Assembly: GCF_000026545.1 (NCBI RefSeq)
Contig: NC_011601.1
Strand: one strand, 5' to 3'
Source: Escherichia coli O127:H6 str. E2348/69
GTDB lineage: Bacteria; Pseudomonadota; Gammaproteobacteria; Enterobacterales; Enterobacteriaceae
Length of the DNA: 64,000 nucleotides
Shown: positions 1 to 64,000 of the stretch, one piece after another
Position numbering within the stretch: the first letter of the stretch is position 1
How the letters are laid out: the number at the start of each line of letters is the position of its first letter
The notes under the pieces: generated by a model
What the model saw: the letters and a program-made list of their open reading frames with translations, nothing else
Databases searched by the model: none
What the model was told of the DNA's origin: nothing
Position numbers and translations under genes: made by a program

Positions 1-1307
1 AGATCAACAATATTTCACTCGGTATTATCGACCTGGTCTATCCCGCACACTGGCAGCCATACATTGCTCAGGATCTTGGTCAACAAACCGATATCGATAT
101 CTATCTCGACCGCCACGTAGTGCGTCAGGGGCGATATCTTTCGCTGCATGATGAAGTAAAAAACTTTCCGTTACAGCACTGGCTGCGCAGTACGATTATT
201 GCTGCGGGCTCGCTATTGGTGCTGTTTATGCTGTTATTCTGGATCCCGCTGGATATGCCACTGAAATTCACCCTCTCGTGGATGAAAGGCGCACAGACCA
301 TTGAAGCCACTAGCGTAAAACAACTGGCTGACGCTGGCGTGCGGGTTGGCGATACATTGCGTATTAGCGGTACGGGAATGTGTAATATTCGCACTTCCGG
401 TACCTGGAGCGCGAAAACCAATTCACCTTTTTTACCATTTGACTGCTCGCAGATCATCTGGAACGACGCCCGCTCATTGCCATTACCAGAATCTGAACTG
501 GTCAACAAAGCGACGGCATTGACCGAAGCAGTTAATCGCCAGCTGCACCCTAAACCGGAAGATGAATCTCGCGTCAGTGCCTCATTACGTTCAGCAATTC
601 AAAAATCCGGTATGGTATTGCTTGATGATTTTGGCGACATTGTTCTGAAGACAGCAGATCTGTGTTCTGCCAAAGATGACTGTGTGCGACTGAAAAATGC
701 GCTGGTCAATCTCGGCAACAGTAAAGACTGGGACGCGCTGGTAAAACGCGCCAACGCCGGGAAACTCGATGGCGTGAATGTGTTATTACGCCCGGTGAGT
801 GCGGAATCGCTGGATAACCTGGTGGCCACCTCTACCGCGCCGTTTATCACGCATGAAACGGCGCGAGCGGCACAATCACTAAACAGTCCGGCCCCCGGCG
901 GATTCCTGATTGTCAGCGACGAAGGCAGCGATTTTGTTGATCAGCCCTGGCCTTCGGCATCACTTTACGACTATCCGCCGCAAGAACAGTGGAACGCTTT
1001 CCAGAAACTGGCACAAATGCTGATGCATACGCCGTTTAACGCCGAAGGTATCGTCACAAAAATCTTCACTGACGCCAATGGTACGCAGCATATTGGCCTT
1101 CATCCGATCCCGGATCGTTCCGGCCTGTGGCGCTATCTCAGCACCACGCTGCTGCTACTGACGATGCTGGGTAGCGCCATTTATAATGGCGTACAGGCCT
1201 GGCGTCGTTACCAGCGCCATCGTACTCGCATGATGAAGATTCAGGCCTATTATGAAAGCTGCCTGAACCCGCAACTGATCACCCCTTCAGAAAGCCTTAT
1301 CGAATAA
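1..1307 (+). CDS. igaA: IgaA (YrfF) inner-membrane regulator of the Rcs phosphorelay, 3' portion; 5' end lies outside the window
   Basis: Frame is open from the window edge (codons from position 3) to the stop at 1305-1307. Translation matches the IgaA C-terminal region as I remember it; position upstream of yrfG-hslR-hslO fits K-12 order. Confidence 0.85.
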   Translation, partial: INNISLGIIDLVYPAHWQPYIAQDLGQQTDIDIYLDRHVVRQGRYLSLHDEVKNFPLQHWLRSTIIAAGSLLVLFMLLFWIPLDMPLKFTLSWMKGAQTIEATSVKQLADAGVRVGDTLRISGTGMCNIRTSGTWSAKTNSPFLPFDCSQIIWNDARSLPLPESELVNKATALTEAVNRQLHPKPEDESRVSASLRSAIQKSGMVLLDDFGDIVLKTADLCSAKDDCVRLKNALVNLGNSKDWDALVKRANAGKLDGVNVLLRPVSAESLDNLVATSTAPFITHETARAAQSLNSPAPGGFLIVSDEGSDFVDQPWPSASLYDYPPQEQWNAFQKLAQMLMHTPFNAEGIVTKIFTDANGTQHIGLHPIPDRSGLWRYLSTTLLLLTMLGSAIYNGVQAWRRYQRHRTRMMKIQAYYESCLNPQLITPSESLIE

Positions 1308-1371
1308 CACGTTTGCGCGGCAGGTTATGCTACCCTGTCGCGCAAATTGCTTCACTCTGGAGATTTCCCTC

Positions 1372-2040
1372 ATGCATATCAACATTGCCTGGCAGGACGT
1401 AGATACCGTTCTGCTGGATATGGACGGCACGTTGCTCGACCTCGCCTTCGATAACTATTTCTGGCAAAAGCTGGTGCCTGAAACATGGGGCGCGAAAAAC
1501 GGAGTTACGCCACAGGAAGCGATGGAATATATGCGCCAGCAATATCACGACGTACAGCATACGCTAAACTGGTACTGTCTTGATTACTGGAGTGAGCAAC
1601 TGGGTCTGGATATCTGTGCGATGACCACCGAGATGGGACCGCGTGCCGTACTGCGTGAAGATACCATTCCGTTTCTTGAGGCACTGAAAGCCAGCGGTAA
1701 GCAGCGAATTTTGCTCACCAATGCGCATCCGCACAACCTGGCGGTAAAACTTGAGCATACCGGTCTGGACGCACACCTTGATTTATTACTTTCCACCCAC
1801 ACATTTGGTTATCCGAAAGAGGATCAGCGGTTATGGCATGCGGTGGCCGAAGCTACGGGTCTTAAAGCTGAAAGAACGCTGTTTATTGATGACAGCGAAG
1901 CGATTCTCGATGCTGCCGCGCAATTTGGTATTCGTTACTGCCTCGGTGTGACTAATCCTGACTCCGGGATTGCCGAGAAACAGTATCAACGCCATCCGTC
2001 ACTGAATGACTACCGCCGCCTGATCCCCTCGCTAATGTGA
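1372..2040 (+). CDS. yrfG: HAD-family GMP/IMP nucleotidase YrfG
   Basis: ATG at 1372 gives 222 aa. HAD motif DMDGTLLD near the N-terminus. The track ORF begins upstream at 1327; I chose the internal ATG by length match. Confidence 0.85.
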   Translation: MHINIAWQDVDTVLLDMDGTLLDLAFDNYFWQKLVPETWGAKNGVTPQEAMEYMRQQYHDVQHTLNWYCLDYWSEQLGLDICAMTTEMGPRAVLREDTIPFLEALKASGKQRILLTNAHPHNLAVKLEHTGLDAHLDLLLSTHTFGYPKEDQRLWHAVAEATGLKAERTLFIDDSEAILDAAAQFGIRYCLGVTNPDSGIAEKQYQRHPSLNDYRRLIPSLM

Positions 2041-2050
2041 AGGAGATGCC

Positions 2051-2452
2051 ATGAAAGAAAAACCTGCTGTTGAGGTTCGACTGGATAAATGGCTATGGGC
2101 TGCCCGTTTTTATAAAACCCGCGCGCTGGCCCGTGAAATGATTGAAGGCGGTAAGGTGCATTACAACGGGCAGCGCAGCAAGCCAAGCAAAATCGTCGAG
2201 CTGAATGCCACGCTCACTCTGCGCCAGGGAAATGACGAACGCACGGTGATTGTAAAGGCGATTACTGAACAGCGTCGCCCCGCCAGCGAGGCAGCCTTGC
2301 TGTATGAAGAGACTGCGGAAAGTGTAGAGAAACGCGAAAAAATGGCGCTGGCACGTAAACTTAATGCCTTAACCATGCCGCATCCGGACCGACGCCCGGA
2401 CAAAAAAGAGCGCCGCGACCTGTTACGATTTAAACACGGCGACAGTGAATAA
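2051..2452 (+). CDS. hslR: Heat shock protein 15 (Hsp15), ribosome-associated S4-like RNA-binding protein
   Basis: 133 aa, MKEKPAVEVRLDKWLWAARFYKTRALA; SD GGAG upstream; operon partner of hslO. Confidence 0.93.
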   Translation: MKEKPAVEVRLDKWLWAARFYKTRALAREMIEGGKVHYNGQRSKPSKIVELNATLTLRQGNDERTVIVKAITEQRRPASEAALLYEETAESVEKREKMALARKLNALTMPHPDRRPDKKERRDLLRFKHGDSE

Positions 2453-2476
2453 CTGTCACCTGCAAGAGAGATGATT

Positions 2477-3355
2477 ATGCCGCAACATGACCAATTACAT
2501 CGCTATCTGTTTGAAAACTTTGCCGTTCGCGGCGAACTGGTAACCGTTTCGGAAACCCTGCAACAGATCCTTGAGAATCACGATTATCCGCAGCCCGTTA
2601 AAAACGTGCTGGCAGAACTGCTGGTTGCGACCAGCCTGTTAACCGCTACGTTGAAGTTTGATGGTGATATCACCGTACAGCTGCAAGGCGACGGTCCGAT
2701 GAATCTGGCGGTTATTAACGGTAACAACAACCAGCAGATGCGCGGTGTGGCGCGCGTGCAGGGCGAAATTCCAGAAAATGCCGACCTGAAAACGCTGGTC
2801 GGCAATGGTTACGTGGTGATCACCATCACTCCGAGCGAAGGCGAACGCTATCAGGGCGTGGTTGGTCTGGAAGGTGATACCCTAGCGGCCTGCCTGGAAG
2901 ATTACTTTATGCGTTCTGAACAGCTGCCGACGCGCCTGTTTATTCGCACCGGCGACGTAGACGGCAAACCGGCTGCAGGCGGAATGTTGTTGCAGGTAAT
3001 GCCTGCGCAAAATGCCCAGCAGGACGACTTTGACCACCTGGCAACGCTAACCGAAACCATCAAAACCGAAGAACTGCTGACTTTACCGGCAAACGAAGTG
3101 TTGTGGCGTTTGTATCACGAAGAAGAGGTGACGGTTTACGATCCGCAGGATGTGGAGTTCAAATGCACCTGCTCGCGTGAACGTTGCGCCGATGCGCTGA
3201 AAACGCTGCCTGATGAAGAAGTCGATAGCATCCTGGCGGAAGATGGCGAAATTGACATGCATTGTGATTACTGCGGTAACCACTATCTGTTCAATGCGAT
3301 GGATATTGCCGAGATCCGCAACAACGCGTCTCCGGCAGATCCGCAAGTTCATTAA
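2477..3355 (+). CDS. hslO: Hsp33 redox-regulated chaperone
   Basis: 292 aa from [13 protein letters not shown]-terminal zinc centre CTCSRERC ... CDYCGNHY is diagnostic. Confidence 0.93.
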
Positions 3356-3417
3356 TGAGTATGTCCGGCAGAGAGGACTCTGCCGGATTTTACGACTAAT
3401 ACACCTGATGCGCTTTG

Positions 3418-5142
3418 TCACTCATTCAGATTCACATCCAGCCTTTCACCATCCACTACAAGATCGCGCCACGCTTTAGGCCTCGTCCCCAGCTTTCCAT
3501 CCTTCGCAGCAGCGAGTAATTTTTCTTTCGTTATTTGGCGCGGAAGTAAACTCATATCAAGCGCGTCCCATTCTTTTCTGGCTGAGTCAAAGCCATAGAC
3601 AATGACTCTGTCATCATTAAAAGCAAACAGGATCCGCTCCGCCTGACCATCACTATTCAGATCTTGCTCGACCAGTACGCAGGCGTCTTTTTCAATACAG
3701 GTCATCACGTTATAGCGATCCTGGATTAAGGCCGACCAGAATGTCGCATCCGGTTTACCAGAACCTGGGGCAATTAACACATTATCGGCTAATACTTTTT
3801 CCGATACCTGTTCCTGAAGATGTTGCTCTCCATCTAACGCCATCAGCAGATCCCGCGCGCGTTTCGGGTCTTTCATATACTCGGCATCGCTTTTCAGCGA
3901 CTCAAGCGCCGCACGTCCATAGCGACCGCTCTGTTCGAGCATGTAGATAGTTACCTGGTCTGGCGTGTTTTTGCCGCTCTGATAACGCGCCATATGACTG
4001 TTCACGCTAATGCGCATACTGTCCAGCACCGGCGAATTAAGAAGCACCAGTATTACCAACACCAATAACGAAACCGCAAGGTTCACTTTGCCCTGAAGAT
4101 CAAGGGGATTTTGCCCTTTACGCCAGACGATACTGACAAAATACCCCAGCGACCATACCAGTAACACCAGCACCGCCAGCACGCCCTGCAAGCGGTCGGC
4201 AGTCCAGCCGTACTGAGCGACCCGCAGCCATAACGCCCAGGCGGCGACGAACACATACAGCGGAGCAACCAGCAAAGCGGTTTTAATCAGGCAACGCAAT
4301 GGCCCCGTCCAGGGAAGTGACGCTTTTTGCGGATCGCGGACAATAGCCATTAAGATCAATTGCAAAAAGGCCAGCGTTAACAGCAACCCAGCGGCGGAGA
4401 TGTGGCGAGAAATCGCGCTCAGGCCCGTAAACGGCAGGGTGATAATAAACATCAGGGTTAGCAATGATACTAACGGCAGCAACCCCGTGGCGATTAACGT
4501 GAACAACTTTTGAATAGAGTCGATTAAACGTGACTGTGTTCGCGCGAGGATCACCGCCAGCGCGGTAGCCAGACCTAACGTGAGATAAATAAACCAGTCG
4601 GTTGCAAAAAAGAGCGTTTTGAAAAACGTGATGCCAACAAGTTTAAACAACTCACTCCACAGTAAAAGCACCAGCCACGTCAGGCCATTGGCGAGAAAAA
4701 TCACCAGTAATATAAGTACGTTATGCCATACAGACTGGTAAAAGTAGCGATAGCGGCTACTGTCATTGCGGATGCGAAGGCTTTGTTGTATCCACGGTAG
4801 CAACAACATTGCCATCAGCAGCAGATAGCAGCCAAAATCCCAAAGCGCCTTTTCAACTCTCCAGGGGGTCATGCCATCAGTTTGCCACTTCAGCCAGCCG
4901 CTCATTCCCAGCGTGGCAATAAACACCAGCGCCAGCCATCCCCAAAGGCGCTTCTGTTTAAAGGAGATCACGGAGAAGAGTAAAACGGATGAAAACGCGA
5001 CGGTCGCAGGCACGCCATAAACAATCCAACTGAGATTTTTTCCGGCAAGCCAGGCGATCAGCAGGTAGCAAACCAACCCCTGAAGTAATCCGGTAGCAAT
5101 CATCCCCCAGCGTGTTGCCGGTGAAAGTTCAACGTTATCCAT
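3418..5142 (-). CDS. yhgE: Polytopic inner-membrane protein YhgE (function unknown)
   Basis: 574 aa, strongly hydrophobic N-terminal two thirds with soluble C-terminal domain; position between hslO and pck as in K-12. Confidence 0.85.
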
Positions 5143-5520
5143 GTTGTTTATCCAGAATCAAAAGGTGGGTTAATTATCGCATCCGGGCAGTAGTATTTTG
5201 CTTTTTTCAGAAAATAATCAAAAAAAGTTAGCGTGGTGAATCGATACTTTACCGATTGAATTTGCATCAATTTCATTCATGAATGCGATTCCACTCACAA
5301 TATTCCCGCCATATAAACCAAGATTTAACCTTTTGAGAACATTTTTCACACCTAAAATGCTATTTCTGCGATAATAGCAACCGTTTCGTGACAGGAATCA
5401 CGGAGTTTTTTGTCAAATATGAATTTCTCCAGATACGTAAATCTATGAGCCTTGTCGCGGTTAACACCCCCAAAAAGACTTTACTATTCAGGCAATACAT
5501 ATTGGCTAAGGAGCAGTGAA

Positions 5521-7143
5521 ATGCGCGTTAACAATGGTTTGACCCCGCAAGAACTCGAGGCTTATGGTATCAGTGACGTACATGATATCGTTTACAACCC
5601 AAGCTACGATCTGCTGTATCAGGAAGAGCTGGACCCGAGCCTGACCGGTTATGAGCGCGGGGTGTTAACTAATCTGGGTGCCGTTGCCGTCGATACCGGG
5701 ATCTTCACCGGTCGTTCACCGAAAGATAAGTATATCGTTCGTGACGATACCACTCGCGATACTTTCTGGTGGGCAGACAAAGGCAAAGGTAAGAACGACA
5801 ACAAACCTCTCTCTCCGGAAACCTGGCAGCATCTGAAAGGCCTGGTGACCAGGCAGCTTTCCGGCAAACGTCTGTTCGTTGTCGACGCCTTCTGTGGTGC
5901 GAACCCGGATACTCGTCTTTCCGTCCGTTTCATCACCGAAGTGGCCTGGCAGGCGCATTTTGTCAAAAACATGTTTATTCGCCCGAGCGATGAAGAGCTG
6001 GCAGGTTTCAAACCAGACTTTATCGTTATGAACGGCGCGAAGTGCACTAACCCGCAGTGGAAAGAACAGGGTCTGAACTCCGAAAACTTCGTGGCGTTTA
6101 ACCTGACCGAGCGCATGCAGCTGATTGGCGGCACCTGGTACGGCGGCGAAATGAAGAAAGGGATGTTCTCGATGATGAACTACCTGCTGCCGCTGAAAGG
6201 TATCGCTTCTATGCACTGCTCCGCCAACGTTGGCGAGAAAGGCGATGTTGCGGTGTTCTTCGGCCTTTCCGGCACCGGTAAAACCACCCTTTCCACCGAC
6301 CCGAAACGCCGCCTGATTGGCGATGACGAGCACGGCTGGGATGATGACGGTGTGTTTAACTTCGAAGGCGGCTGCTACGCGAAAACTATCAAGCTGTCGA
6401 AAGAAGCGGAACCTGAAATCTACAACGCTATCCGTCGCGATGCGCTGCTGGAAAACGTCACCGTGCGTGAAGATGGCACAATCGACTTTGATGATGGTTC
6501 AAAAACCGAGAACACCCGCGTTTCTTATCCGATCTATCACATCGATAACATCGTTAAGCCGGTTTCCAAAGCGGGCCACGCAACGAAAGTTATCTTCCTG
6601 ACCGCCGACGCCTTTGGCGTGCTGCCGCCGGTTTCTCGTCTGACTGCCGATCAAACCCAGTACCACTTCCTCTCTGGCTTCACCGCCAAACTGGCCGGGA
6701 CTGAGCGTGGCATCACCGAACCGACGCCAACCTTCTCCGCCTGCTTCGGCGCGGCGTTCCTGTCGCTGCACCCAACTCAGTACGCAGAAGTGCTGGTAAA
6801 ACGTATGCAGGCGGCGGGTGCGCAGGCGTATCTGGTTAACACCGGCTGGAACGGCACTGGCAAACGTATCTCCATTAAAGATACCCGCGCTATTATCGAC
6901 GCCATCCTCAACGGTTCGCTGGATAACGCAGAAACCTTCACTCTGCCGATGTTTAACCTGGCGATCCCAACCGAACTGCCAGGCGTAGACACGAAGATCC
7001 TCGATCCGCGTAACACCTACGCTTCTCCGGAACAGTGGCAGGAAAAAGCCGAAACGCTGGCGAAACTGTTTATCGACAACTTCGATAAATACACCGACAC
7101 CCCTGCGGGTGCCGCGCTGGTAGCGGCTGGTCCGAAGCTGTAA
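5521..7143 (+). CDS. pckA: Phosphoenolpyruvate carboxykinase (ATP)
   Basis: 540 aa from ATG 5521 with SD AAGGAG 8 nt upstream. Kinase-1a motif GLSGTGKTT. Track ORF starts further upstream at 5452 in the same frame. Confidence 0.95.
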
Positions 7144-7162
7144 TCAGCTGATATCTCATTGA

Positions 7163-7193
7163 CCCCTTATCCAAACGGATAAGGGGTTTTTTT
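7163..7193 (+). terminator. Rho-independent terminator of pckA
   Basis: Perfect hairpin CCCCTTATCC-AAAC-GGATAAGGGG followed by TTTTTTT. Confidence 0.85.
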
Positions 7194-7252
7194 ATATCTA
7201 ATTAGCTACCAATATGTACACTTATAATTATCAATAGACCGCAGGATGCATT

Positions 7253-7569
7253 ATGTTCACCTTTATTGAACTACAAGGATTTAGCAAACGCCGCCAGTTA
7301 TTGCTACCTGATAAGTAGTTCCGGGCTTTTCAGGAACTACTCATTCAAGATCCCACTGCCGGTGACATTATCGCAGGCACAGGCAGTTTTAGAAAAATTC
7401 GCTGGAACCGTTCTGGAATGGGGAAACGGGGTGCATTCGGATAATTTATTACAACGTAACACGCAATGGCCGAATTTATCTGGCGTTGATTTATCCTAAA
7501 AATGAACAGGATGATTTAACAGAAGAACAAAGAAAGGCATTGAAACTATTGTCCGAGAAGCTGCTTTAA
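7253..7569 (+). pseudogene. Decayed RelE/HigB-family type II toxin gene (internal amber stop plus a -1 frameshift)
   Basis: ATG 7253 reads MFTFIELQGFSKRRQLLLPDK, then in-frame TAG at 7316-7318, then FRAFQELLIQDPTAGDIIAGTGSFRKIRWNRSGMGKRGAF. A 1-nt shift near 7436-7440 (ttc gga taa where ttc cgg ata would keep the frame) precedes RIIYYNVTRNGRIYLALIYPKNEQDDLTEEQRKALKLLSEKLL, stop 7567-7569. The conceptual protein of about 105 aa resembles RelE/HigB-like toxins (GKRGG-R-IYY core). Confidence 0.75.
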
Positions 7570-7627
7570 TGTTGAAGCTCCACAAATTCCACCATGGCCG
7601 AAATGCCAACGGAGGCATTGAAAACAG

Positions 7628-7924
7628 ATGAAAGATGAATTATTTGCTGATCTTCTTGCCAGCGCAGAAGAAATGGTACGCATCGAAAAGGGTGAAGAAA
7701 CGCCTGAACCAGAGCACGTCCATACTTTTAGCGAAATCGATGTAAAAGCGATCCGTGAAGCAACGGGTTTACGTCAGCAAGATTTTGCTGTCGCCGTAGG
7801 GGTAAGTTATGACCTGGTCAAAAGCTGGGAAACCAAACGCCGTCAGCCTACCGGAGCACCCCGAAAATTGCTCCTGCTTTTGCAAGCGAATCCTTTCATT
7901 ATCAATCAATTGAAAACAATCTAA
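7628..7924 (+). CDS. XRE-type helix-turn-helix antitoxin (HigA/COG2944-like), apparently intact
   Basis: 98 aa ORF with SD GGAGG upstream; HTH segment GLRQQDFAVAVGVSYDLVKSWETKRRQPTG; sits immediately downstream of the toxin remnant (toxin-first HigBA-like arrangement). Confidence 0.75.
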   Translation: MKDELFADLLASAEEMVRIEKGEETPEPEHVHTFSEIDVKAIREATGLRQQDFAVAVGVSYDLVKSWETKRRQPTGAPRKLLLLLQANPFIINQLKTI

Positions 7925-7955
7925 AAACGGGAGGCACCTTCACCTCCCGTTTTAT

Positions 7956-7956
<1 letters not shown>
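7925..7956. terminator. Bidirectional hairpin terminator (antitoxin on + strand, envZ on - strand)
   Basis: AAAA-ACGGGAGG-CACCTTCA-CCTCCCGT-TTTATTT; A-run and T-run flank the stem. Confidence 0.7.
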
Positions 7957-10024
<2,068 letters not shown>

Positions 10025-10251
10025 TGTTTGTACTCCCAAAGGTTCGCAACAATTTGTAAGCGTGTATTCTTAAAAAAGCTCACGTTCGTCACCAGCTAAA
10101 TCTGGTATGAATTTCAGCCTAAATTGTTACAAAGCATATTAAACAGCAGCTTAAGTATACAATTTATTCGGCGAAACATTATTGATTCTGTTGATATGAT
10201 CACGTTATACCCAATGTGCGCATTATCAAACAGACAAAGGGAATCAACGAG

Positions 10252-10728
10252 ATGAAAACGCCCCTGGTTACCCGGGAAGGGTATGAAAAACTCAAACAAG
10301 AGCTTAATTATCTCTGGCGTGAAGAACGCCCGGAGGTCACAAAGAAAGTGACCTGGGCCGCAAGTCTGGGCGACCGCAGCGAAAATGCTGACTATCAGTA
10401 TAATAAAAAGCGCCTGCGTGAAATCGACCGTCGCGTGCGCTATCTCACTAAATGCATGGAAAATCTCAAAATCGTCGATTACTCCCCGCAGCAGGAAGGC
10501 AAAGTCTTTTTTGGTGCGTGGGTGGAGATTGAAAACGACGATGGTGTGACTCACCGTTTCCGTATTGTCGGCTACGATGAAATTTTTGGCCGTAAAGATT
10601 ACATCTCTATCGATTCCCCGATGGCCCGCGCATTGCTGAAAAAAGAAGTCGGCGATCTGGCGGTGGTGAATACCCCTGCCGGGGAAGCGAGCTGGTATGT
10701 TAATGCTATCGAGTACGTGAAACCGTAA
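10252..10728 (+). CDS. greB: Transcript cleavage factor GreB
   Basis: 158 aa from MKTPLVTREGYEKLKQEL; Gre-factor coiled-coil and FKBP-like domain. Confidence 0.93.
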   Translation: MKTPLVTREGYEKLKQELNYLWREERPEVTKKVTWAASLGDRSENADYQYNKKRLREIDRRVRYLTKCMENLKIVDYSPQQEGKVFFGAWVEIENDDGVTHRFRIVGYDEIFGRKDYISIDSPMARALLKKEVGDLAVVNTPAGEASWYVNAIEYVKP

Positions 10729-10824
10729 GGAAGAGTCTTAACCTCCTGCCGATGGCTGGCATTTTTGCCAGCCAGTCCGTATAACTATCCCCTGATTTTT
10801 GATCCGAAAAGATGAACTCAAACC

Positions 10825-13146
10825 ATGATGAATGATTCGTTCTGCCGCATTATTGCGGGTGAAATTCAGGCGCGCCCGGAACAGGTTGACGCTGCCGTTC
10901 GCCTGCTTGACGAAGGGAATACCGTGCCGTTTATCGCACGTTATCGTAAGGAAATCACCGGCGGTCTGGATGACACGCAGCTGCGTAATCTGGAAACGCG
11001 TCTGAGCTATCTGCGCGAGCTGGAAGAGAGACGTCAGGCGATCCTCAAGTCCATTTCCGAGCAAGGCAAACTCACCGATGATCTGGCGAATGCCATCAAC
11101 GCCACCCTAAGCAAAACCGAACTCGAAGACCTCTACCTGCCCTACAAACCTAAACGCCGCACCCGTGGGCAAATCGCCATTGAAGCAGGGCTTGAGCCGT
11201 TGGCCGATCTGCTGTGGAGCGATCCGTCACACACGCCAGAAGTCGCCGCTGCACAATATATTGATGCCGATAAAGGCGTGGCAGATACCAAAGCCGCGCT
11301 GGACGGCGCGCGCTATATCCTGATGGAACGGTTTGCCGAAGATGCCGCGCTGCTGGCGAAAGTGCGTGATTATCTGTGGAAGAACGCGCATTTGGTTTCT
11401 ACGGTGGCGAGCGGTAAAGAAGAGGAAGGGGCGAAATTCCGCGACTATTTCGATCATCACGAACCGCTGTCCACGGTGCCTTCTCACCGCGCGCTGGCGA
11501 TGTTCCGTGGTCGTAACGAAGGCATACTTCAGCTTTCGCTGAATGCCGATCCGCAGTTCGAAGAACCGCCGAAAGAGAGCTATTGCGAGCAAATCATCAT
11601 GGATCACCTTGGCCTGCGCCTGAACAATGCCCCAGCGGATAGCTGGCGCAAAGGTGTGGTGAGCTGGACGTGGCGCATCAAGGTGTTGATGCATCTGGAA
11701 ACTGAACTGATGGGCACCGTGCGCGAACGCGCGGAAGATGAAGCAATCAACGTCTTTGCCCGTAACCTGCATGATCTGCTGATGGCGGCCCCTGCCGGGC
11801 TGCGTGCAACGATGGGCCTCGATCCGGGTCTGCGTACTGGGGTAAAAGTGGCGGTAGTCGATGCAACTGGCAAACTGGTGGCGACCGATACCATTTATCC
11901 GCATACCGGGCAGGCCGCAAAAGCAGCGATGACCGTTGCTGCGCTGTGTGAAAAGCATAATGTTGAACTGGTGGCGATCGGCAACGGTACAGCTTCTCGC
12001 GAAACCGAACGTTTCTATCTCGACGTGCAGAAGCAGTTCCCGAAAGTGACCGCGCAGAAAGTGATCGTCAGCGAAGCTGGCGCGTCGGTTTACTCGGCTT
12101 CCGAGCTGGCAGCACAGGAATTCCCGGATCTCGACGTTTCGCTGCGTGGCGCGGTGTCTATCGCCCGTCGTTTGCAGGATCCGCTGGCGGAGCTGGTGAA
12201 AATCGATCCGAAATCTATCGGCGTAGGTCAGTATCAGCATGACGTCAGCCAGACGCAGCTGGCACGCAAACTGGATGCAGTAGTAGAAGACTGCGTAAAC
12301 GCCGTTGGCGTCGATCTCAACACCGCTTCTGTTCCTCTGTTAACCCGCGTGGCGGGCCTGACGCGCATGATGGCGCAAAACATCGTAGCCTGGCGCGATG
12401 AGAACGGCCAGTTCCAGAACCGTCAGCAACTGTTAAAAGTGAGCCGTCTGGGGCCGAAAGCCTTCGAGCAGTGCGCGGGTTTCTTGCGCATTAACCACGG
12501 TGATAACCCGCTGGACGCTTCTACCGTTCACCCGGAAGCCTATCCGGTGGTGGAACGCATTCTGGCAGCAACACAGCAGGCACTGAAAGATCTGATGGGT
12601 AACAGCAGCAAACTGCGTAACCTGAAAGCATCTGGCTTTACTGATGAGAAATTCGGTGTGCCGACGGTAACCGACATCATCAAAGAGCTGGAAAAACCGG
12701 GTCGCGATCCGCGTCCGGAATTTAAAACCGCTCAGTTTGCCGATGGCGTCGAGACAATGAACGACCTGCAACCGGGTATGATCCTCGAAGGTGCGGTGAC
12801 CAACGTCACCAACTTTGGCGCGTTTGTCGATATTGGCGTGCATCAGGACGGCCTGGTTCACATCTCTTCATTGTCGAACAAGTTTGTGGAAGATCCGCAT
12901 ACCGTGGTGAAAGCGGGCGACATTGTGAAGGTGAAAGTGCTGGAAGTGGATCTTCAGCGTAAACGTATCGCCCTGACCATGCGTCTGGACGAGCAGCCTG
13001 GCGAAACCAACGCCCGTCGCGGCGGCGGTAATGAACGCCCGCAAAACAACCGCCCGGCAGCCAAAACGCGTGGGCGTGAAGCGCAGCCTGCCGGTAACAG
13101 CGCGATGATGGATGCGCTGGCGGCGGCAATGGGCAAAAAACGTTAA
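10825..13146 (+). CDS. yhgF: Tex-like transcription accessory protein (S1 RNA-binding domain protein YhgF)
   Basis: 773 aa; YqgF/RuvC-like and HhH regions, C-terminal S1 domain, basic tail. Confidence 0.9.
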
Positions 13147-13225
13147 ACGCCCGGACTGGCCCCTAAACCTGCGCGATTAGGCGTTCACGCCGCATCTGGC
13201 AACGAACGCCTTGCCTGACATAAAA

Positions 13226-13254
13226 GTGCCGGAGAATATCTCCGGTCTTTTTAT
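13226..13254 (+). terminator. Rho-independent terminator downstream of yhgF
   Basis: GCCGGAGA-ATAT-CTCCGGTC followed by TTTTTATT. Confidence 0.7.
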
Positions 13255-13454
13255 TCCACAACCAAACTCATAATAGATTCCGTTAATATTTATCACTTCA
13301 TTAACAACTGAAACCTTAATTAAACATTAACCAGCCCTAATAATTCGTCATGCGAATTATATTTTCGCTGCGATATAACCTTGAGCCATATCAACATTGA
13401 GTCAGATTATTATTCAAACCAACATTCACACACATTTTAAGTATTGCTGATAGA

Positions 13455-13475
13455 AACCATTCTCATTATCATTGT
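13455..13475 (+). promoter_or_regulatory. Fur box in the feoABC promoter region
   Basis: AACCATTCTCATTATCATTG approximates the Fur consensus GATAATGATAATCATTATC; lies in a long AT-rich leader upstream of feoA. Confidence 0.6.
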
Positions 13476-13583
13476 ACTGTTGATTATTTAATCTCTCCTT
13501 CGTTGGCAAATCATCTGGTCTCATGTCGCTGTCAAACGCCCCATGAGGTAGTTATCCAGTTAATGAGAAACAAGTAGGCACCT

Positions 13584-13811
13584 ATGCAATATACTCCAGA
13601 TACTGCGTGGAAAATTACTGGCTTTTCCCGTGAAATCAGCCCGGCATATCGCCAAAAACTGCTTTCTCTTGGCATGTTACCTGGCTCCTCTTTTAATGTG
13701 GTGCGCGTCGCTCCACTCGGCGACCCCATTCATATCGAAACCCGTCGTGTGAGCCTGGTATTACGCAAAAAAGATCTGGCCTTATTAGAAGTGGAAGCGG
13801 TTTCCTGTTAA
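13584..13811 (+). CDS. feoA: Ferrous iron transport protein A
   Basis: 75 aa, [28 protein letters not shown]3-like FeoA; immediately upstream of feoB. Confidence 0.93.
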
Positions 13812-13827
13812 TACGGTGATAACAACA

Positions 13828-16149
13828 ATGAAAAAATTAACCATTGGCTTAATTGGTAATCCAAATTCTGGCAAGACAACGTTATTTAACCAGCTCACTG
13901 GCTCACGTCAGCGTGTAGGTAACTGGGCTGGCGTTACCGTCGAACGTAAAGAAGGGCAATTCTCCACCACCGATCATCAGGTCACGCTGGTGGACCTGCC
14001 CGGCACCTATTCTCTGACCACCATCTCATCGCAGACCTCGCTCGATGAGCAAATCGCCTGTCACTACATTTTGAGTGGCGACGCAGACCTGCTGATTAAC
14101 GTGGTGGATGCGTCTAACCTTGAGCGTAACCTGTACCTGACGCTGCAACTGTTGGAACTCGGCATTCCATGCATCGTGGCGCTGAACATGCTCGACATTG
14201 CCGAGAAGCAAAATATTCGCATTGAAATTGATGCGCTGTCGGCGCGTCTTGGCTGCCCGGTGATCCCGCTGGTTTCAACCCGTGGTCGCGGTATTGAAGC
14301 GCTCAAGCTGGCGATTGATCGCTATAAAGCTAACGAGAATGTGGAACTGGTGCATTACGCTCAGCCGCTGCTCAACGAAGCAGATTCACTGGCAAAAGTG
14401 ATGCGTTCCGACATCTCGCTGAAACAACGTCGCTGGCTGGGCCTGCAAATGCTGGAAGGCGATATCTACAGCCGCGCCTACGCCGGTGAAGCGTCGCAGC
14501 ATCTGGATGCCGCCCTCGCCCGTCTGCGTAATGAGATGGACGATCCGGCGCTGCACATTGCCGATGCTCGTTACCAGTGCATTGCCGCCATCTGTGATGT
14601 GGTAAGCAACACCCTGACGGCAGAACCCAGCCGTTTCACCACTGCGATAGATAAAATCGTGCTCAACCGTTTCCTCGGTCTGCCGATTTTCCTCTTTGTG
14701 ATGTACCTGATGTTCTTGCTGGCTATCAACATCGGCGGGGCGTTACAGCCGCTGTTTGACGTCGGCTCCGTAGCACTCTTTGTGCATGGTATTCAGTGGA
14801 TTGGCTACACGCTCCACTTCCCGGACTGGCTGACTATCTTCCTCGCCCAAGGCCTGGGCGGCGGTATTAACACCGTGCTGCCACTGGTGCCGCAGATCGG
14901 CATGATGTACCTGTTCCTCTCCTTCCTTGAGGACTCCGGCTATATGGCGCGTGCGGCGTTTGTGATGGACCGTCTGATGCAGGCGCTGGGCTTGCCGGGG
15001 AAATCCTTTGTACCGCTGATCGTTGGTTTCGGTTGTAACGTACCGTCGGTAATGGGCGCACGTACGCTTGATGCACCGCGTGAACGTCTGATGACCATCA
15101 TGATGGCACCGTTTATGTCCTGCGGCGCGCGTCTGGCTATCTTCGCAGTATTTGCGGCTGCCTTCTTCGGGCAGAACGGTGCGCTGGCGGTCTTCTCGCT
15201 GTATATGCTCGGTATTGTGATGGCGGTGCTGACTGGCCTGATGCTCAAGTACACCATCATGCGCGGTGAAGCGACGCCGTTTGTCATGGAGCTGCCGGTC
15301 TACCATGTACCACACGTTAAAAGCCTGATTATCCAGACCTGGCAGCGTCTGAAAGGCTTCGTTCTGCGTGCTGGTAAAGTGATTATCATCGTCAGCATTT
15401 TCCTGAGTGCTTTCAACAGCTTCTCTCTGAGCGGGAAAATCGTCGATAACATCAACGACTCGGCGCTGGCGTCCGTCAGCCGGGTGATCACCCCGGTCTT
15501 CAAGCCAATTGGCGTGCATGAAGATAACTGGCAGGCAACGGTTGGCCTGTTTACAGGTGCCATGGCGAAAGAAGTGGTAGTGGGTACGCTCAACACCCTC
15601 TACACCGCAGAAAATATTCAGGACGAAGAGTTCAATCCGGCAGAGTTTAACCTCGGTGAAGAGCTGTTCAGTGCGATAGATGAAACCTGGCAGAGCCTGA
15701 AAGACACCTTCAGCCTTAGCGTACTGATGAACCCCATTGAAGCCAGCAAAGGCGACGGCGAAATGGGTACCGGGGCGATGGGCGTGATGGATCAGAAATT
15801 CGGTAGCGCAGCAGCAGCTTACAGCTACCTGATTTTCGTCCTGCTGTATGTACCATGTATCTCGGTGATGGGAGCCATCGCCCGTGAATCAAGCCGTGGC
15901 TGGATGGGCTTCTCCATCCTGTGGGGGCTGAATATCGCTTACTCGCTGGCAACATTGTTCTATCAGGTCGCCAGCTACAGTCAGCACCCAACTTACAGCC
16001 TGGTGTGCATTCTGGCGGTTATCCTGTTTAACATCGTGGTTATCGGTCTGCTGCGCCGCGCGCGTAGCCGGGTGGATATCGAACTGCTGGCAACCCGCAA
16101 GTCGGTAAGCAGTTGCTGCGCAGCCAGCACCACCGGTGATTGCCATTAA
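13828..16149 (+). CDS. feoB: Ferrous iron transporter FeoB (N-terminal GTPase plus polytopic permease)
   Basis: 773 aa from [21 protein letters not shown] (G1 motif). Confidence 0.95.
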
Positions 16150-16385
16150 TGGCTTCACTTATTCAGGTGCGTGATTTGCTGGCGTTACGGAGCCGTATGG
16201 AAGCGGCCCAGATAAGCCAGACATTGAACACTCCGCAGCCAATGATTAACGCCATGCTGCAACAGTTGGAAAGCATGGGCAAAGCCGTGCGGATTCAGGA
16301 AGAACCTGACGGCTGCCTCTCTGGCAGTTGTAAAAGCTGCCCGGAAGGCAAAGCCTGTCTGCGCGAGTGGTGGGCGCTGCGTTAA
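16149..16385 (+). CDS. feoC: FeoC (YhgG) winged-helix iron-sulfur protein
   Basis: 78 aa from [11 protein letters not shown]; Cys cluster [15 protein letters not shown]; start overlaps the feoB stop (TAATG). Confidence 0.9.
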
Positions 16386-16407
16386 CCATACTCCATCGCC
16401 TGTTTTG

Positions 16408-16442
16408 AAAAGCCCGGTATGCGTTTGCATCCGGGCTTTTTT
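16408..16442 (+). terminator. Rho-independent terminator of the feo operon
   Basis: AAAAGCCCGG-TATGCGTTTGCAT-CCGGGC followed by TTTTTT. Confidence 0.8.
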
Positions 16443-16587
16443 GCGTGCGGCTTTCCATAAAAATGCAATTCTTGCAGTACAACGTAAGTTCCTCTGAAAG
16501 CATCTCGCAGGGATGAAAACTCGCTAATGCACAGGTGTGGAGTGGCGCGTAGAGTCACGGCATTCAAACAACAGGTGAAGGAACGCC

Positions 16588-17469
16588 ATGAGCAAAAAGC
16601 AGAGTTCCACCCCACATGATGCACTGTTCAAACTCTTTTTACGCCAACCGGACACGGCACGCGATTTTCTTGCGTTCCATTTACCGGCACCTATTCACGC
16701 GCTCTGTGATATGAAAACCCTCAAGCTGGAGTCGAGCAGCTTTATTGATGATGATCTGCGTGAAAGCTATTCCGACGTGCTGTGGTCGGTGAAAACGGAA
16801 CAAGGACCGGGATATATCTATTGTCTGATTGAACATCAAAGCACCTCAAACAAACTGATCGCATTTCGCATGATGCGTTACGCTATTGCCGCAATGCAAA
16901 ATCACCTGGATGCCGGATACAAAACGTTGCCGATGGTGGTGCCATTGTTGTTTTACCACGGCATTGAAAGCCCCTATCCCTATTCACTGTGTTGGCTGGA
17001 TTGTTTCGCCGATCCCAAACTGGCAAGGCAGCTTTATGCCTCTGCATTTCCGCTGATTGATGTCACTGTCATGCCTGATGATGAAATCATGCAGCACCGG
17101 CGCATGGCGCTGCTGGAGCTAATTCAAAAACATATACGTCAACGCGACCTGATGGGGCTGGTAGAGCAAATGGCCTGCTTATTAAGTAGTGGATACGCTA
17201 ATGACAGACAAATCAAAGGGCTGTTTAATTACATACTACAAACCGGCGATGCGGTACGTTTTAACGATTTTATCGACGGCGTTGCCGAACGTTCACCGAA
17301 ACACAAGGAGAGTTTAATGACTATTGCGGAAAGATTGCGGCAAGAAGGGTTTCAGAAAGGTATACGAGCTATCGCCAAAACCATGCTGGATGCCGGAGTC
17401 CCTCTTGAGGACGTTCTGCGATTTACCAGCCTGACGGTTGAAGACCTTGCTGAAATAAATCATCAATAA
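16588..17469 (+). CDS. rpnA: Rpn-family recombination-promoting nuclease / PD-(D/E)XK transposase_31-like protein (YhgA)
   Basis: 293 aa, [18 protein letters not shown]. In-frame internal ATG at 17317 preceded by SD AAGGAG would give a 50-aa C-terminal product. Confidence 0.88.
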
Positions 17470-17486
17470 CGTAAAGGATGGTTTTA

Positions 17487-17660
17487 ATGACAGATGCAGA
17501 AAGAGAATATCTTATTAGTTACCTGATTGGTTATTTATTGGGTCGACGCCTGGAAGCCCTGGATATCGCCAAAAGAATGCTGTAATCCGGAGTCCCTCTT
17601 GCAGACATCATGCGCTTTACCGGGGTGTCAGAAGAAGAGTTGGCTGCGGCGAGCCAGTAA
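17487..17660 (+). other. Degenerate second copy of the Rpn C-terminal tail cassette (SD + ATG + small ORF interrupted by an in-frame TAA)
   Basis: SD AAGGA then ATG 17487: MTDAEREYLISYLIGYLLGRRLEALDIAKRML, TAA 17583-17585, then in frame SGVPLADIMRFTGVSEEELAAASQ, stop 17658-17660. Parallels the RpnA tail ...[32 protein letters not shown]. Confidence 0.6.
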
Positions 17661-17688
17661 AGTTCTGTCTCGCCATTTCAAAAGCCAC

Positions 17689-18477
<789 letters not shown>

Positions 18478-18478
18478 T

Positions 18479-19180
<702 letters not shown>

Positions 19181-19238
19181 AGCCTCGATGATGGGCGTAT
19201 TATAACCAACTAAAATAGTCAACTATTAGGCCATTACT

Positions 19239-19814
19239 ATGATCCGTATTTCCGATGCTGCACAAGCGCACTTTGCCAAACTGCTGGCAAATCAGGAAGA
19301 AGGGACACAAATCCGCGTATTTGTGATTAACCCTGGCACGCCTAACGCTGAATGTGGTGTTTCTTATTGCCCGCCGGACGCTGTGGAAGCCACCGACACC
19401 GCCCTGAAATTTGACCTGCTGACCGCGTATGTTGATGAGTTAAGCGCTCCTTACCTGGAAGATGCAGAGATCGATTTTGTTACCGACCAGTTGGGTTCGC
19501 AGCTGACGCTGAAAGCGCCTAACGCCAAAATGCGTAAAGTGGCTGACGATGCGCCGCTGATGGAGCGCGTGGAGTATATGCTGCAATCACAGATCAACCC
19601 ACAGCTTGCTGGTCACGGTGGTCGCGTTTCGCTGATGGAAATCACCGAAGACGGTTACGCCATTTTGCAATTTGGCGGCGGCTGTAACGGTTGTTCCATG
19701 GTCGATGTAACGCTGAAAGAGGGGATCGAGAAGCAGTTGCTGAACGAATTCCCGGAGCTGAAAGGTGTACGCGATCTCACCGAACACCAACGCGGCGAGC
19801 ACTCTTACTACTAA
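19239..19814 (+). CDS. nfuA: Fe-S cluster carrier NfuA
   Basis: 191 aa, [17 protein letters not shown]-terminal Nfu CxxC (GGGCNGCSM). Confidence 0.93.
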
Positions 19815-19835
19815 GTTCTCTCCTCTTTTGTCGAT

Positions 19836-19876
19836 TGCCCGATGTGACGCTAAAGCGTCTTATCGGGCCTGTACGT
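19836..19876. repeat. REP-like palindromic element downstream of nfuA
   Basis: TTGCCCGATGTGACGCTAAAGCGTCTTATCGGGCCTGTACG; imperfect REP-type palindrome. Confidence 0.5.
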
Positions 19877-20001
19877 TGCACGAGAGTCTGACATTAGCGC
19901 AGAATTACCTCAGCAAATCCAATCTCTTCGTTTCCCCACGATAATATGACCAACCTCTCATAATTTAAATTTACCCCGCTCTGGTGATTCTCAAGCACGT
20001 A

Positions 20002-20018
20002 ATGTTACCCGTATCATT
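20002..20018 (+). promoter_or_regulatory. GntR operator (distal) in the gntT promoter
   Basis: ATGTTACCCGTATCATT matches the GntR operator motif ATGTTACCCGTAACAT. Confidence 0.65.
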
Positions 20019-20140
20019 CCCATGGGCACCAAACACACTCATAACATCTGACTACACTAACTCGTTTTAGGGGTCATCAGCCGTGGTGCCGTAACATCTC
20101 TGTTCCCAGTTGGGACAACCAGGATTTTCCGTCAGAAACC

Positions 20141-20157
20141 TGACGTTACCCATAACA
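20141..20157 (+). promoter_or_regulatory. GntR operator (proximal) in the gntT promoter
   Basis: TGACGTTACCCATAACA, second GntR-type half-palindrome just upstream of the gntT start. Confidence 0.6.
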
Positions 20158-20177
20158 AATTAAAGGCCAGGTAAATC

Positions 20178-21494
20178 ATGCCATTAGTCATTGTTGCTAT
20201 CGGTGTAATCTTGTTATTACTCCTGATGATCCGCTTCAAAATGAACGGTTTCATCGCTCTCGTCCTCGTGGCGCTTGCTGTTGGATTAATGCAAGGAATG
20301 CCGCTGGATAAAGTTATTGGCTCCATCAAAGCCGGTGTCGGCGGAACGCTCGGTAGCCTTGCCCTGATCATGGGTTTTGGCGCAATGCTGGGCAAAATGC
20401 TGGCAGACTGCGGTGGCGCACAACGTATCGCCACCACGCTGATTGCTAAATTTGGTAAAAAACACATCCAGTGGGCGGTGGTACTGACCGGTTTTACCGT
20501 TGGTTTTGCCCTGTTCTATGAAGTGGGTTTCGTGCTGATGCTGCCGCTGGTGTTTACCATCGCGGCTTCCGCGAATATTCCACTGCTGTATGTTGGTGTA
20601 CCAATGGCGGCTGCACTGTCTGTGACCCACGGCTTCCTGCCACCGCATCCGGGTCCGACTGCGATTGCCACCATTTTCAATGCCGATATGGGTAAAACCC
20701 TGCTGTACGGTACTATTCTGGCAATCCCGACCGTTATTCTCGCCGGTCCGGTTTACGCTCGCGTGCTGAAAGGTATCGATAAGCCAATCCCGGAAGGTCT
20801 GTACAGCGCGAAAACCTTCAGCGAAGAAGAGATGCCAAGCTTTGGCGTCAGCGTCTGGACTTCTCTGGTGCCGGTTGTGCTGATGGCGATGCGTGCAATT
20901 GCCGAAATGATCCTGCCGAAAGGTCACGCTTTCCTGCCGGTGGCGGAGTTCCTCGGTGACCCGGTAATGGCAACGCTGATTGCCGTGCTGATTGCTATGT
21001 TCACCTTTGGTCTGAACCGTGGTCGTTCAATGGATCAGATTAACGACACGCTGGTTTCTTCCATCAAAATCATCGCGATGATGCTGTTGATCATCGGTGG
21101 TGGCGGTGCGTTCAAGCAGGTGCTGGTAGACAGCGGCGTGGACAAATACATTGCTTCCATGATGCACGAAACCAACATTTCTCCGCTGCTGATGGCCTGG
21201 TCGATTGCCGCCGTACTGCGTATCGCGCTGGGTTCCGCAACCGTTGCGGCAATCACTGCGGGGGGTATCGCGGCACCACTAATTGCAACGACGGGTGTTA
21301 GCCCGGAACTGATGGTTATTGCGGTTGGTTCCGGTAGTGTGATTTTCTCTCACGTGAACGATCCGGGCTTCTGGCTGTTCAAAGAGTACTTTAACCTGAC
21401 TATCGGCGAGACCATCAAGTCCTGGTCGATGCTGGAAACCATTATCTCGGTGTGCGGTCTGGTAGGCTGTCTGCTGCTGAATATGGTGATTTGA
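20178..21494 (+). CDS. gntT: High-affinity gluconate:H+ symporter GntT
   Basis: 438 aa, MPLVIVAIGVILLLLLMIRFK; GntP family; paralog of gntU in this window. Confidence 0.93.
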   Translation: MPLVIVAIGVILLLLLMIRFKMNGFIALVLVALAVGLMQGMPLDKVIGSIKAGVGGTLGSLALIMGFGAMLGKMLADCGGAQRIATTLIAKFGKKHIQWAVVLTGFTVGFALFYEVGFVLMLPLVFTIAASANIPLLYVGVPMAAALSVTHGFLPPHPGPTAIATIFNADMGKTLLYGTILAIPTVILAGPVYARVLKGIDKPIPEGLYSAKTFSEEEMPSFGVSVWTSLVPVVLMAMRAIAEMILPKGHAFLPVAEFLGDPVMATLIAVLIAMFTFGLNRGRSMDQINDTLVSSIKIIAMMLLIIGGGGAFKQVLVDSGVDKYIASMMHETNISPLLMAWSIAAVLRIALGSATVAAITAGGIAAPLIATTGVSPELMVIAVGSGSVIFSHVNDPGFWLFKEYFNLTIGETIKSWSMLETIISVCGLVGCLLLNMVI

Positions 21495-21505
21495 TAATAC
21501 TGATA

Positions 21506-21596
21506 GCCGGATGCGGCGTGAACGCCTTATCCGGCCTACGATTCGGCATTAATTAGTAGGCCGGATAAGACGCGTCAAGCGTCGCATCCGGCATCA
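21506..21596. repeat. BIME: two inverted REP elements between gntT and malQ
   Basis: GCCGGATGCGGCGTGAACGCCTTATCCGGCCTAC ... GTAGGCCGGATAAGACGCGTCAAGCGTCGCATCCGGC. Confidence 0.85.
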
Positions 21597-21604
21597 ACCG
21601 CACT

Positions 21605-23689
21605 CTACTTCTTCTTCGCTGCCGCTCTGCGCCGTCTGTCCAAATCCTTCAGCAACTTGTTCACGCCATCATCGGCAAACATCGTCTCAAGCGTTGCGGA
21701 AAGCTTGCGTCGCCAGTTTTTGTACTGGTAGCTGGTGCCAGGAATATTTACCGGTTCGGCCATATCCAGCCAGTCTTCTGGCTGAAGCCCTAACAGAGCA
21801 CTGTTACTATCAGCGATATAACGTTGCAAACCACGATTAAGCATCGGCGTCATCGACATTAACGATGCCTTATGCCCCGCACGTTTTGGCAGGCAACCAT
21901 GTTTATGCAGTGCATCCAGCAACCCTTGCTTCGCCAGTTCGCGATCCTGATACAGACCGCGCAATACCACTTCATCCGGGTACAGCCCCAGCGTTTTACC
22001 CAGTGTTAAATCCCCGCTCTCCCAGTAGCCACGCAGTGTAGGCAGGTCGTGTGTCGCCGCAACCGCCATCGACTGCTCCGGATACGCTTTCGGCGCGCGG
22101 AATGTCTTCTCGTGGTCGCTTTCGAAATAGAGCACTTTGTAGGAGTACACACCGCTGCTGCGCAGTTTACCGACAATCTCTACCGGTACAGTGCCGAGGT
22201 CTTCACCAATCACCATGCAGCGATGGCGCTTACTTTCGAGTGCCAGAATCGAGAGCAGATCATCTACCGGATAGTGAACATACGCGCCCTGATCTGCCGT
22301 CTCGCCATACGGTATCCACCACAAACGCAGCATCGACATCACGTGATCAATTCGTAATGCGCCGCAGTTTTGCATATTGGCACGCAACAGCTCGATAAAC
22401 GGTTCATAGGCACGCGCGGTGATGATATGCGGGTCCATTGGCGGCAATCCCCAGTTCTGCCCCAACGGGCCGAGGATATCCGGCGGCGCGCCAACCGACG
22501 CTTTCAGGCAATACAGTTCACGGTCGCACCAGGTTTCTGCCCCACCTTCTGCTACACCAACGGCCAGATCACGATACAAGCCAATCGGCATTTCATAGCC
22601 CTGGCTTATCTCCCAGCAGGCGGCAAACTGGCTGTAAGCCAGCCACTGCAACCAGAGATAAAAATCGACGTCATCACGATGTTCTTCGCAGAACTGGCGC
22701 ACTTCTGGTGAATCCACGTTCTGATACATCTCTGGCCATGCTGGCCAGCCCCAGCGCATTTCGTCCTCTTTCACTTGCTGGGCATGTAGCGCATCAAAGG
22801 CTGCCTGCCAGAACAGGCTGTCGCCCTGCTCTGCAACAAACTGGCGAAACGCGGTCATCTGCTCATCATCACGTTGCGCGAAACCTTTCCACGCCATTCG
22901 TAATGCTGTCATTTTTAGGGTGGTAACCGTGGAGTAATCAACCCAGTCGGCATCCCGCGCCTGTTGCAGCGTCTGTTGCGTGGTCGGCAACTTCCACCAG
23001 GCCAGAGCCTCTTCGCTAAGATGGAAATCTTCAACGGCGTTAACGTCGATATAAATCACATTCAGCCAACGGCGAGAAGACGGGCTATACGGGCTGGCAC
23101 TTTCCGGATTTGCCGGATAGAGCGCATGAATCGGGTTCAGACCGATGAACGACCCGCCACGTTTTGCCACATCCACCAGCATCGCTTTGAGATCGCCAAA
23201 ATCCCCAATACCCCAGTTTTTTTCCGATCGCAGCGTATAAAGCTGAACGCAGGCACCCCACAGCTTTTGTTTGTTCAGCAACGCCTGCGGTTCGTAACAG
23301 CGTTTCGGGGCGACAATCACCCGGCAATGCGCGCGCTGGTCGTCCTGGGTGAGTATCAGCGTGTGATAACCTTCCGGCAGCTTCGTCGGTAGATTGAACG
23401 CTTTGCCCCCCGTTACATGGCCTTTGTACTGCGTTCCTTCTTCGGTGGTCAGCAGCCAGCTATATTCGCCGCTGCCCTCCACCACCATCGGCATTTTTTT
23501 GCCGCTGGTATAAACCATGACATTCGGGACTGGTGTTACCGCCACTTTCGTGGCGGTACGTTGATGCATCGCGTCAAGCAAACGCCGTTTGGTTTCGGCG
23601 CTAATCGACTGCGGTTTACCGTGGGCATTGATGTAATTGGGGCTAATCCCCGCCGCCAGCGCGGCATTATCCAGACGTTTGCTTTCCAT
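21605..23689 (-). CDS. malQ: 4-alpha-glucanotransferase (amylomaltase)
   Basis: 694 aa, MESKRLDNAALAAGISPNYINAHGKPQSI; downstream of malP in an operon. Confidence 0.95.
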   Translation of the reverse strand: MESKRLDNAALAAGISPNYINAHGKPQSISAETKRRLLDAMHQRTATKVAVTPVPNVMVYTSGKKMPMVVEGSGEYSWLLTTEEGTQYKGHVTGGKAFNLPTKLPEGYHTLILTQDDQRAHCRVIVAPKRCYEPQALLNKQKLWGACVQLYTLRSEKNWGIGDFGDLKAMLVDVAKRGGSFIGLNPIHALYPANPESASPYSPSSRRWLNVIYIDVNAVEDFHLSEEALAWWKLPTTQQTLQQARDADWVDYSTVTTLKMTALRMAWKGFAQRDDEQMTAFRQFVAEQGDSLFWQAAFDALHAQQVKEDEMRWGWPAWPEMYQNVDSPEVRQFCEEHRDDVDFYLWLQWLAYSQFAACWEISQGYEMPIGLYRDLAVGVAEGGAETWCDRELYCLKASVGAPPDILGPLGQNWGLPPMDPHIITARAYEPFIELLRANMQNCGALRIDHVMSMLRLWWIPYGETADQGAYVHYPVDDLLSILALESKRHRCMVIGEDLGTVPVEIVGKLRSSGVYSYKVLYFESDHEKTFRAPKAYPEQSMAVAATHDLPTLRGYWESGDLTLGKTLGLYPDEVVLRGLYQDRELAKQGLLDALHKHGCLPKRAGHKASLMSMTPMLNRGLQRYIADSNSALLGLQPEDWLDMAEPVNIPGTSYQYKNWRRKLSATLETMFADDGVNKLLKDLDRRRRAAAKKK

Positions 23690-23698
23690 CGAGCTTCC

Positions 23699-26116
<2,418 letters not shown>

Positions 26117-26159
26117 TCAACACAACGTTATCGCTAGTTTGCCAGGCTCGATGTTGACC

Positions 26160-26206
26160 TTCCTCATCCTGCGGGGGATTAGGCAGGGAGGAGTTGCGGG
26201 GATGAG
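26160..26206 (-). promoter_or_regulatory. MalT boxes of the malPQ promoter
   Basis: CCTCATCC (reverse GGATGAGG) at 26162-26169 and GGGGATGAG at 26197-26205 match the MalT box GGGGA(T/G)GAGG; upstream of malP on the minus strand. Confidence 0.65.
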
Positions 26207-26707
26207 CAAGGAAATGTGATCTCGACCACTTAAAGCTAGTGCAAACCACAGGATTAGCAGCAAATCAATGCTATACAGCGCAGAAAATCTGTATCTAAGT
26301 GCAAAAAATGGCCGTTGCGTATTTTCAAAAAGCGGAAGGTAACTCTATAAATTAAGTAAAGGGGTGAAACAGTTTCATAAGTAAAATATCAAGTGTGCTC
26401 CATCTCATTCTTAATAGATTTATTAAGATCATCTTTTTAGATGGCACTTTCATCAGAAATGAAGAAGAAACCCTTGCTTAAATGAAACTGATGAACATAA
26501 GGAAAATACCGTACAACCCAGTATTCACGCTGGATCAGCGTCGTTTTAGGTGAGTTGTTAATAAACATTTGGAATTGTGACACAGTGCAAATTCAGACAC
26601 ATAAAAAAACGTCATCGCTTGCATTAGAAAGGTTTCTGGCCGACCTTATAACCATTAATTACGAAGCGCAAAAAAATAATATTTCCTCATTTTCCACAGT
26701 GAAGTGA

Positions 26708-29419
<2,712 letters not shown>

Positions 29420-29421
29420 GT

Positions 29422-29452
29422 TTAGCCGGATAATGCATTGGATCCGGCTTAC
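29422..29452 (+). terminator. Hairpin terminator after malT
   Basis: AGCCGGAT-AATGCATTGG-ATCCGGCT followed by a T-rich tract. Confidence 0.55.
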
Positions 29453-29461
29453 ATCTTTATA

Positions 29462-30481
<1,020 letters not shown>

Positions 30482-31708
30482 TTATCCTTTTACGCACACC
30501 ACCTGACGCAGGGTATAGATAACTTCCACCAGATCGCTTTGTGCCGCCATCACCGCATCAATATCTTTATACGCCATCGGGATTTCGTCGATCACTTCGG
30601 CATCTTTACGGCATTCCACATGCGCGGTGGCACGAATTTGATCTTCCACGCTGAACAGTTTTTTCGCTTTAGTACGGCTCATTACCCGCCCGGCACCGTG
30701 GCTGCACGAACAGAACGACTCTTCATTTCCCAGCCCACGGACAATAAAGCTTTTCGCCCCCATCGAACCGGGAATAATTCCATATTGACCAGCACGCGCA
30801 GACACCGCGCCTTTACGCGTCACATAGATCTCTTCGCTAAAGTGCTGTTCTTTTTGCACATAGTTGTGGTGACAGTTGATCTCTTCCATCGCCAGCGTTT
30901 GTGGCTGTCTTACCGTTTTCTGCGTAACGCTCTGCAACGCCGTTACCACGTTTTCCATCATCGCATCGCGGTTAAGGCTGGCAAAAAGCTGCGCCCAGGC
31001 CACCGCTTTCAGGTAATCGTCAAAATATTCCGTACCTTCCATAAAGTACGCCAGGTCACGCGATGGCAACGTTTCAAGTGTTTCCTGCATCTCTTTTTGC
31101 GCCAGATCGATAAAGTAAGTCCCGATGGCATTACCAATTCCGCGTGAACCGGAGTGCAGCATAATCCACACCTGATCCGACTCATCAAGGCAAATTTCAA
31201 TAAAGTGGTTACCCGTTCCCAGCGTTCCCAGGTGTTTATAGTTATTGGTATTAAGGAAACGCGGATATTTTTGCGTTAACCACTGATAACCGGCTTCAAG
31301 CTCAGCCCATTTCGCATCGACGTTAACAGGCGGTTTTTCCCATGCGCCTTTATCACGTTTACAACGGCCTGTGGTACGCCCATGCGGCACGGCAGCTTCA
31401 ATCGCCTGACGCAGCTCCGCCAGGTTTTCAGGCAGGTCAGCCGCCGTTAACGCGGTACGCAGCGCGTTCATTCCACAACCGATATCTACCCCCACCGCCG
31501 CCGGAATAATCGCTCCTTTGGTTGGGATCACGCTACCAATGGTGGAACCTTTACCCAGATGTACATCAGGCATTACCGCAATATGTTTGAAAATAAACGG
31601 CATCTTCGCCGTATTTATCAGTTGCTGACGCGCATCGTCTTCTACCGGTACGCCTTTGGTCCACATTTTTACCGGGACATTTTCAGTGGTCAGTAATTCG
31701 TAATTCAT
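30482..31708 (-). CDS. rtcB: RNA-splicing ligase RtcB
   Basis: 408 aa, MNYELLTTENVPVKMWTKGVPVE; conserved His/Cys metal ligands. Confidence 0.93.
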   Translation of the reverse strand: MNYELLTTENVPVKMWTKGVPVEDDARQQLINTAKMPFIFKHIAVMPDVHLGKGSTIGSVIPTKGAIIPAAVGVDIGCGMNALRTALTAADLPENLAELRQAIEAAVPHGRTTGRCKRDKGAWEKPPVNVDAKWAELEAGYQWLTQKYPRFLNTNNYKHLGTLGTGNHFIEICLDESDQVWIMLHSGSRGIGNAIGTYFIDLAQKEMQETLETLPSRDLAYFMEGTEYFDDYLKAVAWAQLFASLNRDAMMENVVTALQSVTQKTVRQPQTLAMEEINCHHNYVQKEQHFSEEIYVTRKGAVSARAGQYGIIPGSMGAKSFIVRGLGNEESFCSCSHGAGRVMSRTKAKKLFSVEDQIRATAHVECRKDAEVIDEIPMAYKDIDAVMAAQSDLVEVIYTLRQVVCVKG

Positions 31709-31745
31709 TTTATTTTTCTCTTTTCGTTGTTTGCTGTCCAGATAA

Positions 31746-31763
31746 TTGCAACCGTCGTGCCAG
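31746..31763 (-). promoter_or_regulatory. Sigma-54 (-24/-12) promoter of rtcBA
   Basis: Minus strand reads CTGGCACGACGGTTGCAA = TGGCAC-N5-TTGCA, the RpoN consensus, about 40 nt upstream of the rtcB start. Confidence 0.85.
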
Positions 31764-31896
31764 AAAATTAAATGAGTAGATTAATTTTTTAATTCATTGT
31801 TTTTAAATAGATAAAATCTTTACGTCCGTAAACGGAGATTTCCCACAAAGCCAATTTTCCGATAATGAAATATCGTCTTTTATAAGGATATCTAAG

Positions 31897-45560: not shown

Positions 45561-47499
45561 CCTGCCAGACAGCCGTAATCACTGGGTTATCCTCTCCAGC
45601 GAATGGGGGAATGGCGTGCCACTCCCCAGCAGGTAAAACAATCTCTGTTACCTCAAGCGTGGCGTTAATTGCGATCAAAAAGCGATCCGAGAGCAGAATT
45701 TGCAGCTGTTTCGGCCCGTTTTGCCACTCATCCGTGCTTAAAGGTTGAGCATATCGATTTAGCCAACGGACATTGCCGTCGCCTTCTTCCCACCAGCGAT
45801 TCTCCATCAAAGCGGGAATGCGCTTGCGCAGATGGATTAACGCGGCGGTAAATGCGGTTAAACCACTGCTTGCCTGCGACCAGTCCAACCAGGTTAATTG
45901 GTTATCCTGACAGTAGGCATTGTTATTGCCATGCTGGCTGTGACCATGTTCGTCACCGGCCAGTAACATCGGCGTACCCTGGGAGAGCAACAACGTTGTT
46001 AACAGGGCGTGAATGCTGTCGCGCCGCCGTTCAACCAGATCAAGAGTACCGCCTAACCCTTCTTTACCATGATTGTTACTGTAATTGTTGTTGGTCCCGT
46101 CGCGATTTTCTTCTCCGTTTGCTTCATTGTGTTTATGGTTGAAGCAAACGCAGTCGCGAAGCGTAAAACCGTCATGCGCGGTGACGAGATTAATCGCGGC
46201 ACTCGGCAGACGACCATTACGTTTAAAAACATCGCTGGAGGCAGCAAAACGCCCGGCAAACACTCCCAGAGGTAAATCATAATGCAGCCAGAAACGACGG
46301 GCTGCATCGCGGAAATGATCGTTCCACTCGGCAAACAGCGGCGGGAAATTTCCCACCTGATAACCACCAGGAGCGATATCCCACGGTTCAGCAATTAACT
46401 TCACCTGCGAGAGCACCGGGCAGTTCTGGATAGCGGTAAACAACGGCGCATCCTGACGAAACTCTGGCGTACGGCCCATGACTGCCGCCAGATCAAAGCG
46501 GAAACCATCGACGTGGCAGGTTTCTACCCAATAACGCAGGCAGGCGCTGGCATAATCTACCACCGCCGGATGACTCAAATTGAGCGTGTTACCACAACCG
46601 GTCCAGTTGTGATAATCGCCGTCTTCTCTTATCCAATAATAGCTACGGTTGTCGATCCCACGCAGCGAGAATAACGGGCCGTCGAGGTCCAGTTCCGCAC
46701 TATGGTTGAGCACGATATCAAGAATGACTTCGATACCCGCTTTATGCAGTGCTTTGATTGCATCGCGAAACTCATCCAGCGCCGTTTCTGGCGAGCAGGC
46801 ATACGCCGGATGCAGCGCAAACATCGCCACCGGGTTGTAACCCCAGTAGTTACTAAGCCCCATACGTTGCAGACGTGGTTCGCTGGCAAATTGTGCCACC
46901 GGCAGCAGTTCCAGCGCTGTAATGCCCAACTGTTTCAAATAGTTGATCATCACCGGATGCCCCAGGGCTTTATAAGTGCCACGGATCTCGACCGGGATCT
47001 CCGGGTGCAGATACGTTAATCCTTTGACATGGGCTTCATAAATGATGGTGCTGCCCCACGGCGTGCGCGGCGGGGCATCATCCTCCCAGTCATAGTGATC
47101 AACCACCACTACGCATTTCGGCGCAATGGCGGCGTTGTCGCGATAGTCAGGTTCATTATGACCGGCGTGCAGCAGCGGGTTATCTTTAAACTCCCCGTCA
47201 ATTTGCCGCGCGCAAGGATCAATCAACAACTTCGCCGGGTTAAAGCGATGCCCCTCGGCGGGTTGCCAGGGGCCATGAACGCGATAACCATAACGCAAAC
47301 CCGGGCGCGCATCCGGCAGATAACCGTGCCAAATGTCGCCACTGTGCCCTGGCAAGTCATAGCGATGTTCCTGGCCATTGGCATCAAAGACACACAGCTC
47401 TACCCGCTCGGCATGAGCGGAGAAAAGTGTGAAGTTGACGCCCTGACCGTCGTAATGCGCGCCGAGGGGAGTGGGTTTGCCAATGGCGAGTTGTGTCAT
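45526..47499 (-). CDS. glgX: Glycogen debranching enzyme
   Basis: 657 aa, [41 protein letters not shown]13. Confidence 0.95.
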
Positions 47500-49682
47500 T
47501 CTGCCTCCCGAACCAGCCAGATAGTGGCCAGAGGTGGTAGCGTCAGGCTCAGTGAATGCTGACGACCGTGGCTGGCAATCTCATCGCTGTGTACTGCGCC
47601 GCCATTGCCTGCATTACTGCCGTGATAGTGCATGGAATCGGTATTGAGGATTTCACGCCATTTACCCGGCTGGTTAATACCGAAGCGATAATCATGACGC
47701 GGCACCGGTGTAAAGTTACTGGCAACGATGATTTCGTTACCCTCTTTATCGCGACGCACAAAGATCAGCACCGAGCGTTCTTTGTCATCCACCACCAGCC
47801 ATTCAAAGCCGTACGGGTCAAAATCCAGTTCATGCATTGCTTTATGGTGGCGGTAGGTGTGGTTCAGATCGCGCACCAGACGCTGGACACCGTGGTGCCA
47901 GTTATCGCCGCCTTCCAACAGATGCCAGTCGAGGCTGGCGTCATGGTTCCACTCGCGGCCCTGGGCAAATTCGTTCCCCATGAACAGTAGTTTCTTGCCC
48001 GGGAATGCCCACATCCAGCCGTAGTAGGCGCGCAGGTTAGCGAATTTCTGCCATGCGTCGCCCGGCATCCGGTCGAGAATCGATTTTTTACCGTGGACCA
48101 CTTCATCATGCGACAACGGCAGGACGAAGTTTTCAGTGTAGTTGTAGAGCATCCCGAAGGTCAGTTTATCGTGATGATACTGACGATAAACCGGGTCGAG
48201 CTTCATGTAGTCCAGGGTGTCATGCATCCAGCCTAGGTTCCACTTGTACCAGAAGCCCAGACCGCCCATGTCCTGCGGACGAGAAACGCCAGGGAAATCG
48301 GTAGACTCCTCCGCCATTGTCACTGCACCGGAAACCTGCTCACCAAGAATACGGTTGGTATTACGCAAGAATTCAATCGCTTCAAGATTCTCGCGACCGC
48401 CAAATTCGTTCGGGATCCACTCCCCCTCTTTACGGCTGTAGTCGCGATAAATCATTGACGCTACCGCATCGACGCGCAGCGCATCAATACCAAAACGTTC
48501 AATCCAGTAAAGCGCGTTACCGACAAGGAAGTTACTGACTTCACGGCGACCATAGTTGTAGATCAGCGTGTTCCAGTCCTGATGATAGCCTTCGCGCGGA
48601 TCGCTGTGTTCATACAAGTTCGTGCCATCAAATTCGGCAAGCGCAAAGTCATCGGTCGGGAAGTGGCCTGGCACCCAGTCGAGAATCACGTTCAGACCAG
48701 CTGCGTGTGCGGCATCAATGAAATAACGGAAGTCGTCGCGAGTACCAAAACGGCGGGTCGGTGCATACAGGCCGGTTGGCTGATAACCCCAACTGCCATC
48801 GAAGGGATGCTCGTTAATGGGCAGTAGCTCGAGATGGGTAAAGCCCATCCATTTAGCATAAGGCACCAGTTGATCGGCCAGCTCGCGGTAGCTCAACCAG
48901 AAATTGTTGTCGGTGTGACGACGCCAGGAGCCCAGGTGAACTTCATAAATAGAGATTGGCGCATCAAACTGATTCGCTTTTTTGCGCTCTTCAGTCTGCA
49001 CAACCTTTTCCGGCAGCCCGCAAATAAGAGACGCGGTTTCCGGGCGCATTTGCGCTTCGAAGGCATAAGGGTCGGACTTCAGACGCAAGTTGCCATTGGC
49101 ATCAATCATCTCGTATTTATAGAGCTGACCGTTATGCGCCCCAGGGATAAACAGTTCCCAGATTCCGCTCTCTTTACGCAGGCGCATCGGATGACGGCGA
49201 CCGTCCCAGTAGTTGAATTGCCCAACCACCGAGACCCGACGGGCGTTTGGAGCCCAGACAGAAAAACGCGTACCTGTGACGCCATCCATAGTATCTGCAT
49301 GCGCGCCTAAGGTTTCATACGGACGTAGGTGAGTACCTTCAGATAATAGCCAGGCATCCATTTCCTGGATTAGCGGGCCAAAACGGTAAGGATCATCAAT
49401 CAGGTTTTGCTGACCATGCCAGACAACAGCCAACTGATAGCGGAAAAAATTCTTACGTCGCGGAATGACACCGCTAAAGAATCCCCGTGAGTCGAGACAC
49501 TCCAGTTTTGCGAGTTTGCGCCCGGTTTTCGGTTCAATCACCCACACATCGGTAGCGTCGGGTAAAAGGGCACGGACTTCCAGTCCCGCGGTGGTTTTAT
49601 GCATCCCCAGTACGGAAAAAGGATCCGCAAAATGGCCTGCAATTAGCGCGTTAATCACGTCTCTATCGATACGATCGGACAT
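47496..49682 (-). CDS. glgB: 1,4-alpha-glucan branching enzyme
   Basis: 728 aa, [28 protein letters not shown]; stop overlaps the glgX start. Confidence 0.95.
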
Positions 49683-49954
49683 GCTTGTCTTCCTGTTTTA
49701 TTGTGTCACCCCATCCAACTGAATTTTTGACTTCTGGTTGTGACATTTTTTTGACCTGAACGGCGCAGCACTCTGTGCATCCTCTCTGCGTCGTCCTCAC
49801 TTCAGGTAAGGCTGTGAATACTCGTGTATTCCGCCACCCTTAAAGAATAGCCAATGCTCTATTTAACTCCCGGTAAATCATGAAACATCTGCGCTTACTC
49901 CTGTATTACGCACTAGCAGGGGCGGCATCGCGCCCCAGATTTAATGAATAAAGA

Positions 49955-51058
49955 TTACGCCAGTTGACGAAGCATCCGACGCAGCGGCTCCGCGGCCCCC
50001 CACAGCAGCTGGTCGCCCACGGTAAAGGCTGACAGGAACTCTGGTCCCATATTCAGCTTACGCAGACGGCCTACCGGCGTGGTCAGCGTGCCGGTAACGG
50101 CAGCTGGGGTTAGCTCACGCATAGTGATTTCCCGATCGTTCGGAACAACTTTCGCCCACGGATTGTGCGCAGCCAGCAGTTCTTCCACGGTCGGAATAGA
50201 CACATCTTTTTTCAATTTAATAGTGAATGCCTGGCTGTGGCAGCGCAATGCCCCGACACGCACACATAAACCATCTACCGGAATTACGGAAGATGTGTTG
50301 AGGATCTTGTTGGTTTCCGCCTGCCCTTTCCACTCTTCGCGGCTCTGACCGTTATCAAGCTGTTTGTCGATCCACGGAATCAGGCTACCCGCCAGCGGCA
50401 CGCCAAAGTTATCTACCGGCAGCTCACCGCTACGGGTTAAGGTTGTGACTTTGCGTTCGATATCGAGAATAGCAGAAGACGGGTTCGCGAGTTCATCTGC
50501 CACATGGCCATACAGATGGCCCATTTGGGTTAATAACTCACGCATATGTCGCGCACCACCGCCGGAAGCGGCCTGGTAGGTTGCAACGGACACCCAATCA
50601 ACAAGATCATTGGCGAATAAACCACCCAGCGACATCAACATCAGGCTTACGGTACAGTTACCGCCAACAAAAGTCCTGATACCATTATTTAATCCGTCGG
50701 TAATGACGTCCTGATTGACGGGGTCAAGAATGATGATGGCGTCATCTTTCATGCGCAGAGATGATGCTGCGTCAATCCAGTAACCTTGCCATCCGCTTTC
50801 ACGAAGCTTTGGATAGATTTCGTTGGTATAATCGCCGCCCTGACAGGTCACAATGATATCGAGGGCCTTTAGCGCCTCCAGATCAAAGGCATCCTGAAGT
50901 GTGCCAGTGGTTCCGCCAAAAGACGGCGCAGCCTGACCAAGCTGAGAAGTAGAAAAGAAGACAGGGCGAATGGCGTCGAAGTCGCGCTCTTCAACCATGC
51001 GTTGCATGAGAACGGAGCCGACCATACCGCGCCAGCCGATAAAACCAACATTTTTCAT
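49955..51058 (-). CDS. asd: Aspartate-semialdehyde dehydrogenase
   Basis: 367 aa from [21 protein letters not shown]. Track ORF has a 20-codon upstream extension. Confidence 0.93.
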
Positions 51059-51249
51059 AAGCGTTTTTTCCTGCAAAGATGTGTGCTGTATAAATGTGCC
51101 GGTCTCCTCCTGGCACATCTTTCACCATACAAAAAGCAGCCAAAGTCGCAAGTGAAATTAATCAATGATAGCGAAGCCATCAGTAATGCGACTTATCCTG
51201 CTTTGTTAGCACGCAGAAAGTCCGCGGCAATTATCAGGGAATTTGAGTT

Positions 51250-51843
51250 ATGAATGAAATCATTTCTGCAACAGTTTTATTGATCCTGATTATGGATCCG
51301 CTCGGAAACCTACCTATTTTCATGTCCGTACTGAAACATACTGAACCGAAAAGACGGCGGGCAATCATGGTGCGAGAGTTGCTTATTGCTCTCCTTGTGA
51401 TGCTGGTGTTCCTGTTTGCGGGCGAGAAAATTCTGGCATTTCTTAGCCTGCGGGCAGAAACCGTCTCCATTTCTGGCGGCATCATTCTGTTTCTGATCGC
51501 CATTAAGATGATTTTCCCCAGCGCTTCAGGAAATAGCAGCGGGCTTCCGGCAGGTGAAGAGCCATTTATCGTGCCGTTGGCAATTCCGTTAGTCGCCGGG
51601 CCGACTATTCTCGCCACGCTGATGTTGTTGTCTCATCAGTACCCGAATCAGATGGGGCATCTGGTAATTGCTCTGCTACTGGCCTGGGGCGGCACCTTTG
51701 TCATCCTGCTACAGTCTTCGCTATTTTTACGTCTGCTGGGCGAGAAAGGGGTGAACGCACTTGAACGCCTGATGGGATTAATTCTGGTGATGATGGCAAC
51801 TCAGATGTTCCTCGACGGCATTCGAATGTGGATGAAGGGGTAA
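51250..51843 (+). CDS. yhgN: MarC-family inner-membrane protein YhgN
   Basis: 197 aa, MNEIISATVLLILIMDPLGNLPIFMSVL. Confidence 0.88.
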   Translation: MNEIISATVLLILIMDPLGNLPIFMSVLKHTEPKRRRAIMVRELLIALLVMLVFLFAGEKILAFLSLRAETVSISGGIILFLIAIKMIFPSASGNSSGLPAGEEPFIVPLAIPLVAGPTILATLMLLSHQYPNQMGHLVIALLLAWGGTFVILLQSSLFLRLLGEKGVNALERLMGLILVMMATQMFLDGIRMWMKG

Positions 51844-51852
51844 CGAGGAGAG

Positions 51853-51890
51853 TTTTTCGAAAAGAGCCCGGTAGCGTCAGAACTACCGGG
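51853..51890 (-). terminator. Terminator hairpin downstream of gntU
   Basis: CCCGGTAG-CGTCAGAA-CTACCGGG; on the minus strand it is followed by CTCTTTTCGAAAAA. Confidence 0.6.
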
Positions 51891-51899
51891 TAAACAAAC

Positions 51900-53240
51900 T
51901 TAACTCAACAGCTGGAACGCAATCATCCCAACGATGGCACCGACAGTGCCGAGGATGGTTTCCATCATGGTCCAGGTTTTAAGCGTTTCGGCTTCGGTCG
52001 CGCCGGTAAATTTACCGAACAACCAGAAACCCGCGTCGTTAACGTGGCTGACAACAATCGAACCACCGGCGATACAAATCGACAGCGCCGCCATTTGCGC
52101 ACCGGAGTAGTTCAGTTGTTCAATGACCGGCATTACCAATCCCACCGCCGTTAAACAGGCAACGGTGGCAGAACCCTGAATGATGCGCACTGCAGCTGCC
52201 AGCACGAAGCAGGTGATGGCAATCGGCAGGCCCATGCCGGTTAACGCTTCGCCCAGTGCCGGACCGACACCAGAGTCAACCAGCACCTGTTTGAACACGC
52301 CGCCCGCACCAATCACCAGCAGAATGATCCCCGCCGGTTGCAGCGCGTGACCGCAAATCTCCATCACTTTGTCTTTTGGCATACCCTGACGCATTGCCAG
52401 ACCGTAAATCGCCACCAGGCAAGCAACCAGAATCGCGGTAAACGGATGACCAATAAACTCGAACCATTCGTAAGCAGTAGAGCCTTCTGGCACAAAACGC
52501 GCGGCAATGGTTTTCAGCCCCACCAGCACCAGTGGCAACAGGATCAGCGACAGGCTGAATCCGAAGGACGGCATTTTGCCTTCGCCGAGATGCGGTTCGC
52601 TGATGTCGTCAGGAATATGCAACTCCACGTAGCGGCTGATGAAATTACCCCACAGCGGCCCGGCAATAATCATTCCCGGAATTGCCGCGCACAGGCCAAT
52701 CAGGATCATCCAGCCAAAATCGGCATTCATCTGCGATGCCAGCAGCATTGGCGCTGGCCCAGGCACCAGGAACGCAGCCGCTGCCGCCACGCCTGCAAAT
52801 AATGGGATTACCAGCTTCACCAGGTTCGTGCCGGTGTGGCGCGCCATTGAGAAAGCAACGCTAATCAGCAGAACAATCGCCACTTCAAAGAACAGCGGTA
52901 GCGCACAAACCAGCCCCGCAAGGCCGATAGCATAATGCACGCGGCTGTGACCGAAGGATTTGAGCATTTTGACGGCAATCTGATCGACCGCGCCGGTTTC
53001 ATGTAAGATCTTACCAAACATGGCTCCCAGAGCGACAACCACCGCCAGGAAGCCGAGGGTGCCTCCCATCCCTTTTTCCATCGTCGCTGCGATTTTATCG
53101 AGCGGCATACCGGAAAAAAGGCCAGCCCCCATGGACACCACCATTAAAGCCAGGAAAGCGTGCATACGCGCCTTCATGACTAAAAACAGCAGCAGTAAAA
53201 CAGACCCTACTGCTGTTAAAACAAGCGTTAATGTAGTCAC
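51900..53240 (-). CDS. gntU: Low-affinity gluconate transporter GntU
   Basis: 446 aa GntP-family permease, paralogous to gntT in this window. Confidence 0.93.
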   Translation of the reverse strand: MTTLTLVLTAVGSVLLLLFLVMKARMHAFLALMVVSMGAGLFSGMPLDKIAATMEKGMGGTLGFLAVVVALGAMFGKILHETGAVDQIAVKMLKSFGHSRVHYAIGLAGLVCALPLFFEVAIVLLISVAFSMARHTGTNLVKLVIPLFAGVAAAAAFLVPGPAPMLLASQMNADFGWMILIGLCAAIPGMIIAGPLWGNFISRYVELHIPDDISEPHLGEGKMPSFGFSLSLILLPLVLVGLKTIAARFVPEGSTAYEWFEFIGHPFTAILVACLVAIYGLAMRQGMPKDKVMEICGHALQPAGIILLVIGAGGVFKQVLVDSGVGPALGEALTGMGLPIAITCFVLAAAVRIIQGSATVACLTAVGLVMPVIEQLNYSGAQMAALSICIAGGSIVVSHVNDAGFWLFGKFTGATEAETLKTWTMMETILGTVGAIVGMIAFQLLS

Positions 53241-53243
53241 TAC

Positions 53244-53771
53244 TTATTTGCCTTTTTTAATAACCTCAATGGTGCTTGCCACAACACCTTCCAGCGGTTG
53301 ATCAATATCCACCACCAGTACATCGGTTTCGTCCGCACCCGGCTCCTGCAGCGTTTCAAACTGCGTCACCAGCATTTGGGTTTTAAAGAAATGGCCTTTG
53401 CGCGCTTTCAGGCGGCTTTCAATCACATCAAAATCGCCTTTCAGGTAGATGAAAGAGAGATTAGGATTACCTTCACGCAGCAAGTCGCGATAGTGTTTTT
53501 TCAGTGCAGAACAGACGATCAGCGATACTTTATTGGTGCGCTGCATAGCAAACGCGGCGTCGTTCAGCGCCTGCAACCACGGTTTGCGATCGTCGTCATT
53601 CAGCGGTTCGCCAGACGCCATTTTTTCGATATTGCAGCGCGGATGGAGGAAATCGCCATCAAGAAACGCGGCATGAAGTTGATGCGCCACTTCACTGGCG
53701 ACCGCAGATTTGCCGCTGCCCGATACGCCCATCAAGACGTAAATGTGGTGATCATGGTTAGTCGTGCTCAA
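53244..53771 (-). CDS. gntK: Thermoresistant gluconokinase
   Basis: 175 aa from a TTG start (STTNHDHHIYVLMGVSGSGKSAVA, P-loop). Track ORF extends 7 codons upstream. Confidence 0.88.
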   Translation of the reverse strand: MSTTNHDHHIYVLMGVSGSGKSAVASEVAHQLHAAFLDGDFLHPRCNIEKMASGEPLNDDDRKPWLQALNDAAFAMQRTNKVSLIVCSALKKHYRDLLREGNPNLSFIYLKGDFDVIESRLKARKGHFFKTQMLVTQFETLQEPGADETDVLVVDIDQPLEGVVASTIEVIKKGK

Positions 53772-53800
53772 AGTGGTGCCCCCACAATACAAGAATTAAA

Positions 53801-53831
53801 AATGTTACGGGTAACTGTTATCGGTAACATT
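53801..53831 (-). promoter_or_regulatory. GntR operator(s) in the gntKU promoter
   Basis: AATGTTACGGGTAACTGTTATCGGTAACATT; two overlapping GntR-type ATGTTAC...GTAACAT palindromes. Confidence 0.65.
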
Positions 53832-53909
53832 GTCCAGCCGGACAATATCAGAAGCAATATCCATCCGTGCCTTAAGTGTATAAGTGTGAGCTACTTCAAA
53901 TTTGTAGGC

Positions 53910-54905
53910 TTAAATAGATCCGCCCGGTGACAAGGTGAAACCTAAATCTAACATTTTCGGTGTCACAGATTCGCCACGAATACGCGCCAGCAGGCGCTCA
54001 GCGCCAATGCTGCCCATCCGCTCACGCGGCGTCAGCACACTCGCTAGCCGTGGCTCCATCACCTGACCAATGTCATGACCGTGGAAACCGGCAATCGCCA
54101 TATCGTCAGGAACTTTCAACCCCAGACGCTGACATTCAAACGCCGCGCCGACCGCCAGGTCATCATTAGTACAGAACACGCCATCCAGCTGCGGATATTC
54201 CCGCCGCGCCTGGCGAATCAGTTCAATACCGGAAGAGTAAGAAGAAGATTGCTCAACCATCACGCTATACGGCACCAGGCCTGCATCCAGCATCGCCTGT
54301 TCGTATCCCTTCTGTTTGATGATAGTACGTTCGTCGAGGCGTGCGCCGAGATAGGCAATGTGGCGATGCCCGCGAGCAATAATGGCGGTGGTCATCTGGC
54401 GTGCCGCTTCAAAGTTATCAAAACCGACGGCGATATCGAGGCACGGCGACTTACTGTCCATCAACTCCACCACCGGAATCCCCGCCACTTCAATCATCTT
54501 TAAGGTACGCGGCGTGTGGGTACGTTCGGTGAGGATCAGGCCGTCGATATTCCATGAGAGCATTGATTCGAGGCGTTCTTGCTCCATTTCCGGTTTATAA
54601 CCGTAGTGCGCCAGCATGGTTTGATAACCGTGCGCGTCGGTGACGCTTTCGATTCCGCGTAATACTTCCGCGAAAACCTGGTTGGTGAGAGAAGGTAACA
54701 GGACGCCAATCGCCCGGCTGGTGGCGTTAGAGAGTATATCGGGCGCGCGATTGGGAATATAACCCAGTTCATCAAGAGCGGCGGCAATCTTGCCGCGTAG
54801 AGCGACGGAAACCTGCTCCGGGTTGCGTAAAAAACGGCTGACCGTCATTTTGGTCACGCCTACACGGTCAGCCACATCCTGAAGTACGGGTCTTTTCTTT
54901 TTCAT
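53910..54905 (-). CDS. gntR: LacI-family gluconate repressor GntR
   Basis: 331 aa, MKKKRPVLQDVADRVGVTKMTVSRFL (LacI-type HTH). Confidence 0.93.
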   Translation of the reverse strand: MKKKRPVLQDVADRVGVTKMTVSRFLRNPEQVSVALRGKIAAALDELGYIPNRAPDILSNATSRAIGVLLPSLTNQVFAEVLRGIESVTDAHGYQTMLAHYGYKPEMEQERLESMLSWNIDGLILTERTHTPRTLKMIEVAGIPVVELMDSKSPCLDIAVGFDNFEAARQMTTAIIARGHRHIAYLGARLDERTIIKQKGYEQAMLDAGLVPYSVMVEQSSSYSSGIELIRQARREYPQLDGVFCTNDDLAVGAAFECQRLGLKVPDDMAIAGFHGHDIGQVMEPRLASVLTPRERMGSIGAERLLARIRGESVTPKMLDLGFTLSPGGSI

Positions 54906-54997
54906 CGTCCTGAAGGTACAAAAGAGATAGATTCTCTTAGTTTAACACGGACGCATCACAACCTTCCCGATTCCTCAGGAAGGTTTGTGAGATAAAT

Positions 54998-55693
54998 TTA
55001 GACTGGCGGTAAATCGAACAGCAGGATTTCACTGTCGCTATCAGCATGGATGGAAATCGCCTGCTCATCCCAGATTGCCAGACCATCGCTGGTCGAGGCT
55101 TTCACGCCGTTAATGGTGACATTGCCTTTCACCACCTGGATCCAGACGCGGCGTTCAGCGGCAATCTGATGCACCGACTGCTCATCTTTCACCAGCGCCC
55201 AACGATACAGTTCCATATCCTGATGCACTTTCAATGAACCATCACGCGCATCCGGCGAAAGCACCAGTTGTTTGCCCTGCACGGCATCGAAGCGACGCTG
55301 TTCATAACGCGGCGTAATGCCGTTTTCTTCAGGCATGATCCAGATCTGATACAGATGCAGACGCTCGGTGCTGCTTGGGTTGTACTCTGAGTGACGAATA
55401 CCCGTACCCGCACTCATAATCTGGAACTCGCCCGTCGGAACCTGCTCTTTATTGCCCATGCTGTCCTGGTGCTCAACAGTACCTTCCAGCACGTAGGTCA
55501 AAATTTCCATATCTTTATGCGGGTGAGTGCCGAAGCCCTGCCCTGCTTCAATCACGTCGTCGTTAATCACGCGCAGCGCAGAGAAGCCCATAAAGTTCGG
55601 ATCGTAATAGTTGGCAAAAGAGAAAGTATGCCAGGAGTCCAGCCAGCCATGATTTGCATGACCGCGTTCATTTGCTTTGCGTAAGTAGATCAT
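54998..55693 (-). CDS. yhhW: Pirin-like cupin (quercetin 2,3-dioxygenase) YhhW
   Basis: 231 aa, MIYLRKANERGHANHGWLDSWHTFSFANYYDP; His-rich metal site GFGTHPHKDMEI. Confidence 0.9.
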   Translation of the reverse strand: MIYLRKANERGHANHGWLDSWHTFSFANYYDPNFMGFSALRVINDDVIEAGQGFGTHPHKDMEILTYVLEGTVEHQDSMGNKEQVPTGEFQIMSAGTGIRHSEYNPSSTERLHLYQIWIMPEENGITPRYEQRRFDAVQGKQLVLSPDARDGSLKVHQDMELYRWALVKDEQSVHQIAAERRVWIQVVKGNVTINGVKASTSDGLAIWDEQAISIHADSDSEILLFDLPPV

Positions 55694-55815
55694 TTGTATT
55701 CGCCCCCTGAATGATTTCGATGGGCTTAGTGTGGACCCGATCCGCCTGGGATGATAGAGGGTGAAAATTGACCCCTCTGTTCAAAAAAATTGAACTATTC
55801 GAGGGGCCATCAAAC

Positions 55816-56853
55816 TTACCTCGCGAGAGTCACTGCGGAGGGAGAAGCTTGCTCAAAACCGCGTTCAAGGATTTCCAGATTCGTAAGAACTTCAGATTCC
55901 TTGACGTAATTTGGCGCACCGTTGGTAATGGTTTGATACAACGCATCATAAACGCGCCCATAATCGCCCATCTCTGGCTTCATCTCTTCTCTTACCGTCA
56001 CGCCCTCGTCATTGACATACTCCAGCACACCGACCGAATCATCCGCTGCGAATCCTGGTTCGCCCGGCATAATATTAGCCTTCAGGCTAGTTTCCTGCTG
56101 GTCGATACCGTATTTAATAAACGAACCTTTCTTACCGTGAACGATAAATTTCGGATAATCGATTTTCACCAGATGGCTGGTTTTGACGATGGCTTTTAGA
56201 TCGCCATAAAACAACTGCGCTTCAAAGGTGTCGTCCGGATTGGCTTTATTACGCAGGCTGCGGATGTCATAAGCGACGTGATCCGGGCGACCGAACAGAG
56301 AAATAATCTGGTCCATCGTATGCACACCAAGGCCATAGAACGCGCCATCCTGCGGTAGCCCCGGTTTGGTTTCTGCCACCGGGCGGTAATAGTCAAAATG
56401 GCTTTCCACTTCGACAATCTCTCCCAGCTTGCCGCTTTCAATCGCTTTTTTCGCTGTCAGGAAGCAGGAATCAAAGCGACGATTCTGATACGGCGTAACG
56501 ATCAGCCCTTTGCTTTTCGCCAGTGCAAACAGCTCTTTCGCCTGCGCAATTGTCGGAGTGAACGGTTTTTCGACCAGCACATTTTTCCCGGCTTCCAGCG
56601 CGCGCTTCGCGTACTCGAAGTGGCTGTCCGCGTGGGTGCAGACGACAACCAGCTTAACATCGGGATCGTTTAGCACTTCGTCGAGATCGCTGGTGAAATG
56701 GATATGGGAATAAATGGGGGCCTGTTCTTCCGGCTTCGCATGGCGGCGAAAAATATGCGCGACATGCCAGCTATCCTTGCGGTTAAGTACATACGGCAGA
56801 TGGTAACGGGTGGTGCTTTTGCCGAAGCCAATAAAGGCGCAGTTAATGACCAT
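55816..56853 (-). CDS. yhhX: Gfo/Idh/MocA-family NAD(P)-dependent oxidoreductase YhhX
   Basis: 345 aa, MVINCAFIGFGKSTTRYHLPYVL (Rossmann N-terminus). Confidence 0.9.
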   Translation of the reverse strand: MVINCAFIGFGKSTTRYHLPYVLNRKDSWHVAHIFRRHAKPEEQAPIYSHIHFTSDLDEVLNDPDVKLVVVCTHADSHFEYAKRALEAGKNVLVEKPFTPTIAQAKELFALAKSKGLIVTPYQNRRFDSCFLTAKKAIESGKLGEIVEVESHFDYYRPVAETKPGLPQDGAFYGLGVHTMDQIISLFGRPDHVAYDIRSLRNKANPDDTFEAQLFYGDLKAIVKTSHLVKIDYPKFIVHGKKGSFIKYGIDQQETSLKANIMPGEPGFAADDSVGVLEYVNDEGVTVREEMKPEMGDYGRVYDALYQTITNGAPNYVKESEVLTNLEILERGFEQASPSAVTLAR

Positions 56854-56971
56854 GATTTCGTCCTTTTTAAGGTGGTTATTTACACCTTAGCGCAAAGCGG
56901 ACGTGGTTCCTACTGGAGTGCGCATAACGAACACAAGCACTTCCCGAGGATAAATTGAGAACGAAAGGTCA

Positions 56972-57065
56972 AAAAAAAAGCCAGCACCCGGCTGGCTAAG
57001 TAATACTGGAAGCAATGTGAGCAATGTCGTGCTTTCAGGTTCTCCGCGAGGGTCTTCCTGATCGC
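56972..57065 (-). ncRNA. ryhB: RyhB iron-responsive small RNA
   Basis: Minus strand reads GCGATCAGGAAGACCCTCGCGGAGAACCTGAAAGCACGACATTGCTCACATTGCTTCCAGTATTACTTAGCCAGCCGGGTGCTGGCTTTTTTTTT, which I recognise as E. coli RyhB including its terminator hairpin; located between yhhX and yhhY as in K-12. Confidence 0.92.
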
Positions 57066-57066
57066 G

Positions 57067-57090
57067 AGACAATAATAATCATTCTCATTT
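57067..57090 (-). promoter_or_regulatory. Fur box overlapping the ryhB promoter
   Basis: Minus strand AATGAGAATGATTATTATTGTCTC immediately upstream of the RyhB 5' end; matches the Fur consensus GATAATGATAATCATTATC. Confidence 0.75.
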
Positions 57091-57186
57091 GCACTTGTCC
57101 AACACTTTTTGCAAAAAAATGCATTTGACTCGCATTTGAAAGTCAATGATGTTGAAAGGGACATTTACCCCAAAGAGGACAAAGGA

Positions 57187-57675
57187 ATGAGTGAGATAGT
57201 AATACGCCACGCAGAAACACGCGATTACGAGGCTATCAGGCAGATTCACGCCCAGCCGGAGGTGTATTACAACACGCTACAGGTGCCTCATCCTTCAGAA
57301 CAAATGTGGCTGGAACGACTCACCGCTCGCCCTGGCATCAAGCAGTTAGTCGCCTGTATTGATGGAATCGTCGTAGGCCATCTCACCATTGACGTGCAAC
57401 AACGCCCACGCCGCAGTCATGTTGCCGATTTTGGTATCTGTGTCGACTCCCGTTGGAAGAACCGCGGCGTCGCCAGCGCCCTGATGCGAGAGATGATTGA
57501 AATGTGCGACAACTGGTTGCGGGTAGATCGTATTGAGCTAACGGTGTTCGTCGATAACGCGCCAGCAATTAAGGTCTATAAAAAATTTGGCTTTGAGATT
57601 GAAGGGACTGGCAAGAAGTACGCGCTGCGTAATGGTGAATATGTCGATGCGTATTATATGGCGCGGGTGAAATAG
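57187..57675 (+). CDS. yhhY: GNAT-family N-acetyltransferase YhhY
   Basis: 162 aa from MSEIVIRHAETRDYEAIRQIHAQPEVY; acetyl-CoA motif RWKNRGVASALM. Confidence 0.88.
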   Translation: MSEIVIRHAETRDYEAIRQIHAQPEVYYNTLQVPHPSEQMWLERLTARPGIKQLVACIDGIVVGHLTIDVQQRPRRSHVADFGICVDSRWKNRGVASALMREMIEMCDNWLRVDRIELTVFVDNAPAIKVYKKFGFEIEGTGKKYALRNGEYVDAYYMARVK

Positions 57676-57735
57676 AGAATTTGCAATCTACGTTTGTCAT
57701 TTAAGCCCTCACCTACCGGGAGAGGGCTTAAGATA

Positions 57736-59469
57736 TTAATACCCCGCCGTTAAATCATCCACCGAGCGTGGGTCGGATGCACCGTACAGCTCACCGTCCG
57801 GCCCAACCATAATGCTTTGTGTACTGCCCATCGCCTCTTTCAGCGCCACTTTCTGACCTTTTGCTTCCAGCAGCTTGATCGTATCCGGGCTAAACCCTTT
57901 TTCGACACGCAGCTCGTCCGGCAACCACTGATGGTGGAAACGCGGCGCATTGGTCGCTTCGGCGACGTTCATTCCATAATCGATGCTATTCACTACCATT
58001 TGCAGCACAGTGGTGATAATCCGGCTACCGCCTGGGCTTCCGGTGACCAGCCAGGTTTTACCATCCTTGACCACAATGGTTGGTGACATCGACGACAGCG
58101 GGCGTTTATTCGGCCCGACGGCGTTGGCATCGCCGCCCACCAGCCCGTAAACGTTCGGTACGCCTGGTTTGGCGGAGAAATCATCCATCTGGTTATTGAG
58201 CAAAATACCGCTCTCGCCCGCGACAATGCCCGTACCGAAGGTGGTGTTCAGCGTATAGGTCACCGCCACGGCGTTACCGTCTTTATCCACTACTGAGTAA
58301 TGGGTAGTTTGATTACTCTCATAAGGCGCAAGCTTGCCAGGACGAATTTCGCTGGATGGCTTCGCTTTATTGATATCGATTTGATCGGCAATAGATTTGG
58401 CATAGGCTTTATTGGTCAGCGCCTGCCACGGTACTTTGACAAAATCCGGGTCGCCAAGATATTCCGAGCGGTCGGCATAGGCGTATTTCTCAGCTTCTGC
58501 CATGATTTGCATCGCGTCGGCGCTGCCAAAGCCGTACTTCTGCATATCGAAGTTTTCCAGAATATTGAGGATTTGTACGATATGAATACCGCCGGAAGAT
58601 GGCGGTGGCATGGAGTAAACCTGATACCCGCGATAATCGCCGCTTATCGGTGTGCGTTCGACCGCTTTATATGCCGCTAAATCTTCTTTGCTGATCAAGC
58701 CACCGTTTTTCTGCATCTCCTGGGCAATCTGTTCCGCTATCGTGCCTTTGTAGAATTCATCCGGGCCGTTTTCGGCAATCATCTTCAGGCTCTTTGCCAG
58801 GTTCGCCTGCACCAGCTTGTCGCCCTTTTTCAGCGGTTCGCCCTCTTTCCAGAAGATAGCTTTGCTGTTTTCGTGGTTCGGCAGCACTTCACTGCCGTAG
58901 GTTTTGAGATCGTCAGCCAGCGCGTCGTTAACGATAAAACCATCGCGTGCCAGTTTAAACGCCGGTTGCACCACTTTATTCAACGGCATGGTGCCGTATT
59001 TATCCAGCGCCAACGAGAAACCCGCTACCGTACCGGGTGTGCCGGAAGCCAGATGCGAAGTGAGTGATTTTTTGCTGTCCGGGTTGCCCTGATCATCGAG
59101 GAACATATCGCGGGTCGCTTTGGCGGGTGCCATTTCGCGGAAATCGATAGCCGTGGTATTGCCATTTTTCGAGCGGATCAGCATAAAACCACCGCCGCCC
59201 AGATTCCCTGCCTGCGGATGCGTTACTGCCAGCGCGTAGCCCACCGCCACGGCAGCATCAACGGCATTCCCGCCCTCCTTGAGGATATCCACCCCCACCT
59301 GAGTGGCAGTAGCATCTACAGACGCCACCATTCCCTGCTTAGCGCGTACCGGATGGAAGACATCTTCCTCCACACCATAAGAAACAGGTGGCGCGGCTAC
59401 CGTACTAAAACAACTTCCTGTGAGCAGAGCAGCAATGGCCACCCGGCGTAAAAACGTCGGTTTTATCAT
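57736..59469 (-). CDS. ggt: Gamma-glutamyltranspeptidase (periplasmic precursor)
   Basis: 577 aa from MIKPTFLRRVAIAALLTGSCFSTVAA (signal peptide); autoprocessing-site Thr in the TTHYSVVD context. Confidence 0.93.
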   Translation of the reverse strand: MIKPTFLRRVAIAALLTGSCFSTVAAPPVSYGVEEDVFHPVRAKQGMVASVDATATQVGVDILKEGGNAVDAAVAVGYALAVTHPQAGNLGGGGFMLIRSKNGNTTAIDFREMAPAKATRDMFLDDQGNPDSKKSLTSHLASGTPGTVAGFSLALDKYGTMPLNKVVQPAFKLARDGFIVNDALADDLKTYGSEVLPNHENSKAIFWKEGEPLKKGDKLVQANLAKSLKMIAENGPDEFYKGTIAEQIAQEMQKNGGLISKEDLAAYKAVERTPISGDYRGYQVYSMPPPSSGGIHIVQILNILENFDMQKYGFGSADAMQIMAEAEKYAYADRSEYLGDPDFVKVPWQALTNKAYAKSIADQIDINKAKPSSEIRPGKLAPYESNQTTHYSVVDKDGNAVAVTYTLNTTFGTGIVAGESGILLNNQMDDFSAKPGVPNVYGLVGGDANAVGPNKRPLSSMSPTIVVKDGKTWLVTGSPGGSRIITTVLQMVVNSIDYGMNVAEATNAPRFHHQWLPDELRVEKGFSPDTIKLLEAKGQKVALKEAMGSTQSIMVGPDGELYGASDPRSVDDLTAGY

Positions 59470-59588
59470 CGTTATTCTCCAGAGATTAAGGGGCAACCCC
59501 AGCTAAGCCTGGTATATAACTCTGAATTAATCATCGTTTTGCCGGGAAGCGAGTAAACTTAAAGAATATCTTCAGAGGAGGATACGCG

Positions 59589-60029
59589 ATGAAACGACTT
59601 CTGCTTTTGACGGCACTCCTGCCGTTTGTCGGCTTTGCACAGCCCATTAATACTCTGAACAACCCTAACCAGCCGGGATATCAGATCCCCAGCCAGCAGC
59701 GGATGCAAACTCAAATGCAGACGCAGCAAATCCAGCAAAAAGGGATGCTGAACCAGCAACTGAAAACGCAAACGCAGCTGCAACAGCAGCATTTAGAAAA
59801 CCAGATAAACAATAATTCTCAGCGGGTGTTGCAGTCACAGCCGGGGGAGCGAAATCCCGCCCGGCAGCAAATGCTGCCCAACACCAACGGCGGGATGTTA
59901 AACAGCAACCGTAATCCGGATAGTTCGTTGAATCAGCAGCATATGCTGCCGGAGAGGAGAAACGGCGACATGCTGAATCAGCCCAGCACGCCGCAGCCTG
60001 ACATTCCGTTGAAAACTATTGGGCCGTAA
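59589..60029 (+). CDS. yhhA: Secreted Gln-rich low-complexity protein YhhA (DUF2756)
   Basis: 146 aa with signal peptide [19 protein letters not shown]-rich repeats; 3' end overlaps ugpQ by 14 bp. Confidence 0.85.
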
Positions 60030-60759
60030 AGTTCGGACCAATCACGTCAATCGCATCGGTACAGATGCAATCCACGCCCCAGCGCAGCAACTCTGCCGCG
60101 CGCTGGGGTTTATTGACGGTATAAACCAGAATCCGTAATCCGGCGTCTTTCAACTGCATCACTCGCGCTTTATCGAGCAACTTATGATTGAGATGAATAG
60201 AGACGCAGCCCAGCCGCGCGGTCAATTCTCGCCAGTCGTCGCGCCATTCATCAAGCAATAAACCACGCGGCAGTTCCGGTGCTGCCTGTTGCGCGGCTTC
60301 TAAAGCATCAATCTCAAACGATGACAGCAGCGGCGGCGTCATACCGGTCCACAGTTCGCGTGCCGCCAACGCCACCGTTTTGCCCGTTAATGGTCCGGTG
60401 CCAGTGGTGGGTTTGATTTCGATATTCGCCATCATCCCGTGTTTGCGACAACGTTCCGCCACCTGCGAAAGCAATGGCAGCGGCTCACCTTTAAACGCTT
60501 TGCTGTACCAACTGCCTGCATCCACGCGCAGTAAATCCTGCCAGTTCAGTTCACCCGCGACGCCCCAGCCGTTGCTGGTGCGTTCAAGATTGTCGTCATG
60601 GAGCAGGAAGATCTCGCCATCTTTCGATAACTTTGCGTCAAATTCGATCATCTTATGACCGTATTTTGCCCCGATGTCGATTGCTGCCAGGGTGTTTTCC
60701 GGGGCCAGCTTACCGCCACCACGATGGGCGACGATGCGGGGATAAGGCCAGTTACTCAT
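60016..60759 (-). CDS. ugpQ: Cytoplasmic glycerophosphodiester phosphodiesterase
   Basis: 247 aa, [26 protein letters not shown]. Confidence 0.93.
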
Positions 60760-61826
60760 ACTCGTTGTCCTGTTTCACCATCAAAAAGATGCAGCTGATT
60801 TTCCGGCAGATGCAGCCACAGCGTGCTGCCTGCCGTCGGGCGCTCCTGATGTGCCAGTCGCACCACCAGCTTCTGTTCGCCCCAACGTCCGTGCGCCAGG
60901 TTATCTGCGCCGAGGATCTCCAGCGTGTCCATCACCAGCGGCACACCACCTTCTGCCTGCGAGCTTAGCGCTATATGTTCCGGGCGAATGCCGAGGGTCA
61001 TTTTACGCCCGGCATACTGACGGTAGCCACCGTTTAGCGGCAGCGTAATACCACCATCCAGTTCGAAATGCGTACCTTCGTTATTCACGCGGCCAGCCAG
61101 TAGGTTCATCGCCGGGCTGCCGATAAAACTCGCCACAAACAGGCTGGCGGGCTTTTCGTACACTTCAACTGGCGTGCCAATCTGTTCGGCGATGCCGCCG
61201 TTCATCACCATTACTCGCTGGGCGAGCGTCATCGCCTCAACCTGATCGTGGGTAACGTAGAGTGAAGTCGTTTTCAGGCGACGGTGCAGCTGTTGCAGTT
61301 CAAGACGCATCTGCACACGCAACTTGGCATCGAGGTTAGAGAGCGGCTCATCAAACAGGAACACTGCCGGCTCACGCACAATCGCACGCCCCATCGCCAC
61401 ACGCTGGCGCTGACCGCCGGAAAGCTCACGCGGGCGGCGCTTAAGCAGGCCGTCCAGCTCCAGAATGCGCGCCGCTTCTTTAACACGTTCGGCAATTTGT
61501 TGCTTGCCCATGCCGCGAATTTTCAGCCCCCACGCCATGTTCTCCTCTACGCTCATATGCGGATAGAGCGCGTAGTTCTGGAACACCATCGCAATCCCGC
61601 GATCTTTCGGCTCCATTTCGGTGACACGCTTGCGGTCGATCCAGATATCGCCCGTCGTTACCCGCTCCAGTCCGGCCACCATTCGCAATAACGTCGATTT
61701 CCCGCAGCCAGACGGCCCGACCATCACGATAAATTCGCCATCCGCCACATCAAGGGTCAGCGGTTTAATGACCTGGGTTTTGCCATCCCAGCTTTTGGTT
61801 ACTGCCTGTAATTTCAGTCCTGCCAT
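60756..61826 (-). CDS. ugpC: sn-glycerol-3-phosphate ABC transporter ATP-binding protein
   Basis: 356 aa from [15 protein letters not shown]; Walker [10 protein letters not shown], signature LSGGQRQR. Confidence 0.93.
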
Positions 61827-61827
61827 C

Positions 61828-62673
61828 TTATTTCTCACTATCGACCAGGCCGCGCACGAAGGCACGCTGCATCACTAAAACAATCACTACTGGTGGGATC
61901 AGGGTTAACAACATCGCCGCCATCACCGAGTTCCATTCCGTTGTGCCTTCGCCTGTGGCGATCATCCCTTTAATCCCTGCCACGGTGGTGCCGAGATCAA
62001 CGTCGGTAATAATCAACAACGGCCACAAATACTGGTTCCAGCCGTAAATAAAGGTGATCACAAACAGCGCCGCCAGATTAGTTTTGGACAGCGGAAAAAC
62101 GATGTCGCAAAATAAACGCATTGGCGACGCGCCGTCGATCCGCGCGGCTTCCACCAGTTCATCCGGTAGGGTCATAAAGAACTGGCGAAACAGAAACGTG
62201 GCGGTCGCCGAGGCCATCAGCGGCAGCGTTAAACCTGCGTAGCTGTCGAGCATTTTCAGGTTGGCGATGACTTCCACCGTCGGGAAGATACGCACTTCAA
62301 CCGGCAGCATCAGGGTGATAAAAATCATCCAGAAGAAGAGGTTACGTAGCGGAAAACGAAACCAGACAATGGCAAATGCCGAGAGCATCGAGACGGTAAT
62401 TTTGCCGAGCGTAATGCTGAACGCCATCACAAAGCTGTTAAGCAACATCCGCCAGAACGGCGCGCTATTCGTGCCTACCCCGTTTACCCAGATGTTGTGG
62501 ATGTTTTCCCGCAGATGTGTGCCGGGGATTAGCGTCATCGGTGCGGCATAGACTTCTTGTTTATCCAGCGTCGCCGCGACAAACGCCACGTACAGCGGGA
62601 AAAGGATCACCGCGATCCCGAGGATCAGCATGGTATGGCTGAATATTGTCAGCCACGGACGGTTCTCAATCAT
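61828..62673 (-). CDS. ugpE: sn-glycerol-3-phosphate ABC transporter permease
   Basis: 281 aa, [19 protein letters not shown]; membrane permease. Confidence 0.92.
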
Positions 62674-63557
62674 TGGTAACGCACCTTGCTTTCAACATAG
62701 CGGAACTGCACCACCGTCAGCACGATGACGAGGAACATCAACACCACCGACTGCGCGGCAGACGAAGCCAAATCCAGTCCGGTAAAGCCTTCACGGTAGA
62801 TCTTATAAATCAGCGTCGTGGTGGCCTGTACTGGCCCGCCGGAGGTGGCGGCGTCGATCACCGGGAAGGTGTCGAAGAAGGCATACACCAGGTTCACCAC
62901 CAGCAGGAAGAAACTCACCGGAGCGATAAGCGGCAGCGCAATCTTAAAGAAGCGGCGAATCGGCCCTGCCCCATCAATGGCTGCGGCTTCGATCAACGAA
63001 CGGGGGATGGATTGCAGCGCGGCATAGAAGAACAGAAAGTTGTAGCTGATTTGCTTCCACACTGAGGCAAACACCACCAGGAACATCGCCTGACCGCTGT
63101 TTTGCGCGTGGTTCCAGTCGTAGCCGAACTCAGCGAGAAAATGGGTGATCAGCCCGCGACCGGGGTTAAACAGAAAGATCCACAATACGGCGGCAACGGC
63201 GGGAGCCACGGCATACGGCAGCAGCATCAAAGTTTGATAGAAACGACTGCCGCGCACGATGTACTCCACCAGCGCTGCGAAGAACAGCGATACCAGCAAA
63301 CCGCTGACGGTGACAAAGGTGCTGAATTTTATCGTCGTCCAGAAGGCGTCGAGATAGTAGCTGTCATGAAACAGCGTGACGAAATTATCCAGGCCGACAA
63401 ACTGGCTGGAGAAACCAAACGGATCGACGCTTTGTAGCGAGTACCACAACGCTTCGCCCGCAGGCCAGATAAAAAAGATAACGGTGATGATGAGCTGCGG
63501 CGCGACCAGCAAATAAGGCAGCCAGCGCGAGCGGAACACCGGACGGGATGATGACAT
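62670..63557 (-). CDS. ugpA: sn-glycerol-3-phosphate ABC transporter permease
   Basis: 295 aa, [22 protein letters not shown]. Confidence 0.92.
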
Positions 63558-63577
63558 TACAGTTAATTCCTGAACTG

Positions 63578-63645
63578 TGCCGGATGCGCTTCGCTTATCC
63601 GGCCTACACGCGATGCCAGGTCAGATAAGCGAAACGCATCCGACA
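63578..63645. repeat. REP/BIME element between ugpA and ugpB
   Basis: GTGCCGGATGCGCTTCGCTTATCCGGCCTACACG ... CAGATAAGCGAAACGCATCCGAC; canonical REP palindromes. Confidence 0.8.
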
Positions 63646-63654
63646 TTACACTGA

Positions 63655-64000
63655 TTAAGACTTCGTCGATTTCTCAAAGCGGCGCAGTAACTGGTTCCCA
63701 CGCTCAACGGCAGTATCCAGCGCCTGCTGTGGTGTCTTCTTACCGGTCCACACGCTCTCCAGCTCTTCATCCACAATCACGCGGATCTGCGGCATGTTGC
63801 CCAGACGCAAACCTTTGGTGAACGGCAACGGTGGCTTGTTCAGCATCTGACGCGTGGCAATATCCGCTCCTGGGTTTTTCTCGTAAAAGCCCTGCTCACG
63901 GGTCAGGTCATACGCCGCTTTGGTGATTGGTAGATAACCGGTTTTCTGATGCCACTCGGCAGCGTTTTCTGGTTTTGCGAGGAAGTCGAGGAACTTCGCC
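63655..64000 (-). CDS. ugpB: sn-glycerol-3-phosphate periplasmic binding protein, 3' portion (5' end outside window)
   Basis: Minus-strand frame is open to the window edge; C-terminus ...[76 protein letters not shown]. Confidence 0.9.

Follow-up and report, generated by a model that had tools for sequence, protein, structure and literature searches.

A probable HigB-2/HigA-2-type toxin-antitoxin operon in stepwise decay between pckA and envZ of Escherichia coli E2348/69

Background

[quoted passage not shown] Mutagenesis has shown that R51, R64, Y82 and K84 matter for the activity of the toxin, VcHigB2 (PMC5416850), and footprinting places VcHigA2 on an operator, TGTACGC-N5-GCGTACA, that overlaps the promoter (PMC11006873). 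A HigBA2 system with a toxin of the same Pfam family is carried by the Acinetobacter baumannii plasmid pAB120, where it is functional in plasmid maintenance; there a single, autorepressed operon promoter is the only source of antitoxin transcripts, a predicted internal promoter being inactive (PMC5906591). Other members of the same RelE/ParE superfamily are HigB/HigA of Proteus vulgaris Rts1, in which the toxin also comes first, and RelBE of E. coli K-12.

Here we describe a cassette of this kind in a stretch of 64,000 nucleotides (64 kb; the window) from E. coli O127:H6 str. E2348/69, an enteropathogenic strain to whose chromosome positions 7100-8000 of the window are 100% identical. Like the V. 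cholerae operon it has the toxin gene first, with an antitoxin of the same layout as HigA-2 behind it; in contrast to V. cholerae, the toxin gene is a pseudogene and the operator has suffered a deletion. In contrast to the plasmid-borne A. baumannii system, the E. coli copy is chromosomal, sits at one fixed site and is decayed. We report that the segment between pckA and envZ very probably holds a degenerate HigB-2/HigA-2 (NadS) operon, which would be an old and polymorphic resident of this site in Escherichia and related genera. The family to which the locus belongs is already known and characterised by structures, and public annotation flags the pseudogene; what is new here is the deletion that collapses the operator, the history of the alleles in 5,426 genomes, the signs of long residence at pck-envZ and the conservation of NadS over its toxin.

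Methods

Lesions in the cassette were mapped by alignment to cassettes in which the toxin is annotated as intact (SWHEFF_68 and KGu016). Alleles were counted in 5,426 complete E. coli genomes using probes of 43-45 nt centred on the lesion, with which the other allele has no 28-mer in common. For the operator search, the 110 bp 5' of the toxin gene were lined up across all homologous loci. The species survey was based on one genome per species.

Results

The pckA-envZ locus

The RefSeq order at the locus is pckA, the toxin pseudogene, intact nadS and, on the opposite strand, envZ. RefSeq annotation (for pckA, on the identical E2348/69 record) and the ORF list place pckA, the left flank, at 5521-7143 (+ strand; stop codon at 7141-7143) and envZ, the right flank, at 7956-9308 (- strand). 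Folding predicts an intrinsic terminator after pckA (7161-7195, + strand), which consists of a hairpin with a 12-bp stem and a T-run. The hairpin itself (7161-7188) has a predicted energy of -20.4 kcal/mol (z -5.7), as expected of a strong terminator, and it is part of the cassette-bearing haplotype: the K-12 spacer does not have it, and a homologous hairpin lies 5' of the cassette in Citrobacter and Kluyvera. At the other end, folding and alignment give a bidirectional terminator hairpin common to nadS and envZ (7924-7953, no strand assigned), which is kept in K-12 and bounds the variable segment on the right.

Compared with K-12 and O157, the variable segment runs from the pck stop to the common terminator and covers 7145-7923, that is 779 bp against 43 bp. 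In K-12 (DH1) and O157 the coding sequences of pckA and envZ are only 75 bp apart; the sequence-only reading of this DNA had given K-12 only a short spacer at this position, and K-12 does lack the cassette. Neither mobility genes nor terminal repeats were found beside the cassette, and an Rfam search of the locus gave only sub-threshold chance matches, on the terminator, and no RNA family.

A toxin pseudogene with two lesions

The first gene of the cassette (7253-7569, + strand; ORFs, RefSeq, alignment and homology) is a HigB-2-type (PF06296) toxin pseudogene, which RefSeq labels 'type II toxin-antitoxin system RelE/ParE family toxin' and 'frameshifted; internal stop'. An AGGA Shine-Dalgarno sequence at 7243-7246 precedes the start at 7253. 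The frame is interrupted by a TAG at 7316-7318 and, from about 7433 to its end at 7569, continues in frame +3. The alignment traces the stop to substitutions at 7313, 7315 and 7316, all within four bases, which turned GAT GAT GAG into GAT AAG TAG (D21K and E22stop), and the frameshift to codon 61, where a single G of GGTGGC is missing between 7432 and 7433. Rejoined, the three frame pieces give the 105-aa protein WP_000493756.1, to which the E2348/69 toxin is identical apart from its lesions, so that the three substitutions and the one deletion are the only differences from the intact allele. The in-frame TAG and the length of about 105 aa had already been read from the sequence, as had a 1-nt frameshift; its placement at 7436-7440 did not stand, the deletion lying slightly upstream. 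With its reading frame broken at these two places, the toxin of E2348/69 is dead.

The family was assigned from the intact allele. It matches the V. cholerae HigB-2 structures over residues 3-100 with an E-value of 1.3e-23 (5ja9_C), and a value of this order (1e-23) means homology far beyond chance. In a Pfam scan that listed domains up to E 10, PF06296 ('RelE', the HigB-2 family; E 1e-5) was the only domain reported, with neither PF05015 (Rts1 HigB) nor PF05016 (K-12 RelE-ParE) among the matches, and UniRef names the identical protein 'Toxin HigB-2'. The fragments thus do belong to a toxin family, as had been supposed from their letters. In the intact E. coli allele, R50, R63, Y81 and K83 align to R51, R64, Y82 and K84 of VcHigB2, so that all four catalytic residues are kept. 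In E2348/69 all four codons lie 3' of the TAG, and those for R63, Y81 and K83 are also 3' of the frameshift. Among the PADLOC defence models the toxin had no match and NadS only generic HTH matches, and no known anti-phage system was recognised.

An intact nadS gene

The second gene, nadS (7628-7924, + strand; ORF list, RefSeq, HMM and alignment), encodes an intact 98-aa HigA-2-like antitoxin/HTH protein (WP_000650976.1) and is annotated in RefSeq as 'nadS: NadS family protein'. The sequence-only reading had likewise seen an intact gene with a Shine-Dalgarno sequence of its own; by reading of the sequence, the motif is GGAGG at 7611-7615 (+ strand), 12 nt before the ATG, which is a rather long gap. 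The protein is identical to that of strains with an intact toxin. It passes the NCBIfam NadS equivalog model NF041265 (75.1 bits against a cutoff of 60, residues 5-96), has an HTH_31/HTH_3 match at residues 39-76 and can be aligned with HigA-2 over its whole length, a weak similarity (E 5e-5) that includes the N-terminal segment neutralising the toxin in V. cholerae. In the cassette the toxin gene comes first, and the antitoxin encoded behind it has its neutralising segment at the N-terminus and its HTH at the C-terminus. The two genes are adjacent in 27 out of 27 loci compared, and the pairing of NadS with a HigB-2 toxin rests on gene neighbourhood in this comparison. In the searchable literature we found neither the origin of the NadS name nor experimental work on NadS; the sole relevant mention of nadS is that PGAP annotates one in K-12 too.

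Because the toxin and NadS match HigB-2 and HigA-2, PF06296 and the NadS model, we classify the cassette, on homology, as a HigB-2/HigA-2-type type II toxin-antitoxin operon and as neither a HigBA of the Rts1 type nor a RelBE of the K-12 type, whose antitoxins have an architecture unlike that of NadS. RefSeq, homology and alignment together bear out the two-gene cassette that had been proposed, in which a RelE/HigB-type toxin has decayed and the HTH antitoxin is intact.

The promoter and a collapsed operator

A TATAAT at 7223-7228 (+ strand) had been pointed out as a possible -10, and its register agrees: by position it is the -10 of the cassette promoter, since it corresponds to the -10 of homologous loci (TAnnnT, 2 nt after the operator). 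The near-palindrome ACTTATAATTATCAAT, which had been taken for the operator, fares otherwise. It is AT-rich and not conserved across species, and intact E. coli alleles vary there (TTATAATAATCAAT in two). The conserved element is instead TGTAC-N3-GTACA, immediately upstream, which in E2348/69 is ruined by a deletion of 7 bp. This deletion was absent from the sequence-only reading.

In the alignment of upstream regions the arms of the TGTAC-N3-GTACA palindrome are invariant and its 3-nt centre varies freely. GTAC-N3-GTAC occurs 47 times in 176 kb of homologous loci, and 46 of these matches lie no more than 120 bp upstream of the toxin start; throughout the 64-kb window there are zero matches. 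Anchored on the proximal copy, the consensus reads cTTGAt, 2 nt, TGTACnnnGTACA, 2 nt, TAnnnT, and the palindrome exactly fills the 17-bp spacer between a TTGA-type -35 and the TAnnnT -10. Most loci have a second copy of the palindrome about 30 bp upstream, beyond the -35. The pck-envZ cassettes have the proximal copy only and a poor -35, which in E. coli is poor even in the intact alleles (TACCAA). A sigma-70 consensus scan of the + strand 5' of the toxin and of nadS called no promoter in the decayed allele, nor in the intact one.

The intact E. coli allele has TGTACACGGTACA, then CT, then TATAAT. In E2348/69 seven bases (one GTACACG unit) are lost at about 7216-7222, where ATATGTACACGGTACACTTATAAT has become ATATGTACACTTATAAT and only a single GTACAC(G) repeat of the original two is left. 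What is left of the conserved operator, according to the alignment and a motif census in 29 loci, is TGTACAC (7215-7221, + strand), which now adjoins TATAAT, and the old -35/-10 spacing is reduced from 17 to 10 bp. A palindromic operator over the promoter is thus present in the intact alleles and the homologues, and not in E2348/69.

The V. cholerae higBA2 operator is also a palindrome with TGTAC/GTACA cores over the promoter, as in the intact E. coli-type cassette. The cores are, however, 3 nt apart in the E. coli-type operator and 9 nt apart (N9) in that of VcHigA2, most relatives of the E. coli cassette duplicate the operator around the -35, and of the four VcHigA2 residues that contact bases, three are changed in NadS (R68D, E71K and N72S). 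Because contact residues and half-site spacing differ, we infer operator recognition from conservation and not from homology. On this ground TGTAC-N3-GTACA is the likely operator of an uncharacterised enterobacterial HigBA2 branch, and the 7-bp deletion would have cost the cassette its self-regulation in cis. If the rule from A. baumannii holds, the deletion would either cripple transcription of nadS or leave a weak promoter, driven by the -10, that NadS could not repress. Read-through from pck is another possible source of nadS transcription.

Alleles and the order of decay

The cassette is present in about 1,328 of the 5,426 complete E. coli genomes (~24%) and is always chromosomal. At the TAG site 106 genomes have the TAG allele and 1,222 the intact sequence; as these numbers add up to 1,328, there are no intermediate alleles in the genome collection. 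The 7-bp upstream deletion was likewise found in 106 of the 5,426 genomes, and the 1-nt frameshift in three, all O127:H6. Carriers of the TAG include CFT073, Nissle 1917, ATCC 25922, ABU 83972 and O127:H6, and the deletion list holds the same kinds of strains. TAG and deletion occur together in all three sampled TAG genomes (E2348/69, CFT073 and UPEC_U013), both are missing from all eight sampled intact alleles, and the toxin is intact in all seven sampled E. coli genomes of the non-TAG type. In RefSeq the toxin genes of CFT073 and UPEC_U013 are marked 'internal stop' only.

The counts also bear on the concern that the lesions might be artefacts. The frameshift does sit in a short G-rich run (GGGGTGGC), but it recurs in three O127:H6 assemblies; the same TAG allele is found in 106 independently assembled complete genomes and needs three substitutions rather than a single miscall; and a plain intact gene in 1,222 genomes makes recoding unnecessary. 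We therefore hold it to be extremely improbable that the stop and the frameshift are artefacts of sequencing or assembly, or that they act as recoding signals under which the toxin is really made.

The lesions being real, the comparison of alleles shows a stepwise decay, since the TAG is present in 106 genomes and the frameshift in the three O127:H6 assemblies only: operator deletion and nonsense cluster, which are found together in the B2 group with CFT073, Nissle 1917 and O127:H6, represent the earlier stage, and the frameshift came later, in O127:H6.

Residence at pck-envZ

The sequence-only reading had taken the cassette for a strain-specific insertion, which does not agree with the ~24% of complete E. 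coli genomes, and the other genera, that have it at this position. The toxin-nadS pair also lies between pck and envZ in E. albertii, where both proteins are 100% identical, and in Citrobacter gillenii, C. portucalensis, Kluyvera ascorbata and K. sichuanensis, the last with a toxin reduced to 17 codons and an intact nadS. The copies at this site in other species have the same pck terminator hairpin and the same single-operator layout. Between genera, dS is saturated (>2) for the cassette genes, as against 0.8-1.2 for pck and envZ, a difference that backs an old age only qualitatively; within Citrobacter and within Kluyvera the dS of the cassette is similar to or below that of the flanks. From the shared site in Citrobacter, Kluyvera and E. 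albertii, together with the dS pattern relative to the flanks, the data suggest that the cassette is a long resident of pck-envZ that has been lost repeatedly, and not a recent insertion.

A recent, strain- or lineage-specific insertion of a mobile element into an ancestral short spacer would fit the presence of only 75 bp in K-12 and O157, the frequency of HigB-2-family toxin-antitoxin cassettes on plasmids and the 44-bp K-12 spacer, which has no significant similarity to the cassette and so is no obvious deletion remnant. Such an insertion is nevertheless improbable, given that five other species share the cassette, the hairpin and the single-operator layout at this site, that the dS values are as just described and that mobility genes and terminal repeats are lacking at the cassette edges. 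We also considered whether the 44-bp spacer could be what is left of the nadS 3' end and rejected this, the gapped alignment being equalled by 319 of 2000 shuffles.

Outside pck-envZ the pair occurs in other contexts in Leclercia, Klebsiella, Enterobacter, Budvicia, Yersinia, Edwardsiella, Photorhabdus and marine gammaproteobacteria. Plasmids carry HigB-2-family toxins as well, with 900 records that include plasmids of Escherichia, Klebsiella and Salmonella; in 898 of the 900 the match to the toxin is below 60% identity. No DNA-level paralogue that would represent a second HigB-2-type pair was detected in E2348/69 or in E. coli. A 42%-identical pair lies beside fdhE on a contig filed as E. coli phage and is unmatched in all complete E. 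coli genomes.

Conservation of NadS

Antitoxins usually evolve faster than their toxins. Among 18 species in which both genes are intact, NadS instead shows the higher conservation of the two proteins in 150 of 153 species pairs (mean identity 87% for NadS vs 79% for the toxin), and both genes are under strong purifying selection, with omega about 0.05-0.07 where dS is usable. A full-length, 98-codon nadS stands beside a truncated or frameshifted toxin gene in Photorhabdus bodei, Enterobacteriaceae bacterium B14, Phytobacter ursingii and Kluyvera sichuanensis; Photobacterium ganghwense combines a frameshifted toxin with a nadS homologue whose ORF, of 101 codons, is full-length. The proximal operator arm is mutated in two toxin-decayed loci, those of Enterobacteriaceae bacterium B14 and P. 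ganghwense. Even in the four enterobacterial loci with a decayed toxin, the N-terminus of NadS, by which it would bind the toxin, is nearly invariant.

Discussion

In our reading of the locus as a degenerate HigB-2/HigA-2 operon, the intact form, as reconstructed from homology, would have one promoter that drives first the toxin and then the antitoxin, with TGTAC-N3-GTACA filling the -35/-10 spacer. The toxin would be a ribosome-dependent mRNA endonuclease, which the conserved N-terminal segment of NadS would neutralise, and the C-terminal HTH dimer of NadS, bound to the palindrome, would repress the promoter. In the lineage of E2348/69 the operator collapsed and the spacer of the promoter became shorter when 7 bp between the two GTACAC repeats were deleted, three clustered substitutions placed the TAG at codon 22, and the 1-nt deletion at codon 61 followed later, in O127:H6 only. 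The outcome is a dead toxin, with nadS left as an intact orphan gene.

Theory expects decay to begin with the toxin, because loss of the antitoxin first would be lethal, and toxin-first decay by itself does not prove a new function of NadS. Its slow evolution, which includes the toxin-binding N-terminus, may on the other hand leave room for an independent role. One could then see in the loss of toxin and operator a domestication and not plain decay, NadS being kept for a function of its own, either as an antidote in trans against HigB-2-type toxins of incoming plasmids or as a standalone transcription factor. The conservation of NadS above the toxin in 150 of the 153 species pairs, its omega of about 0.05, the full-length 98-aa nadS genes in four toxin-decayed enterobacterial loci (one of them, in K. 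sichuanensis, at pck-envZ), the N-terminus that is nearly invariant in such loci, the 900 plasmid records with HigB-2-family toxins and the fact that NCBI gives NadS a named family of its own would all be in keeping with this. Several observations make us regard it as unlikely nonetheless. Toxin loss in the E. coli lineage is recent, and NadS of E2348/69 does not differ from the protein found where the toxin is intact, so that too little time has passed for selection after the loss to be visible. Antitoxin specificity is usually narrow, which counts against a plasmid antidote, as does the identity below 60% in 898 of the 900 plasmid records. E2348/69 has no second copy detectable at the DNA level, the 7-bp deletion may have crippled the promoter, and the low omega in species without the toxin averages over the time in which it was still present. 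For E2348/69 we thus retain the decayed operon with an orphan nadS.

For the family as a whole we put forward, tentatively, a broader proposal: NadS-type antitoxins might be a subfamily that outlives its toxin and is selected for a role beyond guarding against it. They would evolve more slowly than their HigB-2 partners and would be kept at full length after repeated, independent decay of the toxin, in the E. coli lineage of E2348/69, Kluyvera, Phytobacter, Photorhabdus and one further enterobacterium, with their own operator eroded too in some of these lineages.

The E2348/69 locus leaves the view of the HigB-2/HigA-2 family unchanged. It offers a clean, datable case in which the decay of a toxin-antitoxin pair can be followed step by step in strains that are well known (E2348/69, CFT073, Nissle 1917 and ATCC 25922), and the comparison gives a likely operator for the uncharacterised enterobacterial HigBA2 branch. 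An antitoxin that is more conserved than its toxin and is repeatedly kept alone bears on what orphan antitoxins do. If the broader proposal is true, NadS would have a role such as immunity against incoming plasmids that bear HigB-2, or regulation of other genes, and TGTAC-N3-GTACA would be a defined and testable recognition element for this separate role.

Decay of the toxin gene and its operator

The stop codon (TAG, 7316-7318) in the HigB-2-type toxin pseudogene was created by three substitutions within four bases at 7313-7316 of the window, changing GATGAG to AAGTAG, and no allele intermediate between these two sequences is present among the 1,328 cassette-bearing complete E. coli genomes. 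Together, the clustering of the substitutions and the lack of an intermediate suggest that the cluster arose through a single complex mutational event and not through three separate point mutations.

With respect to the operator, which in the window has collapsed through a 7-bp deletion, a single arm mutation in one operator copy was identified in each of Enterobacteriaceae bacterium B14 and Photobacterium ganghwense (GTAC to ATAC, GTAC to GTTC; loci L028 and L029), in the region that precedes the toxin remnant by 20-60 bp. Both species have decayed toxins, and these changes may parallel the operator loss in the window.

Surroundings of the pck terminator and atypical copies at the pck-envZ site

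The pck terminator hairpin is flanked on both sides by a 10-bp direct repeat (7151-7160 and 7194-7203), the copies of which, ATATCTCATT and ATATCTAATT, are identical at 9 of 10 positions. Directly 3' of the hairpin, the T-run and TA stretch differ in length among strains (TTTTTTTATATC vs TTTTTTTATC).

Two comparison loci have an unusual structure. In E. albertii NBRC 107761 (L006, 3700-4100; contig NZ_BBMY01000013.1) the 3' end of envZ continues for approximately 80 codons and then changes abruptly to pck-like sequence that includes a second pck stop codon, a junction suggestive of misassembly or of a rearrangement at this locus. The pck-envZ copy in E. coli BS-04 (L034, 2501-3045; NZ_CP172819.1) is only 84% identical over 29% of the cassette and is annotated as a hypothetical protein of 53 aa. 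An internal stop also interrupts yhgE next to it. Either decay is far advanced in this copy or the assembly is of low accuracy.

Related genes at other locations

A HigB-2/NadS-like pair, 42% identical, is present in the record OR845303.1 ("Escherichia phage ECO95 1-6-1"; L041, 331-933), an unverified "phage" contig of 3.7 kb, where it adjoins an fdhE fragment. Since none of the complete E. coli genomes contains a match to the pair, the contig is probably bacterial DNA of another genus (Salmonella-like).

In E. coli K-12 BW25113, PGAP is reported to annotate a "nadS" (RS26030) that is missing from EcoCyc and is expressed (PMC12350097). At the DNA level nothing in K-12 matches the nadS of the window, and RS26030 must therefore be a diverged paralogue located at another site. 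The PLSDB record NZ_OL790696.1 (L042), a 4.8-Mb E. coli chromosome stored there as a "plasmid", has the intact toxin and, elsewhere in the record, a second tblastn match to it, which hints that some E. coli carry a second HigB-2-like gene.

Follow-up and report, generated by a model that had tools for sequence, protein, structure and literature searches.

The spacer between yhgF and feoA in Escherichia coli O127:H6 E2348/69 is best read as DNA in which the yhgF transcription unit ends (its 3' end) and the regulatory region already known for feoABC follows, with its promoter and a short leader (probability about 0.9). Apart from a modestly supported candidate leader hairpin, the features found in this spacer are already known or are explained by published sites. 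Its high AT content comes from closely packed AT-rich operators and not from a long RNA leader, as the initial annotation of this DNA had proposed.

The window, that is the whole stretch of 64,000 nucleotides (64 kb) analyzed here, is 100% identical to E. coli O127:H6 E2348/69. RefSeq annotation gives the gene order yhgF, feoA, feoB, feoC. The last base of yhgF, which encodes a Tex-family RNA-binding protein, is at 13146 and feoA begins at 13584, leaving a spacer of 437 bp (13147-13583). All but one of 5426 complete E. coli genomes (5425) contain this spacer, at a median copy number of one, and no listed E. coli genome record carries an annotated feature inside it. ChIP, EMSA and start-site data are published results for E. 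coli K-12 which were mapped onto the window; coordinates, motifs, conservation and spacing were computed in this study. We infer that E2348/69 behaves like K-12. Positions of all features are collected in Table 1.

Table 1. Features of the yhgF-feoA spacer of E. coli E2348/69, in window coordinates
Feature	Position	Strand	Basis and details
REP-like palindromic element, yhgF 3' untranslated region	13170-13211	+	Partial naRNA4 match, inverted repeat, fold
yhgF intrinsic terminator	13222-13254	+	Terminator scan, fold, inverted repeat
ArcA binding site TTGTTAATGAAGTGATAAATA	13287-13307	-	K-12 ChIP-seq/PWM; distal activator site, about -192 to -172
Conserved block GAAACCTTAATTAAACATTAA	13310-13330	.	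Adjoins ArcA site; conservation 0.63-0.79
NagC-like operator palindrome AATAATTCG-TCATG-CGAATTATA	13339-13361	.	Predicted; between ArcA and FNR sites
FNR site TTGAGCCATATCAA	13381-13394	.	9/10 match to TTGATN4ATCAA; K-12 ChIP-seq
Degenerate RstA/OmpR-like box CCAACATTCACACACA	13419-13434	+	Alignment; direct repeat
Sigma-70 promoter feoAp	13444-13472	+	-35 TTGCTG 13444-13449, 17-bp spacer, -10 TATCAT 13467-13472
Fur operator	13446-13479	.	K-12 Fur ChIP-exo peak, consensus matches, conservation
feoABC transcription start site	13478-13479	+	454 read; ArcA-site numbering
feoA 5' untranslated leader, ~105 nt	13479-13583	+	Mapped start to feoA
Candidate leader RNA hairpin	13519-13548	+	UCUCAUG 13519-13525 pairs with CAUGAGG 13542-13548; inner GC 13528-29/13538-39

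Conservation of yhgF-feoA synteny together with a long AT-rich spacer was observed in 76 Enterobacteriaceae species, with spacer lengths of 256-553 bp in nearly all of the 76 loci. Phylogenetic footprinting, carried out with 21 and with 75 sequences, placed the conserved blocks exactly at the regulator sites, with unconserved DNA between them.

Promoter, start site and Fur operator

A 454-mapped start of feoA has been reported at -105, together with a predicted -35 element 'GTATTGCTG', a -10 element 'ATTATCAT' and a spacer of 17 (PMC2760140 supplement). This start corresponds to window position 13479. The numbering of the ArcA site as -191 to -171 (PMC3798270 supplement) implies a +1 at 13478. 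The start site is thus based on a single 454 read and on the numbering in one supplementary table, and is precise to 1 nt; feoA is absent from the Kim 2012 supplements. The -10 element is invariant across genera. A simple sigma-70 promoter scan of the spacer returned no promoter because the -35 element matches at only three of six positions. In the main reading, this one sigma-70 promoter, TTGCTG-N17-TATCAT, initiates feoABC transcription at the mapped start.

The initial annotation had described a long leader of about 440 bp upstream of feoA, which is wrong given the mapped start 105-106 nt from the feoA ATG. With transcription beginning there, approximately 330 of the 437 bp either belong to the 3' end of yhgF or are promoter DNA that is not transcribed. 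We also considered a class II FNR promoter with +1 near 13429 and rejected it, as no -10-like hexamer is present at 13417-13422 and the mapped start lies elsewhere.

The Fur operator overlaps the promoter spacer, the -10 element and +1. Within it, two 13/19 matches to GATAATGATAATCATTATC, shifted by 6 bp relative to each other, overlap at 13452-13476, and this element reads on the minus strand as three GATAAT-like hexamers, TACAAT GATAAT GAGAAT. Scores of 13/19 are reached by 24 sites in the 64 kb, and such a match alone is not exceptional. The significance of the Fur box comes instead from its conservation and from published ChIP data. A Fur ChIP-exo peak from iron-replete K-12 cells (v2 3538047-3538080; PMC10164565 supplement) maps to 13446-13479. 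The Fur box at 13455-13475 was correctly placed in the initial annotation and lies inside both this peak and the 13/19 matches. The Fur core AACCATTCTCATTATCAT has 0-2 mismatches across the 76 Enterobacteriaceae loci, and no part of the spacer is better conserved than the Fur/-10 core, whose column identities are 0.82-0.97. Another Fur-like match (13276-13295, 11/14 to the 7-1-7 motif) falls outside the ChIP-exo peak and overlaps the ArcA/OmpR site; we regard it as an AT-rich resemblance and rejected it.

In K-12, Fur is known to repress feoA-lacZ anaerobically, on top of activation by FNR and ArcA. The position of the operator is consistent with repression by promoter occlusion: Fe(II)-Fur bound to the hexamer array would block RNA polymerase when iron is plentiful.

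Upstream regulator sites and the 3' end of yhgF

A scan for FNR motifs, proposed in the initial annotation as a check, located a site at 13381-13394. Its K-12 counterpart, TTGAGCCACATCAA (14.6 bits), lies beneath an FNR ChIP-seq peak and maps to the same position (PMC3688515 supplement). The center of this site is 90.5 bp upstream of 13478, or 91.5 bp upstream of 13479, a position which differs from the common class II position of -41.5. In 73 of the 76 loci the best FNR-like site is 89.5-90.5 bp from the equivalent of 13478, and in one it is at 80.5 bp, while the DNA between the FNR site and the promoter is only 46-62% conserved. Class I activator sites of FNR and CRP are centered near -61.5, -71.5, -82.5 or -92.5. 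Like these, the feo site stands well before the -35 element, at a rigidly conserved distance from the promoter; unlike these, its position of -90.5 to -91.5 hinges on a start known within 1 nt. The fixed spacing between FNR site and promoter suggests helix-face-dependent activation from a class I-type position. FNR would then act as a class I activator from about -91, an unusual distance, and would pass on the anaerobic signal from there. According to the published view, this activation is masked by Fur repression in iron-replete conditions.

The ArcA site was identified in K-12 by ChIP-seq and PWM as TTGTTAATGAAATGATAAATA (17.6 bits, '-191 to -171'), and feoABC is ArcA-activated (PMC3798270 supplement). 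The candidate OmpR motif TTATCAnnnnnTTAACA (13290-13306) is the same sequence as the ArcA site. Purified OmpR shifts a feo fragment containing the candidate motif TTATCAtttcaTTAACA, located at -294 to -278 from the ATG, in an EMSA which reports on the whole fragment and is not a footprint (PMC7315122). The sequence TGTTAATGAAGTGATA matches the direct repeat TGTTAAN5TGTTA at 10 of 11 positions and is one of two such sites in 64 kb. Conservation of the ArcA/OmpR site is 0.71-0.79 among 75 sequences. The adjoining conserved block matches the ArcA box (ArcA15) at 12 of 15 positions; four sites of this quality occur in 64 kb, two of them here. By its sequence the block resembles a response-regulator site and may be considered a putative one. 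ArcA binds at about -190, beside this second conserved AT-rich block, and OmpR probably binds the same 13287-13307 segment, which would bring in an envelope signal from upstream.

The initial annotation had also pointed to AT-rich repeats in the spacer, either as additional regulator sites or as a leader RNA structure. The two repeats exist and are the 11-nt arms of an inverted repeat (13282-13292/13321-13331) with 91% complementarity. One of them, TTAATATTTATCA, overlaps the ArcA ChIP site and candidate OmpR motif, and the other, TTAATTAAACATTAACC, is the conserved block. These repeats are plausibly regulator sites, in agreement with the former suggestion. The latter does not hold since the repeats are 150-195 bp upstream of +1 and so cannot be leader RNA.

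Accessory sites were found to differ between genera. Salmonella, Citrobacter and Enterobacter retain an RstA-type box, TACATTCCGTCACA, immediately before the -35 element, and in Escherichia this box is degenerate. A second OmpR candidate in K-12, CCAACAttcgCACACA, corresponds to this degenerate box (13419-13434 here), and OmpR did not shift a smaller fragment that carries it (PMC7315122).

Between the ArcA and FNR sites is a NagC-like palindrome with perfect 8-nt arms. Using a PWM built from 10 published NagC sites, it scores 19.3 bits, the best score in the 64-kb window and within the 16.6-24.3 bits of the training sites. Palindromes scoring 16-19 bits were found in four Escherichia species, always at -139. 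Other genera reach at most 11 bits at the matching position (about -140) and at best 15.3 bits elsewhere in the spacer. The K-12 counterpart ranks seventh genome-wide in a FITBAR NagC scan (PMC3098098); in the literature searched, NagC at feoABC appears as an in-silico prediction and its repeated database listings, with no experimental evidence found. We consider the palindrome a predicted, Escherichia-specific operator.

The spacer begins with the 3' end of the yhgF transcription unit. Folding of 13160-13260 gave -35.4 kcal/mol (z -4.9), and an inverted repeat at 13179-13186/13204-13211 forms the arms of a REP-like palindrome. The REP-derived Rfam model naRNA4 matches this element partially, covering the first stem-loop only, at 22.2 bits compared to a gathering score of 59.5; a fuller copy (46 bits) is present in the Salmonella arizonae locus. 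The REP-like region is lineage-specific and not conserved between genera, and K-12 has 19 extra bp here. More generally, the region after yhgF gathers lineage-specific repeats, which are REP in Escherichia and Salmonella and other palindromes in Enterobacter. The terminator that the initial annotation had assigned to yhgF is confirmed by a scan detecting a hairpin and T-run. The stem (13228-13246) has 8 pairs, 5 of them G-C, and is followed by a T-run with the tail CTTTTTATTC. Its fold of -14.6 kcal/mol (z -5.2) was equaled by none of 200 shuffles. The terminator looks bidirectional.

Alternative readings of the spacer and a candidate leader hairpin

The length and AT-richness that had attracted attention to the spacer are real, although somewhat overstated. 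Described as much longer than other spacers, it is second of 44 (median 78 bp), shorter than the 621 bp between the divergent genes malP and malT, and is the longest spacer separating same-strand genes in the window. Described as more AT-rich, the spacer as a whole has an ordinary GC content of 0.40; spacers of at least 100 bp average 0.42, and four of them are lower. The description does fit the core at 13250-13500, where GC is 0.31 versus 0.52 for the window; this is among the lowest 200-bp stretches, level with rtcB-rtcR. Such a composition could mark foreign or mobile DNA, for example an insertion remnant or an H-NS-silenced island. Accumulation of lineage-specific repeats after yhgF and the fairly low identity of the spacer within the species (90-95% in 2468 records) would fit this origin. 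We nevertheless consider it highly improbable, given the synteny across 76 species, the location of the most conserved blocks in the AT-rich core itself and the median single copy per genome, with variability limited to the REP/terminator part and the NagC-like segment.

Equally improbable is the reading of the initial annotation, by which most of the spacer would be a long transcribed leader whose repeats fold into a regulatory RNA such as a riboswitch, attenuator or thermometer. A long, length-conserved and repeat-containing spacer agrees with it, yet the published start contradicts it, leaving the repeats upstream of transcription, behind the yhgF terminator and coincident with the ArcA site, the candidate OmpR motif and the adjoining conserved block. 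No Rfam family reached its gathering score in the spacer, the only threshold-level family in the whole window being RyhB (56972-57036), and the terminator scan detected no terminator-like hairpin with a U-run downstream of +1. We give equally little credence to a hidden gene, either for a small protein or for an antisense small RNA related to Salmonella STnc390. The spacer does contain ORFs of 7, 32 and 39 codons (an uORF at 13523-13546 on the plus strand; 13426-13524 and 13177-13296 on the minus strand), the RefSeq locus-tag numbering skips a number between yhgF and feoA, and the STnc390 model matches weakly on the minus strand at 13214-13280 (23.5 bits, E 0.009). However, this match covers the terminator hairpin only, is far from the gathering score of 50, and has no equivalent in Salmonella (arizonae, diarizonae), Citrobacter or Klebsiella loci; we rejected it as generic terminator resemblance. 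The small ORFs were rejected because they are not conserved: the minus-strand ORF is interrupted by stop codons in E. albertii, Salmonella, Citrobacter and Klebsiella, and the start codon of the 7-codon uORF is missing in Salmonella and Pluralibacter. The lack of any annotated feature here in the listed E. coli genomes also speaks against a hidden gene.

The leader is 87-119 nt long in most genera and 33-36 nt in Enterobacter, Lelliottia, Leclercia and Silvania. It has a conserved 5' segment of about 30 nt (13478-13506, TGTTGATTATTTAATCTCTCCTTCGTTGGC), a variable middle and a conserved Shine-Dalgarno sequence, AAGTAGG, at 13572-13578. Folding models suggest that a conserved RNA structure may be present at 13519-13548. 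One tentative idea, rather unlikely in our judgment, is that a hairpin module here, with flanks CGTTGGC/CAGTTA, modulates the stability or translation of feoA mRNA as a layer added to the transcriptional control. Single-sequence folds show a mid-leader hairpin in nearly every long-leader genus, including unrelated sequences in Klebsiella, Kluyvera and Kosakonia. A sequence-based alignment of 19 leaders, folded with RNAalifold, gave 9 pairs, 4 of them with compensatory changes and with G-U intermediates. Hairpin cells were paired in 93.4% of cases compared to 84.9% in shuffles, none of 500 of which reached this value, and to 31-62% in slid controls. Clade-mean folding z of the segments between the anchors was negative in 10 of 11 clades (t-test p = 0.0025), with a mean z of 0.08 in the control region from -82 to -37.

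Other results weaken this idea. The E. coli hairpin is by itself weak (-9.7 kcal/mol, z -1.4, with 15 of 200 shuffles as good), the whole E. coli leader has a z of +0.5, and the Salmonella hairpin has one mismatch and a positive z. No consensus structure was obtained by RNAalifold from all 43 leaders, and only 2-3 independent events account for the compensatory changes. A control region from -146 to -101, which is untranscribed, also tends to be palindromic (mean z -0.86, negative in 9 of 11 clades), and the hairpin signal is thus not RNA-specific. The group of Enterobacter, Lelliottia, Leclercia and Silvania is without the whole module, and the hairpin has no Rfam match and no description in the literature searched. 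A functional RNA element in the leader is therefore possible but unproven. A more specific version, to which we give slightly less weight still, is that the middle module of the leader (13507-13566, roughly 70 nt) is an RNA stem-loop whose pairing is kept while its sequence turns over, and that the Enterobacter/Lelliottia/Leclercia/Silvania clade lost this control by deletion.

Three further candidates in the leader were rejected. An outer helix, CGTTGGC/CAGTTA(GCG), was seen in single-sequence folds; hand inspection revealed an A-C mismatch in Kluyvera, and RNAalifold of the 43 leaders returned no structure. RyhB pairing with the feoA leader had an unremarkable RNAduplex energy, as 24 of 31 control 5' regions were as good or better. 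Published effects of CsrA on the feoABC transcriptome are not tied to a CLIP peak in the leader.

Comparison with known feo promoters and biological role

The E. coli K-12 promoter feoAp, with Fur, FNR, ArcA, OmpR and predicted NagC sites, is the orthologous locus, and all of its mapped sites are found at corresponding coordinates here. From the FNR site to feoA the two strains are identical save for five substitutions. They differ in that E2348/69 is without 19 bp of the REP region after yhgF and has a more perfect NagC-like palindrome (19.3 versus 18.2 bits). Single-base differences are present at the ArcA/OmpR site (13296) and in the FNR spacer (13389). The bases at 13476-13477 (positions -2 and -1) also differ, the Fur operator being otherwise identical.

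The feoABC region of Salmonella enterica, controlled by Fur, Fnr and RstA, shares with Escherichia the same Fur/-10 core, the FNR site and its distance, an ArcA-type site and a similar leader length. Unlike Escherichia, Salmonella is without the NagC-like palindrome and has a good RstA box just upstream of -35, where Escherichia has AACATTCACACACA. RstA regulates feoABC in Salmonella, as cited in PMC5519574 and PMC7315122. In Yersinia pestis, a long regulatory region likewise precedes feoA. It carries a proven Fur site as well as putative motifs for Fnr and ArcA, and no significant DNA similarity to the region of E. coli was reported for it (PMC5519574). Y. pestis differs in having two promoters, with Fur repression only microaerobically, compared to one mapped promoter in E. 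coli. Mutations in fnr, arcA and rstAB are without effect there, whereas FNR and ArcA activate in E. coli (PMC5519574).

Published sites account fully for this spacer, which thus presents no anomaly needing further attention. The comparative analysis adds the fixed FNR-promoter spacing across approximately 75 species, the variable leader hairpin module, which most genera have and one clade does not, and the turnover of accessory sites between genera, with a NagC-like site in Escherichia and an RstA box elsewhere. If real, the leader stem-loop would add post-transcriptional control of ferrous-iron uptake through mRNA stability, translation or factor binding. Enteric bacteria take up ferrous iron anaerobically mainly through feoABC, which also contributes to colonization of the gut. 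Iron (Fur), oxygen (FNR, ArcA) and envelope or osmotic (OmpR) signals are combined at the feoABC promoter.

Fur-linked features in the window

RyhB was the sole Rfam family found at or above its gathering score across the 64-kb window. This small RNA is itself under Fur regulation. A second Fur-linked feature comes from published ChIP-exo data for K-12, in which a Fur peak is labeled "ompR intergenic" (v2 coordinates 3534739-3534772; PMC10164565 supplement). By coordinate mapping this peak falls in the ompR-greB spacer of our window, and it may represent a link between Fur and ompR/envZ, OmpR being an activator of feoABC.

Coordinates of features discussed here (window positions)
Feature	Position	Strand	Sequence or remark
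ompR-greB spacer	10025-10251
K-12 Fur peak, mapped	~10157-10190
yhgF-feoA spacer	13147-13583
Upstream 16-nt copy	13319-13334		ATTAAACATTAACCAG
RstA-type box, degenerate	13421-13434		AACATTCACACACA
9-nt arm in Fur-box core	13460-13468		TTCTCATTA
Downstream 16-nt copy	13477-13492		CTGTTGATTATTTAAT
9-nt arm in leader	13561-13569		TAATGAGAA; shortly 5' of Shine-Dalgarno
RyhB small RNA gene	56972-57036	-	Rfam match, 83.1 bits; within yhhX-yhhY spacer

Inverted repeats between the promoter region and the leader

Two pairs of inverted repeats tie the promoter region to the feoA leader. The arms of the first form a perfect 9-nt inverted repeat, and in the alignment the leader arm is confined to Escherichia, with AGCGAGA at that place in other genera. 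This arm could be a second, weak Fur-like element; it could equally have arisen by chance. The second pair consists of inverted copies with 75% complementarity, one corresponding to the conserved block beside the ArcA site and the other to the initial 16 nt of the leader, which are likewise conserved. One protein might bind both copies with the DNA looped between them.

Variation of the spacer and leader

Intraspecies identity of the yhgF-feoA spacer is fairly low (90-95% in 2468 E. coli records), and alignment of K-12 with the window shows that the differences tend to fall within either the REP region or the NagC-like segment. In genome H52 only the first 123 bp are matched, pointing to an insertion into its spacer or a rearrangement of it.

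Across genera, the locus comparison gave feoA leaders of 33-36 nt in Enterobacter, Lelliottia, Leclercia, Silvania and Huaxiibacter (compared yhgF-feoA loci L040, L042, L048, L056, L060, L063, L069, L072, L073, L076-L079 and L081; leaders at ~1466-1500). These short leaders are missing ~70 nt including the hairpin module and retain the first ~20 nt and the Shine-Dalgarno sequence. The leader of Klebsiella indica is 235 nt long (L071:1266-1500) and includes a ~130-nt structured insertion (fold -72 kcal/mol). The spacer of Enterobacter sp. RIT418 reaches 745 bp with a GC content of 0.57 (L076:756-1500). In each case, DNA seems to have been inserted into the regulatory region.

Apparent turnover of accessory regulator sites

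The RstA-type box TACATTCCGTCACA is retained in Salmonella, Citrobacter and Enterobacter (L008, L009, L019 and L079, at -57 to -44) and is degenerate in all Escherichia; the predicted NagC-like palindrome is exclusive to Escherichia. From these sequence patterns, accessory regulator sites look to have been replaced around a constant Fur/FNR core.

Follow-up and report, generated by a model that had tools for sequence, protein, structure and literature searches.

In every E. coli rpn gene, an internal start gives rise to a small protein, RpnS, which acts as an antitoxin against the full-length nuclease RpnL (Zhong et al. 2023; PMC10400941). In the case of K-12 rpnA, production of RpnA_S is abolished in a K240R+E241D+M244L mutant, and helix 1 forms the dimer interface in the RpnA_S crystal (PMC10400941). 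Besides these intragenic copies, free-standing downstream copies named rpnSs have been reported, namely ypaA/rpnE_Ss after rpnE and, in some strains, rpnC_Ss after rpnC. Every rpnSs groups with the tail of the gene that precedes it, and cases in which an rpnSs was deleted or fused have been described (PMC10400941). An rpnA example is not mentioned in the main text of that paper. Here we describe a second tail cassette downstream of rpnA in E. coli E2348/69, which has the features of a decayed rpnSs-type copy.

Displaced "orphan" C-terminal cassettes are also found downstream of rhs and cdiA genes, where they encode toxin/immunity modules and where homologous recombination can fuse the gene body to a module. 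The rpnA locus may be likened to these loci in having a conserved gene body followed by a stack of variable C-terminal modules. The rhs/cdiA modules, however, consist of a toxin tip with a separate immunity gene and act in inter-bacterial competition, whereas the rpnA module would be the oligomerisation/antitoxin domain of an intracellular nuclease, with one spare copy that has decayed.

The rpnA gene and its internal start

The window, by which we mean the whole 64,000-nt stretch of DNA that was analysed, matches the E. coli E2348/69 genome with 100% identity and contains the gene order feoB-feoC-rpnA-bioH. The rpnA gene (yhgA; encoding RpnA_L) is a 293-aa ORF on the + strand at 16588..17469, 100% identical to RefSeq rpnA in E2348/69, and bioH (17689-18459, - strand) is convergent with it. 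The product of rpnA is a PD-(D/E)XK nuclease toxin with an HTH_Rpn_C tail at its C-terminus. The 293-aa ORF shares 97% identity with the RefSeq RpnA cluster, in which PF04754 and PF27070 are found, and it represents a full-length Rpn protein with the PD-(D/E)XK Transposase_31 domain at the N-terminus. In the RefSeq annotation of E2348/69 the interval between rpnA and bioH is empty. On the 5' side of rpnA, Rfam returned a single sub-threshold match (16407-16540; 25.6 bits, the gathering score being 70), which is irrelevant.

The closest described system is RpnA_L/RpnA_S of K-12 (PMC10400941; 7TH0), which is the same gene at the same locus, feoC-rpnA-bioH, with an identical Shine-Dalgarno (SD) sequence and M244 ATG. 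The N-terminal nuclease domains are about 95-97% identical and the tails belong to the same HTH_Rpn_C family. The difference lies in the distal part of the tail, and the K-12-type distal sequence sits in the broken downstream cassette of E2348/69.

The internal start of E2348/69 rpnA is contained in AAGGAGAGTTTAATG at 17305-17319. Its SD sequence AAGGAG (17305..17310, + strand) spans codons K240 (17305-07) and E241 (17308-10), and the ATG at 17317-19 is the in-frame codon 244 (M244) that opens the 50-aa tail. This intragenic ORF (17317..17469, + strand), hereafter tail 1, corresponds to RpnA_S and matches the sequence of PDB 7TH0 (RpnA-S) with a phmmer E-value of 1.2e-12; as predicted from the sequence, the in-frame SD and ATG would allow the C-terminal tail to be made as a small protein of its own. 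An earlier note on this DNA had pointed out an SD-preceded ATG at 17317 that would express the last 50 aa, and had related it to published small intragenic Rpn tail proteins that act as antitoxins. Both observations are borne out, as the ATG is the RpnA_S start validated by mutation in K-12 (PMC10400941). The tail 1 internal start is therefore known biology with experimental proof in K-12. Given that the SD and ATG region is identical between E2348/69 and K-12, copy 1 of E2348/69 presumably plays a double role, as the oligomerisation tail of RpnA_L and as the RpnA_S antitoxin. The E2348/69 allele of tail 1 is 4 aa shorter than most, with most two-tail alleles having 12 additional nucleotides at this point, and the exact allele is rare (23 of 5426 complete E. 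coli genomes).

A second tail cassette downstream of rpnA

Directly 3' of rpnA, the sequence AAGGATGGTTTTAATG at 17474-17489 repeats the arrangement of the internal start. It comprises an SD-like AAGGA (17474..17478, + strand), located 8 nt before an ATG at 17487-89 and kept in all two-tail loci that we aligned. The complete cassette, hereafter tail 2, extends over 17474-17662 and consists of the SD, the ATG and 57 codons, with a terminal TAA at 17660-62. It is a separate ORF on the same strand as rpnA, with its own start 17 nt past the rpnA stop. Its read-through translation is MTDAEREYLISYLIGYLLGRRLEALDIAKRML, a stop, SGVPLADIMRFTGVSEEELAAASQ and the terminal stop. The 5' part of this putative pseudogene (17487..17585, + strand) is an ATG-initiated run of 32 codons, MTDAEREYLISYLIGYLLGRRLEALDIAKRML, which corresponds to helix 1 of the predicted fold and ends in a premature TAA; a 32-aa ORF is called here in many genomes. 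The TAA is codon 33 (17583..17585, + strand), at which intact relatives have CAA, GAA or TAT. The 3' part, SGVPLADIMRFTGVSEEELAAASQ followed by the stop (17586..17662, + strand), is orthologous to the C-terminus of K-12 RpnA/RpnA_S.

The two tails resemble each other far beyond what chance would give, as judged from alignments at both the DNA and the protein level. The local DNA score was 61, as compared to 16.1±2.3 for shuffles (maximum 27, n=1000), and the local protein score was 83, as compared to 20.8±4.1 for shuffles (maximum 42, n=2000). A repeat search revealed a direct repeat of 83 nt with 75% identity (17370-17452 and 17564-17646, spacing 194) and another of 22 nt with 82% identity, which covers the SD-ATG-MT.AER region (17313-34 and 17483-504, spacing 170). 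The spacings differ by 24 nt, which equals two of the 12-nt (4-aa) units that are typical of the family. In tail 2, helix 1 exceeds its tail 1 counterpart by 8 aa and has a very different sequence.

These results bear on most of what the earlier note had said about the region downstream of rpnA. It had described a recurrence of the SD and ATG architecture beginning at 17475; the architecture is present, with the ATG at 17487-89, and its first base lies at 17474. The in-frame TAA at 17583-85, said to break a tail-like ORF, is found in the sequence, and the proposed parallel between the second half of that ORF and the RpnA C-terminus is reflected in the 83-nt repeat and the protein score given above. 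With both alignments far above shuffles, the outcome named there as a refutation, namely that the two segments show no similarity beyond chance, did not occur.

Tail 2 is also recognisable as an RpnS homologue by comparison with known proteins. It matches the 7TH0 sequence with a phmmer E-value of 1.1e-13, and its intact orthologues carry a precomputed PF27070 match. When the stop was repaired, an AF2 model of tail 2 (pLDDT 91) had helices at 3-33, 38-45 and 49-56, and its best PDB match was RpnA-S 7TH0 (probability 1.00, TM 0.80). Because the modelled helix 1 spans residues 3-33, the TAA at codon 33 is predicted to cut the protein directly after helix 1. In E2348/69 the three-helix bundle is consequently not encoded in one uninterrupted ORF.

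Tail 2 is most closely related to the tail of the rpn gene directly before it, which is in line with a local origin. The distal half of tail 2 reached scores of 78-134 with RpnA tails and of 42-65 with the remaining Rpn tails, and outside its own orthologues the closest relatives of tail 2 are RpnA tails. For the distal half of tail 1 the margin is slim, with a score of 86 against tail 2 and 82 against some other Rpn tails. In tail 2, the helix-1 region (YLIS-YLIG-YLLG) departs from the published repeat pattern, in which one hydrophobic residue goes with three charged/glycine residues, by being far more hydrophobic. Its 12-nt periodicity is weak (unit matches of 9/12 and 7/12), and Tandem Repeats Finder made no call on the YLIS/YLIG/YLLG dodecamers. 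A possible hairpin at the start of tail 2, formed by an inverted repeat (17454-74 and 17519-39, 81% complementary), was rejected, as the folding of 17445-17550 was shuffle-like (z=+0.86).

Distribution, decay and fusion alleles

The two-tail form, counted via the 5' part of tail 2, was present in 853 of 5426 complete E. coli genomes (about 16%), the remaining 84% being without the second copy. A cassette found in just 853 of these genomes, and homologous to a tail, is not a conserved unrelated element of all E. coli, which was the other reading against which a comparison of strains had been suggested. At least 826 of the 853 two-tail genomes carry the TAA, as determined with an exact 28-mer across this codon; this is a lower bound, the other 27 two-tail genomes lacking the exact TAA 28-mer. 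In the same context, TAT, CAA, GAA or TAC in place of TAA was found in none of the complete E. coli genomes. The 113-nt 5' part of tail 2 is >=99% identical in 809 of the 853. Further signs of decay are a lost start (ATG>AAG) together with a second TAA inside the 32 codons in strain MEW, several frameshifted versions of tail 2 in the protein database, and some records in which PGAP annotates the tail 2 region as an internal-stop pseudogene.

Intact versions exist in relatives. A search with the repaired 57-aa sequence returned ten intact 57-aa proteins with a PF27070 (HTH_Rpn_C) match, which have Q, Y or E at the position of the E2348/69 stop. The genes of E. ruysiae CP057804 are arranged as feoB-feoC-rpnA (297 aa)-[57-aa ORF]-bioH, with the small ORF starting 17 nt past the rpnA stop, and an intact 57-aa ORF also occurs at this locus in a few metagenomic or draft E. 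coli. Across 5.8 billion proteins, the 5' half of tail 2 was seen at the rpnA locus only. Between E. ruysiae and E. coli, tail 2 showed a pN of 0.039-0.047 and a pS of 0.025-0.075, values that are based on just 6-9 substitutions. For the same species pair, pN was 0-0.005 and pS 0.17-0.22 for the rpnA N-terminal domain, and 0.03 and about 0.3, respectively, for bioH. The tail 2 substitutions are compatible with relaxed constraint and not with strong purifying selection, neutrality and diversifying selection being inseparable here, and copy 2 appears to be evolving without constraint in E. coli. Since several E. ruysiae variants (P0005-P0009) have an uninterrupted cassette, which would be unexpected for a long-dead gene, tail 2 may be functional in that species.

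Taken by these sequence features, tail 2 of E2348/69 is best described as a probably non-functional, pseudogenised free-standing downstream copy of the rpnSs type. Like the published rpnSs, it is a second small RpnS-like gene with its own start, located directly 3' of an rpn gene and in the same orientation. Only a subset of strains has it, its best match is the tail of the rpn gene before it, and it can disappear through deletion or through fusion to the rpn body. It differs from them in following rpnA and in being a pseudogene in E. coli (TAA), with intact forms mainly in E. ruysiae. This rpnSs-type copy at rpnA adds to those known for rpnC and rpnE/ypaA from the main text of PMC10400941. 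It means that such a downstream copy also exists for rpnA, the best-studied Rpn gene in terms of biochemistry and structure, both in E. ruysiae and in about 16% of E. coli.

The K-12 rpnA gene has a single tail, and its locus is 194-206 bp shorter than the two-tail locus. K-12, in which the published ribosome profiling and tagging were carried out, thus has no copy 2. Alignments placed the segment that K-12-type rpnA lacks relative to the two-tail allele at 17350..17543 (194 nt, + strand). This segment runs from the distal portion of tail 1 across the stop and the spacer bearing the second SD up to codon 19 of tail 2. In K-12, ...CAGGAGGGG is followed immediately by GAACAATCC, and there is GGG(G) microhomology at both edges of the segment. 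At the protein level, the tails of K-12 and E2348/69 RpnA are identical through residue 254 (RQEG), after which K-12 continues with EQSKALHIAKIMLESGVPLADIMRFTGLSEEELAAASQ to its stop. The 3' end of K-12 rpnA and its downstream flank are near-identical to the 3' part of tail 2 of E2348/69. Because this 3' part and flank are orthologous to the second half of tail 2, the spare tail of E2348/69 is the counterpart of the functional K-12 tail. By alignment, then, the K-12 RpnA tail that was crystallised (PDB 7TH0) is a hybrid of both cassettes, and the single tail of both K-12 and E. whittamii combines the 5' part of copy 1 with the 3' part of copy 2.

This K-12-type junction, RQEG/EQSK, is the majority form in E. 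coli, with at least 3551 of 5426 genomes, and those unmatched short alleles that we checked were SNP variants of the same form. Other fusions have different junctions. In 42 genomes, mainly O145:H28, the junction is RFT/GLSEE (…EDVLRFT joined to GLSEEELAAASQ; P0059/P0055), so that most of an E2348/69-like tail 1 is followed by the last 14 residues of tail 2. A third junction, IAK/IMLE, was found in P0013, and P0053 has a mosaic tail with ADVLRFT in an otherwise normal rpnA. A metagenomic two-tail allele, L092, contains the K-12 middle sequence within its second cassette (…TTATTGGGG followed by GAACAATCC…). With the K-12 middle located in copy 2 of L092, a single 206-bp indel, bordered by GGGG, separates K-12 from this allele. 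In a further allele, L093, the stop is repaired by a K-12-like 3' part. Probes for the L092-type and L093-type alleles had no match in complete E. coli genomes.

Probable recombination between tandem tails and alternative readings

We consider it highly probable that rpnA carries tandem RpnS cassettes, of which copy 2 is a decayed rpnSs-type copy, and that recombination between the copies yields the tail fusions. Both RpnS copies would combine an SD and ATG with an HTH_Rpn_C domain of three helices, copy 1 being embedded in rpnA and copy 2 being free-standing. The TAA at codon 33 would have inactivated copy 2, leaving at most a 32-aa helix-1 peptide as its product. Having diverged, with a 24-nt (two-unit) difference in helix 1, the copies could act as substrates for in-register recombination, and deletions between them would fuse the rpnA body to differing amounts of copy 2. 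Each such event would alter the toxin tail and the antitoxin together. As both share the same DNA and change together, chimeras would be tolerated. The two-tail rpnA locus implies no new mechanism. It does suggest that E2348/69 and most other two-tail strains, the RpnA tail of which differs from that of K-12, probably have a different L/S pairing specificity. In addition, rpnA offers a natural allele series (intact, nonsense, three fusion junctions and 4-aa indels) that is usable for testing toxin-antitoxin specificity set by the tail.

In the earlier note, the spare cassette had been attributed to a past tail swap. The spare cassette is there and is homologous, yet it is not simply debris of a swap, the evidence pointing rather to an rpnSs pseudogene. 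With respect to the direction of change, the evidence leans towards the two-tail form as the source and the K-12 single tail as a product of deletion and fusion. We favour this long-to-short direction by a modest degree only. It is favoured because the indel boundaries are in register, several deletion junctions exist and searches of phage, plasmid and protein collections gave no outside donor for the inner segment. Among the species, the short form occurs in E. whittamii and the long one in E. ruysiae, while E. coli has both forms. Outgroups in one contig scan were mostly distant paralogues, E. whittamii being the sole informative one, and no rpnA orthologues of >=90% identity were seen beyond E. 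coli, E. ruysiae and E. whittamii.

The opposite order of events is rather unlikely, but it is the alternative that fares best. Here, the ancestor would have had a K-12-like single tail, and a fragment reaching from mid-tail to the start of the next cassette would have been inserted in frame at RQEG/EQSK. RpnA would thereby have acquired a new distal tail, and the old tail, pushed downstream behind a new SD and ATG, would have decayed. The single 206-bp indel between K-12 and the L092-type allele can be read either way, the short form is both the form of the close relative E. whittamii and the E. coli majority (at least 3551 of 5426), and tail 1 shows 0 differences over 162 nt between E. ruysiae and E. 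coli, with a pS of 0.17-0.31 in the flanks. Identity across species within diverged flanks shows that the tail 1 segment has recently moved laterally. A donor for such an insertion did not turn up, however: the inner 236 nt had no match in phages, and its two matches in the plasmid collection were 4.9-Mb records that are apparently chromosomes. The confinement of the 5' half of tail 2 to this locus in the protein search likewise speaks against an outside source. Moreover, an insertion needs exact in-register ends in two cassettes, which unequal recombination between tandem copies gives automatically, and at least three differing fusion junctions show that deletion has happened repeatedly.

Two further readings ascribe a purpose to the recombination. 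According to the first, which we judge to be unlikely, the tandem cassettes are a diversification module in which the untranslated copy 2 exchanges with the expressed copy, possibly via breaks made by RpnA itself, the K-12 tail being one of the resulting chimeras. If true, such a module would generate automatically matched toxin-tail/antitoxin specificities under phage pressure. The second, slightly less likely again, holds that the untranslated copy 2 is selectively retained as a silent reservoir from which, with copy 1, matched specificities are made under phage pressure. Chimeric alleles in otherwise normal rpnA genes (the K-12 type, the O145:H28 type with n=42, P0013 and P0053) would fit this idea, and Zhong et al. 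speculate that RpnL may itself start such recombination (PMC10400941). Nevertheless, every fusion that we observed is a deletion that destroys copy 2, and in no case was a non-reciprocal conversion that keeps both copies demonstrated. The mutations in copy 2 also look neutral, and a reservoir under selection is difficult to reconcile with the absence of the second copy from 84% of genomes.

It is quite improbable that the 32-aa ORF at 17487-17585 encodes a functional helix-1 peptide that pairs with RpnA_L or RpnA_S and tunes the toxin, which would make the TAA adaptive. The SD and ATG are kept, the TAA is nearly fixed (826 of 853), and in the model it is placed exactly at the boundary between helix 1 and the loop, helix 1 being the element through which RpnA_S dimerises in the crystal (PMC10400941). 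A crude consensus scan of the + strand between the tails found no promoter or terminator, and with no terminator-like site there, co-transcription with rpnA is plausible. Near-fixation is, however, also predicted by clonal descent, given the >=99% identity of the 113-nt 5' part across 809 of the 853 genomes. In MEW the ATG is gone and an extra stop lies within the 32 codons, and the substitutions in tail 2 are mostly non-synonymous. The longer and very different helix 1 of tail 2 argues against pairing as well, considering that one added 4-aa repeat already abolishes cross-neutralisation in RpnC (PMC10400941).

Finally, a chance or low-complexity likeness in ordinary intergenic DNA, for which nothing speaks but the shortness of the segments, can be dismissed with near certainty, as the alignment scores lie 15 to 19 standard deviations above those of shuffles, intact HTH_Rpn_C ORFs occupy the same position in E. 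ruysiae, and the 3' half of the cassette is orthologous to the K-12 tail.

Possible exchange and length variation of tail 1

Inside rpnA lies a C-terminal antitoxin ORF (tail 1; window 17317-17469), which in E2348/69 encodes the 50-aa RpnA_S. Over the 162 nt of their corresponding segments (L084 1819-1980 and L003 768-929), E. ruysiae CP057804 and E. coli AHB30 do not differ at any position. For the flanks of tail 1 in the same pair of genomes, pS was 0.17 in the rpnA N-terminal domain and 0.31 in bioH. Because tail 1 is identical while the adjacent rpnA N-terminal domain and bioH have diverged, this sequence comparison suggests that the tail region was recently exchanged between E. ruysiae and E. 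coli.

At 17366-17372, tail 1 of E2348/69 lacks 12 nt (4 aa, ...IR[TNAL]...IAK) that are present in most alleles carrying both tail 1 and a second tail. This shorter tail 1 allele was found in 23 of the 5426 complete genomes. Published work (PMC10400941) reports that 4-aa changes in the helix concerned shift the specificity of toxin/antitoxin (L/S) pairing.

Other signals at rpnA

In the feoC-rpnA intergenic region, a match to Rfam RF02424 at 16407-16540 (+) scored 25.6 bits, below the gathering score of 70, and is probably noise. Antisense to tail 1, a 50-aa ORF at 17314-17466 (-) appears in the mechanical ORF list only, with no support as a gene.

Rearranged rpnA loci

In E. coli strains 1105 and 23366 (L095 324-917 and L096 543-917), rpnA is annotated as a pseudogene without its N-terminus, and the SD, the internal ATG and the full short-type tail are all retained. 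The truncated genes could be antitoxin-only remnants.

Directly 5' of rpnA in E. coli GCA_012854275.1 (L091 85-597), which carries the RFT|GLSEE fusion allele, a GreA/GreB-family gene occupies the expected place of feoC; the yhgF-feoABC region seems to be absent from this genome.

In Escherichia whittamii (NZ_JACSQI010000009.1; L005 ~3160-4400), an inserted element interrupts rpnA near codon 215. It encodes a 376-aa protein, which from its sequence appearance we take to be a putative TnpB of the IS200/IS605 type. This element is followed 3' by an intact K-12-type tail and then an intact bioH.

Follow-up and report, generated by a model that had tools for sequence, protein, structure and literature searches.

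The rtc locus and its divergent intergenic region

We analysed a window of 64,000 nucleotides from E. coli (EPEC) E2348/69 in which rtcB and rtcA, encoding the RtcB ligase and the RtcA cyclase, diverge from rtcR, the gene for their sigma-54 activator (Table 1). The gap between rtcB and rtcR spans exactly 31709–31896, or 188 bp. RefSeq places the same borders on the E2348/69 locus, with which 31600–32000 is 100% identical. Searches of Pfam and NCBIfam, together with the RefSeq names, bear out the assignments of rtcB, rtcA and rtcR that a first-pass annotation had made from the letters of the sequence. The RtcR protein matched the NCBIfam RtcR equivalog model (cutoff 650) over residues 1–527 and contains the Pfam domains RtcR (2–185) and Sigma54_activat (187–354), giving a CARF domain, an AAA+ domain and a C-terminal helix-turn-helix. 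The locus thus has the features of an RtcR-controlled RNA repair operon, with rtcR adjacent and divergent and both the ligase and the cyclase encoded. An Rfam search of 31300–32300 returned no RNA family. The rtc locus is flanked by malT and glpR; rtcR runs into the convergent glpR, the two genes sharing their last 19 bp (33477–33495), and glpR (33477–34286) is intact here (252 aa in RefSeq for E2348/69), whereas it is annotated as a pseudogene in K-12 MG1655.

K-12 has the same malT-rtcA-rtcB/rtcR-glpR order (rtcBp/rtcR) and the same 188-bp intergenic region. Over these 188 bp the window carries 12 substitutions relative to K-12, and none of them falls in the −24/−12 element, the IHF-like core or the GATA palindrome that are described below and that the two strains share. 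With these functional elements unchanged, nothing points to regulation that differs in E2348/69. The rtcA–glpR block itself differs from K-12 as a divergent allele: from the end of malT through rtcA, rtcB and rtcR into glpR (29250–34000) identity to K-12 is 92–95%, compared with 98–99.6% in the flanks (malT, glpG). Over 4,751 bp the identity of the block amounts to 94.1% with K-12, 93.0% with Escherichia sp. E1V33 and 92.5% with E. albertii. Among the 4,856 E. coli genomes that match 31600–32000, just 42 do so at 99% identity or more, and the rtc locus of E2348/69 as a whole appears to be an allele that is uncommon, ancient or acquired from elsewhere. The same junction between rtcB and rtcR was unmatched in 570 of 5,426 complete E. 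coli genomes. At least one genome (H20) retains only the rtcR side, which indicates that some strains have lost the rtc operon and can do without it.

Table 1. Features of the rtc locus, with positions in the window; identity is that to the window sequence over 10 enteric lineages.
Feature	Position	Strand	Identity	Remarks
rtcBA operon under the sigma-54 promoter	29462-31708	-		
rtcA	29462-30481	-		RtcA equivalog, 770.7 bits; RefSeq name agrees
rtcB	30482-31708	-		Pfam RtcB, 445.7 bits; RefSeq name agrees
Remaining rtcB leader	31709-31735	-		purine-rich ribosome-binding region and conserved block AACGrAAAwGrGA, from reading the sequence
Predicted rtcBA start, C31736	31736	-		19 bp downstream of the motif centre (31755)
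−24/−12 element of rtcBA, TGGCACGACGGTTGCA	31762..31747	-	0.89	TGGCAC-N5-TTGCA; unique consensus match, top matrix score
DNA between IHF-like core and promoter	31764-31789		0.42	
Overlapping alternative IHF match, AATTAAAAAATTA	31794..31782	-		
IHF-like core, AAACAATGAATTA	31802..31790	-	0.75	one mismatch to WATCAANNNNTTR; centre −60
Spacer DNA	31803-31859		0.48	
Escherichia-only palindrome, TCCGTTTACGGA	31825-31836			centre −94.5
Perfect 16-bp palindrome, candidate RtcR UAS, CGATAATGAAATATCG	31860-31875			CGATA-N6-TATCG; centre −131.5
Palindrome arms, CGATA-N6-TATCG	within 31860-31875		0.99	
Possible sigma-70 −10 hexamer of rtcR (low confidence), GATAAT	31861-31866	+		inside the palindrome
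Palindrome spacer	31865-31870		0.72	
Third GATA-like half-site, TATAA	31880-31884		0.96	conserved; one helical turn from the palindrome
rtcR ribosome-binding site, AAGGA	31884-31888	+		8 nt before the ATG at 31897; GGA conserved in enterics
rtcR, divergent sigma-54 activator	31897-33495	+		NCBIfam RtcR equivalog NF038308, 847.5 bits

For comparison we scanned one genome per species for RtcR and obtained 25 loci from Proteobacteria, Verrucomicrobia, Desulfobacterota and Calditrichia. Few of these were enteric, so eight loci were added through protein look-ups, six or seven of which look enterobacterial by gene context. A divergent −24/−12 element lies 128–177 bp from the rtcR start in 21 of the 25 rtcR loci (four phyla). 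In the eight enteric loci measured, 133–137 bp separate the −24 element from the start of rtcR.

The sigma-54 promoter of rtcBA

The first-pass annotation had read a sigma-54 promoter upstream of rtcB at 31746–31763, which is the element in Table 1 with one flanking base on each side. The promoter is confirmed here, as part of an already known system. On the minus strand, cTGGCACGACGGTTGCAa (31763..31746) matches every specified position of the consensus YTGGCACGrNNNTTGCW, with GG at −25/−24 and GC at −13/−12, 10 bp apart. The 64-kb window has a single exact copy of TGGCAC-N5-TTGCA, where dinucleotide shuffles predict 0.06. Allowing one mismatch gives 2 occurrences for 1.97 expected, a count at chance level, so that only the exact match is informative. 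We then scanned the window with an RpoN weight matrix built from 28 Salmonella sigma-54 sites (PMC3844500), excluding the orthologous rsr site. No other position in the window scored as high as the rtcBA element, whose 19.8 bits exceed the training-site median (19.1 bits; range 16.4–23.6); the runner-up reached 13.7 bits. The best scores in each of 100 shuffled windows averaged 14.3 bits and reached 22.2 at most. The next two elements in the window, TGGCACGCAAACTGGATG at 12260–12277 (plus strand, 13.7 bits) and TGGCACGCCAGTTGAAGT at 61162–61179 (minus strand, 12.5 bits, one mismatch to the sigma-54 core), fall short of the scores of known sites and do no better than shuffled sequence.

TGGCAC and TTGCA do not vary across 13 enterobacterial loci. 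The 17-nt element CTGGCACGACGGTTGCA is identical in K-12, where a sigma-54 ChIP-seq peak (OS35, Bonocora et al.) lies on it upstream of rtcB (PMC4591121). The element is oriented with rtcB, and the rule that transcription starts 19 bp downstream of the motif centre (PMC4591121) predicts C31736 as the start in E2348/69, 28 bp from the rtcB ATG at 31708, leaving a 28-nt leader. This is the expected place: the predicted start of the K-12 rtcB promoter is also 28 bp from the gene, and the promoter is listed in EcoCyc as experimentally confirmed (PMC4591121). The dinucleotide A31737/C31736 likewise fits the ApC dinucleotide with which transcription from the native rtcBA promoter was primed at −1/+1 (PMC9650030).

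The leader is conserved as well. A comparison of 31709–31736 with loci L028–L033, L006 and L024 showed that the block AACGrAAAwGrGA is kept in enterics both where rtcB comes first (Escherichia and L031) and where rsr, encoding Ro60, does (most others). The rsr–Y RNA module was apparently acquired or lost at exactly this point, between the leader and rtcB. The rtcBA promoter and divergent rtcR of E. coli K-12 were reportedly described by Genschik et al. in 1998, who mapped the rtcBA start by primer extension.

A candidate RtcR enhancer and a likely IHF site

We aligned the intergenic regions of 13 enterobacterial loci to obtain a footprint of the DNA upstream of the promoter, with identities to the window sequence computed over 10 lineages (Table 1). 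This DNA is AT-rich, as the first-pass annotation had described, and the remaining 130 bp up to rtcR had been expected to hold the RtcR sites. That expectation can be narrowed: the AT-rich middle is mostly unconserved spacer (identity 0.42–0.48) with an IHF-like core, and the best-fitting candidate for RtcR binding is a conserved dyad in the roughly 25 bp adjoining rtcR (31860–31884).

The dyad is the perfect palindrome CGATAATGAAATATCG, which is the best candidate, as judged from sequence, for an RtcR upstream activating site (UAS). It occurs nowhere else in the window (0.08 expected) and lies inside the DNA known to be functional in K-12, where 175 nt upstream of the rtcB ATG suffice for RtcR-dependent expression (PMC5175333); this fragment corresponds to 31709–31883 here. 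With TATAA the palindrome reads TATA-N6-GATA-N6-TATC, a phasing that we compared with the array TATC-N6-GATA-N6-GATA-N6-TATC of Pseudomonas sp. (locus L009). A generic repeat finder applied to 31700–31910 reported only low-significance AT-rich repeats, none of them conserved.

The same half-site recurs far beyond the enterics. The 5-mer most enriched upstream of the promoter is GATAA/TTATC, present in 15 of 17 non-redundant loci against 5.4 expected, and GATA/TATC tetramers concentrate at −124 to −170 across phyla. Unbiased enumeration of 4-mer dyads ranked GATA-N6-TATC first in enterics (9 of 10 lineages) and TATC-N6-GATA first in other proteobacteria (6 of 7), compared with a maximum of 2–3 in shuffles. 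Within the zone −176 to −96 these two dyads were found 10 and 6 times, against 0.02 and 0.06 expected from the rest of the fetched DNA; as the enteric sequences share descent, their counts are not independent. The C-terminal helix-turn-helix segment of RtcR, including its recognition region, hardly varies between E. coli and Verrucomicrobia, so that one would expect the half-site to be shared. Three verrucomicrobial loci have rtcR 414–1,709 bp from the promoter, behind another open reading frame, and the GATA motifs are still found at −146 to −166 from the sigma-54 promoter, which ties them to the promoter and not to the rtcR start.

The main alternative puts RtcR at a different place in the 130 bp, in the AT-rich middle or at palindromes near −90, and makes the GATA palindrome part of a sigma-70 promoter of rtcR or the operator of another protein. 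The −90 palindromes, TCCGTTTACGGA and its neighbour TTTACGgaCGTAAA (31832..31819), the latter our first candidate by eye, are at a plausible distance for a UAS. The RtcR helix-turn-helix hardly changes, yet these palindromes are missing beyond Escherichia and vary even in E. albertii and K-12, and we set them aside as the general RtcR site; the AT-rich middle has the low conservation noted above. The GATA palindrome does include GATAAT, and conserved translation signals of rtcR adjoin it. A −10 hexamer, however, leaves unexplained the symmetric TATCG arm, conserved across a variable spacer, and a role confined to rtcR is at odds with the position of the verrucomicrobial motifs. Awkward for a single protein is that the dyad flips between clades. 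Comparison of 31860–31875 with loci L007–L011, L034 and L035 showed it everted in enterics (GATA-N6-TATC) and inverted in other proteobacteria (TATC-N6-GATA), and one dimer or binding geometry would not explain both orientations. On balance we consider binding elsewhere unlikely, and prefer the GATA palindrome as the candidate enhancer. Pseudomonas sp. L009 has both orientations, separated by 20 bp, and so does L034, with the second one imperfect (GATT-N6-TATC).

Two further observations concern the −90 region and the rtcR border. Other Escherichia species share TCCGTTTACGGA with the window, and K-12 has an imperfect version; at its place other enterics have a short GC-rich GCGCAGCG-like motif followed by 5–7 T. 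GATATC at 31887–31892 was also rejected as a candidate: other enterics keep only the GGA of the rtcR ribosome-binding site, and the sequence lies outside the K-12 175-nt fragment.

The candidate enhancer shares its DNA with signals for rtcR expression. GATAAT is conserved in most enteric loci; neither a sigma-70 scan nor inspection found a convincing or conserved −35 for it, and the scan gave no plus-strand rtcR promoter. A likely −10 hexamer and a ribosome-binding site in the conserved block could explain part of its conservation. Outside the enterics a GGATAA half-site sits at the expected position of the rtcR ribosome-binding site, so that conservation may be partly translational. Because the candidate enhancer overlaps GATAAT and the rtcR leader, RtcR may damp its own gene; autoregulation is possible and at this point speculative.

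Between the candidate enhancer and the promoter we identified a likely site for IHF, predicted from the core at 31790–31802. One-mismatch IHF matches are common in the window (67 against 49 expected), and the E. coli core alone therefore proves little. Support comes from other loci. Perfect IHF cores lie on the same strand at −61/−62 in Iodobacter, Accumulibacter and three Pseudomonas, and at −50/−51 in three enterics, giving 8 in 28 loci where 0.02–0.13 would be expected (0.13 with composition-matched shuffling). In the enteric alignment, CAA...TA of the core is invariant within an otherwise variable stretch. Escherichia has a 10-bp insertion between core and promoter, which places the core 10 bp farther from the promoter than in Salmonella-type loci, and a compensating 10-bp gap further upstream.

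IHF might still play no part, the AT-rich spacer being intrinsically curved and the E. coli core a chance match in AT-rich DNA. The single mismatch in a window rich in such matches fits this reading, as does the absence of an IHF-like core from the verrucomicrobial and Desulfobacterota loci. Chance would not, however, be expected to place eight perfect cores on one strand between −50 and −62 or to hold CAA...TA invariant, and an 'rtc IHF binding site' is mentioned, without coordinates, by the Buck laboratory (PMC9650030). We regard this alternative as improbable, somewhat more so than binding of RtcR elsewhere, and retain IHF as the likely occupant. The Verrucomicrobia differ in other respects too. 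Six of their loci (L012, L014, L016, L021, L026 and L027) share a conserved block of about 70 bp (…aaaaattttcttcccctgtatttacaaggcttccagcgtcatcc…gtgccaagttt) between the GATA motifs and the −24 element, about 20–90 bp upstream of TGGCAC. They carry a GCTAGC palindrome among the GATA half-sites and no IHF-like core in the conserved block, which suggests that verrucomicrobial rtc loci use a different architectural solution.

A proposed mechanism and its relation to known systems

Published work bears directly on the promoter. The Salmonella ortholog upstream of rsr is positive by ChIP-chip and sigma-54 dependent (PMC3844500). For the upstream elements, the RtcR enhancer was entered as 'NK' (not known) in a 2016 review (PMC4987338), we found no coordinates of the rtcBA UAS or the rtc IHF site in the literature searched, and the supplements of PMC9650030 do not contain the hybrid promoter sequence.

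That the −24/−12 match is a silent or chance sigma-54 site, like many intragenic ones, and that rtcBA uses another promoter is extremely improbable: most E. coli sigma-54 sites are indeed transcriptionally inactive under standard conditions (PMC4591121), the native rtcBA promoter was reported to be very weak in vitro (PMC9650030) and a sigma-70-like TGGACA-17-AAAAAT lies on the same strand (31740..31712), but one such match is no more than chance predicts (1.2 expected), and transcription from it would begin within the rtcB start codon, whereas the sigma-54 site is intergenic, properly oriented and at a fitting distance from rtcB, adjoins a dedicated activator gene in a layout conserved across phyla, and has published RtcR- and sigma-54-dependent expression behind it in K-12 and Salmonella. 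The K-12 equivalent of the TGGACA −35 is AGGACA.

We consider it highly probable that 31709–31896 serves as the divergent control region of the RNA-repair locus in E. coli, in which a sigma-54/RtcR promoter is combined with a predicted GATA-half-site enhancer, a predicted IHF bend and, speculatively, autoregulation. By extension from K-12 experiments through sequence identity, sigma-54 RNA polymerase would bind 31762..31747 as a closed complex, and transcription of rtcBA would begin at about C31736 only when the enhancer-binding ATPase RtcR is active. The C-terminal helix-turn-helix of RtcR is predicted to bind the phased GATA/TATC half-sites beside its own gene, CGATAATGAAATATCG and TATAA (31861–31884). 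IHF would bend the AT-rich spacer near −60 (31802..31790), allowing the RtcR oligomer to reach the polymerase, and bound RtcR may, more speculatively, repress rtcR as PspF does at pspF. The broader proposal, that the RtcR enhancer is a GATA/TATC array phased at 10 bp (TATA-N6-GATA-N6-TATC in E. coli, 31861–31884), conserved from Proteobacteria to Verrucomicrobia and coupled to autoregulation by RtcR, is tentative and in our judgement falls just short of an even balance.

The arrangement can be set beside several known systems. In Salmonella Typhimurium, rsr-yrlBA-rtcBA likewise has a divergent rtcR, with the sigma-54 promoter TGGCACGCTGGTTGCAAT at equal distance (PMC3844500, PMC9879122). The related locus L029 shares the Salmonella promoter sequence and has an IHF core as well as an imperfect version of the palindrome (CGAGATAATTTTATCG). 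In Salmonella and most other enterics rsr (Ro60) comes first, followed by Y RNAs, whereas in Escherichia rtcB directly follows the conserved leader. Promoters of the classical IHF-assisted type (nifH, glnHp2) have the same layout, in which a −24/−12 core is preceded by an IHF bend near −60 and a UAS near −130; at rtc the UAS and IHF site are predicted, and the activator and half-site (GATA/TATC with 10-bp phasing) are different.

The divergent pspF-pspABCDE region of E. coli, reportedly described by Jovanovic, Dworkin and Model in 1997 (cited in PMC12606134), is organized like rtc: the activator gene is divergent, an IHF site (at rtc, a predicted one) lies between enhancer and promoter, and the enhancer (at rtc, a candidate) lies over the promoter region of the activator. 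The autogenous control of PspF has reportedly been demonstrated, whereas for RtcR it is suggested by overlap; RtcR is controlled through its CARF domain, and PspF by PspA.

The rtcBA promoter of E2348/69 is a textbook sigma-54 promoter in another E. coli lineage and in itself nothing new. What is added is a concrete predicted placement of the RtcR enhancer (31860–31884) and the IHF site (31790–31802), new as predictions only. A recent quantitative model of Rtc simply assumed rtcR expression to be constitutive. If true, autoregulation by RtcR would contradict the constitutive rtcR assumed in current quantitative Rtc models, and the action of RtcR on its own promoter would matter for modelling how Rtc is induced by ribosome-targeting antibiotics.

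Follow-up and report, generated by a model that had tools for sequence, protein, structure and literature searches.

The interval at positions 53760-53835 of the window (the whole 64-kb stretch, 64,000 nucleotides, analysed here) lies on the minus strand within the gntR-gntK intergenic region. With high confidence, we interpret this region as the gntKU promoter, operator and leader, in which gntK translation would start at TTG 53771 and transcription would come from a CRP-assisted promoter repressed by GntR. The genes concerned are as follows:

54905..53910, minus strand: gntR (RefSeq annotation; 776 bits against NCBIfam NF011563, cut-off 433)
53771..53244, minus strand: gntK, thermoresistant gluconokinase, 175 aa plus stop (RefSeq CDS coordinates)
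53240..51900, minus strand: gntU, the operon's second gene (RefSeq; GTG start 3 nt past the gntK stop)

The products of gntR, gntK and gntU each scored above the curated cut-off of the corresponding NCBIfam equivalog model. GntK reached 374.6 bits against NF008583 (cut-off 265; aligned over 1-174 of 177) and 239.9 bits against TIGR01313 (cut-off 113.75), and carried near its N-terminus the P-loop GVSGSGKS, of the GxxGxGKS type; by its sequence it classes as a GntK/IdnK-type gluconokinase under both models (NF008583, TIGR01313). Residues 1-175 of PDB 1KNQ aligned with GntK at E = 3.5e-114 with a single difference, Cys46 here versus Arg46. Codon 46 lies at 53634-53636 (minus strand), and among 81 Enterobacteriaceae sequences the residue was Ser in 54, Cys in 19, Arg in four, Ala in three and Lys in one; the Arg46 of K-12, found in four of the 81, is therefore a minority state.

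The gntRKU control region is well studied and was treated in Tong et al. 1996, Izu et al. 1997 and Tsunedomi et al. 2003. The segment 53200-54000 was 100% identical in E. coli Nissle 1917, and likewise in many other E. coli chromosomes, and was matched at 95% identity or more by 5424 of 5426 complete E. coli genomes. Compared with E. coli K-12, 178 of 180 aligned bases around the start were identical at the same locus, with complete identity from the -35-like box through the start codon, and the gene order gntR-gntK-gntU and the annotated TTG start were the same. The two SNPs both fell between the gntR stop and the -35-like box, and GntK differed by Arg46 versus Cys46. This is thus the very gntKU promoter-operator of K-12, here carried by an E. 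coli strain of B2 type; since the regulatory region differs at just two of 180 bases, both upstream of the -35-like box, the K-12 experiments transfer to it. PMC4052901 and PMC12195362 cite the gntRKU primary work.

The minus strand across the region reads CTGGACAATGTTACCGATAACAGTTACCCGTAACATTTTTAATTCTTGTATTGTGGGGGCACCACTTTGAGCACGACTAAC, and the elements that bear on the start of gntK are:

53769..53771, minus strand: gntK TTG initiation codon (RefSeq-annotated start; TTG/ATG column; three-base periodicity)
53779..53783, minus strand: GGGGG run, Shine-Dalgarno element with a 7-nt spacer to the TTG (pairing energy with the 16S rRNA 3' end, -8.4 kcal/mol)
53790..53792, minus strand: upstream in-frame TTG, rival start (182 aa), judged not used (direct reading)
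53796..53798, minus strand: in-frame TAA closing the gntK frame upstream (direct reading and ORF list)

Downstream of TTG 53771-53769 the codons AGC ACG ACT AAC encode (M)STTN, the N-terminus of the 175-aa gluconokinase, and RefSeq places the gntK CDS start at this TTG in both Nissle 1917 and K-12 MG1655. For comparison, the orthologous locus was fetched from 80 other Enterobacteriaceae species of more than 20 genera, giving 81 sequences with that of the window. In the 80 other species the start column held TTG in 77 and ATG in three (Buttiauxella, Yokenella and Trabulsiella). From TTG 53771 onward the first two codon positions had almost no entropy and the third had much, while the 30 nt upstream varied strongly (1.3-2.0 bits) outside the G-run at -11 to -8; coding-type three-base periodicity thus began exactly at TTG 53771 and not earlier. 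In public records, at least 1000 contigs carried the 175-aa form, versus three with the 182-aa form. PDB 1KNQ and the NCBIfam model also start at the residue encoded by this TTG, their boundaries possibly just following the annotation.

The ribosome-binding site points to the same codon. The duplex energy of GGGGG (-8.4 kcal/mol) was in the top 2.5% of local positions; a comparable element was present in all 81 sequences (mean -8.1 kcal/mol, range -5.6 to -11.8), with an invariant G at -10. The distance from operator to start varied from 20 to 87 nt among the 81 sequences and was spread over all three mod-3 classes (40, 23 and 18 sequences), so the leader is non-coding. The presumed leader folded less stably than shuffled controls (z = +1.43), so that the ribosome-binding site should be accessible in an unstructured leader. 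An RNA structure masking the ribosome-binding site was rejected on the same folding result. Taken together, the sequence comparisons identify TTG 53771-53769 as the gntK start, giving the 175-aa gluconokinase. This confirms the accepted GntK start; the TTG was already established in annotation and literature. A literature text search on the gntK start codon and N-terminus returned nothing relevant.

The initial annotation had likewise matched the 175-aa protein to initiation at TTG 53769-53771, and this is borne out by RefSeq and by the 80-species column. Its companion statement, that the nearest in-frame ATG would add seven residues, was in error: the codon at that place (53792-53790) is TTG. 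No in-frame ATG occurs upstream of the gntK TTG before TAA 53798-53796, because this stop closes the frame, and the nearest upstream ATG (53830-53828) is out of frame inside the operator. A protein N-terminus at an upstream ATG, which had been offered as the refuting observation, was accordingly misframed; the alternative to be weighed is a 182-aa product that begins at TTG 53792.

Such a product, beginning MYCGGTTL, would use the first start-type codon of the open frame, and it has been deposited for E. coli UTI89 (ABE09374.1) and in two other records. Several lines of evidence make initiation at TTG 53792-53790 extremely improbable: i) the codon lacks Shine-Dalgarno pairing, with an anti-Shine-Dalgarno energy of +0.6 kcal/mol versus -8.4 kcal/mol for TTG 53771; ii) an in-frame TTG at -7 codons was kept in just 15 of the 81 sequences, all from Escherichia or close Citrobacter relatives, and leader lengths differed by non-multiples of three; iii) the 21 nt upstream of TTG 53771 had no codon periodicity; iv) the three species with ATG have it in the downstream column, that of 53771. 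The two TTGs are in frame with no stop between them, and the -7 TTG is retained in Escherichia and some Citrobacter, two points in favour of a minor 182-aa isoform beside the major 175-aa protein in Escherichia and close Citrobacter relatives. The evidence just listed counts equally against joint use of both codons; moreover, initiation at a weak codon that lacks a ribosome-binding site should be very inefficient, and common descent by itself would account for the -7 TTG in close relatives, so that we consider two isoforms highly improbable. TTG 53792 is, on these sequence comparisons, an accidental in-frame codon in an untranslated leader, and the deposited 182-aa GntK (ABE09374.1 of UTI89 and the two further records) is evidently an over-extended call. 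An internal ATG 13 codons into gntK was also rejected as start, having no Shine-Dalgarno sequence (+1.2 kcal/mol) and deleting residues conserved in all species.

GntK lengths in public records were inconsistent (163, 175, 176, 177 and 182 aa), and the 163-aa entry of E. albertii bears the name 'shikimate kinase', which shows start-codon and naming noise for a small P-loop kinase. In Klebsiella, Raoultella and relatives (12 of the loci) an extra leader segment separates the GntR operators from the gntK ribosome-binding site, with an operator-to-start distance of 74-87 nt versus 30 nt in E. coli.

To assess retention of the TTG, the 81 gntK sequences were placed in a neighbour-joining tree and analysed by Fitch parsimony, which gave two transversion events for the initial base of the codon, versus a median of six at 47 fourfold-degenerate sites; since 21% of these sites had two events or fewer, the TTG is not retained significantly more slowly than neutral expectation. 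Special purifying selection on the codon thus gained no support from parsimony, and a selected translational throttle on gluconokinase, as far as the sequences bear on it, is possible but not supported. Other weak non-ATG starts in E. coli include the TTG of cya and the GTG of lacI. Like starts of the cya/lacI type, the gntK TTG is served by a normal Shine-Dalgarno sequence; it differs from them in that the weak codon is without sign of specific selection.

The start of gntU is also non-ATG (GTG 53238-53240, minus strand, 3 nt after the gntK TAA), so that gntK and gntU alike begin with weak codons. The sequence of the gntK-gntU junction differs between genera. A terminator-like hairpin, CAGCAGTAGGGTCTGTTTTACTGCTG then CTGTTTTT, lies at 53190-53215 (minus strand) just past the gntK stop and the gntU GTG, within the first ~50 nt of gntU; it fits the partial terminator or attenuator described between gntK and gntU. 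A second terminator-like hairpin follows the gntU stop at 51867-51890. The only Rfam match in the window at the gathering threshold was the RyhB small RNA gene (56972-57036, minus strand; 83.1 bits).

Upstream of the gntK start lie two overlapping operator sites:

53815..53830, minus strand: GntR operator, upstream site, ATGTTAC-CG-ATAACAG (repeat and motif analysis, conservation)
53802..53817, minus strand: GntR operator, downstream site, CAGTTAC-CC-GTAACAT (repeat and motif analysis, conservation)

The two 16-bp sites share 3 bp with their centres 13 bp apart and together form a 29-bp element (53802-53830), each built from half-sites TGTTAC and GTAACA around a central CG-type pair (CG or CC). 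The element also reads as a direct repeat with 13-nt spacing and as an inverted repeat whose 15-nt arms (53801-53815 and 53817-53831) are 87% complementary and separated by 1 nt. Across the 64-kb window the motif ATGTTACCNGTAACAT, allowing up to three mismatches, gave seven strand-matches versus 1.3 expected, a count reached in none of 100 shuffles, and all matches were upstream of gntK or gntT. Conservation was nearly complete: GTTACCCGTAAC in the downstream site was invariant, with a C-to-T change in a single sequence as the sole exception among the 81, and the double-operator pattern ATGTTACCGATAAC[A/T]GTTACC[C/T]GTAAC was present in 80 of them. From operator end 53802 to TTG 53771 there are 30 nt, which include the Shine-Dalgarno run. 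Motif enrichment and conservation thus give good support to 53802-53830 as the tandem operator of E. coli GntR, essentially invariant across Enterobacteriaceae.

The double palindrome that the initial annotation had placed immediately upstream of the start (53801-53831) was therefore recovered as an inverted repeat, a 13-nt direct repeat and an enriched motif. Calling it 'GntR-type' was correct in that it is the operator of E. coli GntR; the wording misleads, the repressor being of the LacI family. The gntR product had weaker matches to other LacI-family regulators (CytR, RbsR, PurR, GalR and CcpA), and no model of the winged-helix GntR (FadR/HutC) family was among the profile matches listed for it. 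E. coli GntR is a LacI-family gluconate repressor that shares only its name, by coincidence, with the winged-helix GntR family. The description of operator and start as tightly packed corresponds to the 30-nt gap at this locus; in other genera the gap ranges over 20-87 nt.

The tandem operator is already established in the literature. LacI-family operators follow an even-palindrome rule (PMC4052901), and the overlapping operators described there are even 16-bp palindromes with central CG/CC and a centre distance of 13 bp, as here. Citing Tsunedomi et al. 2003, that paper states that the GntR operators of gntKU, which overlap at a 13-bp spacing, were shown to be functional. The same paper names gntKU as the experimentally supported example of 13-bp overlapping LacI-family operators and reports the arrangement as conserved in more than half of the GntR-regulated operons of gamma-proteobacteria. 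The locus shows no difference from this class, of which gntKU is the type example.

How GntR occupies the element admits a second reading, in which the 29 bp would form one long palindrome for a single GntR oligomer, or mutually exclusive sites, and would not bind two dimers at once. The inverted repeat, with its 15-nt arms and 1 nt between them, is compatible with this, as are the perfect outer half-sites (ATGTTAC) beside degenerate and overlapping inner ones; PMC4052901 moreover states that dimers 13 bp apart 'cannot interact', leaves the binding geometry of GntR unexplained and poses the binding mode as a question. On the other hand, each 16-bp unit obeys the even-palindrome rule of the LacI family and matches the single gntT sites, and the gntKU element is treated in the literature as two sites (PMC4052901). 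We therefore regard the single-palindrome or mutually exclusive arrangement as doubtful, and the element is described here as two sites.

The same 16-bp GntR motif precedes a gluconate transporter gene of the window that belongs to the same regulon, gntT (regulatory region 20002-20158):

20178-21494, plus strand: gntT, high-affinity gluconate transporter gene
20002-20017 and 20143-20158: GntR-motif sites ATGTTACCCGTATCAT and ACGTTACCCATAACAA upstream of gntT

The second site ends ~20 nt before the gntT ATG, and the pair presumably represents the known two-operator gntT arrangement. Whereas the gntT sites are 141 bp apart ahead of an ATG start, those of gntK overlap, 13 bp apart, ahead of a TTG.

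Upstream of and overlapping the operators, the following promoter elements are proposed:

53829..53834, minus strand: putative -10-like hexamer GACAAT (in the conserved block 53834-53817; A at position 2, T at position 6)
53852..53857, minus strand: putative -35-like hexamer TTGCTT (conserved block TATTGCTT at 53859-53852; 17 nt from GACAAT)
53885..53900, minus strand: putative CRP-like site TTTGA-AGTAGC-TCACA, in a class I position (one mismatch to TGTGA-N6-TCACA)

The conserved blocks of the intergenic region were the CRP-like site, TATTGCTT at 53859-53852, and GACAAT with both operators at 53834-53803. Both half-sites of the CRP-like element were conserved across genera; matches at one mismatch are expected ~1.7 times per window by chance, so the motif count alone is not above chance. 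A generic sigma-70 consensus scan found no promoter on the minus strand, and it missed TTGCTT because just three of the six bases match the -35 consensus. An alternative promoter with -35 TGGACA (53836-53831) and -10 TACCCG was rejected: TACCCG does not end in T, and TTGCTT-17-GACAAT agrees with the conserved blocks. The supplements of PMC3415461 had no gntK entry for a transcription start. We infer the -35, -10, CRP and transcription start assignments from conservation and geometry.

The CRP-like site and the -35-like hexamer flank a further conserved block, GCACG(G/A)ATGG (53861-53870, minus strand), which could be an alpha-CTD contact region or be bound by a different regulator; in Kluyvera species an 11-bp stretch is duplicated beside it.

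In the proposed scheme, transcription would begin near 53821-53822 from a weak sigma-70 promoter in which 17 nt separate TTGCTT from GACAAT, and CRP bound ~71 bp upstream (about -70.5 or -71.5, class I) would assist it. The operators would span ~-9 to +20 relative to this start. From there GntR, the product of the adjacent upstream gene, would keep RNA polymerase from binding or from leaving the promoter. Gluconate, as the inducer, would release GntR and allow gntKU to be transcribed, and the GGGGG Shine-Dalgarno run in the unstructured leader would then serve TTG 53771 to yield the 175-aa gluconokinase.

Beyond annotation hygiene these results matter little: the 175-aa start is confirmed, the 182-aa records are recognised as over-extended, and an ATG that does not exist is corrected. 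A TTG throttle operating across Enterobacteriaceae and, separately, an as yet unexplained LacI-family mode of operator binding, in which two dimers sit on different DNA faces or exclude one another, both strike us as improbable. The scientific point that the locus leaves is the one posed in PMC4052901, namely how a LacI-family repressor occupies sites 13 bp apart.

Follow-up and report, generated by a model that had tools for sequence, protein, structure and literature searches.

The ryhB locus and its neighbours

The window analysed here is a 64,000-nucleotide stretch of the chromosome of Escherichia coli O127:H6 strain E2348/69 (contig NC_011601.1). Its genes run in the order igaA...feoABC...glg...gntRKU-yhhW-yhhX / yhhY-ggt-ugp, and in this order RefSeq and the window are colinear. 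The spacer between yhhX and yhhY, 333 bp in length (56854-57186), houses ryhB. The identities of the two flanking protein genes were assigned with NCBIfam equivalog models.

55816-56853, minus strand: yhhX, oxidoreductase (NF007574, 776 bits, and RefSeq), on the same strand as ryhB and downstream of it
56971-57065, minus strand: ryhB, the 95-nt RyhB small RNA, with its +1 G at 57065 and the last U of its tail at 56971
57187-57675, plus strand: yhhY, GNAT N-acetyltransferase (NF007527, 366 bits, and RefSeq), divergent from ryhB

What is the identity of the gene in this spacer? When the whole 64-kb window was searched with Rfam cmscan, the single gathering-level match was to RyhB (RF00057), at 57036 to 56972 on the minus strand. 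With a score of 83.1 bits, where 55 is the gathering threshold, and an E-value of 3.6e-14, this match extends over the full model (positions 1-67), which itself spans only the 3' 65 nt of the RNA. The K-12 gene (b4451; NC_000913.3, 3580922-3581016), aligned to window positions 56971-57065 on the minus strand, is identical at 95 of 95 nucleotides. The length of mature RyhB is usually quoted as 90-95 nt. A product of 95 nt was described by Morita et al. (PMC4509938).

The initial annotation had placed RyhB on the minus strand of the yhhX-yhhY spacer, a placement that the Rfam score, the complete identity to b4451 and the neighbouring genes bear out; the alignment to the RyhB covariance model that it had proposed as a check is the one reported above, with its score above the gathering level. 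The interval that it had assigned, 56972-57090, contains the RNA (save for the last T of the tail, 1 nt, which it leaves out), the Fur box and the -10 hexamer, but the -35 hexamer lies 6-11 nt beyond its end. We conclude, with near certainty, that the locus is an intact, canonical chromosomal ryhB with its Fur operator. The gene is already known in E. coli and has been studied in E2348/69 itself.

It had also been anticipated that ryhB would be missed by protein-centred annotation. This proved correct: no feature lies under the match in E2348/69 or in any other RefSeq/PGAP E. coli record listed, and among the E. coli records listed the ncRNA is annotated only in the curated K-12 record. Because the listed RefSeq/PGAP records carry no feature at ryhB, default or protein-only pipelines evidently miss an important gene, and to flag this routine annotation gap is of practical value for genome scans. 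In NZ_LT827011.1, where positions 3717296-3717628 correspond to window positions 56854-57186, the PGAP tags skip RS19920 between RS19915 (yhhX) and RS19925 (yhhY); a feature may have been dropped there, or may merely not be displayed.

Content differing from that of K-12 is located at window positions 7253-7924, 37202-40187 and 57676-59469. The gene next to yhhY in K-12 is yhhZ, whereas in E2348/69 ggt directly follows yhhY. Between pckA and envZ, in an arrangement that is not that of K-12, lie a frameshifted RelE/ParE toxin pseudogene and nadS. The position of yzgL in K-12 is taken here by a frameshifted PstS-family gene and two hypothetical genes.

Promoter and Fur operator

Upstream of the 5' end of the RNA lie the following elements.

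57072-57101, minus strand: sigma-70 promoter of ryhB, with -35 TGGACA at 57101-57096, an 18-nt spacer and -10 TATTAT at 57077-57072
57068-57086: primary Fur box, matching the consensus at 16/19 positions on the plus strand and 15/19 on the minus strand, the top consensus match in the 64-kb window
57074-57092: second, overlapping Fur register (14/19), 6 bp upstream of the primary box

The promoter agrees with the consensus at 10 of 12 positions, and the 5' end annotated in K-12 (57065) falls 6 nt after the end of its -10 hexamer. It was the sole promoter-like site found by a consensus scan of 56700-57400, a scan of such low sensitivity that the promoter of yhhY also went undetected.

How does the operator stand out from the rest of the window? 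The search for Fur sites was a Hamming scan of the entire 64 kb with the 19-bp consensus GATAATGATAATCATTATC. In thirty first-order Markov simulations, matches of at least 15/19 arose by chance at 0.17 per window. The primary box extends from -21 to -3, with the whole of the -10 hexamer inside it. That a Fur box overlaps the ryhB promoter, as the initial annotation had maintained, is thus supported at the level of the sequence by a predicted site matching at 16/19 positions across the -10 hexamer. Overlapping Fur sites were described as forming a cluster at ryhB by Chen et al. (PMC2189734), and Fur gel-shifts an oligonucleotide of the ryhB operator, the site scoring 25.2 bits and centred at -15 (PMC2189734).

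At a single position of the promoter region, 57090 (-25), the window has A where K-12 has G. This position is in the spacer between the -35 and -10 hexamers and within the second Fur register, and both alleles mismatch the Fur consensus. Over a 146-bp segment comprising promoter and gene, most of the genomes listed show 98.6% identity, a figure that would fit two K-12-type differences (57090 and 56968).

The pairing core and its conservation

57006-57032, minus strand: conserved core with the target-pairing seed GCACGACAUUGCUCACAUUGCUUCCAG, RyhB nt 34-60

How might this core recognize a target? An exact-complement search found that RyhB nt 38-46 (GACAUUGCU) are the perfect complement of K-12 sodB from -4 to +5, a segment spanning the AUG; the sodB sequence used in the pairing analysis was that of K-12, not that of E2348/69. 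At -18.0 kcal/mol the duplex between the core and sodB is more stable than the duplexes of shuffled sequences (-10.4 ± 2.8 kcal/mol), 18 of 1000 of which were equal or better. A full-length RNAduplex calculation, RyhB against sodB from -60 to +40, was discarded: it returned an unrealistic end-to-end duplex, and 55 of 500 shuffles did as well. The core-only duplex and the exact-complement search were substituted for it.

Within E. coli the gene is nearly invariant. The 95-nt RyhB was found in 5424 of 5426 complete genomes and, in 5358 of those 5424, at an identity of at least 99%. The median number of copies per genome is 1 and the maximum 3. All E. coli genomes but one match the 146-bp segment of promoter plus gene at an identity of 95% or more.

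Beyond E. coli, the exact 27-nt core was searched against contigs representing one genome per species. It occurs in at least 120 stretches, from the Enterobacterales, the Aeromonadaceae (Aeromonas), the Vibrionaceae and Zobellella. The genera include Citrobacter, Enterobacter, Klebsiella, Yersinia, Serratia, Pantoea, Photorhabdus and Dickeya, together with Pectobacterium, Hafnia, Aeromonas, Photobacterium, Aliivibrio, Salinivibrio, Zobellella and others. Among the matches listed, 115 core copies have enough flank for a Fur-box scan, and in 114 of these 115 homologous loci the 130 nt upstream of the core contain a Fur box matching at 14/19 positions or more. In random 130-nt windows from the same loci, used as controls, only 3 of 575 (0.5%) carry one. 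Insertions or deletions of 1, 2 and 4 nt also distinguish the homologues, within the 5' region or hairpin and within the linker that leads to the terminator.

Two arrangements were seen in passing. Many Enterobacterales, among them Yersinia, Photorhabdus, Serratia, Pantoea, Pectobacterium and Hafnia, have two unlinked copies of ryhB. In Salinivibrio two RyhB cores stand in tandem, approximately 300 nt apart, with a Fur-like box upstream of each (L085, 10920-11253; L089, 11696-12027).

Terminator and fold of the RNA

56971-56997, minus strand: Rho-independent terminator and Hfq-binding module, with a 7-bp stem AGCCAGC/GCUGGCU, the loop CGGGU and a 9-U tail

The hairpin proper occupies 56997-56979 and is followed by nine U down to 56971. 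It was the only terminator picked up by a scan of 56700-57400 and is also part of the minimum free energy (MFE) fold. The terminator hairpin and poly-U that had been read from the sequence are both there, and both are intact. In the study of Morita et al. the polyU tail has a length of 9 and the hairpin an energy of about -10.7 kcal/mol; hairpin and tail together make up the Hfq module, and the efficiency of termination is about 80% (PMC4509938).

Is the stem maintained among the homologues? In 80 distinct homologues aligned from core to tail, among the matches listed, stem pairing stands at 97.9%. Three of the seven stem pairs show compensatory changes (26 cells), from A-U to C-G or G-C and from C-G to U-A. 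The covariation score of the terminator was reached by 0 of 500 shuffles and by none of the slid controls. Pairs within the core are unable to vary in this alignment, since the homologues were picked by an exact match to the core.

The remainder of the RNA is less distinctive in its folding. The MFE of the whole RNA is not more stable than that of shuffles (z = -0.77), as is usual when an sRNA is short and its seed open. Across 29 Enterobacteriaceae sequences an RNAalifold consensus shows the 5' hairpin UCAGG/CCUGA to be conserved, and compensatory changes were found in 0 of 8 pairs. Because its sequence never varies, the structure of this hairpin is neither supported nor contradicted independently. 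For the 5' region the RNAalifold consensus disagrees with the single-sequence MFE.

Other RNA genes and iron-responsive loci in the window

RyhB had been described as the only confident RNA gene in the window. This holds for gathering-level Rfam matches and for tRNAs, a search of the window having found none of the latter, but it overlooks a further region:

9878-10215, plus strand: region homologous to AsompR (b4842), identical at 336 of 338 positions to the K-12 antisense RNA and overlapping the 5' end of ompR

The Rfam scan is blind to AsompR because this RNA has no Rfam family. When the Rfam scan was made permissive (E <= 1) it otherwise returned only sub-threshold matches, among them matches to eukaryotic families and one to ArcZ, with 23.8 bits where the gathering score is 66. 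Such matches were not accepted as RNA genes and are treated as noise or REP elements. Those to naRNA4/CssrE (28.7-37.8 bits against 59.5) flank gntT, at 19793-19869 on the plus strand and at 21502-21536 and 21560-21593 on the minus strand; they are probably repeat elements of the REP type.

The window had likewise been credited with two iron-responsive loci, ryhB and feoABC. The feoABC operon is indeed present, at 13584-16385, and is a published target of Fur, repressed notably under anaerobic conditions (PMC4676285 and PMC2189734). A Fur site at feoA, on the other hand, lacks consensus-level support. The Fur-like sites upstream of feoA (13452-13476) reach only 13/19, and the simulations give 8.6 such matches per window. 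Since 13/19 is the chance level, Fur control of feoABC is drawn from the literature and not from the sequence. The Fe-S carrier gene nfuA (19239-19814) would make a third iron-related gene in the window.

Alternative readings of the locus

Could the locus specify something other than an expressed regulatory RNA? Open reading frames that overlap ryhB do exist, mechanically, at 56887-57072 (minus strand, 61 aa, TTG start), 56910-57164 (minus strand, 84 aa) and 57024-57128 (plus strand, 34 aa), and one of them might in principle encode a small protein that is the functional product in place of the RNA. However, these frames extend across promoter, terminator hairpin and poly-T tract, in a region that has no CDS in RefSeq, and the homologue indels of 1, 2 and 4 nt would break them. 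A conserved reading frame is excluded by these gaps in the 5' region and linker. Conservation is centred, instead, on the 27-nt core and on compensating pairs of the stem, a pattern proper to RNA and not to codons. We consequently reject the overlapping frames as coding genes, and consider a protein product extremely improbable. Just as improbable is the proposal that this copy is silent or decayed and is no longer expressed in E2348/69. Its only evidence is the one promoter-spacer difference from K-12, the A for G at 57090, but this change falls outside both hexamers, at a position where the Fur consensus is mismatched in either allele. Throughout its transcribed region the copy is identical to the functional gene of K-12, its Fur box, terminator and promoter hexamers (-35 and -10) are all unchanged, and RyhB has been detected, and found active, in EPEC E2348/69 (PMC8550237 and PMC6094958). 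On the strength of this identity to a functional gene and of the published expression data we reject a silent remnant.

If the promoter at 57072-57101 drives ryhB, might it serve yhhX too, or even primarily? Read-through of the terminator would then create an iron-regulated ryhB-yhhX operon resembling sgrS-setA. The gene yhhX has the same orientation as ryhB and starts 117 nt past the end of the RyhB tail, and a simple consensus scan found no further sigma-70-like promoter between the two, although that scan missed the promoter of yhhY as well. Before RyhB was recognized, the Fur site at ryhB was assigned to yhhX (PMC2189734). The ryhB terminator has a measured efficiency of about 80%, and the authors of the measurement propose that ryhB 'seems to be co-transcribed' with yhhX (PMC4509938). 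The same terminator is nonetheless strong, and iron depletion raises termination (PMC4509938). Of the 122 homologous core copies listed, 23 are followed by yhhX in the same orientation and most have no yhhX there, and the distance from ryhB to yhhX varies among genera from 75 to 1465 nt (matches listed). We regard the operon as unlikely, and read-through into yhhX would in any event supplement the RyhB reading, not supplant it.

The divergent neighbour presents a different pattern. Among the matches listed, 48 of the 122 core copies have a divergent yhhY upstream, in genera that include Yersinia, Serratia, Pantoea, Rahnella and Hafnia, and its start is 143-213 nt (mostly 151-181 nt) from the core. 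In the matches listed the pairing of yhhY with ryhB is thus more widely conserved than the tandem of ryhB with yhhX, and its spacing is almost constant, which hints at a shared and constrained control region. The ryhB promoter and Fur operator may conceivably control both neighbours, yhhX by way of some 20% read-through and yhhY by way of the same Fur sites, a suggestion to which we attach rather little probability. Were it true of yhhX or of yhhY, the response to iron starvation would gain an oxidoreductase or an acetyltransferase.

A model for the RyhB circuit

The reading that we favour is that of a canonical RyhB gene under Fur control. When iron is plentiful, Fe2+-Fur would occupy the operator (57068-57092), lying over the -10 hexamer and the start site; because the operator covers both, RNA polymerase would be blocked. 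When iron is scarce, Fur would depart and an RNA of 90-95 nt would be transcribed from 57065 to the intrinsic terminator at 56997-56971. The module to which Hfq binds would consist of the hairpin and 9-U tail of the terminator together with the U-rich stretch before them. Hfq would stabilize the RNA and make its single-stranded core (nt ~34-60) available for pairing with target mRNAs. These mRNAs would encode dispensable iron-using proteins, and the core would pair across their start codon or ribosome-binding site. The paradigm among these is sodB; sdhCDAB, acnB, fumA, ftnA and bfr would also be targets. Pairing is expected to block translation and to recruit RNase E, the two RNAs being degraded together, so that iron is saved for essential proteins. 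In EPEC, RyhB would in addition repress grlRA and dampen the expression of the LEE virulence genes.

How well does the locus accord with this model? Membership of the RyhB family, an intact promoter, operator and terminator, conservation part by part and complementarity of the seed to sodB are properties of the locus itself. The binding of Fur, the dependence on Hfq, the decay coupled to RNase E and the list of targets come from the literature and are predictions for this copy. Iron sparing by RyhB through base pairing is established (PMC4676285). In EPEC, RyhB represses grlRA and hence the LEE, and in the EPEC Hfq interactome it is more abundant under conditions that activate virulence (PMC6094958 and PMC8550237). 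The anatomy of the locus fits the textbook circuit, and nothing contradicts it. As nothing in the E2348/69 copy deviates from the textbook locus, no new biology follows from it. The importance of the gene is that of RyhB in general, the central post-transcriptional regulator of the iron economy of E. coli which, in EPEC, connects iron status with the expression of the LEE virulence genes.

Comparison with known systems

The closest known system is ryhB of K-12 (also SraI, b4451; RF00057), which equals that of E2348/69 in the 95-nt RNA, in both promoter hexamers, in Fur box and terminator and in its yhhX/yhhY context. The E2348/69 sequence differs from it past the terminator, at 56968 and 56947 and by a 1-nt indel, and in the promoter spacer at 57090. 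With RyhB homologues and paralogues of other gammaproteobacteria (such as the pairs of Salmonella, Yersinia, Serratia, Photorhabdus and Pantoea, and the longer RyhB of Vibrionaceae) the E. coli gene has in common the exact 27-nt core and the upstream Fur box. The GC-rich terminator with its long U tail is common to E. coli and to RyhB homologues outside the Vibrionaceae. Homologues elsewhere have divergent 5' regions and lengths, and many genomes have two copies, whereas almost all E. coli have one.

Functional analogues are found in Pseudomonas, where PrrF1 and PrrF2 are Fur-repressed sRNAs that spare iron through repression of sodB and sdh. They belong to a different Rfam family, and in the scan of the window the ryhB locus matched RyhB alone at or above the gathering score.

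In its arrangement with yhhX, ryhB resembles units of the SgrS-setA type, in which an Hfq-binding sRNA with a leaky terminator is followed by a protein gene on the same strand (PMC4509938). No peptide is encoded by RyhB, and the co-transcription of ryhB with yhhX has the standing of a proposal.
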